A stretch of 64,000 nucleotides of DNA from Podarcis liolepis. Taxonomy: Eukaryota. Where the stretch lies: NCBI GenBank assembly GCA_965112155.1, contig OZ218103.1; one strand, given 5' to 3'. Shown piece by piece: positions 1 to 64,000 of this stretch. The first letter of the stretch is position 1, and every line of letters begins with the position of its first letter. The notes beneath the pieces were generated by a model. It did no database searches, was not told the DNA's origin, and saw only the letters and a program-made list of their open reading frames with translations. The translations under genes and the position numbers were made by a program.

Positions 1-124
1 GAACGTGCCTTGGAAGTCGAACTTTCGAAGCGGCGGCTTGTTTGAGTTTTCAGTTTTCAAACGTTTCAGAAGTCTTAACAGTCTTCCGGAACAGATTACG
101 TTCGAAAACCGAGGTTCCACTGTA
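1..124. mobile_element. Right end of a Tc1/mariner (Tigger/pogo-like) non-autonomous DNA transposon, cut by the window edge
   Basis: Ends ...GAAAACCGAGGTTCCACTG followed by TA. The terminus resembles the TIRs of the element at 23935-24175; CpG-rich. Confidence 0.7.
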
Positions 125-479
125 ATATTCTATGTATTGGTTATTTTGTCTTAAATATCACAGGGTGTATGGCATCTCCAGTTGTGTGTCTGCTGCACTA
201 CTTATAAAGAGGTTTTATTCAGTCAGAACCAGTAATTGTTGCCTATAAACATTTGAGTGATAACTTCATAGAAGTTTGCAAAAATAATGATTCTTGTAAA
301 TTTCTGCTTGTAATTAATTTTCCACCGCCACTGGTTGCTTAAAACCTATTTTATTTGCAAAGTTGCACTTCTTTTTTGTGCCGTAAACTGTGATCTTTTC
401 CTTATGCATGCTGAATTTGTTTCTTAAATTGATCAAATTTTGTTAATTACTATATCAATAATTTTATTTTATTTTCTAG

Positions 480-539
480 TGTTGGATAGCAAAGTACCAA
501 AATCAGAAGATATTGATGAAGAAGATGATGACGTTCCTG
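480..539 (+). CDS. BTF3L4: BTF3L4 penultimate coding exon (VLDSKVPKSEDIDEEDDDVP)
   Basis: ttctag acceptor and gtaag donor; 60 nt, phase 1-1. The translation matches the acidic C-terminal region of NAC-beta-like BTF3L4. Confidence 0.93.
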
Positions 540-1630
540 GTAAGATTATTCTACTTAATCTTTAAATTATTTAGCATGTATCTGCTTGACTGAGCACGTG
601 ACAATGTTTTTGTAAATTTGAGAATCTACTTGGTGGGTTAATCACAGATACAAAGGGAAAGTGCTTCATAAGAATTGCATGCTGTACATCCTGGAGCACA
701 TAACTGTCACGGGACCAACCTTAGGAAACCACAAGTCTTTGCAGAAGGATTTCTATCTGCTGCTATGCCTTTGGTTCCTAGAGACTTAGGCACCTCTCAA
801 ATGGGGTGAGAAACTTAACTAGTGGATTCTGTGAGGGAATAATATTTTAAGAACAAGCAGAAAAGAGGTTTACTGTAATGAATAGAAGGGGGGGCTATTA
901 ATGGTTGTATCTGTGTTGTATAATCTGTCTTTCAAAATCCTTTTAAATATTGCTCACTACATAAATTAAATGTTAAGTTTGAGTCATTTAGCCCCTGATT
1001 TTTTTTAGAAGGGTCTCACACAAGACTGCAATAATTTAGCAAATAAGTCTAGATTTCATGAAGCGTAGCCATCATTGGTGAAGATTTGAAAAATTAATAT
1101 AAGGCAAAATACAGGTTGCATTTGTTGATTGCAGCTCAGAGGTCAATTGTCTATAAGCCATAGCTGTTATCATCCCGATTTGATCAGGGGTTGCAGTCCC
1201 ATGCATCCTGACATGGGAGTGAGCTCTGTTGTACGTGGGGCGGGGGGAGCTTAGTTCCTTGTAAGCAAGCATAGGATTGTACTATAGATCATTTTTGTTT
1301 AATGCCTAGATGTTTGCTGGCATAGCAACAGATGTCAGTCTAGGAGCTGCCATGTTGCCTGATAGCAGGCATAGGGAGAGACTAACAGAATTATTTTTCC
1401 AGTGCTGACCAGATGTAATTGCAAGTCACCCCATAGAAATACTAGGGCCTAGTCACCGTTAAACAAAAGAGAACGTCTTGTAATTGCTTTGAGGTTTTGA
1501 GATAAAAATGATGTAGGAATAATGTTCATTATACCATAGTCTTTTAGATAAAACATACATTTTAATAAAAAACATTTCTCTTTGGCTCGCCTATTGAATG
1601 TTACTGTATTATACTTTCCATGTTTTTCAG

Positions 1631-1677
1631 ATCTTGTAGAAAACTTCGATGAAGCATCAAAAAATGAAGCTAATTAA
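1631..1677 (+). CDS. BTF3L4: BTF3L4 last coding exon (DLVENFDEASKNEAN*)
   Basis: tttttcag acceptor; characteristic BTF3-family C-terminus; TAA at 1675-1677. Position upstream of ZFYVE9 fits BTF3L4 synteny. Confidence 0.93.
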
Positions 1678-3535
1678 TTCATTAATAGTTCTGGAAGTTG
1701 ACATGGACTAGATTTAAGAAATCAGCTGTGTGGTTCCAAAGTTTTACAGAAACAGTGAACATTACCCGTTTAATAGTTCAATAATATAAAATATTTTGTA
1801 TTTTAATTATGCTGCTTGTTCAGCAATTCCTGTTGGTTGATTTTTGCATTTTGCACTTACTCCCAGGATCTACCTTTTCAGTTAAAAAGGAAAAAAACAA
1901 ATAATACATTTTCAGTGCAGATTAAAGGGTGTGTGCATGTGTGTGTATGTGTGTATGTGGCTTTGCGTACAGTGGAGAGGAAATCGGTGAACAGATCTAT
2001 TTGACTTTCCCTTCCACCTTGAAAGTAGAAATAAAATGAGTCTTTAACTTGGTTAAAGGAACCTTTATTGTTGCAACCAAACAGTTCACATGCAATAGTG
2101 ATAACTTAAGTCTTGCTTGTCTACATTTCATGAACTCCAGAAAACATTTACTAATTAACATTTGAGTTTAATTTTCTTCATTAACTATTGTATTTACATT
2201 TGTATTTCTCTTCCATATTCACAGTGTATATGTGCAGTTTCCCACCAGCCTCCTTTTGATTCTAAATTGTACCAAAGACAGGGTATTAATTAACAAACAT
2301 GTTTGTTGCAACATTTTTTAAAAATATATATACTTAAGAGCTTGGTTTTCCCCATCCCTTTTAAAACCCTTCGCTCATTCACCTTAATATTTAACTTGGG
2401 TTGCATTCACATGTTATGGAGTAATCTACTTTGCCTTGGATAAACAGCCTATTCTGTGAAGTCCTGCCTGTTTATGCCGAGCAAGTGTCAACCCTGCTGT
2501 TACGGCATAATTTTTGTAATAATCTGTAAGAAGCCTGATTATATTCTTGCTCTGGGTTTCTGGGAGAAGATAAGAATATCCTAGACTTTGATAAAGGTTG
2601 GAGGCTACAGTCTACTCAAGTGCTGAATCAAATGCCTTGGTAGCTTCTCTTTGGTACAATTAGCTGTTTTTCAAACACACCTCCCTTCAAAGCGTTGAAT
2701 GCTGTTTGACCCTTTTCATCTCAGATAAGCAGGGCCTCTGGGCATATTTTCCAGTGGTGTTGCTTACTTTTAGAGGAGTCTGTCTCATATCCTGTTTTTC
2801 AGTAGGAGATAGTGCATCATGGTGCACTGTAAAATAATTTTATTGGAAGAGGTAAAACGGTTGTGGATGTTACCAGACAGCTCCCAAGAGCATATGAGCC
2901 ACTGTCATATTTCAGGACACTAGAATCTGGAAGTGTAGTTTGGATTATACAGAACGGACAAGGAAAGTGCCATTGCTTGTATTGTGTTGTGTTTTGCATA
3001 AATTGTCCAGCGACAGGCTTAAAACATTAATTTTGAGGTTTGGAACCTGTTATCTGCAACCTACTTTGGGTGGATACAATGGTTACAGTCACTTTTGAAA
3101 ACAAAAGCGCTCCTCTGGTGGCGCAGAGGATAGTGGCTATAGCACAGGTACAGTGCAGTATTTTCTGAACCTTCCTTCAAACTGCTCAATGTGAAGCTCT
3201 TCCTAGCGGTTCTTCAAAGGTGATTGGTGTAATGCAGTTGAGCATCATTTTAACCTTTGTCAAGGGCAGCTGCGGCGCGGGAAAGCCATCTTTCTTACCT
3301 TTCTTTGGTGTACTTTTGAGACATATCTGCTTTCTGTGTATATACACCCAGCGACTATAAAGTTTGAGGCTATCAGTATGTCAGCATTCTAGTGACATCA
3401 AGCTGAACCACGAAAGCAGAGCTTTTAGTGGTTTGTCACCTGGACTGCTCACTTGATTTTATAGATTTGTTTGGTTTTCTTGTTCTATTTTATATAAAAC
3501 GTGGATCTTAATAAAATAATTCAAAAGAGGCAATG
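1678..3535 (+). other. BTF3L4: BTF3L4 3' UTR with candidate poly(A) signals
   Basis: AATAAA at 2030-2035 and 3510-3515; the second is followed by a GU/U-rich tract (tgttccctcttgtgtgtt). The end coordinate is inferred. Confidence 0.55.
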
Positions 3536-5429
3536 TTCCCTCTTGTGTGTTATCTCCTCCTAACAACAACACTGATAGAGGGACAGAACGTGGTTACAGG
3601 TGATGCTTTAACCAGCAGTACACTTGCCATGCTATATTTTTTGAATATTTCTTCTTTCTGCACATGTGCAAATAATAGGCGTAGTTCCTTTAAGCATATT
3701 TGCTGTCCCATGAGACAGCAAATGAACATTTAGAAATATTTTTGCAGAGAGTTTTTAACTGATCAGTATGGCTGAAGCTCACATAATTTCACAGTTATTC
3801 TGTCCTTATAACTAACATTTTCAGTTCAGCTGTTAATAATTTACTTAATGAAGATTGGAAACATAAATTTAATTTCTTGTCCAGAATTAGGAAATACTTC
3901 AGAATAGTAAAGGGCAGGCATTTGGAATAAGTTTCAATTCCTTTTACCAACAAAGCGCACACCCACAAGTCTCCAGCTTTAAACTTTCCTTTTGCCAATT
4001 TATTTGTAATCCTTATTCATACTTGTGTTTGGAAATCAGCAATTATCTTGCATAGTGATTACTTTTTACTGTATGCCAAGAACTGTTGACCACTTAATTG
4101 TTTTTTGCCGACGTTCTATAGCTTATTGAAAACCATTAAACTGATCATAACTGAAGACGTGAACTATTAAGACTGTTCTCATACCACCTAGTCTCCTTTT
4201 GGCACTTGAGACTAACAGCCTTCTGGAGCTGACCATCAAGGCAAACCTTCCACTTCCAGTGCTATGAGATGCATTGATTAGACACAGCAACACAGTTGTA
4301 GAGGGTTTGTTTGCTTTTTTGTTCATGTCAAATATTTGAGTAAATAATAGAATTTGTAACCCCCATAAAGTTTTCATTAATTTAGCATTGTACTGGCACC
4401 TATGATACTATGTAGTGTCTTGAAGGTTAAACAATTATTAAAGCAATTCATTGAAATATAAAATATGCGTTGCTGGCACCCTGGTCTTAGACTTCTAAAT
4501 GTTGAAGTAAGTCCTATTGATGTGAATGGAGCTTACTTCTGAGTGCGTTTTATTTGAATCAATAGTCTAATAAGCGGAATCAGTTTAAATAGGTTTTCCT
4601 ATGACTCTTAGAACTAGGGGGCAGGACACTGCCATAGGATGCTGAGAACCTCCTCTATGAGTATAGGGCTCCCTGGACTGGCAGTGTCCTGAGGCCAGTT
4701 CAACCAGAAATGGGTTTAGGGGAGGCCTCGGATCTGCTAGTTCCAAACCCTCCTTGTTCCCCTTGCACCGAGTGTACTTCTTTTCCTTACCATTAATGAA
4801 AATAGGAAAGAGGTTGACAGGAAGAGGAAACCTTGTAGGTCTACACCTACCACATTCTCCCCTGGTCACAGCAAGCAGGCAGGGCTATGGTTGTAGCAGA
4901 TACTCCACCACAGATCTCCTCCTCATGGGAACATAGGATTGCTCGGTTTGTTAGTATAGTTTAACCTCAGTGCAGAGAGCCATAATATATTTTAAGCCCT
5001 CTGCAGAAGCACTTGTGTAGTCCCACTTAAATTTGAAACAAACTATTAGATCATAGTATAGTCGACTCAGCTTACGCAGGGGTTACCGAGGTAGCTGATA
5101 TAAAGCCACAGTTGCCTCTACAGTAGTCAAAACACACTCCTTACACCTCCAAACACGCTCAAGGCCACTGAACGATCTCCCTGCATCTCCCAGTGCTGTT
5201 CCAAGGTGAGTGCAATGGTGGGTGGGACTGCCAGTGCCTCCCCCCTCCCAATACCCCCTTATTTTTATGTAGTCAAATACATAAAGCTGAATTTGCACAA
5301 GTTAAATGCTTGTAAATTGCAAGGCAGCTAGTTAACTAGCTTGGTGGCAACTTGTTTCCCAGCATCTCAGTAGAATCAATGTTATTTCTAAAAGAATACA
5401 TTATTTAGAACACGAAATTATATTACAGT

Positions 5430-5585
5430 CAGTCCATTGGTCCATCTACTTCAATATTGATGAAACTGATTGGGTAAGGGGCTTCCAATATTTCAGACAG
5501 GATTCTTTCCCAGCCCTACCTGAAGGTGCCAGGAACTGAACCTGGGATGTTTAGTATGCAAGGTGTGGGCTGATCCACTGAGATA
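5430..5585 (-). mobile_element. Degraded tRNA-derived squamate SINE
   Basis: On -, a B-box-like ggttcagttcc is followed by caggtagggctggg and a gatggaccaatggactgac tail. Same family as 14681-14802 and 36540-36712. Confidence 0.55.
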
Positions 5586-6154
5586 CATAACCCGTCTCCG
5601 TAACCTGTGGAAGCTCAAAAGACCCAGAGAGCACATCTGGATGCTAAACATCTTACTGCTGAAACCTACTTGCTGTGCATTTTTCATGAAATGTGGTTTT
5701 AGGACAATATGGTCTGAAGAATTCTGATTATGCCCTGTGTTTATGGTATCACATTCTGCTAGCATAACACTGTTATCTGTGCTGTAGTGACTGCAGGAGA
5801 ACTTCGTTTCCCTTCCTGTCAGCAGATGAACTTTATTTTGCCCTTGTCTTTTTGTTTTATCTTGTGTTCCTGTTCCTTCACAGATACTAATTTGAGGGAA
5901 AGTGGGTTTAGGGATAGAAAGACAATATAACCACTACACATTTTGAAAAGGGAGCAGAAGGAAAGAATAATCATGTTTATTGCACATAAGAGCTGATACA
6001 GGTTATATATTGTACGGTTGTTAAGATCCTTGGATAGCTGTACATGTACAAATAAGACACAAAGCTACTGCAAATAAAAGTGCAAAATTAAAATTACTAA
6101 TTGTGTGTGTGTTCTTGCAGATTTTTTTTCTGATTGTAGGAGAGGCAACGGGAA

Positions 6155-6610
6155 ATTATAGGGACAGAACCACTTAAACCGTATAGAAACTTATTCATGT
6201 ATGCTACTACAGCGGCAAGAACGTTACCCCAAAATGGAAAGAAGTAGAAGCAAAGGAAGAATGGATACAAAAACTTATGGAATATGTAGAAATGGCAAAA
6301 CTTCCCAGAAAAATAATAACTCAATATAACAAACTTTTTATAAAAGAATGGAAATGGAGTATTGAATATTTACAGATAAATTGTAAACAGATAAGAACAT
6401 TGGCAGGATTATAGTAATAACTGCAGTTTGATCAGAGTATATATTTAAAGTAGATGAATAAATGAACACGTTAATTAGGATATGCAGAAGACATTAAAAA
6501 TAAATTTAAGGAACCGCAGAAAAGGGGGAAGGAAGTCAAGTTTTGAAATGTTAACATTGTTAAATTAGTGAAATGTATAAACCTGAAAATCATAATTTTT
6601 TTTTTTAAAA
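6155..6610 (+). mobile_element. 5'-truncated L1-clade LINE (ORF2 C-terminus plus 3' UTR)
   Basis: Frameshifted translation LFMYATTAART..KWKE..EWIQKLMEYVEMAKL..FIKEWKW. Flanked by a perfect 12-bp TSD AGGCAACGGGAA at 6143-6154 and 6611-6622. Confidence 0.8.
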
Positions 6611-7258
6611 AGGCAACGGGAAGCATGGTGCAGATACATACACCACCAGTGCCTATACAGACTTGCAAGTATTTTCCAAGCTACGTACCAGAAAAAGAAG
6701 GGGTATAAAATTATGCTGATCCTGAATGGACAGACTTTTTGGTTGGTGACATAAATTAGCCATCTGAAAAACATCCAAGGAGAAAACACAGCTTCCCAAT
6801 TTACCCCTGAAATATATTTTCATTTAAAATGATGACAGTATATTCTGGATAAGCATTATGTGTTGTGCATTATATTTGTATAATGTGGTCACATCTGAGG
6901 CAGATATGGTTGATTTTGGACTGCTTGGAGCACAATATGGCAGCTGAGATCAGCTTGGCAATTTTCTTTACTGTTAAGCCTTCTGTAGGGTTACATTAGT
7001 TCAATGCATTATCCAAACGCAAAGGAATTTCTGCAGTAATATGAATGAATTATCTAGCCACCAGATTAAAGATTCTCAACATAAGAAGCACCTCCTGCAG
7101 CAAGTACAGCATCATTCCCTTAACAGTACTGGACTGGAGGCTGTGTTTGTTGACCTTGAATGATCAGTGCCACAAGTTCATGCAGCAACAGCCTTTTTGC
7201 TGGCTTCACACTTCCCCAGGGTACTTGCACTGCATCTTTTGGATCCATATGATGTGAC

Positions 7259-7515
7259 TTGGTTGGTTGGCATCTGTCTTGGGAGACTGGAGGAGTGTGC
7301 CTTTGTGGATGAGGTCAAGCTGTTGGAATGTTGCAGCACCTGCCGTGGCTGTAGAGACCAATGTGGGAAAGACATGTTTTGTTGCAGCTGGGGCAGATGA
7401 AGGCCTCCAGTTGTGCTGCTGCACATGCACCATGGTGTTTCTTCTCTCTGCACTTTTCTCCTCTGGTCACTGCTATGGATGCATGACTGCTGTGACCTGT
7501 TTCCTCTGGCGTTGA
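7259..7515 (-). mobile_element. 3' fragment of an RTE-clade LINE
   Basis: C-terminal C2H2-like motif FICPSCNKTCLSHIGLYSH in ORF 7315..7848(-), then a short UTR and a (CAAC)n tail. Confidence 0.7.
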
Positions 7516-8638
7516 GATGTTCACCAAAAGCAAGTCTAAAGAGAGATCACTTTGTCGGTAAGCTTCCATCATACTGCTTCTGCTTTGGGCCTTGAGGCAT
7601 AAGTGTTTCAATGTTGTAATCTGCCCCCTGGGACCAGAGGAGAAGTGGCAGTGGCAAAAGTCCCAGCTTGATAAGAAGCTATAGATTGTTGTGCATGTAA
7701 GCCTCTGGGGATGGTTTTTGTAAAGGAAAAAAGCAAATAACAGGCAAAAACCTTCATAGTTTCCTGCTCTCTTTAAATTAAGGGTTAAATCGGATGTACG
7801 AAGGTTGCAACACAACATAGTGATACTTGCTTCCATCTGGAGTACCATTTGGAAGCTTTCCTTTTGATGAGAGATGAAAAACAGTTATAGGGTGCATCTA
7901 TTTGAAAGGTTCGTCGTCTAAATTGATATATTTTTATGAAATGTATTTCTGTGATAGTCCCTCAAAGCCACAATTATGGAGCAGAACTCCTCTTCTGCTA
8001 CATGAGTAAGCACAAGCTGACAGAATCTGTTCCAAAGCCACCAATCTTTTGCAACATATAAATATAAACTCCAGCTGGGGGATGCTGAGGATCTGAAGAT
8101 CAGTGAAGAAAATACTGAAATGTGAGTCTTTTAACAGGCATTAATTTAAAGGCCTGTTAAAATTTAAAAACCACTCTCGTAATGGAAGGGAATGCTTAAG
8201 ACATGCTTGGAGAAAGAGCAAAATGGCTTAACGAAGGCAATGATGCTATTTCCCTCAATATTACTACAAATTGCATCACTGTCCCAAGTTACTGTCTGTT
8301 AGTGAATGGTTTATTGTAGTGGATTTCACCCTGCCCTTTAACGAGTTCCAAAAATATAGGCAAGCTAGTAGATATTTCTAGGAAGAAAACAGTAATTATC
8401 AGTGATTTAGTTTCCTAAGTTATTCATTCTAAATAAACTGTTGGGTTAGTGCTATTAGTATGCAGTCGCTGGTTGCCAACAGATCTCCCCTCTCCCAGTT
8501 ATGTATGGCTAGAAGAGTGTGTCTGATCAGGATCCTGAGGCAAATGGGACACACCCCAGATACAACAAGATCTATGGGGATCTACACCACCTGCTGTGTA
8601 TAGACTGGTTAATCACGTGTCAGGTGTGTGAAGCAAAG

Positions 8639-8977
8639 TTAAGGCAAAGGGACCCCTGACCATTACGTTCAGTCGTGGCTGACTCTGGGGTTGCGGCACT
8701 CATCTCACTTTATTGGCCGAGGGAGCCGGCGTACAGCTTCTGGGTCATGTGGCCAGCATGACTAAGCGGCTTCTGGCAAACCAGAGCAGCGCATGGAAAC
8801 GCCTTTTACCTTCCCGCCGGAGCGGTAGCTATTTATCTACTTGCACTTTGACATGCTTTCGAACTGCTAGGTTGGCAGAAGCAGGGACCAAGCAACAAGA
8901 GCTCATCCCGTTGCAGGGATTCAAACCGCCGACCTTCTTAGGCTCTGTGGTTTAACCCACAGCACCACCCGTGTACC
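8639..8977 (-). mobile_element. Sauria SINE, near full length
   Basis: On -, a tRNA-like head, the GCAAGTAGATAAATAG core and a GGGTCCCTTTGCCTT tail. Probable TSD AAGCAAAG at 8631-8638 and 8981-8988. Confidence 0.9.
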
Positions 8978-10782
8978 TTAAAGCAAAGCAAACCTGTAAA
9001 AAAAATCTTTTAATTCTCATATGCAGTTACATACCTAGCTGCTTCTTCCACCCCACTTCTTTGCACTATGATTTCCCCAACCCCTCACATTCAAAGTTGT
9101 CAATTAACTATTTTTCACTCCTCAACATGACTTAATGCAGGCGTGAGGAGTCTCTCGTAGATTTCAGTGGGACATATGTCTTAGGAATAGGACTTTCAAG
9201 GCTGAAATCCTAAACAAATTTACTAGTTTGGGGACTGTTTATTGGACTGGGGAGAGGGTTACATTCCCTTGCTGGCAAACTTTGGCATGGTGGTGGTGGG
9301 CATGCCAGTGGTGGGTAGGGCCAGAAGGAAACATGGGCAGAGCAACAAATATGAAGTGTAGCTTTGTACAGTAAGCTAGTTCTTCTGTCTTCCATCCAGG
9401 CAAGCAAGAGGTATTATTGGAGTTCAAAAACACATTCTAGTCATGCAAAAGCATTAAGCTGTCATGGAAAGAGTTGGTGGTGGCCTGAGGAAAGGGCATG
9501 TGTCTGGGAAAGGGGTGTGGTATGGGGAGAGCCCAGGAGGGCAGACAGGCTTAGAGGGTTCCCCACCCTGTTCTAAAGACTGCTGAAATACTTGTCCATG
9601 CTCAAGTAACCACCTCCTTACTCAATTTCCTCCCTGGCACTTCCTATAATTACAGGATACTTCAGAAATAAACTTTTCCTCTTGCTGCTATGATTGTACC
9701 ACTCCTCTATTGAATTCCATGATATGTCTTCCTATAATTATCTAAAATGAACCTTAACATGCCATTCCACTCAAAATCACTCAACACTGATGACATATCC
9801 TAGAAGATCCTTTATCTGTCTTGGGGGAAAACCAGTGTGAGGTTGCCGTGCAGTACATTTCTGTGTTTGGACCTGACTCAAAGGGCTGATACGTTCAAAC
9901 ATTTACACACACACAGTATCATTTGATGATTGCAACATTGTGTGATGTGTATGCAATTGCACCATCTCAGAGTCGGATCGCCCACCATGTCACAGATCGT
10001 TGCAATGCTTTTAAACAGTCAGTTTATTGTGAGCATCACAAGTGTGCTCAAATCAAATACATGTACAAGGATATTTTATTGTACCACAAAATACTGCCTT
10101 GCAATACATTGCAGACAACCAACCCGATCCACAAGGATAGTATGTAATAATTTGATATGCATTATTTATTTACAACATTTAGACAGCGCTTTTCATAATG
10201 ACTTCAAGGCAGTTTACCAAAATGTCAGCATATAAGCTAAACTTAAGTCATACGCAGCATGACTCACCTTTACAGCTCATCCATTAATTGCTTAGGATTT
10301 GCAGACAAATCTTATCTGTGTCCACTCCAGACAAGCTTACTTTAAGAATTAGATAGCAGACATCGAGCTGAAACTTTGCAGGATAACCTGATTATTTTGA
10401 CCAGATATGCACCAAAAGGGGCCAAGGGATGATAAAGCGCACACTGGCCGATCTCTTAGGAACAAAGGGACGCAACGCAAAAATAAAAAAGGGGTTTGGG
10501 AAAAGCAAAGGGGTGCTTGCATGAGAGTTCTATCTGCATCAAGGAACAGGAATCCTGCATGAACTAACGTGCAGCACATCCTTCCGAACGTGAGCGCACA
10601 GCTGCGCGCGCGCGTAGGTTACACGCGCAGTGATTTCCAGCTGCGTCCTTGCTTGCGGCGGGAGGTTGACGCCTCCCCCTCCGTTTCTTTGCAATGCCCG
10701 AGTCCTCTCCTCTTAGGTGGCTGGCAAAGCCAGTTGTTTGTCCTCCTCGCGCGCCGAGAGGGGTTTCCCTAAAGCATCCAAA

Positions 10783-10796
10783 TTGCCCTCTGGCGA
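10783..10796 (-). promoter_or_regulatory. Candidate CTCF motif TCGCCAGAGGGCAA
   Basis: Matches the CTCF core consensus by eye. Confidence 0.4.
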
Positions 10797-11028
10797 CTCC
10801 GCCTCCCAGAGGCTCGCGCGGCTGCTTGCTCCCTACGTGGACGGTGCCTACCTAGCAAGCCTCGCCTGGGCTTCCGCTTGGAAACGGAGAAATAAACGAG
10901 GAGCGGCGGCGGCTCCACCACCAGCCCTCCCTCCGTCCCCGCGGCGCCACTCTACCACGCAGCCGCGCCTGAGGAGGCCTGCCAGGCTTCCCCGCTTGTG
11001 CCGCAGTGCCGTGCGCTGCCTCTGAGGC

Positions 11029-11042
11029 CAGCCAGGGGGCGC
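11029..11042 (+). promoter_or_regulatory. Candidate CTCF motif CAGCCAGGGGGCGC
   Basis: Matches the CTCF core consensus by eye. Confidence 0.45.
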
Positions 11043-11244
11043 TGGTTGCCGGCAGCTGAGGCGGCCTCGGAGCGGGCGAGGGAGCCCAGCCAGCCAGGAG
11101 AGGAGGCAGCCCTCGCCGTCGGGAACAGGCGGGCAAGCGGGAGGCCGGGCAGGCGCCGCGCTGGCCTTCCTTGAGCTCGGGAAGAGGCCTGCCCGGGAGC
11201 CGAGCGAGGGGAGCCTCTCCGACATGCAGGCCCGGCGGCGCTCG

Positions 11245-11268
11245 CTGCTGCTGCTGCCGCCGCCGCCG
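11245..11268 (+). repeat. (CTG)4(CCG)4 trinucleotide tract in exon 1
   Basis: Read directly. Confidence 0.9.
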
Positions 11269-14200
11269 CCTCCCGAGGTGAGTAAGCTGCTGGCCGCCTC
11301 CCGATTTAGCCGGTCTCCGTCGGGCCGCTAAGGCCGGGCATCCTCTCCCAGGCCCCTGTGGGGCGGCGTGAGAAGGGAGCCTCTCTTGGTGGGGGGGCCG
11401 CCCCACGGCTCCTGAGGAGAGGAAGCTGAGGGAACCTTCCCCCAGGGAGGGTGGCCCAAAAGGGGCAAGAGGCGACATAACTGAGGGTCGGAGCGCGTTC
11501 CCCCACAGCACACCTTGGGTCAATTCCGCCGCCCCCCAACTTTAGGGGCGCGAGTTTCCCTCCTTCGTACTAGGGATCATGAAAGCCTCGGGACCTTGAG
11601 AATAAAGAGGCAGACGAGGAGCTTCTCTCCCCGGCTTATCCCTCGCCTTGTTTGTCTGGCGTGTCCTGATGGAGCGGGTTGGGGGGAAGAGAGCCCTGTT
11701 CCCTTCATGGCAACCGGGAAGCCTTCCGCGAGGAGTTCATGGCTTCTCGTATATAGCGCTTCCCACCCCTCTTAATATCTCAGGGGGCGAGCGAGAAGAC
11801 GTGGCAGCCCCCCGCGCCGCCGCCCCAAACAAACAAGCAAGCCTTCCCATACTGCTTCTGCTAATTAGTAGATTCCCCTCCCCCATACATCCAGCCCCCC
11901 CCCCCCCCCGTAGAGCATATGCAACGCTTTTTCACAGTCCTTGCTTGTTTTTGCAGTTGTGCATTCTTGCATCCCCTTTCTTTCCTGTCCTGCTGCTTTA
12001 CAGGCGGCTCCCATTTGTTCGCAGCCCAAGTTTCTCATACTGGATCTGACGGGAATATTGCTGTCAAGGTGTCCTATTTTGTGTCCGTAGTACCTTCCCT
12101 TGTTCTGGCGTCGTTTGTTGCAGCCTGTTCACTATTTAAATAATTTGAAACGTGCCATAACTGCCGAACTAGAGCGCTTACCAGGAGGCAAGGTTACTTT
12201 TAATTGTGTTTGTTGTTGCACTCACTTAAGTGATACTCACCTTGGTGATAAAATTCAGGTGTTTTTTAGTTCTGTGGATGTGGGTAAGTAGGTCCAGATG
12301 ACTGGTTGCAATGGAGGGAATGCATATCTTGTAACATGAATAACTGGTGGGAATTACCTTGATAAGTTTGAATGTTTAGGTATTTTGCATATATGTAAAC
12401 AAATAGTATTTTCATGTACTGAAATAGAAGTATATATGACAACAGAATATATTTATTAATATATTTAAACAAGGTGAAGTTCCACATGTAAAATGTCCAC
12501 AAAACTTGAATGGTCTTGTGGTGTTAGTGCAGATTTTCATATCTGAACCTGCTATTTATTTGTGACTTAAGATGGATGCAAAATTTCAAAGAGCCTGGTA
12601 GAGTGAGTAAGGGAAACATGGAGGTCACACTAAAGGTTATAAGGACAGCAGGTTGATTATTTTTAGCACATAGACATCTAGAAGGATAATATATTTATTA
12701 TGTAAAATATCAAAATCTGAATATAGATGCATGAAAGTGGAGTGCTTATTTGGATTGTACTGAAAACTGTTAGGTTGTCTGAGCGTGGCCCAACATAGAT
12801 AAAACTGCTTTTATTGATCAGCAACACAAAGATGCACATATGTGGTAGCGAATTAATGTTTGTTTCTCTGGTGTGGATTTAATATCACATGCCTTATATC
12901 AGTATAATTTAATGGCCTGGATTTACTAAACTAAAAATGTATTTACACTCAATTAAACTTAGTACAGTAGACAAAAAACTTTAGATTTTGATATCTGGTA
13001 AATGCTGGCACAATTAAGAGGGCTCTTCAGTGGCCCAGAGGTCCTTTAAATGTTGCTCAGCTGCACAGAAGCGTTTCATTAAAAAAGCAGCCCTCACTTG
13101 ACCAAAATTTAAAGGGCCCCATAGAGATCTGATTTTTTAAAAGCAACTTTACTTCACTGATAATTGCAGCGTGTCTCATGGCATCAAATCTAGGCTTTGG
13201 TTTAGTCTCATGCTTGAAATCTTACTGAAATTTATTTAAAGACTGTGAATGTCTATGCTGTTTCTTTTTAAAAATGCAAAATATTTAATCCTTCCATAAT
13301 CCATGAAGCTCTAAATCTAAGCAAATATAATTTAACATATAACTTAGGCAGGCTTTACATTATTTTAATAAATTAATTCTTAATGCATAAATAAAGGATG
13401 AACTATTCAGAGCAGATGCTTTTCAGCATGTATTCTAGCATTTATGTTCTCATTGTTCTTTTACATTTTAAAATGAAAGTGTATATCTAGACCACTGGGC
13501 TCCTTAGATGAAAAATGTAAATGGATGCAGAAATATATGCTGAAGTCAACAGGCAAATAATATGCCTTACTATAGCAGGATTGCTAACAGCTAATAATTT
13601 TTATGCCAACATCTAACTGTTTGGATAAAGTATAACTAACTAACTATTTATTTTGGAATAATATTTCAAAACAGGCTTACAGGTAAATGTTTAGGATTGG
13701 AATAGCAGAAACAGTGATAAAGTATGTATGTATCCCTGTAGTTGTGAATGGTCCTGTGCGAAGGATTATGGAAGAACTTTAATCTACTTAAGCTGCGGTC
13801 ATAACACACACCTACAAGGAAATAAACCTAATTAAGCATAGTGGGATTTACTTTTAGGTAAATATGCATAGAATTGCTTTGTTAGAGCTGGAAGGTTATA
13901 ACTTGACCAATCTGCTTCATTTTAATAAGAGCATAAGAGCCTGCTGGATGTAGTCTAGCACCCTGTCTCATAGTGGTCAACCAGATGCTCTAATGGAAGC
14001 CCATAAGCCATGTTAAAATTCTCAGTTTATACCACCTTTGTATAAGCAAAGTTATGGATATTAGGGCGCTATATTATACTTTTTTCATGGTGCTGGTATT
14101 AAGGCAGTTTTTAACCCACCAGCCCAAGCATGCTTAAGTTAGTAGTTTGTGGTTTAAAGTAAAAATAAACACAGTTTATTTGTTGTAAATATCCTTATCA

Positions 14201-14680
14201 AGTGGCTTGAAGGCAATTTTTACTCACACAGGAGACCAAGTGGCTATTTACAAGCCCTATACAAAGGTGTTGAAACAAGTCTCTAGTAATTTTGACTTCG
14301 TTTTGCTAAATGAAACCTGGGAGTTGATGCAAAGGTTTTTGGAGCATGTGGCCAAGAGTGAAATTGTGGAAACTGTTTGAAATGCTCAGTGAACAGTAGT
14401 TGCCTAAACCTTTTAATTTATGTAAGAAGATGTGAAAGATGGAAGCAAACAATGTTTCTCTGCCGATGGAAGGCATTTGTTATAGAACTAGAGGGCCGGC
14501 AATTCTTCCTCCCTGCCTGCTCCCCAAAATTTGCTGAGGTTTTGGGGAACCCCTTGGAGCAAATTTCTGGGGGCTTGGAGGGAGGAGGGAATTTATTTCC
14601 TCCACCAATGAAGCAACACCAATTGAATTCTATTCAAAGTAATACAGTATTTAATTTTATCCATCATTGTGTGTTTAGAA

Positions 14681-14802
14681 GGACTATGGGTAGCTGTCTT
14701 ATACCAGTCAGACCATTGGTCCACCAAGCTTAGTATTGCTGCTGATGGTGTCTCCAGGTAGGGCTGGAAAAGACTCCTGACTGAAACACTGGAGAGCCAG
14801 TT
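14681..14802. mobile_element. tRNA-derived SINE fragment with internal inversion
   Basis: 14681-14745 matches the family tail on -; 14746-14802 matches the family body on + (compare 36540-36712). Confidence 0.55.
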
Positions 14803-15397
14803 CCTAAAAGGCAAGCTCTAGCAGCTTTGTAGCTTAGGATGCAGGTTTAGCTGCTACTGAAGTAGAGTCATAGGGTGTGATTGATTATGATTACATGTAT
14901 GTTTATTTTAATTCACAGTAAGTCTCTCTTCAAGATGACCAATCACAATAAACATATGAGGAAAATAGTTGAGTCATAAGTACTGTGACCTATTTATTTG
15001 TTTGAAGTATTTATTTCCTGCCCCTTCATTGTAAAAGCAGTGCTCAGGATATGAAAGAAACAAAACAAAATTGCATATTTTTAAACAAGCAAGATTGGGG
15101 ACTATCACAGCAGGGTTGTGGGGTCAGTACAATAAACACATCCGTCCAACAGGCCAAACTTGCCCCAGAACACAAGTGTCTTCACTATGTACTAGACAAT
15201 TATTTGGGTGAAACAAACCTCCTTTGAGTAAAAACTTTCACAGCTTAGATGTGATTCCAAGAAGGTTGTCTTCCACATCTTAACCAGGAACCTCTCTACT
15301 ACTGGTAGAACATAGAGAAGAATCTCTCCTGGAGATGTTAATGAGGAGGACTGCTCTGATTGGAGGAGGCAGTCCTTTAGATTAAATAATAAATCTT

Positions 15398-15746
15398 AAA
15401 GGTAAAGGTACCCCTGCCCGTACGGGCCAGTCTTGCCAGACTCTAGGGTTGTGCGCTCATCTCACTCTATAGGCCGGGAGCCAGCGCTGTCTGCAGACAC
15501 TTCCAGGTCACGTGACCAGCGTGACAAGCTGCATCTGGCGAGCTAGCGCAGCACACGGAACGCCATTTACCTTCCCGCTGGTAAGCGGTCCCTATTTATC
15601 TACTTGCACCCAGAGGTGCTTTCGAACTGCTAGGTTGGCAGGTGCTGGGACCGAAAGACGGGAGCGCACCCCGCCGCGGGGATTCGAACAGCCGACCATG
15701 CAAGTCCTAGGCGCTGAGGTTTTACCCACAGCGCCACCCGCGTCCC
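15398..15746 (-). mobile_element. Sauria SINE, full length, young
   Basis: GGGACGCGGGTGGCGCTGTGGG head and (ACCTTT)n tail on -. Perfect 11-bp TSD TAATAAATCTT at 15387-15397 and 15747-15757. Confidence 0.95.
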
Positions 15747-17878
15747 TAATAAATCTTTAGATAAAGGTAATTAACAGTAGCTGGAATTGTAAAGAAGTAC
15801 GCTTTCCCAACGGAATATATATTGTATGTTTTTGATTAAACAAAAATAGCTTTTAAGAGCAAGACCCTAATTATATACAGACTTTGCAAGTTCCTGTCAA
15901 TGGGACTTGCTTACCAGTACTTCAAAGATTCAGTACTGGTAGGTTAAGCCTATTTTGAATAATGGGAAAATAATGGACTTTTGTAGAAAAAAGAATGCTT
16001 TGCTCTCAAACTCCTTAAAGGCATCTGGCCTCAGAAGGTCCGGCCTTTGTATTCTGTTTGTAGACATCTTTTTAGTAATAGCTGTGGAAATTGAGCTTCA
16101 TTAAATGACCCATTTAATTTTTTTTAAACCAAACCTTCACTGCCTCCATCTAATTAAGAAGTTGAGTGGAAGGTTTGTTTTAGTTCAGTCTGTCCGCTCC
16201 TACGGTGAGATTGTACTGCTACTTTACAAATTATTTTTTTAAGAAACAGAGATTAGTTTATGTGCTGTGGAAAACAAAGCATGTATCCAGAAATGTAATA
16301 AAAGGCAGTGTGTGTTTTTGTCTTGGTGCAAATGTTAAGAAAGCTGGTCCATATGTCAGCTTCTTAGTGAGTGTACCTGAGGCAAGTACTCATGCTGCAA
16401 ATTTTGCATAGTGTGTATGTGGGGGGAGGATAATTCCTGTCTGGTTCACCTCATACAGTTATCTGTCACATTTGTTTCAGTTGGGAGGGACAGCTGGCCT
16501 AGAGGTGCTGTTTTTGCTGCAACTGGTACTTATAAACTAAAATAGGAGGTCCTATATATTTTTTGTGTTTGCATACTGTTGTGACTTCTTGGATAAGCAT
16601 TGTTTACTTTTTGTGGTCCATTACTTTCAATTGCTTTAGTGCAGATCTAGGCCAGTACAAGAGAAGAAGGGTTAAATGCATGTCTCAAGCACAATAGCTT
16701 TTGTTTTGTCACTGGAGTGGCAGATGGGAAACCAGAATCTCTTACATTCCCGCATACATTGACTATGGGGGAGAGGCATTTACCATCAGCTGATGATCTT
16801 AAAATTAGACTTCATTTGAGCCTGTGCTCCTTGAGTGTTCTGTAATAAAAAGCATGTTTATTGTATCAATGCACTCTTAATATTTTATACAGATGATTAC
16901 ATTTTGAGCTAATGTATGCTGTAGAATCATCTTCTAAATTGACTGAAATTCATATAAATATATGAAGTAAACCTATGAATTGGTTGTATTTTGCTTTATT
17001 GCACAGTATTCAAATACATCAATTTTCTAGATATGTTAAATGTCTCTTCTGGTATATAGCCTTTTTTGTTAGAACATCTGTAACTGTCAGAAACCTCTGT
17101 GTTGATCCCCCCCGGAATATAGCAAACATAGAAATCCATAATGTTCCCTGTAAAAGGCAGATCAAAGTGCTGTACAAATCTCCTAATAGCTGTGCCTAGC
17201 TATGAATGACACTTCCTCGTTATAAACACTTTCATATTTTCTGATTTCACTTTGCTGTGTCAAAATTTTGCTTTGAACTCACTCCTAGCTCTGTTCACCT
17301 AGCTGGCTGTACACTGTTTGGTATACAATTACTATGTAGGATCAGTAGGATGAAAGCTTGTTTAGATGTTTAGTTGTCTTATGTTTGCAGTACTGTTCGC
17401 ACCAACATTCAAAAATTCATAAGACTGAAGTTAATTATTCTGCATCTCCCAGTCCTTACATCACTCCCTGTCCTCCTATTCATTCTGCTATTAAATTGAG
17501 AGTGAAGATGGCATAAAGATTCTTTTGTGTTGTTTATCTCTTCACCTTGTTGTCATGCTGCCATGCCCTTTTGCTGGATATTCTTTATCCTTGGTGTACG
17601 TTGGCTCATGGGACTATTGGGTCATGAATAATCTTCATGAGAAGAAACGTTTTATGTATATGCCTGCTGCACATTGAAACGCCAAAATAAGCCATTCCCC
17701 AGATAGCCTTTTAGTAAAATGTCTACTCACCACAAAATATGCACAGTACTCAACTTATCACCACTTTGGCATAACATCCATCACTCATTTTCACTATATA
17801 ATTGCACTTTGCTCTACTCATGCTTAACTCTGATCTAATTTCTCTCCACCTCTCTACGTTTGGTCTCCGTAATTATTG

Positions 17879-18007
17879 ATCATAGAATTGTAGAGTTGGA
17901 AGGGATCACGAGGGTCATCTAGTCCAACCCCCTGCAATGCAGGAATCTTTTGCCCAACATGGGACTCAAACCCATGACCCTGAGAGTTTCACACTCTACT
18001 TACTGAG
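17879..18007 (-). mobile_element. tRNA-Lys-headed, CR1-tailed SINE
   Basis: Reverse complement closely matches 50697-50843. Confidence 0.8.
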
Positions 18008-18326
18008 GAAGGAAGAACAATGTTGAAAGTCTATATTGATGATGGGACCAGGAATAGGAAAAAGCAACACAAAATATTTTGACCAGGGACTGCATCATAG
18101 CATAGGAAAGGTGGAGAGTAGGGCTAGGTGATAAATCAGTATATCATCCCAAATTGTTTTTGAATCCACATTGTGATAATTGTTTTGACCTGGCAATATA
18201 TCACGAGGGAAATTTGGACAAAAGGATTGGAAACTGATGACTTCCCCATGGGATGGCTCGGCTGAACAAAGACTTTTCTCTGCAGGAAGGGGAGAATCAC
18301 TACTGCTGGGATTAAAATATGTAGAG

Positions 18327-18514
18327 CAGGGGTAGTCAACCCTTTTTTATACCTACTACCCACTAATGTATCTTTCTTGATGGTAAACTTTCCTTACCGC
18401 CCACCAGTGCTCGATGGAAGGAGGATTCAGCTTGTGCTGTAGAACCCCCTACCGCCCACCTAGAATCCTGAAACGCCCACTAGTGGGCAGTAGGGACCAG
18501 GTTGACAACCCCTG
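18327..18514. mobile_element. hAT MITE
   Basis: TIRs CAGGGGTAGTCAACC / GGTTGACAACCCCTG; 8-bp TSD ATGTAGAG / ATATAGAG (7/8 match). Confidence 0.85.
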
Positions 18515-19761
18515 ATATAGAGGGAAGAGGACTTCCCTCTCCCAAATCTCACACACACAAGTTTGGAGAGGGGCAGGCCAAACAGCGCACCACCATCTCC
18601 CTGCTTTGCTCGCCTCCCTCCCCAGCGCCACAGTCCCTTCCCCTTACACTGAGGGAGGCGGCAGACGTGCATCTTTGCCTCAGAGCTACTCCCCCACCAC
18701 CACCCCTGCCGCTCCCGTCCCTGCTACCACCTCTTCTCCCATTCCCTCAGTTCTGTGGTCAGCTTTCCCACAATGTGGGAAAATCCGTGAAGCTAGTCAA
18801 TGCTTCTCAGTTCCTGTTACTCGTCTTCTGCATGTGCATGGGTGTGCATGCATGCATGTGTTTGTCTGTCTCTCTGTGCTAAGAATCCCTGTGCTAAGAT
18901 AGGGGTGGGGGTTCCCCCTCCAGGGTCTGTATCTTCTGCTTTTCCTCTCTATTCCACACCATCCAGAAATTGACACGAGGTTTGGCTGCTTCTTCCTCCC
19001 CACCTCTCTCTGTCTGGGTAGCAGTTGCCAGGACATAACCCCTTTGCTTCTACATGGTTCCATCCTTATTTCAGGCATTGTCATATATCTGTATATCACA
19101 GTATTTAGCTGGTATATCACGATGTTGAAAACCAGATATCGTCCAGCCCTAGGGAAAGAACAGTGTGCAGGAATGAAGTGATTAGGGCCCATTCCCATTG
19201 GCATAATATTGAGGATTATTGTAGTCAGTGAATACACACAGTGGTTCTGTGGTGTTGAAAATGTATTTTTATGTAGTGTGGTGGGCACATACCCATAGCC
19301 TTGTGGTACATCTTCAGGAGAAGAAAAGACTAAGGAGTAAACCCTACACCTATCTGGAATGGAGTCTGTAAGATGATTGAATGATGTTTTGTGCACCACC
19401 TTCTGGCAACTCCTGCAGCCAAGCTGGTACCAAACATATTGCTCTGCTTTCCTTAGCAAGGCTGAGAGGAGGTCTTGTTGTCTGGGCAGCCTAGGACCTG
19501 CCCAGACTTTTGCCCTGGAGAAGTCACTTGGGTCTGCCATTTTTAAAATGTCTGCAGGCATCAAAGTATGCCAGTCAAATTGATAGTCCTGTTCTGTATG
19601 ATTATTTTCCATTACACATTACACATTTGTATTTATTTGGTTTTGGTATTTAATTTCTCATGTCACTCTAGTAATTTGAGTCAGAGAGGAGGGAAGGTAC
19701 ACTAACCAGAGGGAAAGTCACCAGGTGGCTTAGTTGAATGCTTCTGTGGAAAGATGTACAC

Positions 19762-19942
19762 CAGGGGTGTCCAAGAGACTGCGATCTACTCCCACTATAA
19801 ATAAACTGGCAGTGATCTACCCATTGAATTTGATCAGAGCTGTTGAGCTTTTTTGGGGGGAGAGATCAGAGTAGTTGAGCTTTTTTTAGGGAGAGAGGTC
19901 AGATCAACTGGTAGATCGCGATCGACCAGTTGGACAGCCCTG
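19762..19942. mobile_element. hAT MITE
   Basis: TIRs CAGGGGTGTCCAA / TTGGACAGCCCTG; perfect 8-bp TSD ATGTACAC; internal ~33-bp tandem duplication. Confidence 0.88.
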
Positions 19943-20806
19943 ATGTACACAATCTAGGAACAAGGATACATTGAAGAGCTCAAGTTGCAGCCTTCATGTT
20001 TTGCCATCTTCTGCATACTTGTAGCAAAAACTTATTCCTGGTTATTTCCTTAAGACTATTTCCTCCATACTTTGGTGTTAGTCTCCAGCCAATCTGGTAA
20101 AAAGTTAATCCTATCACAGAAAACTTGGTTTATTATAATAAGAATGTCATGTTTCCTAATGAAAGTGAGAACCACTATAGATTAGGTGCTATAAGGTGCC
20201 CAAATCTTTTATTACCTGAGATGAATAAGTACAAATTTCTATTGTAGGCATAAGCAAGTGTTACCAGTTAAGCTAATGAGAAAATGGCAAGTCTTTTCAA
20301 GTTTGTATCTAGCAATTTATTGTGATGCCTTTGTAGTCTTAGGGCTTGGTTACTCTTCTGAAGTTGCTTTTGACTGTGTTTCGGGAAGCACATTTACACA
20401 AGGATGCATGGCCTCATAAAGAGACTAGATGCAGTTCAGGACACTGATAATAAACTAGTTTAAGCCCAATTTACCTCCTGCCTCTTCATGAGATCAGATG
20501 TGTGCTGTCTACACGTTATTTGGGAAAGGATAGTTGATAGTTCATCTGTGTAACTGCTGTGGAGATTTGGGAGCATGTGTTGGAGACAGGGAATAATTGG
20601 TATCTTTTTGGTGGGGGGCTTTCTTTGGTGGCCACTTAAATGTAGTGGAGTGAAGGTTATGTTATCAAATTGTTTTTAATAGGTTTCAGAGGGGGAAAAT
20701 CTTACCCTAACTTGGATTTCAAGATGAGGCAGGCTGAAAATAGCTAAACTACATACAACTAATAGCAGCTTTAGGAATTCTAATGTGGTGTTTGTTTCAT
20801 TTTTAG

Positions 20807-20911
20807 GATCAAGCAGAATATACAGATTCAATTCAACTAGCTGATTGGGCAGTGTATATCATGGATAGACATTGGTTCATTCGTTTCTTTATGCATGTGT
20901 AGGAGAAAAAG
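20807..20911 (+). other. ZFYVE9: ZFYVE9 putative exon 2 (5' leader, 105 nt)
   Basis: U-rich acceptor tttgtttcatttttag| and consensus donor AAG|GTAAGA; lies between the CpG-island exon and the start-codon exon. Confidence 0.75.
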
Positions 20912-22512
20912 GTAAGAGGATGGCAAATGACAGTATACATCTGGAATATTTGAATTAAGAGAGCACCTTTAAATTTGCATCCTTGGTATGCTTCTTATAT
21001 TGCAGTCCTAAACAGATCAGAAATTTATTTATTTATTGAGTTTCTGGCCTGCTGTTCCTTCTAGGGCAACAAACAACCAAGCAGGAAAACATTTTTTTCA
21101 CCCCAGAGCCTTCCACAATAAGAGTTATGAATCAGTCTAATTTCTAGTAATGTTTCTAGGGTGTTTTGTTTGAAGCAAGGACAAGGAAGCTTTGGCCCTC
21201 GATATATTGTTACTTTTATCATTGCTGGTCACAATAGTGTTCTGCAATAGAATCATGCATTTTTAAATTTAAAGTTTAGAGCTTCCTGTTTGTAAAAAAA
21301 ATATTATGGGTGGATTGTGAACTGAAGTATATTTAAGGCCAAGTTTGCCTGCCTTTTCTTTAGACTCTGTTGTGGGGTTTTCCTTGAAACCTAGCTGTGG
21401 AATCAGGCACTGTCACTAAGTTCTTGATTTAATGTATTTTGGTTGCCTTCTCCAGCACAAATGTTTGCAGGATAGATTTGGGAGAAAGTTTTAGAAAGGT
21501 GCACATAACAAGCTAGCTTTTTTGTTTCACTTGTGAGGCTACATATATTGAATGACTGGGTTGTCTGGTTCATTGTCTGCATGCAAGGCCTACTATTTTG
21601 TATACCAGCACAGACTTCTTCAATGTTTATTTAGATGGTGGCATTAAAAATTGCAGACTTTGCTTCTGCTTAAAGAATTGGTTGATCCCTTGACTGTGTG
21701 CAGGAACAGGTCAGTTGTGTGTACTACACTTTATCGTTACAGAGTTAATTTTAAAATTCTGGGTTCAGATTTCCTTCCCTATATAATAAACACTGTTGTA
21801 AGATATACAGATCTCTCTTTTAATTTCTATAAGGTCCTTAATCTTGAATAAGTTATATCAGTCACATTGCATTTAAGACTTTAGTGTGAAATAGTATTAC
21901 TTCCTTGGCTAATATGTTGGCTTGTTTTGAGTTGTTGTTCCAGTCCACCAGGATTATGTGGTTGGCAAAGTTTAGGCTAAATGCTATATCCTGTCATGCA
22001 TTAATCTAGGTTAGAAACTGTAGAAGCTGCAGATTCAAGAATGCAAAGCACAGTAGACAAAATATTATTGAATTAACAGGAGTCATCTTTTAAAATGTCC
22101 ATTATATAATTTATTTGACTGAAATGGTCTAGAGCCCATACTACAGTAAAGCTCACTAGATAGCTTTGGACAAGTCAGTGATTTTCAGTATAGCTTTGTT
22201 TCCTGTGGGGTTGTGAAATGTTCTATGGAAAAGAAAGGAATATATATTTGTATAAAGTGAAGATTTCTGAACTGTCACATCTACTCCTCTTTGCAATTAT
22301 TGTTTCACCTCATCCATTCAAAACTTTTTTATGTAGAGATGGTTTATAAAGTTACTTGGCCATTGGGGAGTTACCAAGATGATATATTTATTAGGTAATA
22401 TCTCCCAATGTGTCCTTGTAGTTCAAATCTGTTATACGGATGAGAAATGACTGGTAGCATCCTTGGGTCAAACATAGTTATTGAGTTGTGTGTGTGGTCA
22501 GAAGACTGATTA

Positions 22513-22682
22513 CCATATTTTGCCGTGTATAAGATGCCCCCATGTATAAGACTCCCCCTATTTTGGGGGACTCCAAATTAAGAAAACATCCCTCAGCATT
22601 ACCCATGTATAAGACGAGCCCCAATTTTAAACCTATTTTTTTGGTAAAAAATCCCCTAGTCTTACACACAGAAAAAACATGG
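22513..22682. mobile_element. Tc1/mariner-type (Tc2-like) MITE
   Basis: Imperfect TIRs CCATATTTTGCCGTGTATAAGA / TCTTACACACAGAAAAAACATGG, with TA on both sides. Confidence 0.7.
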
Positions 22683-22774
22683 TAATTTTTCCTGATTTGA
22701 TACTTCAGTCACTACTAATTGAAATCCTGCTGATTTCTGTCTGAGTTAGTAACTGGATGCAACCCTGAGCCTGA

Positions 22775-23450
22775 GTGCCCAGGTTTCTGCAGTGGCCAGG
22801 AGTGCATCTGCATAGCTAAAGCCAGTGTGCCAGCTGTGCCCTTTCCTAGAGATGTCTGATCTGCTCACAGTGACACACACCTTAGTTACATCCCATTTGA
22901 ATTACTGTAACATGCTTTACATGGGTCTGCCTTTGAAAAGTGCTAGAAAACTTTTAAAGGGCCCAAGGAGCTCCACTGGCTACTGGTCTGTATCCGGTCA
23001 CAATTTAAAGTGCTGGTTGTGACCTATAAAACCTTATACTGCTTAGGCCTAGGCTATCTGAAGGCCCAGGGTATTTTCCCATACAAACCTATCTGGGCTC
23101 TTGAGATGTTCGAGGTGGCCCTTCTCTCATTCCTGCCATGCTCACAGGCACCTTTTGTGAGAACGCAGGAGAGGCTGCTCCCAGACTTTGGAACTCCCTT
23201 CCTGGTGAACCTAGACTGAACTATGTCCTTGTGGTCCTTCCTCTGGCAGGTGAAGATTGATTGTTTTATTCCAGCAGGCCTTTGGGAGCTGATTGCTTTT
23301 AAGGAAAGGGTTTTTAATAGTGTTGTGCTGTTTTTACCATCTGTATTTTAATAGATTTATTTTTTACACTGTTTTAATTCCATTGTTGTTTAATTACTTT
23401 TCAGCTATTATTGATTATATCTTTTTAGCTTTCTGTGTTTTAGCTGTGCT
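22775..23450 (+). mobile_element. L2/CR1-group LINE 3' fragment
   Basis: Degenerate ORF2 motif LVTSHLNYCNMLYMGLPLK (ORF 22825..23022), followed by a T-rich 3' UTR. Confidence 0.75.
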
Positions 23451-23934
23451 TGTACAATCTGGACAAATCTAGTTTTTATTCTTTTTCCCAGAACCAGGGC
23501 TCAAGGCAGCATACAAAAATGCAGAAGGTGGGGTCTAGATTAGGACTGATGCCATCATGTGATGGCACTAGGGCTCGCTGAAGATCCAGTAGATCCTGAG
23601 CCAGCTCAGTGCCCTTCCCCCTCTCCCACTAGAGCACACACACACCTGGTCTTGTGGGTAGAATGGGGGAGCTCTGCTTTGGTAGAAGGAGTAGATATGG
23701 AGGCTGGCAGTGTTAGGCAGTAAATTAGTTTCAGTAGTTGATATATATTAATTTTGTTTCAAAGTTATTAATAATTGCCATTGTGAAGCTCACTGAATGT
23801 GTTCATTTAGGAAGTCCTGCAATGTTTCATATTTACCATGGGATCTTAATTTTAGTGGATATGTAAAAGAATAGATTGGTACATTTTCTATCATCATGCC
23901 AGTCATCCTGCTGTCCTTTAACCAAATTTATATA

Positions 23935-24175
23935 CAGTGGTACCTCGGTTTATGAACTTAATCCATTCTGGAAGTTCGTTCTTAAACCGAAACTGTTCTT
24001 AAACCAACGCGCGCTTTCCCTAATGAGGCCTCACACTGCCGTTGCCCTTCCACTGTTCCGATTCCATTCTTAGACAGAGGTAAAGTTTGCAAACTGGGAC
24101 ACTATTTCTGGTTTTGCGGAGTTTGTAAACTGAATCGTTCTTAAACCGGACTGTTCTTAAACCGAGGTACCACTG
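23935..24175. mobile_element. Tigger/pogo-like MITE
   Basis: 23-bp TIR CAGTGGTACCTCGGTTTA(T/A)GAAC with one mismatch; TA on the left, TC on the right. Confidence 0.85.
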
Positions 24176-25069
24176 TCCTACTTAACTCAAACAAGAACTC
24201 TCTAAGTTGCTTACAAAAGACTTTTATTTCCAAAAGTTAGCTAAGAGTGTGATTCCAAGTGAGTTGTAGGTTGGGGTGTGAAGTGACATATTGTATTCTA
24301 TTTTTAATCGCATGTTGGCTAGCACTGGCAAGGTTGGAGGTGTACGGACAGACTTGTCTTCTTCTTGGCTCCCAGGGAGCCTTTTCTATTTTAAAAGAAT
24401 CACCCCATTGGTTCTAATGGAGAGAGAAGTTAAATATACTAGTTCCAGAGTGGCATGGATGCGGACCTGATCCTGTCTCGGCCAGTCATACTCTGCCCTT
24501 GGAGTGTCTTGTTTCAGTGCCTAACATTGATTACTGCTAGTGAAAATAGAACTGTGCCTATGGAGCTTTCCCACATAACGTCCCCCCTCCCCAATGGAGA
24601 GATCTTCACTGCCATCAGAGGGGCTCCTCCATGCATCCCTAACCCCTTCCATCCATTAGATCTGTGAGTTAGGACTCCCCTTCCCCTTCCCGTCTTTAGA
24701 AAGAAAAGGAACAATATGATTTTATTAGGGTTTTTTAAAAATAATAATAATACTTGCAGCAAATAACTGATAAAACCAAAATAAATCCTTAAGTCCCTTC
24801 TTAGTCTAGAAGGCTTCTAATTTATTTGTATATCTGGCTGATATTGAGGAGGCATTAGGAATTAGAGGATCAATACAGTTTCATCATCACAGTTTTGTAA
24901 TACTGGGAAATGCTTTTGATTTTATAGGAAATAGTCAAACTAGCTTAAATTTTAAGCTTGGTAATAATCTCTAAATCTTGTGATGGGACATTGGAATATT
25001 GCTAGAAGTTCATAACTGGCTGTCTGCTTGACAGGTTCAGACAAGGAGCTGGGTGGCATTTCCTGACAA

Positions 25070-25139
25070 ATGGAGAACTATTTCCAGGCAGAGGCTTTTA
25101 ACCTTGATAAGGTTTTAGATGAATTTGAACAAAATGAAG
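25070..25139 (+). CDS. ZFYVE9: ZFYVE9 exon 3, first coding exon (MENYFQAEAFNLDKVLDEFEQNE); whole exon 25035-25139
   Basis: Recognisable SARA N-terminus; gacag acceptor at 25034; G|gtgagt donor. Confidence 0.95.
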
Positions 25140-25671
25140 GTGAGTAACTTTTGTTAGGGCTGGAGATGCAAACTAATATCTGGATCTGTGACTCTGGTTG
25201 TATTTCTTTGTATTTCCTGTTCCATTGTAACTAACATCTGTTATGCATTTGCTGGGAATAAAAGTCTGAAAGGGATATTGAGAAATCTACAATTTTTTTC
25301 TAGGTAGAAACAGTTAAAATAATTGTCTTAAAAATTTCAGTGATTACATGAATGATATCCCTGTATTAATTGGGTGTCAAACATTGGCACAATTGCATAG
25401 ATATAAAATTCACAGGTAAGAATTGCTTGCAGCTAGAGCTAGTACAGATAAGATTAGCTGTCTGTGCATAAGAAGTAATCAGCTTCCATCCGCTCTTTTG
25501 CAACCCAGAATGCACATACTCCCCGATCAATCCCCCATTTTACACTAAGTTCAGTGTTACATTTCATTGTGCTCCTAGTTAGCACAAGTCTTAACTAGCT
25601 TTTACAACACTGATTGTTTGCTTTCTATACCTATGACTCTGCTAACTGATGGCTAAAATTTGCACATAATA

Positions 25672-26000
25672 GTGGTGCTGTGGGTTAAACCACAGAGCCT
25701 AGGACTTGCTGATCAGAAGGTCGGCGATTCGAATCCCCGTGATGGGGTGAGCTCCCATTGCTTGGTCCCAGCTCCTGCCCACCTAGCAGTTCGAAAGCAC
25801 GTCAAACTGCGGGAAGGTAAATGACGTTTCTGTGCGCTGCTCTGGTTCGCCAGAAGCGTCGTCGTCATGCTGGCCACATGACCCGGAAGCTGTCTGCGGA
25901 CAAACCCCAGCTCCCTCGGCCAATAAAGCGAGATGAGCGCCGCAACCCCAGAGTCGGTCACGACTGGACCTAATGGTCAGGGGTCCCTTTACCTTTTTTT
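25672..26000 (+). mobile_element. Sauria SINE with a small internal deletion
   Basis: GTGGTGCTGTGGGTTAAACC head and GGGGTCCCTTTACCTTT tail; lacks the GCAAGTAGATAAATAGG segment present in the other copies. Confidence 0.9.
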
Positions 26001-26384
26001 ACTAACATAAACTGTGGCTTAGCACAAATGAGCAAATGTGTGGGTCCAGGAGATTGTGACCACTGCCCTTTTCTCCTGCTCCTGCTGCCACTGCGCTACC
26101 CAGGACTAAGCCATAGTTCGGCTTAGCCTTTCATTTGTACACAGGCTCATGGTCTGTCTCCTCCAGATGAACCATGAGTGGTAAACCAAGAACAAATATT
26201 GGTTACAGCTTGTCGTTTGTGTTAGCATTTAGTTTACATCACAAAATAAAAGCAGTAAACTCCCTGAGTAATCACAAATAACTAGGGGGGAATTCAGCTT
26301 CACGCTGTCACAAATGTTCCATCTGTACAAGCGTATCAGTTTCCCAGATGGAATGATCCCTTGCTCTTGTGTGCTGTTTTGGGG

Positions 26385-26434
26385 ATTCTCCCAACCCCTT
26401 GTGCAAATTATTCTCCCAACCCCTTGTGCAAATT
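26385..26434. repeat. Perfect 25-bp tandem duplication ATTCTCCCAACCCCTTGTGCAAATT x2
   Basis: Read directly; sits inside a probable degenerate MITE at about 26283-26517. Confidence 0.9.
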
Positions 26435-29400
26435 ATAGATGTGGCATGTGTGGGAGGGGAAAGCCCTGTTGTGGAAGCCTTCCTCTAATGGGGTTTGGTA
26501 GGTGTATTCCTCCCTAGGTTCTGTGGCTTGTTGTAGGAATACAAGAGCTTATTAACTTACTAACTACATTACTAAATGTGTACATTGAGGAGGGAGAAGA
26601 AAAAATGGCATTCACACAATGCTGAAACATCAAACATGTTTTGTAAAATTAAATTCCCAAGTGGTTTGTTTGTCTGTGATTGCTGTATTCCCTGTTACGT
26701 GATTTGTATGTAGCTAAGTCACTTTCCCCCTTATACTATGCTACTTCACTGTTCTGCTGTTGTGAATGCCTGCTAAAACATGGATAGGATTTATCATTGT
26801 ATAATTTGTACAAGTAGGGCATTCTCTGGCATGAAAAGTGTAGCAATGGAAACAGGCAAACCCAAAAAGAGCTTGGCTGGATTAGATGAAAGGTCTGTCA
26901 AGTTCAGCATCCTGTTTCTCACATAAACCAAAGAGGTGCCTTTGGGGAGATTATAAGTAGGCTATTTCCACTCCCACTTTTTCTCCCCAAGACCTAGTAA
27001 TGTGGTATACTGCTACCAGACATGGAGGCTTCATATAGTCATCATAACTAATAGGCATTGTTAGACTAACTGATGGAAGGTCTAATCCCATTTTTAAAGC
27101 CATCACAGCTAATGGTCATCTTGTGGCACCACATGCCATTAATAAATAAATAGCTTTTCTAAGGAAAAACACAACCTTTGGTGTTTAATGACTCCAACTA
27201 CAGAAGCAATCAAAGTGCTATTTGAGAGTTAATGTGATTTGGTTACCTTTTTTGGCCAACATTTATTCGCTAGTTGGGCTGATAGAAATTGCTTTCTTAG
27301 GGCTTGTCCACGCTGTAGTGTTCTTCTGAGAAACGAAAATAGTTTTAGTCTGTGGGTATAACTCATAGACTAATTGCTTTCCTGAGTGGTTTCCCTTTTT
27401 ATGGTGCTAAATGATGTATTTGCAAAAAGCAGATATGATTCCTGGATTGCTGTTTGAGAAAGCACTGCAGCAGCCTGAAGGGCGGATGCTGGAGGAAGGG
27501 CGGTTGGAGAGGCAAAAAGCAGCCCCTTTTGGGGAGTGTGAGGACTAAATTTTAAGAGGGTTTTTGCTTTTGCTGCTGCTGGCATTGAGCATTTTGTGCC
27601 AAGAAGATATCATCGTCAGCCACATGTGGCTGAATTGGGTGAATCTGTCTCTTTATCCAGCCGTTCTTCAGTGGGTGGAGAAGTTGCAGTTCTTCATTTA
27701 TTATTATTTTTTATATTTACTAAATTTGCATACTGCCCTTCATCCACCGATCTCAGGGTAGTTCACCTGAATGCTGTAGTGACAGATTTTGCTCCCCAGA
27801 AAGGGTCTCTGCTTCCTCCCCAGTCACTACTGCAGCTGAAGAGTTCTTAAAACACTCACCACCTTAAACTGGTATAGCACTGCAAATTTGTTACCATATG
27901 AATACCAAAATAGTTTTGATTGGTTTATGTTTGTGTGCATGTATAAAAGGCAGTAGGTGCACTTTGATGAAGTATTTATATTTTGGCCATGGTTTAGATT
28001 GCAAACTGGCAGCCAAGCTAGATGATATTAGAAATGCATGTTCTCCTTTAACGTGGCCTGCTTTTAAAAAATAAATTGGGGTGGTGGAGGGTGTGTGAAC
28101 CCTCCACTGCTATTTGCCCTGAGGGAGAAGCTGCCATTGGTGACAGTGGCAACTTTCCTTTCTGGTAAATAGCAGCATCTGTATCGTGCGTATAAAAAGA
28201 ACCATGGTGCGGGGGAAAGGGTCAAACTCCAGTTTTTAAGCATTGTAGCTCCAGTCCTGATGAGCTTCTTAATGTTTGCTATTCCTCCCTCCCAAAAAAA
28301 GACATGTGAAATGCGACCATGCATTTCTCATTTTGTCTAGTTTTAGCCAGAACAGTATATACAGTTGGCAGCAGTATACTAACTAATGGACTTTCTGTGC
28401 TTGGGCCCTATTACCTCTACAGAGATTTTCAGTATAGTATGTGATTTTTTTAATTATATGTGGAACAAACATGCATTTATTTAATTTTACATGATCTCTG
28501 TTTTGATTTTGGCAACTGGAGAATGTATAAAGCCGTTTATTCCAGTGTTTCCGCAGTGTTCCTAAGCTATATAGTTATGTAAAACACTTAAGAATTGCTA
28601 TACAGTTAACAATGCCATCTACAAAGGGAACAGTAACTAGAAATGCTTTTGCTTCCACAATATTTTTCAGTATAAGAAGCGATTTGCAATTATTTTAATC
28701 TCATTTATGCTTACGATAATTCTGTGAAGTTAGCTAAAGCTGCAAGATGATGTCTTGCCCAAGGTCACCCAATTAGCTTTAAGATTAAACAGGAATTTCA
28801 ATGTGCTTTTGAGTCTCCAAAATTGACATTCAGTTCAGTTTGCTGTGCTATATTGTCCCCAGCTTCTTTGAATAACTTATATGATGTCAATTCTTGTTTG
28901 GGTTTTACATGTTTGTCTTAATTAATGCTGTTGTTTTCTACTTCCTCTGGTTTGCAGCTAAATATATCAATCAAGATGTTAAGATTACGTATTCCCATAA
29001 AATGTGTATTATAAATAAATATTTCTGTTCCAGGCCTTAGAGACTAATCAAAACCAGAAATCTAACTTGGGAGCCAAACTGATAATCTAGAGAAATGTAT
29101 GACTGCATTTTCATCTTTTTGAATTTGATTTAAAAAATAGCAGTTGTGGGAGTACCTAATCTTCATTGGGTCTCCAGCACAGGGTAAGGAATATTTTAAT
29201 ACTTTGTCTCTGTGCTTTTTTCCTCACAAAATTTCTCCCTTAAGCTACTATTCACTCTGGAATGAAAAACATATGACACCCATTTGTGTGTTCTTCTAGG
29301 GCAAATAGCAACTTATGGGTGGTTTTCATTGGGAAACTTCAAGAGGTAAAGTGTTAAACCAACCTACACTGTGGTTCTGATTTAGACTGAGACCTTTGTG

Positions 29401-29577
29401 ACTGTAGAACTGCATACATTTCAAAAGATGGAAATACAGTAATTTTCATGCAAACTGGGATCTTGTCTGATCCTGGGTTTAAGCTAGTTTAACTATAATT
29501 GCTTCTTGCAAAATAAGATAATAATTATTGTTACGCAATACACTTGTAATGTAGTACCCACACAGGGGTGAAGGATT

Positions 29578-29641
29578 GCTGCACTTCAGGGGGTTGGACT
29601 AGATGGCTCTCGTGGTTCCTTCCAACTCTGTAATTCTGTGG
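29578..29641 (+). mobile_element. CR1-type 3' tail fragment
   Basis: CAGGGGGTTGGACTAGATG..CCTTCCAACTCT motif shared with 50697-50843. Confidence 0.7.
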
Positions 29642-29662
29642 TCTACAGTTCTTGGAATAGTA

Positions 29663-29927
29663 GCATATTGACCCGAATATAAGCCGCACCCGAATAAAAG
29701 CCGCATCTTTAAAATTCGGGGGGGGTGGGAGGGAGATAATACCTGAATATAAGCTGCTCCCTTAAAATTCTGCAGGCATTCACACCCATTCCATTTTACC
29801 ATATGTCTGTTTCAGTAGCAATATCATAAAAGCCAATTTTTGTAAGGTCGCAAATTTAAGCCACACTTTAAACTTTTCACGGACAGAATTTGGAAAAAAA
29901 GTGAGGCTTATATTCAGGCCAATACAG
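29663..29927. mobile_element. Tc1/mariner-type (Tc2-like) MITE
   Basis: TIRs GCATATTGACCCGAATATAAGCC / GGCTTATATTCAGGCCAATACAG, with TA on both sides. Confidence 0.75.
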
Positions 29928-30034
29928 TATTATGTATTTTCCTTTGATATACAAACATTTGAACCTCTTGTGCAAAGTACAAGTTACATATGCTGAATTT
30001 ATTGCATATTGATTTAAGTTACTTATCTTTTCAG

Positions 30035-32112
30035 ATGAAGCCATTTCACCTACTTTGTTGGATGCAAAGTGGAATAAGATCCTAGATCCTCCTTCCCATC
30101 GGCTGTCTTTTAACCCAGCTCTGGCCAACGTGAATGAATCCACAATTCCTAATGAGTGTCCGCAAAAGTTGAAGTCATTCTCCCTGTCTCAGTTAGCCAC
30201 TGCATCAACAGGAGGAGGAGATTGCTGTTCTAATGGAAAGAATCTTAATATAAGACAAGAAAGCCCAAACATGTGGATTGATGATCAGGCAGCAACAGAT
30301 GATCATCAGCTAGTTAAGAGAAATAGCAATCGAAATGCCCTGTACAATTTGATGGATGAAGAAGGAAGGAAAAAGAAACCAGAGGAAAAAAACGTTCTTG
30401 TAGTAGCAGTCATGCATAACTGTGACAAAAAAGGACTGCAAAGTGATTTGTTAGATTGTAGAAATTACAGCAATTCCCCCAGAATGGATCCTGTTAGCTT
30501 TACACTGGATAATGAAACCCAACAAGCTGATCACATTGATGTTACTGTAAACGGGTCCATTGAAAAAGATTCAGATACTGAAAAAGATGCAGTACAAGCA
30601 AACAGGCTACCTGCAGAAGAAGATTTTTTCAACCATTGTAGTGTTGCTGCTTCTGCCTGCTTATCCAGTGGATATTCTTCTCGGTTAAAGGAGAATGATA
30701 ATTCAAACAAAGACCTTCATTTCTCAGAAACTGCAGCAGCAGGGATGAATGTAATTACATTGCAGAGGCCACTTGGCCCTAGTGTTAAAATACAGCAAAG
30801 CTGTGGATCAGGTGAGGGTTTTGATACTGATGCTGTTGCTCAGCTGGAAACTAGAAACTGTTTACCTAGTTCACGTAATGGTGGTTTCTCCACAGAGGTT
30901 TCTGTTGCAGAACCAGCAGCCCAGCCATTTCAGTCAGGGATATGTGAGGTCTCTGCAACTTGTCAGCCAAATACGCTTGAAAGTGGTAATCACGGTGAAA
31001 GTTCTGACGGACATTTGGCTTCTATGGATGTTGGTGCTGCTGACAATGAAGCTGACAAATATGAAAAAATACTCAGCTCAACTGAATTGCTCAGCACGAC
31101 AGTTTGTTTATCAGAATCTCAGGAGATGGCAAATGGGGAACTGACTAAAGAAAATCAGATCAGTAATGAGCAAACACCTGGGGAGGATGAAACACTGTTG
31201 CATACAGCAAAGCGGGAGGAAGCATGTAGTAGTAATGGAGATAGCAGCGATGGCATGACAGTAGCAAGTCAGGACTTAAAGGGAGCATATATGGATGAGT
31301 TTGAAGATTCCAGCCCCACTGATGTCATGAGTACATCGGCATCAAGTGCTCTGCTCAATTGTTGTGATTCCTATGGAATACAGAACCCAATTCTTGCTCA
31401 TATTCCAAAGACTTTACCCTCCAAGGAAGACTCGGTGACTGAGGAAAAGGAGATAGAGGAGAGCAAATCAGAATGTTACAATAATGTTTATGAACAAAGA
31501 GGAAATGAGGCCACAGAGAGAAGTGGGCTCATTTTGAACTGCACTGGTGACCAAATTAAAAAAAAACATTTACATAATCTCTGCAGTCAGGTACCATCTG
31601 AAACAAGTCAAGCATCACCAAAACAAGCAGCTAGTCTGCAGCCTCTCAGTGTTCCTTTTGGTGGTGCCCGACCCAAACAGCCTACAAATCTTAAACTACA
31701 AATTCCAAAGCCATTATCGGACCATTTACAAAATGATCTGGTTCCCCCAAACTGTGGAGGAAACAGTAAAAACAAAAATGATGTATCTGGAAAAGTAAAA
31801 GTAGGTGAAAACATAGCAAATGTATTTTCTGATGAAACATCACTGAGTGCATCAGTCACAGATATTGGCGGGGAGCATTCTGATGATTATAAGTCTGGGG
31901 TTTCTAGTAGTTCGTGCCTTGCAGCAGCTTCAGATAGTCCGGACAACGACCTTGGAGCTGGCCAGTTTGGAGTTCCTACAAGAAAGCCATTTACTACTTT
32001 GGGTGAAGTGGCTCCGGTCTGGGTTCCAGATTCTCAAGCACCAAACTGCATGAAATGTGAGGCCAGATTTACATTCACTAAAAGGCGACACCATTGCAGA
32101 GCCTGTGGAAAG
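30035..32112 (+). CDS. ZFYVE9: ZFYVE9 exon 4 (2078 nt; disordered N-terminal region plus first half of the FYVE domain)
   Basis: 697-aa ORF with FYVE signatures WVPD and [11 protein letters not shown]; ttttcag acceptor; AAG|gtatgt donor. Confidence 0.97.
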
Positions 32113-35100
32113 GTATGTTTATATTTAATGAAATCTTTTTACAAATGATTGAAGCCACAGAATTGGGGGGATATTTTTAGTCAGCATTTTGTAGTTTTTA
32201 GCAAAGTAAGGTTAGATATCTATTTTAATGGCTACTGAAAATAACATGAGTGTTAAAGGTATTATTAATTGTTAGTTTTGCGTCAAGCTAGAAAACAAGT
32301 ATACACCCCAAATAAATAACTTATTGAATCTTATGGGGTCCCCCCCAAAGCACACTTTGTGATAAAGTATAGGCAGAAGCAGAGCTGCAGCACTAGGTTT
32401 CTGGCAGAGGTGTTGTTGCTGCAGCTTACTGGGAGGTAGTGGAGCAAGGTGACAGAGAGGTCAGTGTGGTGTGGCTCAACTGGTGGGAATGCTGGATTGA
32501 CTTTGCCAGTGTGGACGCACCACACCAACTTCTGTTATGCCTCATACCTTGGCTTCCTCCTCCTGATAAGTAGCAGCAGCAGCAGCCCAGCTGATGGGAA
32601 TCTAGGGTGCTGCTCTGCCCCACTGGGTAAACCACTTTTCACTATAGGCTGCTTGCCGTGGTGAGTGTGGCATCACATTCTGGCAAGAGTAATAAACAGC
32701 CAACCTTCACCCCAGCTTTCAAGCTGTGGGGTGGTCCATGATGAGAGGTTGGGAGGTGGTTGGCAGCTGGTGAGCCCGGCCATGGAGACCAAATTGGCAA
32801 CCCTTCTGCTGGCCTTTCCTGCTCCATATCAGAAAGGGTGAAAGCAGAGGGAGGGGGAAAAGAGGTGTCTTCAGGCAGTGGCTGTTCCCTGACTTGCCTT
32901 TTCCTTTTTAAGAAGAGTGTTGTATGTCGTTCTCTAAGGTGCTTACCATGCTTTCAAGCCGTTGCTGCAAACAGTAAGCAGTCTCTGCCCTGAATGATTG
33001 ATCAGCCAAAAATTAACTGATTTGCTTGTTATTTCATACATTTGTGGTATCACTATTACAATATAACACCACTCCAAATTCTTAGAAGACTCTAGGGTGG
33101 AGAGGGAATGTTGTGATAGCTAAAAATACATGATGTTGGTAATGGGTAAAGCACTTCTCTGTACAAGTGCTTCTTATACAGGTTGGACCATTTTACAAGT
33201 GGTTTTAGCACACATCAGTAGAAATAAGTCCACAAACAATATGTTCCCACAAAATCTTTATATCCCACCTGCCTTCATGTAACTAACTCATTAGCAGATT
33301 TAGAGATGATGAAAAATATTTTCTGTCTGGTTGCCTGAAAGGAATGCTGACTTAGCATAAGTGACCAAACAAAAAGTCATTTGTAAGCCTGGTTTTGTAT
33401 CATGTTATCTGGTTTTCAGCTGAAAAAATACCAATATTTTGTTTTTTAAATATTCCTGAGAAATAAGTAAATGTGTGGCATTTAGGATTTCTGTGCTTTC
33501 ATTTTAAATTGGATGTAAAATAAGCCTGATATCTTGGGGCCTTATAAAAATACAGACTTGAATATTGTTCTCAACTAAGACAAGGTAAAGTAGAATTAAG
33601 TGAATAAAAGATCTGTAATCAGCACAGCTGTGCATGGTGCTGTAGAAATGGAAGTGTTTTCTTTAGCAATTATCCATTTTATTTATCAAAGAAAGAACAG
33701 GGGCTTTTCTTTCAGTGGGATTCCTGCTTGTAGTAAAACGTTAGGCCTTTTTAAACCATTTAACTGTAATAGACACCTCTTTCTTCCCATTTGAAACTTG
33801 TTTTACCCTGAGAGCCCCTTCAGGCTGGTGTTTTATCACAGGTTTATTCTGCAACGTATCCTTGGCACAATGATAGTGCAAAAGTGGTGGATTTATTTTG
33901 CTTAAATTTGTTCTGTGATGCTGCCCCAGTGCTGCCTCATTATTGTTATAACAACAATTGTGCAACAAAACCAGAACGTTTGCGGTATAAAAAGTAATAG
34001 GGTTTCAGCAGATAGTTACAGGATATGCACTGGTTGAAAATGAAGAAATGTGGCTGCCCCAAAACCTTTGCAGGTACAAACAGTATTGAAAGTGGGATTG
34101 CATGTCACTGCCCTGATAGCACCACTGTAGTTTATTGCTGTATAAGAACCTCTCTCTCCCTTAATATTTCATGCTGATGCACAAATTGGTATAGGTAATA
34201 ATCACTATAATACCCAACACTATGCTGATGTTTTCCTTTACACGAAGCATTTTGGCATTGCTTTATTTACAGTTCATTTCCTCTGGGCAGCAGATTTTTC
34301 ATTGACCTTGACTTTGTTTGAATAAGCATTACTGTATCCAGTGTGATACTCTTTTTCTCCAGTGAATAAGTTACATAATAAATTGCACCTCACTGAATTC
34401 AACTTTAGCAAAGATGGTCCTGAACATGGGTTTAAAAAAAGATAAAACAATTGATTTGGGGAGATCCTCTGTAGAGATTAGGCCAGTTTGTATTTTTCTT
34501 TCTCAGTGAGATAATGGGGAAGAGACATCTTCTATACATGCTACAAGAATTTTCAACAATTAATCTAAAGTTTTCATTTCTGTGAAAGGATTATTGTTAA
34601 ATATTTGGTTTGTTTAATGTAGTTGGGATGTTTGGAATAGTAAATTATGAATGAAAAGTTAATATTTCATTTCCCAGCTTAGGGCACTGATTTTTTTCAT
34701 AAATTTAAGTTTCCATCCTAGTCTACTGTTGAGCTGAATTTTCCAGCAACAATTCCTCCATGAGCGTAGAAATATAAAATATTGTATGTTTTTTTGGAGT
34801 GTGGAAATTTCATTCAAAGTTGAGCGGCTGTTTGATTTTTCATTAAATATATATTGTTAGATCACAGGAAGGAAAGAGTACAAGAACCTCATTAGAAATT
34901 GAAATGCTACCGTCTATGCAATATAAGGCAATAACTAATAGGACAAAACCAGCCTTACTTCCTGAATTAAAACCAGGAGCTATTTTTGGTGCATTTTGAC
35001 TATGCTTGAGTATATTTGCTGTTTGATAAAGGTGAAGTAAAGCTTGGCCGCTATGAAACTGTAAATGTTGACTGGCTAACTGTTTCAGTGTAGGTGCATT

Positions 35101-35558
35101 GAGACCTCAACACAGAGTTGAGGGCAAGTGTGTTCAGACCTCTAATGACTTTATTTAATGAAGTGGGAAAGTGGCCAAGGTTATAAAGACTGTAAGATTT
35201 TGATATTCTGCATAGGAATACCACAATATTAACTCAGACATTTCCTGTTTTCAGCATAATCAAATAATGTGATAATGGGTGCCTCTAGTTTTATTATATC
35301 CCATTAAGTTATATTCTGTCTGATCAATATAAATCCCATAACTCATTACAAGACAGGAATATTGTACTAAGGTTGATTTGGGTTGTTGTTGTTGGTGGGG
35401 TTTTTTGGGGGGGCGTGTCATTCTAGCACTTTTCCTGTAGGATGAGGATAAAGCAGCACTGGTGAGTGTTGGCTAATTTGGTACAGAATTCAATCTGAAA
35501 ACTTGTAGTCATAAAAGAGTGCTAAATGACTGAATATATTTTTCCTATTTTACTTAAG

Positions 35559-35658
35559 GTATTCTGTGCAGCCTGCTGCAGTCTAAAATGCAAAATGCTG
35601 TATATGGACAGAAAGGAAGCCAGAGTGTGTGTAATTTGCCATTCGGTCCTAATGAATG
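35559..35658 (+). CDS. ZFYVE9: ZFYVE9 exon 5 (VFCAACCSLKCKMLYMDRKEARVCVICHSVLMN; end of FYVE)
   Basis: RVC motif; ttaag acceptor and G|gtaagt donor; 100 nt. Confidence 0.95.
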
Positions 35659-36539
35659 GTAAGTAACAGGGTAGGAACTAAATGTAAGTTCCACTAACAT
35701 TGTGCTGTACAGAACCAACCATGTACATGAGTGGGATAAATAATGTGGCCTAGTGCGTTTTGTTTCCCTACTGGAAATTATTTCAATATGGATAATTATT
35801 TTCTAAAGTGATGTCCCAATCTAAAGCCTATCTGTACTCATGAGCTATTTCAAAACTAACCTGTTTCCACAATTCCTGATTTGTAGAAGAAACTAGGCAG
35901 GCTCAATGTTTGTGCATGGAGTGTGATTGATCTGGATCCCATCAGAGCTTTAAATAGTGTCAGATGACTTGAACTCACTTTTTCAGGTAGAAATCCGTGC
36001 ACCTTCTATACAAGTAGAGGTAGAGGTAGGTGTACGGTTTGTTGCAATTTAATCTTCTGTCCCAAAACAGTGTTCCTGGTTGTGGGAACTCCTTTTGAGC
36101 ACACAGAAACACAGTAAATCTTGCTTTCATGACTTAGAAGATGAGAGAGAATAAACGCTTGCAAGTGATTTATGTAAGGCAGTGATCTTGACAGTAGCTC
36201 CAGACATTTTGTGCTTCGTACATTACATTTTTGGTGCCTGAAAAGATGCCTGGCCTGAAAAGCTGAGTATATAAGCTCAGAAATGTCACTTCTTATCTGT
36301 CTCAAAAGGATTCTAAGAATTATGTTGTTAAAATTTGTACTGCGTTTTGACAATGAGCTACCGCAGTTTAAGTACAGTGCTATTTAAAGCATTAAATATT
36401 AACATCTCTCCCTATAGGCTGATAGAAATGTGACAGGAAATGGTGGGTTTATTGCAACTATGAATTAAAAAGTAGTGACTAAAGTGACATTGATTTTTGA
36501 GGACAAGAAATATTATTCTCTGAGAAGAGGGGGGAGTTG

Positions 36540-36712
36540 CATAGGAAGCTGCATTATTTCAAGTCAGACAAGCGGTCCATCATGCACAGTGTCATCTGCA
36601 TTGAGTAACAACAGCTCTGCAGGCCTTCAGGCAGGTGACATTTCCAGTCCTTCTTGGAGATGGCAGTGATTGAACCTGGAACCTTCTGCTTGCAGGGCAG
36701 ATGCTTTACCCT
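36540..36712 (-). mobile_element. Degraded tRNA-derived squamate SINE
   Basis: On -, a B-box-like ggttcaatc and a tail ..gatggaccgcttgtctgacttg..gcagcttcctatg. Confidence 0.6.
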
Positions 36713-37995
36713 TCTTAAGGATGCCCTGAGTCAATGTCGTGAAACACTCTTGCTTTTGTAACAAAGGGAGCTGACTCCATTTGGTTAATGCATAATACTT
36801 TTGGGTTGTACTTGTGCAAGGTTGGAAGCTGATATGGGTTCATTTGTATCTGAACGTCTTTTGTTAACAAGGTCTAATAAAATTAATTGAGCTGTAATTT
36901 CCCTTCAGAAGCCTTTCCTTTCCATTACTCATTAGTGATGGGAAAGAAAAAGTATTTATAAGAGGGTCCACATTGCCTGTAGGTGAATGTATTTCTGTGC
37001 CTGGAACCAAGCTGCATCTATGTTCTATGACATTGCAGTGGTAGGTGATGCTGCTGCTTTCCTGTTGTTTGTCAGTTAGTTACTTTGGTGTATTTGGGTA
37101 CAGTACAACAAGTACTTCATCATTCTTTGCTTCAGGAGGCTGAAGCAGTGATTGTTCAATTGGTGGCTGACTTGTGGGAATGTTGAAGTGGATGGGGTGG
37201 AATAGAGAAGTGTGGTGTTTGTGTTTTGGTGCTCATCTACTTACAGTCCCAGACACGTTCCTATTTTTTAAAAAAAATCATTTCCAGACAATTCATAAAG
37301 ATTGTAAAGGAAAGTTGGATAGGAATCCCTTTTATAGTGGTTATATTTTTTTCATAGCACAGAGGCCCAAGAGGAGATAAGATCAGACTCTTGAACATGC
37401 CACCACCCTTTAGGTATCCTTTGAAGCTCTAGGCTGAGTCATTATTTTGTAGTAAAGATATTTTTCCAGTATTAATAATTTCAATAATCATATTTCTCAG
37501 TTACACAGCATTTGATGCTAAAGGTGCCAACTATTCAGTGGATTTCGTCTAATATTTTGAGATTCGTCTTTAATTTTGCTTTTTGACTTTGTTAAAGTTA
37601 TAATCTAGTTCTGTGCTTTCCTGAGCATGGGGTAGGGGGCTATCGGCATAAGTGGACAGCTCCACTATCTCTGCCAATCATCCAGAGGGCATCCAAGGAG
37701 CAGCCATATCCCGGTATTGCTGATGAAAAAAACAAGTATGGATGTGAGCATGAAATATTTTAGAAAAGGCAGAGCTGTCTACATTGCCTCCTTCAGATTG
37801 CTACATCATCTTAGGGAGCAGAGGCAGATGTTTAGACCACACCTGGATAGGTTCAGGACTTATAGTTGCATAAATATATTTTCTGATGAAGGAAAAGAGC
37901 CATTAATCTGATATATCGCAAAACTTAGAATTGCAGTGGTTGCATGATTTTTCTGGTGTACTGATTGCCTTTTTGTGTGTTTTGTGTTTCCTTAG

Positions 37996-38172
37996 CACAA
38001 GCCTGGGAGAACATGATGAGTGCCTCAAGCCAGAGCCCTAATCCTAACAATCCTGCTGAGTACTGTTCTACCATTCCTCCCTTACAGCAAGCACAGGCTT
38101 CTGGAGCTCTGAACTCTCCACCACCTACTGTTATGGTACCTGTGGGAGTCCTAAAGCATCCAGGTGCAGAAG
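37996..38172 (+). CDS. ZFYVE9: ZFYVE9 exon 6, Smad-binding domain (SQSPNPNNPAEYCSTIPPLQQAQ...PPPTVMVPVGV)
   Basis: Recognisable SARA SBD; 177 nt, phase 1-1. Confidence 0.97.
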
Positions 38173-38204
38173 GTAGGGATCTTCTTTTCTTCTGCTTAGA
38201 TTCC

Positions 38205-38490
38205 ATCTCCCTACTCCCCCTCTTTATGAGAGGGGGTGGTCCCTGCCTGTTTGAAGGAGGCAGTGGTGAAACCATTCCTTAAAAAGCCTTCCTTGGATTC
38301 GAAAAACCTAGCTAACTACCAGCCAGTTGCTAAATCTCCCTTTCTTGAGCAAGGTTCTGGAGCAAGTGGTTACAGACCAGATCCAGGCACTTTTGGAAGA
38401 AACGTGAGTTTCTGGATCCATTTCAATTGAGGTTTAAGCCCAGTTTTGGCACAGAAACTGCTTTGGTCACCCTGTATGATGACCTCTGCC
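38205..38490 (+). mobile_element. L2/CR1-group LINE internal RT fragment
   Basis: VPACLKEAVVKPFLKKPSLD..NYQPV; after a frameshift, FLDPFQ..FGTETALVTLYDDL. Confidence 0.8.
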
Positions 38491-38550
38491 ATCATACAGA
38501 GTACTTCTGAATTCTAAATGTCCATCATACAGAGTACTTCTGAATTCTAA
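38489..38550. repeat. 29-bp direct repeat CCATCATACAGAGTACTTCTGAATTCTAA x2 (period 33)
   Basis: Read directly. Confidence 0.9.
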
Positions 38551-39514
38551 GTGTGTTATCAAAATGCTGATTAGTGTTAATGCTGATTAGTATTATTTAC
38601 TTGGGCTGCAGTCCAAAGAAGTGACATGCGCACATAAGGAAAAACTATTTGCGGAGCCTGAACTTCATTTGTTGTTTCTGCTGTAGCAATTTTTCCTACC
38701 CAAGTGACTTGAAAAAAAGACATCTAAGTCAGTAGTTTATGTCAAGTTTCCCTTTGATACTTCTTCATATAATTCCTAAACAGTGGTGCAAATCTGACCA
38801 CTCAACCATCTTTGTTGCACTGTATACATTTTACAACCTTACCTGTTTTTACCTATAAAGAGATTGTTGGCATATAGGGTCTTTCAGATGACCAGCACCT
38901 GTGATAGTTTGTGTAAAAATAACAGTAGAATCCCAATTCAATGGGATTTACTCAAAGGCAAGTGGGTATATGAAACACCCATGACTGATGAGAAGTATGG
39001 TCTGATAGTTACTCAGCACTCTAAAGCAGTTTATTTTCATCAAGTGAAAATGAAATGGCTATATCTGCCCGTGTAAATGTCAGTGTTTGAGAACTGCTCA
39101 AACTGGTTCTTTATTTGCATAGGAAAGCCTCCTTAACTCAATGTATCTGGTGGAGGTATTTATTCAGTTTAGAGATTAACTATAGGATCAAGATGCTTAG
39201 ATCTAAATGATTGAATATTAATCTAGTTATCACTAAAGATAAACTTACTATTTACAATGTTCTTTTTAAAAAATATCTTCAACTGCTGATGAAAAGACAA
39301 GCTGCCTTAAAAAACAACCACTATGGGAACTGTTGAACCAAAATCAGATTCTTCTTTATTTGGTTGTGGCATTGGAAATATTCAAAATCCCTATCGTTTC
39401 TGTTTTTTAGTGTGTGTTTCAGTGTATTTCTGTATCTCAATTAAAGCCAGCTAGCTTCACTTCTCTTTTCATGCATGCATTTCTTTTGATGAGTTGTTCC
39501 CATCTCTTCCTTAG

Positions 39515-39684
39515 TGGCTCAGCCCAGAGAACAAAGACGTGTTTGGTTTGCTGATGGCATCTTACCCAATGGGGAAGTTGCTGATGCAGCCAAATTGACA
39601 GTGGCTGGAACAACCTCCCCTGGAGCGCTAGCAGTGTCACATGATCCAAGTAAACCCATGAGCAACACTACTTCACCCATAGAG
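39515..39684 (+). CDS. ZFYVE9: ZFYVE9 exon 7 (contains RRVWF, an RVxF PP1-docking motif)
   Basis: [20 protein letters not shown]; ttag acceptor, GAG|gtgagg donor; 170 nt. Confidence 0.96.
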
Positions 39685-39891
39685 GTGAGGAAAAGCTCTG
39701 ATTTTTGTTGTAATATGTTGGACATGTCTCTTGGTCAGAGGGTACAGGCAGAAGTAGCTTCCCTAGCAATGTATTTTTACATGAGAGCCTATAGTACAGA
39801 TTGTTTTTTGTATCTTGTATTTTACAAAATGAAGACTAAAATATGTCTAGTTATGCATTTACATAGTGTTGTTGTTTACTGCTTTTTGTAG

Positions 39892-40015
39892 ACTGAAAAC
39901 ACACTTGCATTTTCAAGAAGCATTACTCAGGTTGGAAGTCCAGTTGGCAGTGCGATGAATCTTATTCCAGAAGATGGGCTTCCTCCAATTCTTATTTCTA
40001 CGGGGGTGAAAGGAG
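39892..40015 (+). CDS. ZFYVE9: ZFYVE9 exon 8
   Basis: TENTLAFSRSITQVGSPVGSAMNLIPEDGLPPILISTGVKG; AG/GT; 124 nt. Confidence 0.95.
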
Positions 40016-41750
40016 GTGAGAATTAAACTGTGGTGTGTCTGTTTTTGGGTTTAATGAGTAACATTCCATCCTAGAGCAGTCCATATTGAAACCAAAGTCT
40101 TCTGGATCAAGGTCAAATAGTCTTGACTGTCAGTGGGCTGAATATTAACAGCCAAGGTCAGGCTTAATAAAATATCTGTTAAATGGGGATTCTGTGTGCA
40201 TATAATCATTCAGGTGTACTGAATAGTGATGGGATTTCAAAAGGCTGACTTGGATGCATGTGAAATTGGAAGAAGGGATTGCATTTCTAGGAAAGTACCA
40301 ATTTCTGGGGTAGTTCTTTTCTGAGCTGGGCTAGACGTTATCAGCACTACGGTGTGTGGTCACACATACAGCAAGTACCTAATATCCAGTCTGATCTGTT
40401 GGCATACTGCCAATTTTTCTTGTTTACATCTTCCATATCAATGTCATGAAGTTTCTGCAATTTGAAGCAGTGGAGAATAATATCTATGTGTAGCTACTTG
40501 TTTGCAATAGATAAAACTAAATGATTGCCTGTGAAATAAGACTCTTCATAAAATACTACCACGAGTTGCAAGTACTATTTGTTTAGTTATTTAAACAACT
40601 AAAACTGACCAGTTGATAAACTCACTAATTAAGAACCAATGACTATGGATATATTCCAAATTTATGGATAAATTCCAAGTTATTTTTTGCAGTAAATCTT
40701 ATACCTGACAAACACTTCATTCTGTCAAAAGTCCTGATAGTCAAATAAAGTTTTTTAAAAAGGAAAACTAGAAGGGATTCATGCATCTGTGTTTATGGGA
40801 ATGCTTCAGAATATAGCCTTTAAATATGATTTCATTAATTTATATTGTTATATATAATGGCACTGTAAACATAAGCAAATAAAAGCCACTTCCCAATATT
40901 CCATCATACTCTAGCATGGAACAGAAGAAAGGCCAGGGCTATGCAGATAGAAGAAGGCTTGGTGATTGGTGGCTAGGGTCTGCAGTTATAGGGAGAAAAA
41001 TTATATCTTACCCAGTGGTACCCCTGTGTGCATACCTTTAATATCTCCCATGGCAGTAAAGGATTCCCATTTGCTCCTCTCAGGAAAAATGAAGGACTTT
41101 GATTGAGGAGTGAGAACCTGCATTCTACCCCTTTTATTGAACTTTTATTGACAGGATCACACAGGAATGTCTATCCACATGCAAAGCACATAGTTATACT
41201 GCACCCCTTGGCTTCCTTAGCATATATAAGCTGGTCTTCCCCATGGAAACCCCACCAATCCTTTTGATCATTTTGAGGGTCGGCCTGCATATATTTGCAA
41301 TACATGACTGAGATGCCAAAACTGGTTTATAATGGTTATGTTTAATGCCATATACTGTGCTTGACATAGAGGTATGTTGTGTAGAAGCCCCAGGGTAGAA
41401 ATCTATTTTTGTTGCACTATCAAATAAAGATTTACAAATGTATTTATTATGGGTCTGTTAAACAAATGCTATTTCATTTTTTAAGAATAGGCAATAGTAT
41501 TCAGTAATTGATTTCACAGTAATACTTTCACTGTTGTTGTAGATATTACTGATAGCATGCATTTTTCAGATGTTACCTAAACCCAATGAAATGTTGGGGG
41601 GGGGAAATCTCATTTTTTAAAAATCCTCCACCCATCCATTTTGAATAAGGTGACAGACCACACAGTACTTAAATATGAGAGGTATGCTATTGCCAAATTG
41701 CATAAGACACTTGACAACCATCATTTGACAGCTACCTTTTTTGCTTTCAG

Positions 41751-41873
41751 ATTATGCTGTAGAAGAAAAACCATCTCATATATCAGTGATGCAGCAGTTG
41801 GAAGATGGTGGCCCTGACCCCCTTGTGTTTGTTTTAAATGCAAATTTGCTTTCCATGGTTAAAATTGTGAACT
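41751..41873 (+). CDS. ZFYVE9: ZFYVE9 exon 9
   Basis: YAVEEKPSHISVMQQLEDGGPDPLVFVLNANLLSMVKIVN; 123 nt. Confidence 0.95.
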
Positions 41874-42261
41874 GTAAGTACAGTTTATTTGGATGATGAT
41901 AAAACGATCTTGCAATGAATCAATTTCCTTTGCTTTATAAAACATTTCCCTGTGAAAAACTTCTTGCACTGCAGAAAATCACCTTCAAGTAACAGTGGTG
42001 AATTGTCTTTCTGGTCTGTGTCTTGGAAGTGATTTTGTGCCAAAATCCAGGATATTATTTTCTGAGGCCCAATATATGAATTCACATATTTAAAAGATGT
42101 GCTGGTCTTGCTAATGATGATTTCTTGATTTAATAGCAGCATGATATTACAGTGGAACTTCAGTACGCTGAATGATGGGGTTTATAAAATCATACTTCCT
42201 ATGAGCATAACAAGATGCAGTTCAGAATATCCAGGATTTAAGATTATCTATGGTGTAATTC

Positions 42262-42611
42262 GGGGACGCGGGGTGGCGCTGTGCCTAGGACTTGCCGATC
42301 GCATGGTCGGCTGTTCGAATCCCCGCGGTGGGGTGAGCTCCCGTCGTTCGGTCCCAGCTCCTTCCCACCTAGCAGTTCGAAAGCACCCTTAAGTGCAAGT
42401 AGATAAATAGGTACCGCTTTATAGCAGGAAGGTAAACGGCGTTTCCGTGTGCTGCTCTGGTGCCGGTTCGCCAGAGCAGCTTCGTCACGCTGGCCACGTG
42501 ACCCGGAAGTGTCTACGGACAGCGCTGGCTCCCGGCCTCTAGAGTGAGATGAGCACACAACCCTAGAGTCTTGTCAAGACTGGCCCGTACGGGCAGGGGT
42601 ACCTTTACCTT
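42262..42611 (+). mobile_element. Sauria SINE, near full length, young
   Basis: Head GGGGACGCGGGGTGGCGCTGTG; (ACCTTT)2 tail; perfect 13-bp TSD TATGGTGTAATTC at 42249-42261 and 42612-42624. Confidence 0.95.
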
Positions 42612-43376
42612 TATGGTGTAATTCAGCATAACTCTAAGAGGGGTACACCTACAGGGAACAAGGGTCTTCCCTTGCTCTTCTCTCCCCATTTGTCCCCTAA
42701 ACCTGTTCTGAGGGTTCCTTGAAACGCTCCATAGCTGATTTTGGAAGTACAGGTGGGAGAGGTGGAGAGAAGTCCTGTTGCGCAAGGTACCTCATTTCAC
42801 GCATGCTAGCAGCTTAGATGAATGCCTAGTTTAACCTATGTGGTTAAACTAGGGGCGGCTAACCTTATTTGGTCCAAGGGCTTCATGTCAGTGGAGGATG
42901 TTGTCAAAATGAACTTTGGTGTCCCCTAGCTTTGTGCCTCTCCCCGACCAAGCCTGTGCACACACAGGCAGGCACACAGACGCACAATGGCAGACACAAG
43001 CCATAATCCTGCCAATTTGAGGGATTCCTCCCCATTGCAGTGCTGTGCTGAGAGGAGAGACTTAAAATGTAAAGACTAGCAAATGCAGAGGTTACCATAT
43101 TGGGTCAGAAACACAACCTTATAGTAACTAAGACTTTTAACCTGCAGGGTGAATAACTTGGGCAGGGTTTTAATTGAGGAAAGTGATATTGCAAGAAGGG
43201 TCAAACCCTGAATCACCCAGTACTGTTGTCTAAAATCTACACACAACCCATACACAAAAACCATACATGGTTTTTTTATATATAAATGAGATCCTGAGTC
43301 AGAGAGCTCTGTTGTGTTTAGTTTGGCCTTGGCAAATAAGCAGCCTACAGTAATGTCTTCATTAATTTTGCATTTA

Positions 43377-43619
43377 TCGTGGTACCTCGTGTTATGGATG
43401 GGATCCGTTCCGGAGGCCTGTCCGCAACTGAAAGCTCTGTGTCTGCACAGGCATGTGGCACAATTTGGCGCTTCTGCACATGTGCAAAACATGATTTAGC
43501 GCTTTGTGCAGGCGCGAGCGGTGAAACCCAGAAGTAACCTGTTCTGCTACTTCCGCGTTGCCACGGGATGTAACGCAAAAAGACACAACATGAAGCGTAC
43601 GCAATACGAGGTATGACTG
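43377..43619. mobile_element. Tigger/pogo-like MITE
   Basis: Imperfect TIRs TCGTGGTACCTCGTGTT / AATACGAGGTATGACTG, with TA on both sides; CpG-rich. Confidence 0.7.
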
Positions 43620-43670
43620 TACTCCATATGTTTATTTTTACAAACCCTCATTGTGCTTTCCCTTCTACAG

Positions 43671-43826
43671 ATGTGAACAGGAAGTGCTGGTGCTTCACTA
43701 CAAAAGGAATGCATGCTGTAGGCCAGTCAGAAATAGTAATTCTTCTCCAGTGCTTACCTGATGAGAAGTGTTTGCCGAAGGATATTTTCAACCACTTTGT
43801 GCAGCTTTATAGAGATGCTTTGGCAG
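43671..43826 (+). CDS. ZFYVE9: ZFYVE9 exon 10
   Basis: VNRKCWCFTTKGMHAVGQSEIVILLQCLPDEK...RDALA; 156 nt. Confidence 0.96.
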
Positions 43827-45862
43827 GTGAGAGAACTGCCTATTTGAAAATTGTGATGACTGCTGACAGCTAAATTACTTGAATTATTAAGTCATCACAG
43901 TTGTGTAGCTGTGCCTTCTAGATTCTTTTATAAAATAGTCCATATTTGTACATTATTAAATAATATTTAAGTAACCAAAGGGCTCTCTGCCTTTTCTTCA
44001 GATGCTGATTGAACTTTGATCCAGCATACTACAGATATTACTATGTGCAATTTCACTACAGTGTTGCATAATTTATGACCTCTACATAATGTGTATTTGA
44101 ATTCTATTTTTGGTATTCTTTGATATACTGTCCTTCAATGCTGTGAGGGAAGCAGGGTTTCGGGGCTTTGTTATTTTTAATCAAAAGCCAAAATTTAATA
44201 CCAGTACTGCTGACTTTTATGATTCTTTTTGGGGAGGGGGCATTTTCTATTTCTGTAGTTCAGAAATGTAAGGCAGTCAAATTAAATCATGAGTTACTGT
44301 GCTGGATACAAAAAGGATTCTTGTTTTCTGAGCGGATGATCTTCATGACTCATAGCACTCTAAATCAATTTCTGCAGTGGTCCATAATACACTCTTAGTA
44401 TGTGGCTTGCTTATGTTCTGACATTGTAAGTAGTTGAGAGAGAGTTGTGGAGGGATGCAGTACAGTACACTAAATTAACACTGCTAGGGGGTTATCAGAA
44501 ACAGCTTGCTATAAAGTTATTTACTATAAGTGCAATGAATAAGACAACTGTGTCTTAACCATTCTGCTATATATTTTGGAAAGTTCTTCATTTGTTTGCT
44601 ACGCTTTGGAACACCTCTTAACACAGCATTTTAAAAAAATTGCTGGTTCCCGAGATCAGGGAGCAGGTTTTTCAAATCAAGATAGCAGACTGAACCTTTC
44701 AAAACGGTGCTGATTTTGGGGTTTCTTAAAATTTCCGAGTAACGCCAGGTAGAAGGCTGCTGGTTTCTTATAAGGCAAAACATGCCTGTAATAAATAGAG
44801 GGTACACTGTGTGTAATTATTTCTGAAAAGCTGAGGGGAGTGGGAAATTTGTAAAGGATTTCTGCTATAGAACAGTGGATAAATTTTCAGCAGGGCTTAG
44901 AGCTTTAAGAGTTGTATGTGCTTGGGCTGCATATCTAGTACCTGCAGGTCATAGCTTCATGGCTGAGTAGAAATTTGTACCTGAGTGTCCTTAATCTTAG
45001 ATCCAACATTTTCAACATCACATATTATTAACTTTTAAGCATTCTCTTTTTCATTAACATCCTTTGTTGTTAAAATGCAACAGTATAAAGCATGGTATTG
45101 GTACTGGTTTAAAACCTGTGACATATAATTTCACTATTGAAACAAAGGTTTTCTCTGTATATAATAATAGTAATGTATATAATAGTAATAAATAATCTAC
45201 CAGGTTAAGCCCAGAGACAAAGTTTTCTCAGGAAGTTGGGAGTGAATTAAGTGTGCTGCTCATGGTATGTATATACTCATCACACCTTCACATCTGATAA
45301 AATTGCTTGGCAGGATTTGGTGTCATTTCTAAGACCTGCAAATCCTGTTTGACAAGAGGTCAAACTTTTGGATAAAATTATTTTGTACTAAACATGAGAA
45401 GTGCAACATTTATTTCAAAGCACTTTCTTAAAATTACCGTATATTCCATCTCTAGCCTAAGACTCAGCATATGGCTGCTTCAGAATGTTGCAATGTTTGT
45501 GGAGTTGCTTTTTTCGTATCCCTTTTGGGATCAGGGTTCTTGGGTTTTTTGTGGCAGGGAATCTACACTGTAGAGATTTCAGTTGCAAATACCTAGAAAT
45601 GAAATCAATAAGTGTGTGCAGAACTTTTCTAATTAAACTGGAAAAATAAAGCATTATATACTATTGAATAAAATTCCTTTTGCTTTTATTTTGGTATATC
45701 TGCTGCAAATGGGTAATTTAAGTTAGTATACCTTAACATTTCTTTAAAAATGTTTTCTTCTGTGTCACAAGTAGCACAAGAGGAAGTAGGATCTCTGTGC
45801 AATTTTATCTTGCCTTTTGGATATATAGCCATTAATAATAACTATTTCTCTTGTTTCCATAG

Positions 45863-46087
45863 GCAGTGTTGTGGGTAATTTAGGACATTCATTTTTCAGT
45901 CAGAGTTTTCTCGGCAGTAAGGAGCATGGCGGCTTCTTGTATGTTACACCTGTGTATCAGTCGCTGCAGGACTTGGTGCTCCCCACTCCACCATATTTAT
46001 TTGGAATCCTTATCCAGAAATGGGAGACTCCTTGGGCCAAAGTATTTCCCATCCGACTGATGTTGAGACTTGGAGCTGAATACAGGT
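45863..46087 (+). CDS. ZFYVE9: ZFYVE9 exon 11
   Basis: [11 protein letters not shown]...[22 protein letters not shown]; 225 nt. Confidence 0.96.
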
Positions 46088-47193
46088 GTAAGTCCTATTA
46101 CTCTTCAGTGTCCCATTAGATCCCAGCCTTGGTTTCAGTGTGTCATATATACATATTTTACCATTTTGTTGCTGGTAATCACATTGCCTTGGATTCAAAC
46201 TTTTTGCTTTGTGAGCAAAGGGAGTCTTCTGTTCATGGAGCAAAAGGTTAGGGTCCAAGCTACCGTTGTAAGGACATTACTAAATGTGATTCTGTTGGCC
46301 AAATTAATCTACATTAAAGTAGTTGCTTGTGCACGTAATGCACAGTAGGTTATGTTATATGGGAACAGTGTCTGAAGTGGGTTTAAAATGGCTTTCTGTG
46401 CGACGGAGGGCTCTGTGGCACCCTACCAGACATGGGAGCTTGGAGTAACTGGTGCAGTCATGGTTTTCAGAATTGTATTCAGTGGTTCTTTTGTGTGTGC
46501 ACCACTTTCATAAGTAACTGAAACCTAGGCAAACTTGAAAATTGAAAATGGTTACAAAAACCTAGTACTGAATATAAGCTGTTAAGATCTCCACAACAAT
46601 CATTTGTTTAAGTCAGTTGGGGTTAGTGTTAGGTCACACACAGTGACTTCTTGTGCTCCCATTTTGGCTCTGTAGTGTACAAATAAAAACATGGAAAGTG
46701 TTGCTAGAAAGGCAGAGCATCTTTCCTCGGCACATGTCTGTGCTCCAAGTAGAAATCTGAAGGCCCATCCTATTATTCTATTCTTACAATTGTCCTTGAT
46801 CAGACAGGCACCAACATAGGTGGAATGATTCCTTCCTTGTATGTGACTATATGTGGATCACTGGCAAAGAACCACAATGAGGGAGAACTCTGGGTTGGAT
46901 CAAGACTTGACGCTTTGCAAAAAAGGGCTCATTCTATTTGCAGAGGGAATCAGAATCCAGTGGGGGTTCTCCACTTGCGGAGGGACTGTGGTTTTTGTTG
47001 TGCAAATGGAACTTCTTCCTGTGCAAGTGGAACTTCTCTGAGCATGTCTGGATACAAGCTATGGTGTTATTTTGATCTTCCTACTGTTGATATTTTTCTA
47101 AATTTGATTTTCCAGCTACCAAATGCAAGGTTTTTGGAGTGAACTTCTCCATAGATATGTTTGAATCTGAGATCTTTTTTCTTACTTTCTTAG

Positions 47194-47276
47194 TGTACCC
47201 GTGCCCACTTTTCAGTGTCAGATTTCGTAAGCCATTGTTTGGAGAGACTGGACACACAATTATGAATCTTCTTGCA
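47194..47276 (+). CDS. ZFYVE9: ZFYVE9 exon 12
   Basis: [27 protein letters not shown]; 83 nt. Confidence 0.96.
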
Positions 47277-48469
47277 GTAAGTGATGGTTACAAGATTATT
47301 TTGTAAATAGAAAAATGTATGTGTTCTGTTCACTCACCTAATTTATATGCACTGTTATTCTGAAAATATAATAATGTGTAGATTTCTTAAATCTAGATAT
47401 GATGGAGTAGAATTTATTTATTTATTTATTTATTTAACAAATTTATATACAGTTTTCAAGCAAAAAATTATTCTCAAAGTGTTTTACAAACTACATACAA
47501 AAACGTAAACAAAAAATATAATTTAAAACTGGCTAAAACATCCATATGATTTCAAAAGATAATTTAAAAGACATCACAAAAACAAGTATTTCTGAGCATA
47601 ACAAAAATACCATAGAACACCACAATACCAATTTTACAGCTCAGATTATAATTAGTCCCTAAAGACTATTAACCCTTATCCCTAAAAGGATAGGTCTTTA
47701 AAGGAGGTGGGGATGAGGTTTGCTCTCAATATCATGCAGAATCTAATACACAGTTTTATGCAACAAATATCTATTTTAAATCAAGAGAACACTAAAGGTC
47801 CTTTTTTTAACATCTCTGAACTGGACCATCATATAGCTGTAGGCACACTACTGTTAAAAAAAACCACCTAAGCATTTCATCTGTACATTTATACCAAGGA
47901 ACCCCAGTTTAGTGTCCTGTATTTTTATTTTTATTTTTTTTGTATGCTAGAGAAAGAGCACAGCTGCGCTCAAGGACAGAAAGAATACCTTGGAGTGGTG
48001 CTGATGCCCCATAGCATTTAAGGAGATTAAACAGGCACCTGTTCCAAATGTGAAGTGTGTTATTGGACACCAGGAAGGAATATAGCAGAGGTGGATGAGT
48101 GGGTGGGAATGGGAGATTATCAGGTGCTCCTTTCCTCCTCTTGTTCATCCAAAGGCAATTTCTATTTTCTCACAGCTAAACGTACCCAGCTTACTCTGAT
48201 ACACATTGCATCTCATGAAACTCATTGGTACAATATCAGTTCTTTCTACTTAGTGTTGTTTTCAGAGCCCCTACTGATGGGTTAGGTTGCTCCTGAAACA
48301 AAATGTATTTTGCAATATTTTAAACAAAATAATGAGTAAAGAATACAGCTTATTGCGAATGGATTTAGTATTTTTATTGTAATTTTTCAAAGTTGACCCA
48401 TAGTTCTTGCGTTGCTGAAACTCAAATGCCAGCAGCAATTGTGATTTTCATTGTTCTGTGCACTGATAG

Positions 48470-48574
48470 GACTTCAGAAATTACCAGTATACATTGCCAG
48501 TTGTCCAAGGCTTAGTGGTTGATATGGAAGTGAGGAAAACCAGCATCAAAATTCCCAGCAACAGATACAATGAG
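48470..48574 (+). CDS. ZFYVE9: ZFYVE9 exon 13
   Basis: DFRNYQYTLPVVQGLVVDMEVRKTSIKIPSNRYNE; 105 nt. Confidence 0.96.
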
Positions 48575-49319
48575 GTATGTAGTGTGAATAAATATGTAAC
48601 ACACATGTCCAAGAAGCATCACAGTGATTCTTCTATTGATGAAATATTGAACGAACTAGGAGTTACTTGAGGGGTGAATACAACTGGATCTGTGAGATCG
48701 GGTTTCAAATTCTTGCTCAGCAAGGAACTGAGGGAGCAGCTTTGGTTAAGCCATGGTATCTCTTTACCTTGTCTCCCATCTGAAAAATTATGAATAATGA
48801 CATACCTTAATATCTCATGTTGATATGGCAGATCAGGTGTAAACTGTCTTGCATGTTCTTCTCCAAAATATTGTATGCCATAAATCATATATTTCTTTTG
48901 GAGGACTAAAATTTTAATTCAGTGATTGTTAAATGTTTATTTTTTCAAAGAGCCAAGAAACAGCATTGCAAATAGTTTAATTTGGCCCTATTCCTGGGAT
49001 GGGCAGTCCACAGCCATTGGCCTGATTTTATGTGATCGTTGGCAAGCATCACCTCAGACCCTTGGCAAGACTGAAGTGCCCCCCATGGACAAGAGAGAGA
49101 GAGACTACCTTTGGCTCTGGCCTTGGCCACTGCTGAGTTTAGCCCCGCCCCCCTCCCAGTTATCCTTGAAAGGAGTTCTTTGACAGAAAAAAAAGTTTGC
49201 CTCCATCTGCCCTGTACAGATGTCATTTTTCTTCAGGGTTTGCACCTGTGGAGACAGTTCTCACGTTTCTTGGGTGGTGGTCTCATATTATGTGGTAATG
49301 GTAAATGTTTTGGTTGCAG

Positions 49320-49470
49320 ATGATGAAAGCCATGAACAAGTCCAATGAGCATGTTCTAGCAGGTGGGGCATGCTTCAATGACAGGGCAGACTCTCATCTC
49401 GTGTGTGTGCAGAATGATGATGGGAACTATCAGACACAGGCCATCAGTATTCATAATCAACCGCGGAAGG
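49320..49470 (+). CDS. ZFYVE9: ZFYVE9 exon 14
   Basis: [50 protein letters not shown]; 151 nt. Confidence 0.96.
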
Positions 49471-49599
49471 GTGAGAGTTGCTGACAATGTATTCACCCCC
49501 CCATAAACAGTCTGCTGTTTGCATTGTTTTCTTGTTCATTGTTTTTTGCTTGTAAGCCCTTTTGATTTTATAAGTGCATGATGAGCAAAGAGCCCTAGT

Positions 49600-50420
49600 G
49601 CCTGAAGGCAGTTATGGCCTGAATGAGAGCCACTAAACTGAGACTGAATCTTGATAAGACAAAGGCACTGTTGGTGATGGTTCACAGGTGAGAATTGGGT
49701 ATATGGCCTATTCTGAACGAAGCTGCAACCCTTCCCGAAGCAACAGATTCATAAGCTGAGGGTGCTTCTAGAAGCTCACGAGGCTTCAATGGCAAGAGGT
49801 GCCTCAGCCCAGCTTCTGCTGGTTCATCACCAGGGCAGCCTAGCTTTATGGCCTGGTAACCTCACGCTTAGACTACTGCAGTGTGCTCTATATGGGCCTG
49901 CCCTTGGAGATGCAGTTGGTGAAGAATGTGGCTGCAAAAGTCTTGACAGGTTCATATGTAAGTGATCTTTGACACTGGCTGCCTGGGCCCAATTTAAGGT
50001 GCTGGATTTGGTGTACAAAGCCATATACAGCTTGGGACCTAAGTACTTAAAGGAACAACTATCCCATTATATGCTGACGTTATTCTTTAAGATATGTGAG
50101 GGATGTCCTGCTTGCAGTTGCATGAACAACTGCAGTTGGTTGTATGCTAACAGTGAGCAGGGCCTTAATGGCACACTGGGTGGGGAATTCCTTCCCATAG
50201 GAGATGCAGTTGTTACTCTCATAAACAGTTTTTCCTCTCATTAATAGTTTTATGTTAAGATATTTTTTCATTCAGGCCTATGGAGATGTCTGATTTAAAG
50301 AAGTTGCTTCTCTGCTGCTGGGTTACTATTTTGCAGTCTCCATGGTTTTAATGTCATAGCTGTAATTTTGAACCTTAATAACATGTGTTATACTGCCCTG
50401 AGAAATTATGGGTTATAATT
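49600..50420 (+). mobile_element. Highly degraded L2/CR1-group LINE 3' portion
   Basis: Remnant motifs LRLNLDKTKALLV, LDYCSVLYMG and FKVLDLVYKA. Confidence 0.65.
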
Positions 50421-50696
50421 AATTTTAATATTAGTATTAATATTAATTGGAGCACTTTGTGCAAACACATTGAATACTATGCAGCTTCTCACTGCCTGTT
50501 TCCATTTGCCTCTCCATTTTAAAAGTCCATTTTTCATCTTTCTTACACTACACACCATGGTGGGATTCATCAGCTATACTGTGATTTGAGATCCTGGCTT
50601 CTTTGTACTATCACAGCTTCTGAACTCAGGAGATAAAGGGAAACGCGAATGCTTTCAGTCTCTTCTCCACGTGTGTGGAGGAGGAATGGTATACAT

Positions 50697-50843
50697 AGCT
50701 GGGATAGCTCAGTCAGTAGAGCATGAGACTCTTAATCTTGGGGTTGTGGGTTCGAGCTGCACTTTGGGCAAAAGATGCCTGCATTGCAGGGGGTTGGACT
50801 AGATGACCCTCATGGTCCCTTCCAACTCTACAATTCTGTGATT
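50697..50843 (+). mobile_element. tRNA-Lys(CTT)-headed, CR1-tailed SINE
   Basis: Head GGATAGCTCAGTCAGTAGAGCATGAGACTCTTAATCTTGGGGTTGTGGGTTCGAG (A and B boxes, CTT anticodon) fused to a CR1 3' end (GGGGTTGGACTAGATGACC...CCCTTCCAACTCTACAATTCTGTGATT). Confidence 0.88.
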
Positions 50844-51445
50844 TGGTGACAGTGTGAAGCTTTTTTGTGGCTTGATCTTCTCCTGCTAAACAATGCTTTA
50901 GTGTTGCATCTGAAACAGGCCAATTAATTTGCTTTCTGAACCTTTCTCAGCCAGTAATGATTAGCATTTATTCAGCTGAACTTTACATTCTAGGTATATA
51001 TGAATGCAGCACTCACAAATGAATTGTCTTTTCATCACTATATGAGATCCCCTTTGCAGAGATACATACTCCTAGTTCATAGTTGTGATGTTTACTTGAT
51101 CTGGTGCTAAAGTCAAGTAATGATCATCCTGTCACCACTTACGTTAACAGATGGGTGGTAGATTCTGTACCAGCTTCCAAACAGCCTTTGAAAGCAGCTC
51201 CATGTAAACATCCTTGCAATAATCCAATTTATGAAGCTTGAAAGCTTTTGTTCCAGCTGCTTAAACCAGATGCAGCCGATACTGAGCATGGGGGTCCACT
51301 GTGGCTTGCTTCTGAAGTCCTAAGAATACCCACAGATCTCCTTTTTGAAGGAGAGCAAATAAGCATTTAAGCTTTTTGACTGGCCAATTGTATAAAATAC
51401 GTTTTCTGGAGGGAATTCTATATAAGACTGTGAGTAATCTTGAAC

Positions 51446-51671
51446 ACTGCAACGGGGTGAGCTCTCGTTCGGTCCCAGCTTCTGCCCACCTAGCAGTTCG
51501 AAAGCCCGTCAAAGTGCAAGTAGATAAATAGGTACCTCTCTGGTGGGAAGGCAAAAAGTGTTTCATGCTGGCCACATGACCTGGAAGCTGTCTTGGCCTA
51601 TAGAGCGAGATGAGCATGCAACCCCAGAGGAGTCCACGACTGGACCTAACGGTCAGGGGTACCTTTACCTT
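51446..51671 (+). mobile_element. Sauria SINE, 5'-truncated and internally deleted
   Basis: (ACCTTT)2 tail; perfect 11-bp TSD TAATCTTGAAC at 51435-51445 and 51672-51682. Confidence 0.92.
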
Positions 51672-51808
51672 TAATCTTGAACTGGCTGAAAGATGCTGGA
51701 AGTAAAATCGCCTTTCACCCACAGCTAGTTGGATTCTGGGCATTGCACTGATTCTGCCTCTGGCTGATTTTAAAAAAAAAGTTCTATGAATTGCTCACAT
51801 TATAAAAT

Positions 51809-52152
51809 TACCAAACTTAAAACCATGGAGAGACCTGGTCTGAACAAAGACATTGGATTCTTATCTCATTATACATGACTAAGCCATTTTTCACCTTCTC
51901 ACCCCTTGCCTTTTCCTGTAAGACCTATTGCAGTCGTTAAGAGTCGTCAACAGGCTCATCTCAGCTATTTGCCAATCTCCCATTCCCACCACCCTTCTGA
52001 GTAATACCCCTCCCCACCTTCTCACTATATAGAAGGATCTGGCAACTTCTGTTTCAGTGTATCTGAAGAAGTGTGCATGCACACGAAAGCTCATACCAAG
52101 AACTAACTTAGTTGGTCTTTAAGGTGCTACTGGAAGGATTTTTTTTATTTTT
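51809..52152 (+). mobile_element. 5'-truncated Penelope-like retroelement (ORF end plus pseudo-LTR segment)
   Basis: ITKLKTMERPGLNKDIGFLSHYT* (51807-51878) resembles the GLN-containing end of PLE GIY-YIG ORFs; CTGAAGAAG..CGAAAGCTC motif; 10-bp flanking direct repeat ATTATAAAAT at 51799-51808 and 52153-52162. Confidence 0.8.
52059..52096 (+). ncRNA. Minimal type I hammerhead ribozyme-like motif
   Basis: GUAU-CUGAAGA-A-GUGUGC AU GCACAC-GAAA-GC-UC-AUAC: stem I GUAU/AUAC, core boxes CUGANGA and GAAA, palindromic stem II, UH site. Confidence 0.65.
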
Positions 52153-52755
52153 ATTATAAAATATCACAGTGGTGCACAGAGAACTTGTATTCTATTTCCT
52201 TGCCATTATCTAATGCTTAAATTTTAGTAAGTAAAGAGCTTTTCATGAAGACAGCACACACCTCTTCATTCTTCAAGGAAAGTCCCCTTGCAGAACCTGT
52301 TTGGAACTACTCAATACTCAGGGCTGTGCTGAAGTAGTAATTTTCCCAGGACATCAAATTTTAAAGCTGTAGGATTACTTTTAGTGATCAGGTGGAAAAT
52401 GTGGGTTTCTTTTTAATACTTGGACTTTCTAAAGTGTTTTACTTGGCTTAGAAAACGCTATTGAAAGGAGCTTTCCTCCATCATTGAATATTGGTAGTTG
52501 CATACATTTGTTTTACATGGGTTTTGTTTGGATTATTGGCTGTTTTGTTGCTGATCTAATTCTGAAACCTGGCTCTTATATACAGTGTCTTAATTTTAGA
52601 ATTACTAACACATTACCTTGTTTTTTTACATTTTAATATAATTATATTTCTCATGTTTTTATCTTACATTGTTTTTAACTCCACATGTAATACTTAATAT
52701 ATTTTATTGTGTTTTATGTGTTTTCTTTTTATCTTCTCTACTGGTCATTGACTTA

Positions 52756-52784
52756 AACAAACAAACAAACAAACAAACAAACAA
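52756..52784. repeat. (AAAC)7 microsatellite
   Basis: Read directly; ends about 35 nt upstream of exon 15. Confidence 0.95.
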
Positions 52785-52818
52785 TATGAATCTTATTCAT
52801 GTCTGCCATTTGTTGCAG

Positions 52819-52899
52819 TGACTGGAGCTAGCTTCTTTGTGTTCAGTGGAGCTCTAAAGTCTTCTTCAGGCTATCTGGCAAAGTCCAGCATTGTAGAAG
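52819..52899 (+). CDS. ZFYVE9: ZFYVE9 exon 15
   Basis: [26 protein letters not shown]; 81 nt. Confidence 0.96.
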
Positions 52900-53600
52900 G
52901 TAAGTTTTGAGTCACCTTTCACCATGTACACTACTTTCTTCTTGGTTAAATGTAACAGTGCTTCGGTGGTAGTTAGAACTTACCCTTGTTTACAAAAGGT
53001 ATTGCTATTTTTAAACTAAGTATTGGGTTCTTAGAATTTTAGACCAAGAGACAAGCTTAAATAAACAAAAAAGAGGAATGTACTGACTCCTGTGCTTATA
53101 GTACCAGACGGTGGTGGAAAACTGAATGTGGATAATGTGATTTTTTTTTTTTAAGGAGTGAAAATGTCTGTGAGGATTTTAACACTAAAACAGGAATATA
53201 GATTATAGATAAGTAGTAGTTATGAAAAAGGCTCTTTTAAAGTTAATTTGTACTCCTGCTGTCAATACCAATTATATTGTGTATATATAATTTCTGTAAA
53301 CTGCTTTTTTCTTATGAAATGGCAATATAGAAGTAATTTAAAACAAATAAATAATGAAATAAAACACCTGATGTTTCAGCTTAGGCTAATTTTGTATAAT
53401 GTGCGCACAATGTAGCACACAGAGTACATCCTGGAATGTTTTCTTTTGGAGGGTGTGTGTGTTGGAGATTGGGATTGTGCTGTCCTATCCAGGCTTTGAT
53501 TCCATTTTTATACCAAGGCCTAATCTAAATAATTTTATGCCTTGATTTTTGTAGTGTATGGATTGTGCGGGCTGCACTGTCTACATATAAACCCCTAGGC

Positions 53601-53931
53601 CAGGGGTCTGCAACCTTTAAGACAAAAAGAGCCACTTGGACCCGTTTTCGAAGAAAAAAAAACTGGGAGCCGCAAAACCATTGTGACATTTAAAACAAAT
53701 ATATCTCCGGAGCCACGATCTGACAGTGGGTGGGAAGGTGACGTTGGGACGGTGCGTGACTAACGCACGCACCACCCCCATGCGACATCACAGCCAGTAC
53801 AGCGCCCGCCACAGTGGGGAGTGTCGGGGCGCACAATGCGCCTCCTCCCCTTGCTAGTATCCGCCCCGGAGCCGCGGCAAAGGTGTAAAAGAGCCACATG
53901 CGGCTCCGGAGCCGCGGGTTGCAGACCCCTG
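53601..53931. mobile_element. Young hAT (Charlie-like) MITE
   Basis: Perfect 15-bp TIR CAGGGGTCTGCAACC; perfect 8-bp TSD CCCTAGGC; many intact CpGs. Confidence 0.93.
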
Positions 53932-54108
53932 CCCTAGGCAAATCTGCAATCCAGGGCTCAGGATTCCACCCACCTCCTATTAGCAAGTGTATGTTCAAAT
54001 GTTTGGTTTAGGACTTGGATGTTTGCAGCATGAATCCACCGTACATTTGTTCTCTGGTTAAGAATACAGCTGTGGGCTGTTGTCCTGATTATGTCTTGTC
54101 CTACCTAG

Positions 54109-54271
54109 ATGGAGTCATGGTCCAGATAACGGCTGAAAATATGGACTCCCTAAGGCAGGCTCTGAGGGAGATGAAAGACTTCACTATTGCCTGTGGTAAA
54201 GTGGATGCCGAAGAGCCTCAAGAACATGTGCACATTCAGTGGGTGGATGATGACAAAAACTTCAACAAGGG
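54109..54271 (+). CDS. ZFYVE9: ZFYVE9 exon 16
   Basis: [30 protein letters not shown]...[10 protein letters not shown]; 163 nt. Confidence 0.96.
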
Positions 54272-56144
54272 GTAAATATAGGGGTATTTTCTTGATATTA
54301 AATGAGCTTGTTTGGTTTTATATGCTTTCTTGGTAAGGAAAAGATGGCACATTCATCTGCCTGTTTGCATGGAGTGCATGTTCATATTCCAGGAGGTGAT
54401 ATTCTTAAGGGGTATGAACTAGCACCTTCAAATTAATTAGCAGAGGGTGTTAGCTGATCTGACTCCCCAGAGGTGTTTTTTATTTTAAAAAAGCCTGATG
54501 CTAAGGCCAGATGTCTCACGAATTAATTTATCATATGTATATCTTGCTATACAACATCACTTGAACACTTATTGAAGGTTAATGCTATAGGAACCAAGCT
54601 ACCCCTTACAACTTGCATGAGAGATTAAAGTATGTACTACATGAATATCTTTGGTGTTTGAAATTTGTGTATGCACCATCTTTTGAGATGAATGCACAGG
54701 CATTGTGTCGACACACTGAGGGAAATCGCAGCAGCTGGTGCTTTCTGTCAGCATGTGTGTGAGTGTGCAAGGAGACGACATATCCTTTGTTGTCTTAAAA
54801 TAATTGCTGTAAAGAAATAGATAAGGTATGTTGAACCACCGACGTAAGATAGGTGCACGGGATGTTAACAGCTCTAACTGCATTTTATGCTTCCACATAT
54901 GGTGGCAATTACTTTTCAGTTGCAGAGGTTAACACACTGTTTGTTGTGTTAACTGTGTTACAGTTATTATGCTTCCCTAGACTGTCTTCATGCTTTTCTG
55001 TGTAATGCAGTAGTAGAATGTGCTACATCCCCCTGCTGCAGGGACATTAATTCAAAGAGGCATTTATTCAGGATGCTGCCGTTGTAGTAGTATTCCAGAT
55101 GACTTCCTGGGGTGTTCTGTGGTTTCACACAGACAATTATTTTTGTAGGTTGATGGGAGCAGCTTCCTGTTTACCTTTACAGTGGCATTAGCCTTAATCT
55201 TGCTTCAGTAGCTTGATGATTACCAAAACGAAAAAGGGAAGAGCTTTGCTATCGTGTGAAAAAGACTTCTGCATTAAAACAAACACTAAATGTTTACACT
55301 AAATAGTGGGGAACCTTAGGTCTGGGGGCAGAATATAGCCCTCCAGACCCCTTGTATCATCCTCCCACCCCATCCTCCCTGCTCCATGTATTCTTTGAGT
55401 GTTTTTGTCTGGCTTGAATGTGTCCTTGAATTGTTATGTCTTTCGTTTGCCTGCATTGAGAGATGTTGAGGGGAAAGGGTGTAGAAACCTTTCACATTTG
55501 TGCAGTAAGTTACATTCCAGTTGCTCCTAAAGGTAAGACACATCTCCTGCCCCACCCACCACTGACACGCCTCTCACGAGAAAATGCAGTTGTCTGCTTG
55601 GAAAAAATTCTGTGCCCTCGCAGCCATACATTGTCCAAAGTGTTGAAATGTTAGGGTATTTATATGGGGACAAAGACAGCTTTGAACTGTGTTTTTCTTT
55701 TTAAAAGGTTTCATAAGTATTCAGATGGTTATCTATTTACTGTATAGAGATGGGACCTTAGAAGTAATTTAGTCCAACTCTCTGGCAGCATCCCTGCCAG
55801 TACACCATTAAGCTCTGCTTCAGTACCATACACATGCTTTGCAACTGTACCGATCATATTTCTGGCTTTGGCTTTTCTGTGGTACAACTGGAAGCACTGT
55901 TAACATGTGCAAAATTGATTTGACCAGAAATGGTGGTAACAAAAACGTGTATACAGAAGGCTCTCTCATACTACTTTGTGTGTCTGCACACAGTCCATTT
56001 AACTGCTTGTGGTGTTCTATTGCAATCTCCCCAACATATATGAAATTGTCTTGATGAAGGGACTTATTTTTCTGCATAGTCTTCTGATCTGGGTCTGTAT
56101 TCTTAAATTCTGCTAACAAAAGTTTCTTACTTCCTCCTTTCTAG

Positions 56145-56250
56145 AGTTGTAAGTCCCATTGATGGAAAATCAATGGAGTCTATCACAAGCGTGAAAATAT
56201 TCCATGGCTCAGAGTATAAAGCAAATGGGAAGGTCATTAGGTGGACAGAG
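56145..56250 (+). CDS. ZFYVE9: ZFYVE9 exon 17
   Basis: VVSPIDGKSMESITSVKIFHGSEYKANGKVIRWTE; 106 nt. Confidence 0.96.
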
Positions 56251-56852
56251 GTGAGGAAGCAAAACTGTTTTTGTATGTTAATGCAGAAGTATTGCTTGAT
56301 TTGGGGTGGGGGGGAAAGCCATGTTAGCCCTCACCAAATACTCTGGTTGAATGCAAATGTGTTCCTTTTTATATAGCCCAGGCTGAGACTCATTGTGTGG
56401 GTTCTACTATACATGTCCTTGAATATAGCTTTGGCACTTAGCTCTGAAGGATATATAGTACACTACTGTATAGAAGGTATCCTAGAAAAGGCTCTTGATA
56501 CATTTATTGGCAGTCCATCTACCCTAATTATTCTGGCTATTTCTTTCATACTGATGGGATGAGCAGAAACCTGAGGCTGAGTTTTTATTTGTTAAAATGT
56601 AACAAACTTGTAGATTTAATTATCAAGGAGATCTTAAATACTCCGCAGAGATAAAATTCACAGCGATATAAGGACATCTGCCCACCACCATGTCCTATTG
56701 GAAAATGCCCAAATGTTTTCTTCATTGGTTTGGTGCCCTTCTAGGTCTAACTACTTTCCCTCAATTGCCGAAATCCCTGCCATTAACTGGAGTAGAAAGC
56801 TTGCCCTTGTCACAGTGATCTTGAGTTACAAGAATGTTTCCTATATGGTGTT

Positions 56853-56935
56853 TCCTGCTTGGCAGGGGGTTGGACTCGATGGCCCTTGTGGTCTCTTCCA
56901 ACTCTATGATTCTATGATTCTATTCTATGATTCTA
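56853..56935 (+). mobile_element. CR1 LINE 3' end with (ATTCTATG)n tail
   Basis: GGCAGGGGGTTGGACTCGATGGCC...TTCCAACTCTATGATTCTATGATTCT. Confidence 0.85.
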
Positions 56936-56989
56936 ATAGGACGTTATAGTACAGAAATTTAGAGACTGGAAAAATTATGTTTTCTTCAG

Positions 56990-57166
56990 GTTTTCTTTCT
57001 GGAAAATGATGACCAACACAATGGCCTAAGTGACCCTGCTGACCACAGCAGGCTGACTGAGAATGTGGCCAAGGCTTTCTGCCTGGCCTTGTGCCCTCAC
57101 CTGAAGCTTTTGAAGGAAGACGGGATGACCAAGCTGGGTTTACGTGTTACGCTTGATGCTGATCAA
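56990..57166 (+). CDS. ZFYVE9: ZFYVE9 exon 18
   Basis: VFFLENDDQHNGLSDPADHSRLTENVAKAFCLALCPHLKLLKEDGMTKLGLRVTLDADQ; 177 nt. Confidence 0.96.
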
Positions 57167-57691
57167 GTAAGTGAACACATCTTGTGGGGAAAATTCTCTC
57201 CACATCTTTGGCATTGGTAATTAAATAAGCTGGAATCTATTTTGGGGGTGGGGGAGATATGCTTTTTTACAGAATTGCTGCGACCCTAATGTGAAAACAT
57301 GCAGATTGAGGTTACTGTACTATTCATTCCTTGAAAATGATTCTTCTGATTCAGTTGTTAGGTGACACAAGCTCTTCCTGGACCTCACTTCCACTTTTTG
57401 AACTGGAAAGGACCTCCTTTTGCACTGGTTTTTCTGTCTGTTGTATTTCAGAAAGCTGAAAAAAGCCTCTTTTAAACTTCTGAGGGTGATTATTTGAAAA
57501 GCTCAAAGTTCAAGCCTATTGTGGATTATGTTTCATGTAATCTTGAAGGGTTGCTTCAAGATCACAGGGTGGGCCTGCTTACCTGCATTCTTCCATGGAT
57601 AAAATTTTAGAACCTCTTCCGTCATGCTAAGGGATTGCTTTAGTCTCTAGTTTCAAAACAAAATAATATTTTCTCTTTACTTACTTTTTAG

Positions 57692-57853
57692 GTTGGCTAC
57701 CAGGCTGGGAGCAATGGGCAGCCACTGCCTGCTCAGTACATGAATGACCTGGACAGTGCCTTAGTTCCAGTGATTCATGGAGGGGCATGCCAGCTGAGTG
57801 AGGGCCCAGTCATAATGGAGCTTATTTTTTATATTCTGGAAAACATCTCATAA
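57692..57853 (+). CDS. ZFYVE9: ZFYVE9 exon 19, last coding exon
   Basis: VGYQAGSNGQPLPAQYMNDLDSALVPVIHGG...MELIFYILENIS*; TAA at 57851-57853. Summed CDS is 4251 nt = 1416 aa. Confidence 0.96.
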   Translation, partial: VGYQAGSNGQPLPAQYMNDLDSALVPVIHGGACQLSEGPVIMELIFYILENIS

Positions 57854-60065
57854 AGACTTCATTTTCTGTTCAGACCTGTTCCAGCAGCAGCTGTATCTGA
57901 ATCATTTGCACTTTAAAACTGGAAAAATTAAGCTTTTGTTAACACTATTATGAGGGGGTGGGTGCGTGATTGAGAACAGTTGTTCCATAATTCTGAATCG
58001 TCTATGCATTTGTCAACAAACAGGATCAGGGCAGCTTCTAATACTACAAAATGGCTATGCTATCTTTGCAGCTAATACACTTCTGTTACGGATTAGAAAC
58101 AAACAATGGTCATGTTTTAAGACAATTGCAGTCATGTGTTCAATGCTCAAACGGGTGCAGAGATCACTGGGGAGTAAATAAAAGGAAAGGAAATGTAAAC
58201 ATTTCTGATGTTTGTAGATGAACTTATTATGAAGACCTCCATTCTGACCTCACTATACTGCCGCTTATGGTTAATTTCTCTAGACATTGAAATTATCGTT
58301 TACATTATCTTGACCAGATTATTGGTTGAAGTACCTCCAAGACATGTCGGAATATTCTATAGAGATGTACAGAGAAAGAAAGCAGCATGACTGAGGGTAC
58401 CTTCTACGTCTGTCCCAAGCAAAGCAGAATCTCTCTAGAAGCTGTATGTAAATCGCGCTTGCAGTTTTGTGTGTATAAATAGGATAGTTTAACTTTATTT
58501 TTCTTTATTTGTGATAAAACTGTTCCCTAAGCCTGATGACATAGCAAAAATCTGCCCTCGTAAGTTTTGAGAGAGCCTGTCACAGGCGTGAGAATTGTTA
58601 GGCTTAAAAAAAATAAGTTACCATGGAAATTTGTTCTTTTTGTAGTTGGCCCTGGGTTTTTTTTTAGGTAACTTTTTATTTTCCCATTTGGTGTGCATTT
58701 ATCCCCACCATTAAGCCTGCACTTATCTAACACTTTATAGTAGCAGCACTCTGTAAAGCTAGCCTGTGAAAACTGTAATAGTTTGGCTGCTGTTGCATGT
58801 TTTGCTTTCACTTCAGGCTGAGAAGTTTGCACTCTGTCTCACCTAAGACGGCACTTATGAGAAGAACGGCTTGAGCCCTCTCACTGCAGCGTACAAAGCC
58901 GGCAGTGAGAGTAAGCAAAAGAACACGAGCACGTTCCTATTAAATCCGATTTCCATCCCTGAGCAACTGATAGCCCTGTGGAAAGAGCTGTGTCCACATA
59001 AGAGAGAAAGCAAACCTAAGCTTCAACAAGACACAGGCTGCTGTTATTCAAGGCTGGCCACCCCCCCCCCATGGGTAAGAGTCTCTGGCCTTTTAAAGAG
59101 CAATCTAAAATTGGAGCAGCATGGGCAAAATGGTGAGCATTCAAGGGTAAGGTGGGGACAGCAGTTGCTCCAAGCCTGTCTAGAAATTATTTTTTAAAAG
59201 CAAACATATAGCAGTGAGAGCTGTAATAGTTAACTTTCCTCTGTGGGTAGGAAATCATAGTTGAGCCAGGTGCTACTGCTTGCCTAAGATTAGTAATAAC
59301 AAAAAAGCCCTCCTAGTACAACCTATGTAAACTGCAACTAGAACATAAGGAAGACAAGGCATTAGAACTAGACCCCAAATTAAATGGCTGGAGAAGTTAA
59401 CCCCAGCTGAATACAAACACTTCTACTGAATTTATTAATGGTGGGCCATATGCTATGAAGACAGTTTAATTCTTAGCCCATGCTGAACCTGAAAAGAACT
59501 CAGGTGCTGAATATTCTGCCCTGGGAGACAGGGTGGGCATAAAGAGGCTCCTTTGCAGAAGGGCCTTACATTTCCTGCTCTTTCTTTTCCTTGCATATAA
59601 AAAGTTGCTTTTAAATTTTACTTCCTTCTGTGACAACGTTCAATTTGACAGACGGAAGCTCAACTCTATTTAGATTTTACATGGCTGCAGTAGATTCCTA
59701 CTTCAAGAGATGGCATTCCAATTTCACCACAGAAGTAGCTTTTTCAATAACTTTGTTTTGCTATTAAACTTACTGATAGAGGGAAAATACTGACTTTTCC
59801 TTCCTCCTTTCCCCCCTGCAGAAAACCATTTGTTTGGGTTATGTTTGTGCAAAATGCTATTGACTGACTGGTTTGCTTCAACCATAGCCTTTAAAATGAC
59901 CTTAAAATTTACCATATTGTTAAGAAATGAGTACTTGTTTAAAGAGAAAAATGTACTTTTAAAATTCAGTTACACTGCAAAAGACTGCATATTATATTTT
60001 TATTTTCAACATGTAGTTTTGTATATTAAATTTATTAAAATTAAAAACTGAATATTGTATTGTCT
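57854..60065 (+). other. ZFYVE9: ZFYVE9 3' UTR (end inferred)
   Basis: Nearly repeat-free sequence after the stop; three ATTAAA hexamers at 60025, 60034 and 60040 preceded by TGTA elements. Confidence 0.55.
57905..57915 (+). promoter_or_regulatory. Overlapping miRNA seed sites TTTGCACTTTA (miR-19, miR-130/301, miR-17 families)
   Basis: TTTGCAC, TTGCACT and GCACTTTA are the complements of the respective seeds. Confidence 0.65.
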
Positions 60066-63000
60066 CTATCCACTTAAGATAAACTCTGCCTGGTTGGCAG
60101 ACTTAGTTCTATATTCAGGTACACACCTAGGTTTAACATTCTAGAAAACAGGCAACTCTTTCTTTTGTCAAATTACTGTTTCAACTTACACCCAAATGCT
60201 GTGCTTCTCAAAATCCTTAAGCAGTAAAAAGTTTAATTCTTCCTCTCCACTGAAAAAGAACACAAGAACATGGGCAGATTGAGGAAAACAGCTTAATAAT
60301 AAATCAGCTACTAGCCATCTTAATATGGTATGGGCCTTTCCAAAAGGCTCGTGATAATGTTGCTTTAGAGCAAGGTTATGGGTAAACTTGCAGAGAAGGG
60401 GGGAGGGAGGAATGCAGTGATGGCTTAAAAAAAAATTCGTTGCAGGCAATGTCAAATGCATATTCATGCTGCTGTTAACAGTAATATGCTTAACCTAATG
60501 CTGTGTGCAAGAATAGAATTTATTCCAGGGCTAGGAAACACAATCTTATTTGCAAGTTTACATGATAAACTTCCACTGCTGCAGCCCATCTTAGTATATT
60601 TTGTCAGCCATTAAAACCAAACCTTTTTGCCCTCGCCTGCAAACATGCCCTTTGCATAAGACAGCAGCCCAATGGGTAACAGTCAAGTAGTACTAACATT
60701 GCTACTTTCAGCAAGGTTTAAGGTAGGTCTATCTTTGTGGATCAGCACCTTCTTTCCCAGTAGTAGACTTACAAAGCTTACCAACTCATACTATATGATA
60801 GTTATGAAAATAAAGATGTTATGTTCAGTAGTGCATTTGTTGAACATCTTTGGTGCTTGCAGAAGCTCTATGTATAAAGTCCATTCTGCAGCTTTTAGCA
60901 TTTCTGTATCTGCGGGTGACAAGAAAATAAATATGAATGTGGCTTTAGAGGAATAATGGAAGGATTAATGAAAGATGATCAAACATCCATGACAAAAGTA
61001 CAGAGTCTTCCTAGTGTGCTCTCAAACATTAACTGAAGGCAAGTCCATTAAAACCACTCAAGTATAAAGTTTTAGAAATTTATAAGGGACCGCAACCCTT
61101 CTTTAAGGATTCCTTCCTGTGGCTACATTGTCCTTTTGTTGGACGGTGACTCATTTTTACAGCAGGAATTTTAAAGGTGAATCGTTTACTATCTTGCATA
61201 TTTTTAAAAAGAAAACTGCTTCATGCATGTATCTATAGAATACATTCACTTGTGGTAATCAGAGCAAAATCTTGAGATTGCTCGTGCCAATTGTCATCCT
61301 ACACAGAAAAGACAGGTGTACATACCTTAGGTGGAACTAATGTTCAAGGACTAGCCAGTTTTCTGTAATTGTCTGAAGATCCTGCCCACTTAGTGGCTCC
61401 CTGAGTCTCACTTTTACTTCTAGTTTCCCTCCAGTAGGCTTCCTGCCATCCAAAACCTAGACATAGAAGCAACATGACAAGTTTAACCACAAGAGACATA
61501 ACCTAGAGAACTGCAATTGGCTTTGAACATTCAATAGGGTTTTGGACTTCACTTGTGGCAGCTGTATGTATGGCAGGTGGGATCCAAAACAAAAAGTTCA
61601 GTGTGGATTGCTCAGTCATATCCTCTAGGATACTCTATTACATTCCCCTTCTCTCACTCCATGGAAAAAAAACGTGTTAGTCAGCATTTCCTGGCTGGTG
61701 AGCACATTTGGTCCTCTCATTGGGGTTTTTTTTGGGGGGGGTTGCAAAGGGGATTGTCTCGTGCCCGTAGGTTTTTTCCACTACAATACCCCCCCCCCCG
61801 CTACTTCTGCCAACCTTGGTGTTTCCCTGTAGCTGCTAGTACTGCTCCTTTTGTGGAGGGGGTGGGGGTGGCCAGACCACCAGCAGTGCTTATGTTGGAG
61901 CATCAAACAGGGAATGATACTGCAAAGTTTACATGGCCAAACAGTAGCATCATTGATTCTATTCAGATCCTGATTTGTCACAGGAAGCCAACCAACTACC
62001 CCGCCCCCCATTGATAGAAGTGGTTTTAATCTGTTGGGATAGCATCCCTTCTGGAGAGGATAAAATTGCCAAATGGTAGGCAAATAGGCAACATTTTAAA
62101 GTGGTTTAAAAAAATATGAAATGTAACTTTTCAGAATTGGATGAAATTTGCAAGAAGGTTTACCCTTTCTGAGGGCAGGAATTCCACCAAATTTCAGAAG
62201 CTGCAGCTGTTTCCCCAAAAGGCTAATAGGTAGAGCTTAGAGTGGATTAAAAAATCACTTAATATCCCTTGGGTTTTTTTGTGGGTAATTGGACTGAAAA
62301 TTGCTGACACAAAAGAGGTGCCAATGTATTAGGAAACCTGCCATATTATGACAAATAGAGCTAGGGGCTTTTCTGCTAAGCACCTTTTGGGGTGGGAAGA
62401 ACTAAAAGTAGGGGGACCTTCCAGGTAAAATATTTCCCTCTGATTCAAAGCTTGACATGTCAGCCACAATATAGCTCTCCTTTTCCCTGTTGCACAATCA
62501 AGTTTAGAGACATGACTTTTGCTTTCAGCACCATTTTCTAAAAATAACTGGCTGAGGTGTCACAAAGGCCTTTGGGGGTTCCTGCTTTGCCTAGGGAAAA
62601 AATCCCTCCAAGGCATCCCGTATCGCATGAGAAATTGGAATTAAGCTGAATATAATGTGTATCTCTAATATCTGAACGTAGGTACCACTTTTTTCAAAGT
62701 GGCACAGCACCAGTTGCAATGCATAAAAGCTAATTCTAGAGGTGTTTACATACACACAAGGGAGAGAGACTGTAACTGGATCTCTCCGCCACAGTCCAGT
62801 AGAAGCAAACTTGGCTCTCCAAGCTTCCCTACTCCTTTGCTGCCAGAATTCCTTGTGGTCATCGCTCTCTTCCTTTCCTTACAATTTTTGGGGAGCTATG
62901 TTGGTCAGCACACTATTTTTGTGCTACCCCCAACAACATCCTTGGAAAATTCTAGTTGTGCTCTAAGGAAGACCTCCATCCCCATAGGCAACCCTAGTTT

Positions 63001-63665
63001 CCAAGCACTTTTATATCAGCATATGGCACGTACAGCACCATCCTCATGGGAATGGATGAAAGCTGTGCAAGTAATGAAACTCCTATGAATGAGGAAAGCC
63101 AGTGCAGCATATCCTGTTTTACAAACACACTTTTAGCAGGACTACTGTGCAAAGAAGAAGAAAAAGGTAGTCCTTACCACAGCTTTCTGAGAACAAAAAA
63201 GGTACGGTACCTCAATAATTTCTCTGATTTCACATTCAAATTCCAGTTTGTCCAGTTTCAAGTGTGCTGTCCCCACTTGCTTGTCACTTCTGAAAAAGGA
63301 CCTGGAGAAGGGGAGGCATGTCAGTGCAAGATTCAGTTTCTTCTCCTAACTTCCACGATGGGAATCGGCAAAAGAACCCCAAAGACACCCAGGATCTCAA
63401 ATTGCAACACAGATCCTTCCCAACTCATACCTCCAAGGTTAAAAGCGGGTTATAATACCATTGTTCAGTAGTGCTACCAACAAAAGCCGTAGACAGGGGT
63501 CCAAAATATTTTGCACTGTATGAACTAGAGAGTAGAATGATGTTAAAATGAACAAAAATCGCTAGTGTTACGTTCAGTGATCAGACGTGTTTTAGGCTAA
63601 GGAAGCAACTGAATGGAATGACCTATTTATTCCCAAATATACCTAAAGATCATGGCTTGGTTCAC

Positions 63666-63804
63666 AAAAAAAAAAAAAAAAAAAACAGTGCAGAAGGGGA
63701 GGGGATTCCCAGGTGCACAGGGAAAAGGCCCGATGCATTTTGATGAAGGTCTTCAGCAGCACTGAGAGGCAAAATTGTAAACACAGCAGCAGCAGCAGCA
63801 GCAG
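63666..63804. repeat. Poly(A) run (about 63666-63685) and (CAG)7 (about 63784-63804)
   Basis: Read directly. Confidence 0.85.
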
Positions 63805-64000
63805 TGTGCTTCCTGCAGGCTCCCTCACTTTCAAGTGAGTACAGATTTGGAGGCAGAGCTTGCAGAAAAGCAGAGCAGTAGTGCTTCTCAGTGGCTCTGA
63901 AGACTTTCTTCAAAACATGTCAGGCCTAATAAACTATCTCCCTATGAGCCCTGCCCCCACCCCTTCTGTTAGGAGGAGCCACAGCAAGGCTTGAGCTTAT

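Follow-up and report, generated by a model that had tools for sequence, protein, structure and literature searches.

The 64,000-nt window analyzed here (Podarcis liolepis contig OZ218103.1, GCA_965112155.1) is a lacertid ZFYVE9 locus; the SARA N-terminus encoded in its exon 3 matches named ZFYVE9 proteins and chain E of PDB 5mjy. Exon 1 lies within a CpG island (10600..11400, no strand assigned), in which GC content is 0.61–0.77 and the observed/expected CpG ratio 0.70–0.97 (200-nt bins, 10600–11399). Raw RNA read depth in the bin 10804–11307 exceeds that in neighboring bins. All of the following features are on the plus strand. As the first-pass annotation described, an ATG at 11224 (G at −3, C at +4) opens 18 codons (11224..11277) that run in phase 0 to a GTGAGT donor; codons 4–6 (11233–11241) specify Arg-Arg-Arg and precede a Leu/Pro repeat. 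A 9,529-nt GT..AG intron (11278..20806) interrupts the frame, which resumes in the 105-nt exon 2 (20807–20911; acceptor TTTTTAG, donor GTAAGA) for 31 further codons and a TAG at 20900–20902, giving an upstream ORF (uORF) of 49 codons. This second part (20807..20902) fills 96 of the 105 nt of exon 2, is single copy in the genome and contains in-frame ATGs at 20861 and 20891. The former, in a strong context (A at −3, G at +4), begins a nested 13-codon uORF (20861..20902) with the same stop.

A 9-nt tail (20903..20911; 10 nt in human by alignment) separates this stop from the donor, and exon 3 (25035..25139) contributes a 35-nt leader, the SARA ATG at 25070 (C at −3, G at +4) and the first 70 coding nucleotides. 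The uORF stop is 44 nt from the SARA ATG in the spliced mRNA, and the two frames differ. In addition, a 27-codon out-of-frame ORF begins in exon 2 (20895..20911) in a weak context and overlaps the SARA ATG once spliced. The leader has the layout of a translated AUG uORF: in the spliced mRNA, an AUG, an open frame and a stop all precede the main start. Openness alone is weak evidence: of 5000 shuffles, 11.8% leave exon 2 free of stops in this phase, and 92.8% do so for exon 1; the uORF rises above chance because a matching human ORF exists.

The predicted joint between exons 2 and 3 (20911/25035, GT..AG) was recovered in four of four runs, comprising three contig sets of presumed RNA status and one raw RNA run with five reads on the joint; a search for sequencing runs listed no matching run recorded as RNA. 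RNA support for the exon 1–2 joint (11277/20807) in lizard is indirect. This joint is absent from the 15 of 90 joints listed, from an alignment in which 11233–11280 was masked as a repeat. In contig X3-21, exon 2 is preceded by 26 letters that do not match the adjoining intron, and the alignments of X3-21 and contig X14-11 begin at 20805, as expected if the upstream exon, like exon 1, ended in AG. Use of a different first exon upstream of exon 2 is the alternative; in human, the exon 1–2 joint is annotated.

A human counterpart, which the first-pass annotation had mentioned, is indeed catalogued as translated. This GENCODE Ribo-seq ORF, c1riboseqorf100, encodes 41 aa from 30 + 96 nt in the same two exons, with the same splice phase and a Val-stop near the exon 2 donor. 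Like the lizard ORF, it has its ATG in exon 1, a phase-0 splice, an inner ATG that opens the last 13 codons and a terminal Val, and its stop lies 46 nt from the SARA ATG, compared with 44 nt in lizard. The lizard ORF is eight codons longer by virtue of the Leu/Pro repeat in exon 1, where the two lengths (54 and 30 nt) differ by whole codons. The C-terminal third is aromatic in lizard but non-aromatic in human, and translation has been shown for the human ORF, whereas the lizard ORF is known here from its sequence. The human inner ORF (ENST00000371591_44_83; 13 aa) carries 540 P-sites, 78% of them in frame, and is assigned to the structure class ‘vertebrata’; P-sites are found on the rat inner ORF too. 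No counterpart of the overlapping, primate-young c1riboseqorf99 is evident in lizard, where the stretch from 10697 to 11223 contains no ATG. The uORF belongs to an ordinary class, and its human form has already been catalogued.

Traces of the uORF also appear in other gene models. Its start is found in 1 of 137 ZFYVE9-like proteins checked, an owl model (P0037) that begins with a matching stretch containing the same three arginines, probably as a misprediction, and its stop can be placed in gecko and beaver models by back-translation. The mouse and rat inner ORFs encode 9 and 8 aa, respectively, as opposed to 13, which suggests that they end differently in these rodents. Judged from these few species, with no matched control, start, stop and frame appear to be kept across distant species. 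At the ZFYVE16-like paralogue (G000:C12), a 30-kb region encompassing and preceding the first coding exon contained no match to exon 2 (best blastn E 1.8, best tblastn E 0.51), and the uORF may or may not predate the ZFYVE9/ZFYVE16-like duplication.

Between lizard and human, the layout has been kept, but most of the peptide has not. Our codon-level comparison covers one lizard–human pair, aligned by eye and counted by hand. Exon 2 aligns without gaps, with 12 of 31 residues identical (39%); ten of these fall within the first 19 codons and two within the last 12. Differences are spread uniformly over codon positions in the uORF (12/10/15, p 0.60), in contrast to 23 SARA codons, which differ at 0/1/9 sites (Fisher p 0.010 versus the uORF). 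Nucleotide identity in the ORF (58/96, 60%) does not exceed that of the spacer (31/46 columns, 67%). There are no indels in the 96 nt, compared with one 1-nt indel each in the tail of exon 2 and the leader of exon 3; by length share, the chance of both falling outside the ORF is about 0.1, which is weak evidence, and the tail consists of a run of purines prone to slippage. This single pair gives little sign of the amino-acid constraint, especially C-terminal, that would be expected of a conserved-peptide uORF (CPuORF).

These comparisons bear directly on the suggestion, made at first pass, that the ORF encodes a microprotein, which would be stable and act in trans. In favor of this proposal, the human peptide falls in the BLASTP class ‘conserved’ across non-primate mammals, a class that takes in ~4–5% of uORFs, lncORFs and dORFs, one mass-spectrometry (MS) study has reported the human ORF, its PhyloCSF score in primates is +9.58, and exon 2 retains the gap-free identity noted above. 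Against it, PhyloCSF across mammals is −443.81, and the lizard–human pair shows no third-position bias. The aromatic-rich C-terminal half, originally read as the mark of a peptide, does not hold up either: the human peptide, which contains no Phe, Trp or Tyr, has none of the seven aromatics encoded by lizard exon 2, and the richness itself is borderline, being reached by 163 of 3335 stop-free shuffles. The loss of C-terminal identity and the apparently altered rodent ends of the inner ORF argue in the same direction, and the inner peptide was undetected by shotgun or HLA MS. Among 1.84 billion representatives, the exon-2 peptide had three matches: a lacertid-like Logan gene call that covers this very exon and reads through the stop, and two unrelated repeat proteins. 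The 56-aa Logan call used as a query returned itself alone, and a degenerate exon-2 pattern had no matches in metagenome contigs; a search of the ESM Atlas yielded no usable hit, which is uninformative. The ORF therefore lacks the positive coding signature and conserved protein family of the MIEF1-MP, ASDURF and SLC35A4 type, and we consider a trans-acting microprotein improbable.

Mammals and reptiles split ~320 million years ago, and a layout of two nested starts, one stop and a phase-0 split has persisted since then while most of the peptide changed. This combination suggests that selection acts on SARA dose through translation. The other function offered in the first-pass annotation, a translational rheostat, gains support from the catalogued human ORF of the same layout. 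On balance, we favor the view that the lizard ORF is the orthologue of a translated human uORF and probably serves as a cis-acting brake on SARA synthesis, likely through its position and frame and not through its peptide.

A brake of this kind could operate as follows. In the leader, two ATGs of the same frame open ORFs of 49 and 13 codons that end at a common stop, and in human both ORFs carry ribosomes. Ribosomes that initiate at the first ATG, whose context is adequate, would translate 49 codons and rarely restart. Those that leak past would mostly be caught by the strong second ATG, translate only 13 codons and could then restart at SARA, as restart drops with uORF length in the reporters described in the available text of PMC10187673. 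How ribosomes divide between the two starts would then determine SARA output, and termination at the uORF may in addition make the mRNA susceptible to nonsense-mediated decay. Selection could maintain starts, phase and stop because loss of the stop, or many single-base deletions, would create an ORF that overlaps the SARA start and blocks restart. In silico, stop loss yields an 80-codon ORF overlapping that start, and 1-base deletions yield an overlap at 61 of 144 positions when read from the first ATG and at 36 of 36 from the second. Single-base insertions do so at 0 of 144 positions, and overlap avoidance therefore explains only part of the frame conservation. High ORF-structure constraint combined with low PhyloCSF is, according to the portion of PMC13275300 available, common in human uORFs (45.8% vs 2.5%). 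In literature listings and abstract openings, we found no study of the function of the ZFYVE9 uORF, including any in which start-codon mutation raises main-ORF output.

Alternatively, the uORF could be a passenger in a leader conserved at the RNA level, for splicing or protein binding, with its frame persisting by chance. The spacer is as conserved as the ORF and openness in lizard is not rare, as this model would predict. However, the two ATGs, the splice phase, the whole-codon difference in exon 1 and the stop position are all common to lizard and human, ribosome occupancy in human is heavy, and a change inside the ORF affects a reporter. We regard the passenger model as improbable, to about the same degree as a microprotein. 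That change is a de novo leader variant from an autism proband, chr1:52142384 G>A, for which the available text reports a luciferase log fold change of +1.08 (p 0.029, FDR 0.047, n = 4) and, with the full-length leader, an effect in the same direction with RNA unchanged (the latter by elimination from that text). By our reading, it would fall on nucleotide 11 of the human uORF, turning CGG into CAG (Arg4Gln), and be synonymous in the overlapping c1riboseqorf99; a term search of the main text of the variant paper found no link to the uORF. A roughly twofold rise from a codon-4 change that spares both ATGs and the stop is unexpected for a purely positional brake, unless it acts via RNA.

The variant also counts in favor of another model, in which the ribosome is slowed or stalled by an arginine-rich nascent start (Arg-Arg-Arg-x-Leu-Leu), with stronger repression as the result, and the C-terminal portion undergoes drift. 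Arginines occupy codons 4–6 in lizard, human and the owl model; the six codons of this motif differ between lizard and human at three synonymous sites and one replacement site (by eye); the first half of exon 2 is the better-kept half; and the variant, read as Arg4Gln, about doubles reporter output. In two of five other uORFs, Arg-to-Ala changes relieved repression, although amino-acid and nucleotide effects were indistinguishable to the authors (PMC10032668, seen in part). On the other side, Arg codons come cheaply in a CpG island, known stalling uORFs depend mostly on their C-termini as described in the accessible part of PMC7530721, which is the least conserved portion here, and the evidence consists of one variant assayed in one cell line. 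This base change also introduces a CAG, a potential splice acceptor in the reporter, and alters base pairing: the same change in the lizard fold weakens it from −29.1 to −24.8 kcal/mol, although that fold is itself unremarkable (z −0.5). The variant effect could equally well stem from RNA structure or from a cryptic splice site. With a z of −0.5, the hairpin that follows the first ATG is no stronger than shuffles and was dropped as a candidate special feature. A role for the nascent arginines is therefore unlikely on present evidence, if less so than a microprotein or a passenger, and similarly doubtful is the fuller proposal that an amniote-wide uORF uses its N-terminal Arg cluster to repress SARA translation peptide-dependently, with the proband variant a missense change that doubles SARA dose. 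Were the Arg-cluster reading true, this ‘5′ UTR’ variant would be a missense change in a hidden peptide, doubling the dose of a TGF-beta/endosomal scaffold. More generally, the lizard–human comparison would place any function of the peptide in its first half.

Among known systems, as far as the available texts describe them, the CPuORFs of PTP4A1, MKKS, MIEF1, SLC6A8 and TMEM184C, among others (PMC7530721), resemble the ZFYVE9 uORF in being long, AUG-initiated, conserved in vertebrates and placed before a regulatory gene. By contrast, their C-termini are conserved and their repression is frameshift-sensitive, whereas the C-terminus is the least conserved part of the ZFYVE9 uORF. ZFYVE9 is mentioned neither in the main text of that study nor in that of a uORF screen (bioRxiv 10.1101/2025.07.07.663426). 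The Arg-rich uORF peptides of ASB15 and PECAM1 (PMC10032668, in the part available) share an Arg cluster and lose repression when Arg is changed, but these uORFs encode 3–15 aa, whereas the ZFYVE9 case involves one Arg near the start of a 41–49-aa ORF and one natural variant. Structurally constrained regulatory uORFs, with high ORBL and low PhyloCSF, resemble the ZFYVE9 uORF in keeping start, stop and frame under little amino-acid constraint; relative to the available description of that group (PMC13275300), the conservation of the ZFYVE9 uORF extends to sauropsids.

The predicted leader of the lizard ZFYVE9 (SARA) transcript contains a 49-codon upstream open reading frame (uORF; 11224..20902) whose architecture agrees with the sequence at every coordinate claimed by the first-pass annotation. 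From an ATG at 11224, 18 codons run to a phase-0 donor, and exon 2 (20807-20911) supplies 31 codons and a TAG, with two further inner ATGs (20861, 20891). The SARA ATG, out of frame with the uORF, lies 44 nt beyond the stop. On the plus strand, start context is adequate at 11224 (G at -3, C at +4), strong at 20861 (A at -3, G at +4) and weak at both 20891 and 20895; the SARA ATG at 25070 has C at -3. A 27-codon ORF from 20895 runs over the SARA start, and hypothetical exon 2 skipping in silico would give the first ATG an overlapping ORF of 45 codons. Another ATG in the CpG island that holds exon 1, at 10694, opens a 53-codon ORF that stops well upstream of 11224 and matters only if transcription begins that far upstream.

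ZFYVE9/SARA is encoded by a large exon from 30035 on, whose top protein match, 99% identical, is named Podarcis muralis ZFYVE9, and the N-terminus read from 25070 is that of 135 of 137 ZFYVE9-like proteins compared. Exon 2 is single copy genome-wide. The first coding exon of a paralogue, presumably ZFYVE16/endofin, lies elsewhere (G000:C12:34831008-34831073, minus strand; 64% identity over 22 aa) and likewise has 70 coding nt followed by a GT donor; the 30 kb searched near it contained no match to the uORF exon.

Four runs from lizards closely related to Podarcis liolepis, one of raw RNA reads and three contig sets presumed to be RNA, were aligned across 10300-25400. The exon 2-3 joint is present in all four; the 15 joints listed, out of 90, do not include one between exons 1 and 2, and 11233-11280 was masked as repeat in that alignment. 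Two contigs match exon 2 starting at 20805, one with 26 extra upstream letters that differ from the adjacent intron, which would fit with, without proving, exon 1 upstream (exon 1 ends in AG). No 5′-end pile-up was seen in these runs across this interval. The first kilobase or so of intron 1 (11278-12315) has low-depth contig cover from one run (X3), plus a second (X1) in bin 11308-11811, for which DNA, unspliced transcripts and an extended or different first exon are all candidate sources; another first exon is therefore possible. Intron stretches with very deep reads and many variants (15340-15843, 17860-20379 and 22396-24411) are interspersed repeats, not exons.

The lizard uORF is the orthologue of a catalogued, translated human uORF, c1riboseqorf100, listed in the PMC10032668 supplement as a 41-aa ORF split between 30 nt of exon 1 and 96 nt of exon 2. 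One MS study is listed for it, and its PhyloCSF score is +9.58 among primates but -443.81 across mammals; its class, ‘conserved’, denotes BLASTP similarity across non-primate mammals (PMC10032668). The lizard’s eight additional codons are accounted for by a CTG/CCG triplet run (11245-11274); length differs by whole codons. For the nested 13-aa human ORF, the counterpart of that from 20861, the same supplement gives 540 P-sites, of which 78% are in frame, and classes the conservation of its structure as ‘vertebrata’. Its mouse and rat forms are 9 and 8 aa long, and neither shotgun nor HLA MS detected the peptide. An owl gene model (P0037) begins with residues that match what exon 1 contributes to the uORF and then joins SARA at residue 2-3, which we read as a probable misprediction exposing a bird uATG. 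Start ATGs of gecko (P0015) and beaver (P0134) models overlap the uORF stop; back-translation is compatible with a retained stop and post-stop tails of 8 and 11 nt, respectively (lizard 9, human 10). The beaver model extends SARA in frame by 18 N-terminal aa from this ATG (the 20895-25070 equivalent). The gecko model skips exon 3, beginning SARA at the ATG overlapping the uORF end; because ATG-to-donor distance is 17 nt in the lizard (20895-20911) versus an inferred 16 in gecko, a P0015-type isoform would be out of frame in Podarcis liolepis. Start, stop and frame appear to be kept across the few species compared.

An open frame taken alone is weak evidence, because 11.8% of exon 2 shuffles stay open, and a passenger ORF is a conceivable but very unlikely reading. 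In a by-eye alignment of lizard exon 2 with the published human leader, the uORF part has no gaps in 96 nt and 58 of 96 identical bases, whereas the non-coding spacer, as conserved (31 of 46 columns), has two 1-nt indels. Differences at codon positions 1/2/3 number 12/10/15 in the uORF (uniform, p 0.60) but 0/1/9 over 23 SARA codons (Fisher p 0.010 for the contrast). Of the 31 residues that exon 2 encodes, lizard and human share 12: 10 lie among the first 19 and 2 among the last 12. The aromatic C-terminal half, previously taken as peptide-like, does not bear that interpretation: none of seven lizard aromatics is kept in human, whose peptide has none, so they are lineage-specific. The amino-acid constraint that marks conserved-peptide uORFs and microprotein genes alike is not found here, and a trans-acting microprotein, one of the functions first proposed, is very unlikely. 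We favor the reading that selection preserved the frame rather than the peptide, although the comparison covers a single species pair, gap-free identity of 39% is not negligible, and the indel contrast is weak by itself.

Could repression nevertheless depend on the peptide? A de novo variant from an autism proband, chr1:52142384 G>A, raised luciferase output in a reporter (log fold change 1.08, FDR 0.047, n = 4; PMC12859497); by elimination from the text of that paper, the full-length leader with the variant appears to have changed in the same direction with RNA unchanged. Our mapping places the variant at base 11 of c1riboseqorf100, predicting Arg4Gln with the number of uAUGs unaltered. Lizard codon 4 is the identical CGG (11233-11235), and the owl model, like the lizard and human uORFs, has Arg at codons 4-6; the lizard and human codons differ there synonymously. 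This shared cluster argues for peptide dependence, but the variant also creates a CAG that might act as a splice acceptor in the reporter, it may act by altering base pairing past the ATG (in the lizard it weakens an otherwise unremarkable fold by 4.3 kcal/mol), and a CpG island makes Arg codons easy to come by. Searched by term, the main text of PMC12859497 names ZFYVE9 twice and lacks ‘amino acid’ and ‘uORF peptide’. We regard peptide-dependent repression as unlikely, albeit less so than a microprotein or passenger.

The uORF is real and old, and likely regulatory. The layout of nested starts is evident in the lizard, and translation is published for human; on balance, we lean toward a nested two-start brake on SARA translation, whose repression, restart and decay steps are inferred. 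Because restart falls as uORF length rises (PMC10187673), a ribosome translating 49 codons would likely be lost to SARA, whereas one that initiates at the strong second ATG would translate just 13 codons and could then restart at SARA; decay can also follow termination at uORFs (PMC10187673). In silico, stop loss creates an 80-codon overlap; single-base deletions make the ORF overlap the SARA start at 61 of 144 positions, and single-base insertions do so at none (0/144). In other genes, frameshifts that produce overlaps of this kind lower main-ORF output (bioRxiv 10.1101/2025.07.07.663426). Relevant supplementary tables aside, the literature searched yielded no functional study of the ZFYVE9 uORF. 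Structural constraint without a coding signature, as favored here, is reported as common among human uORFs (PMC13275300).
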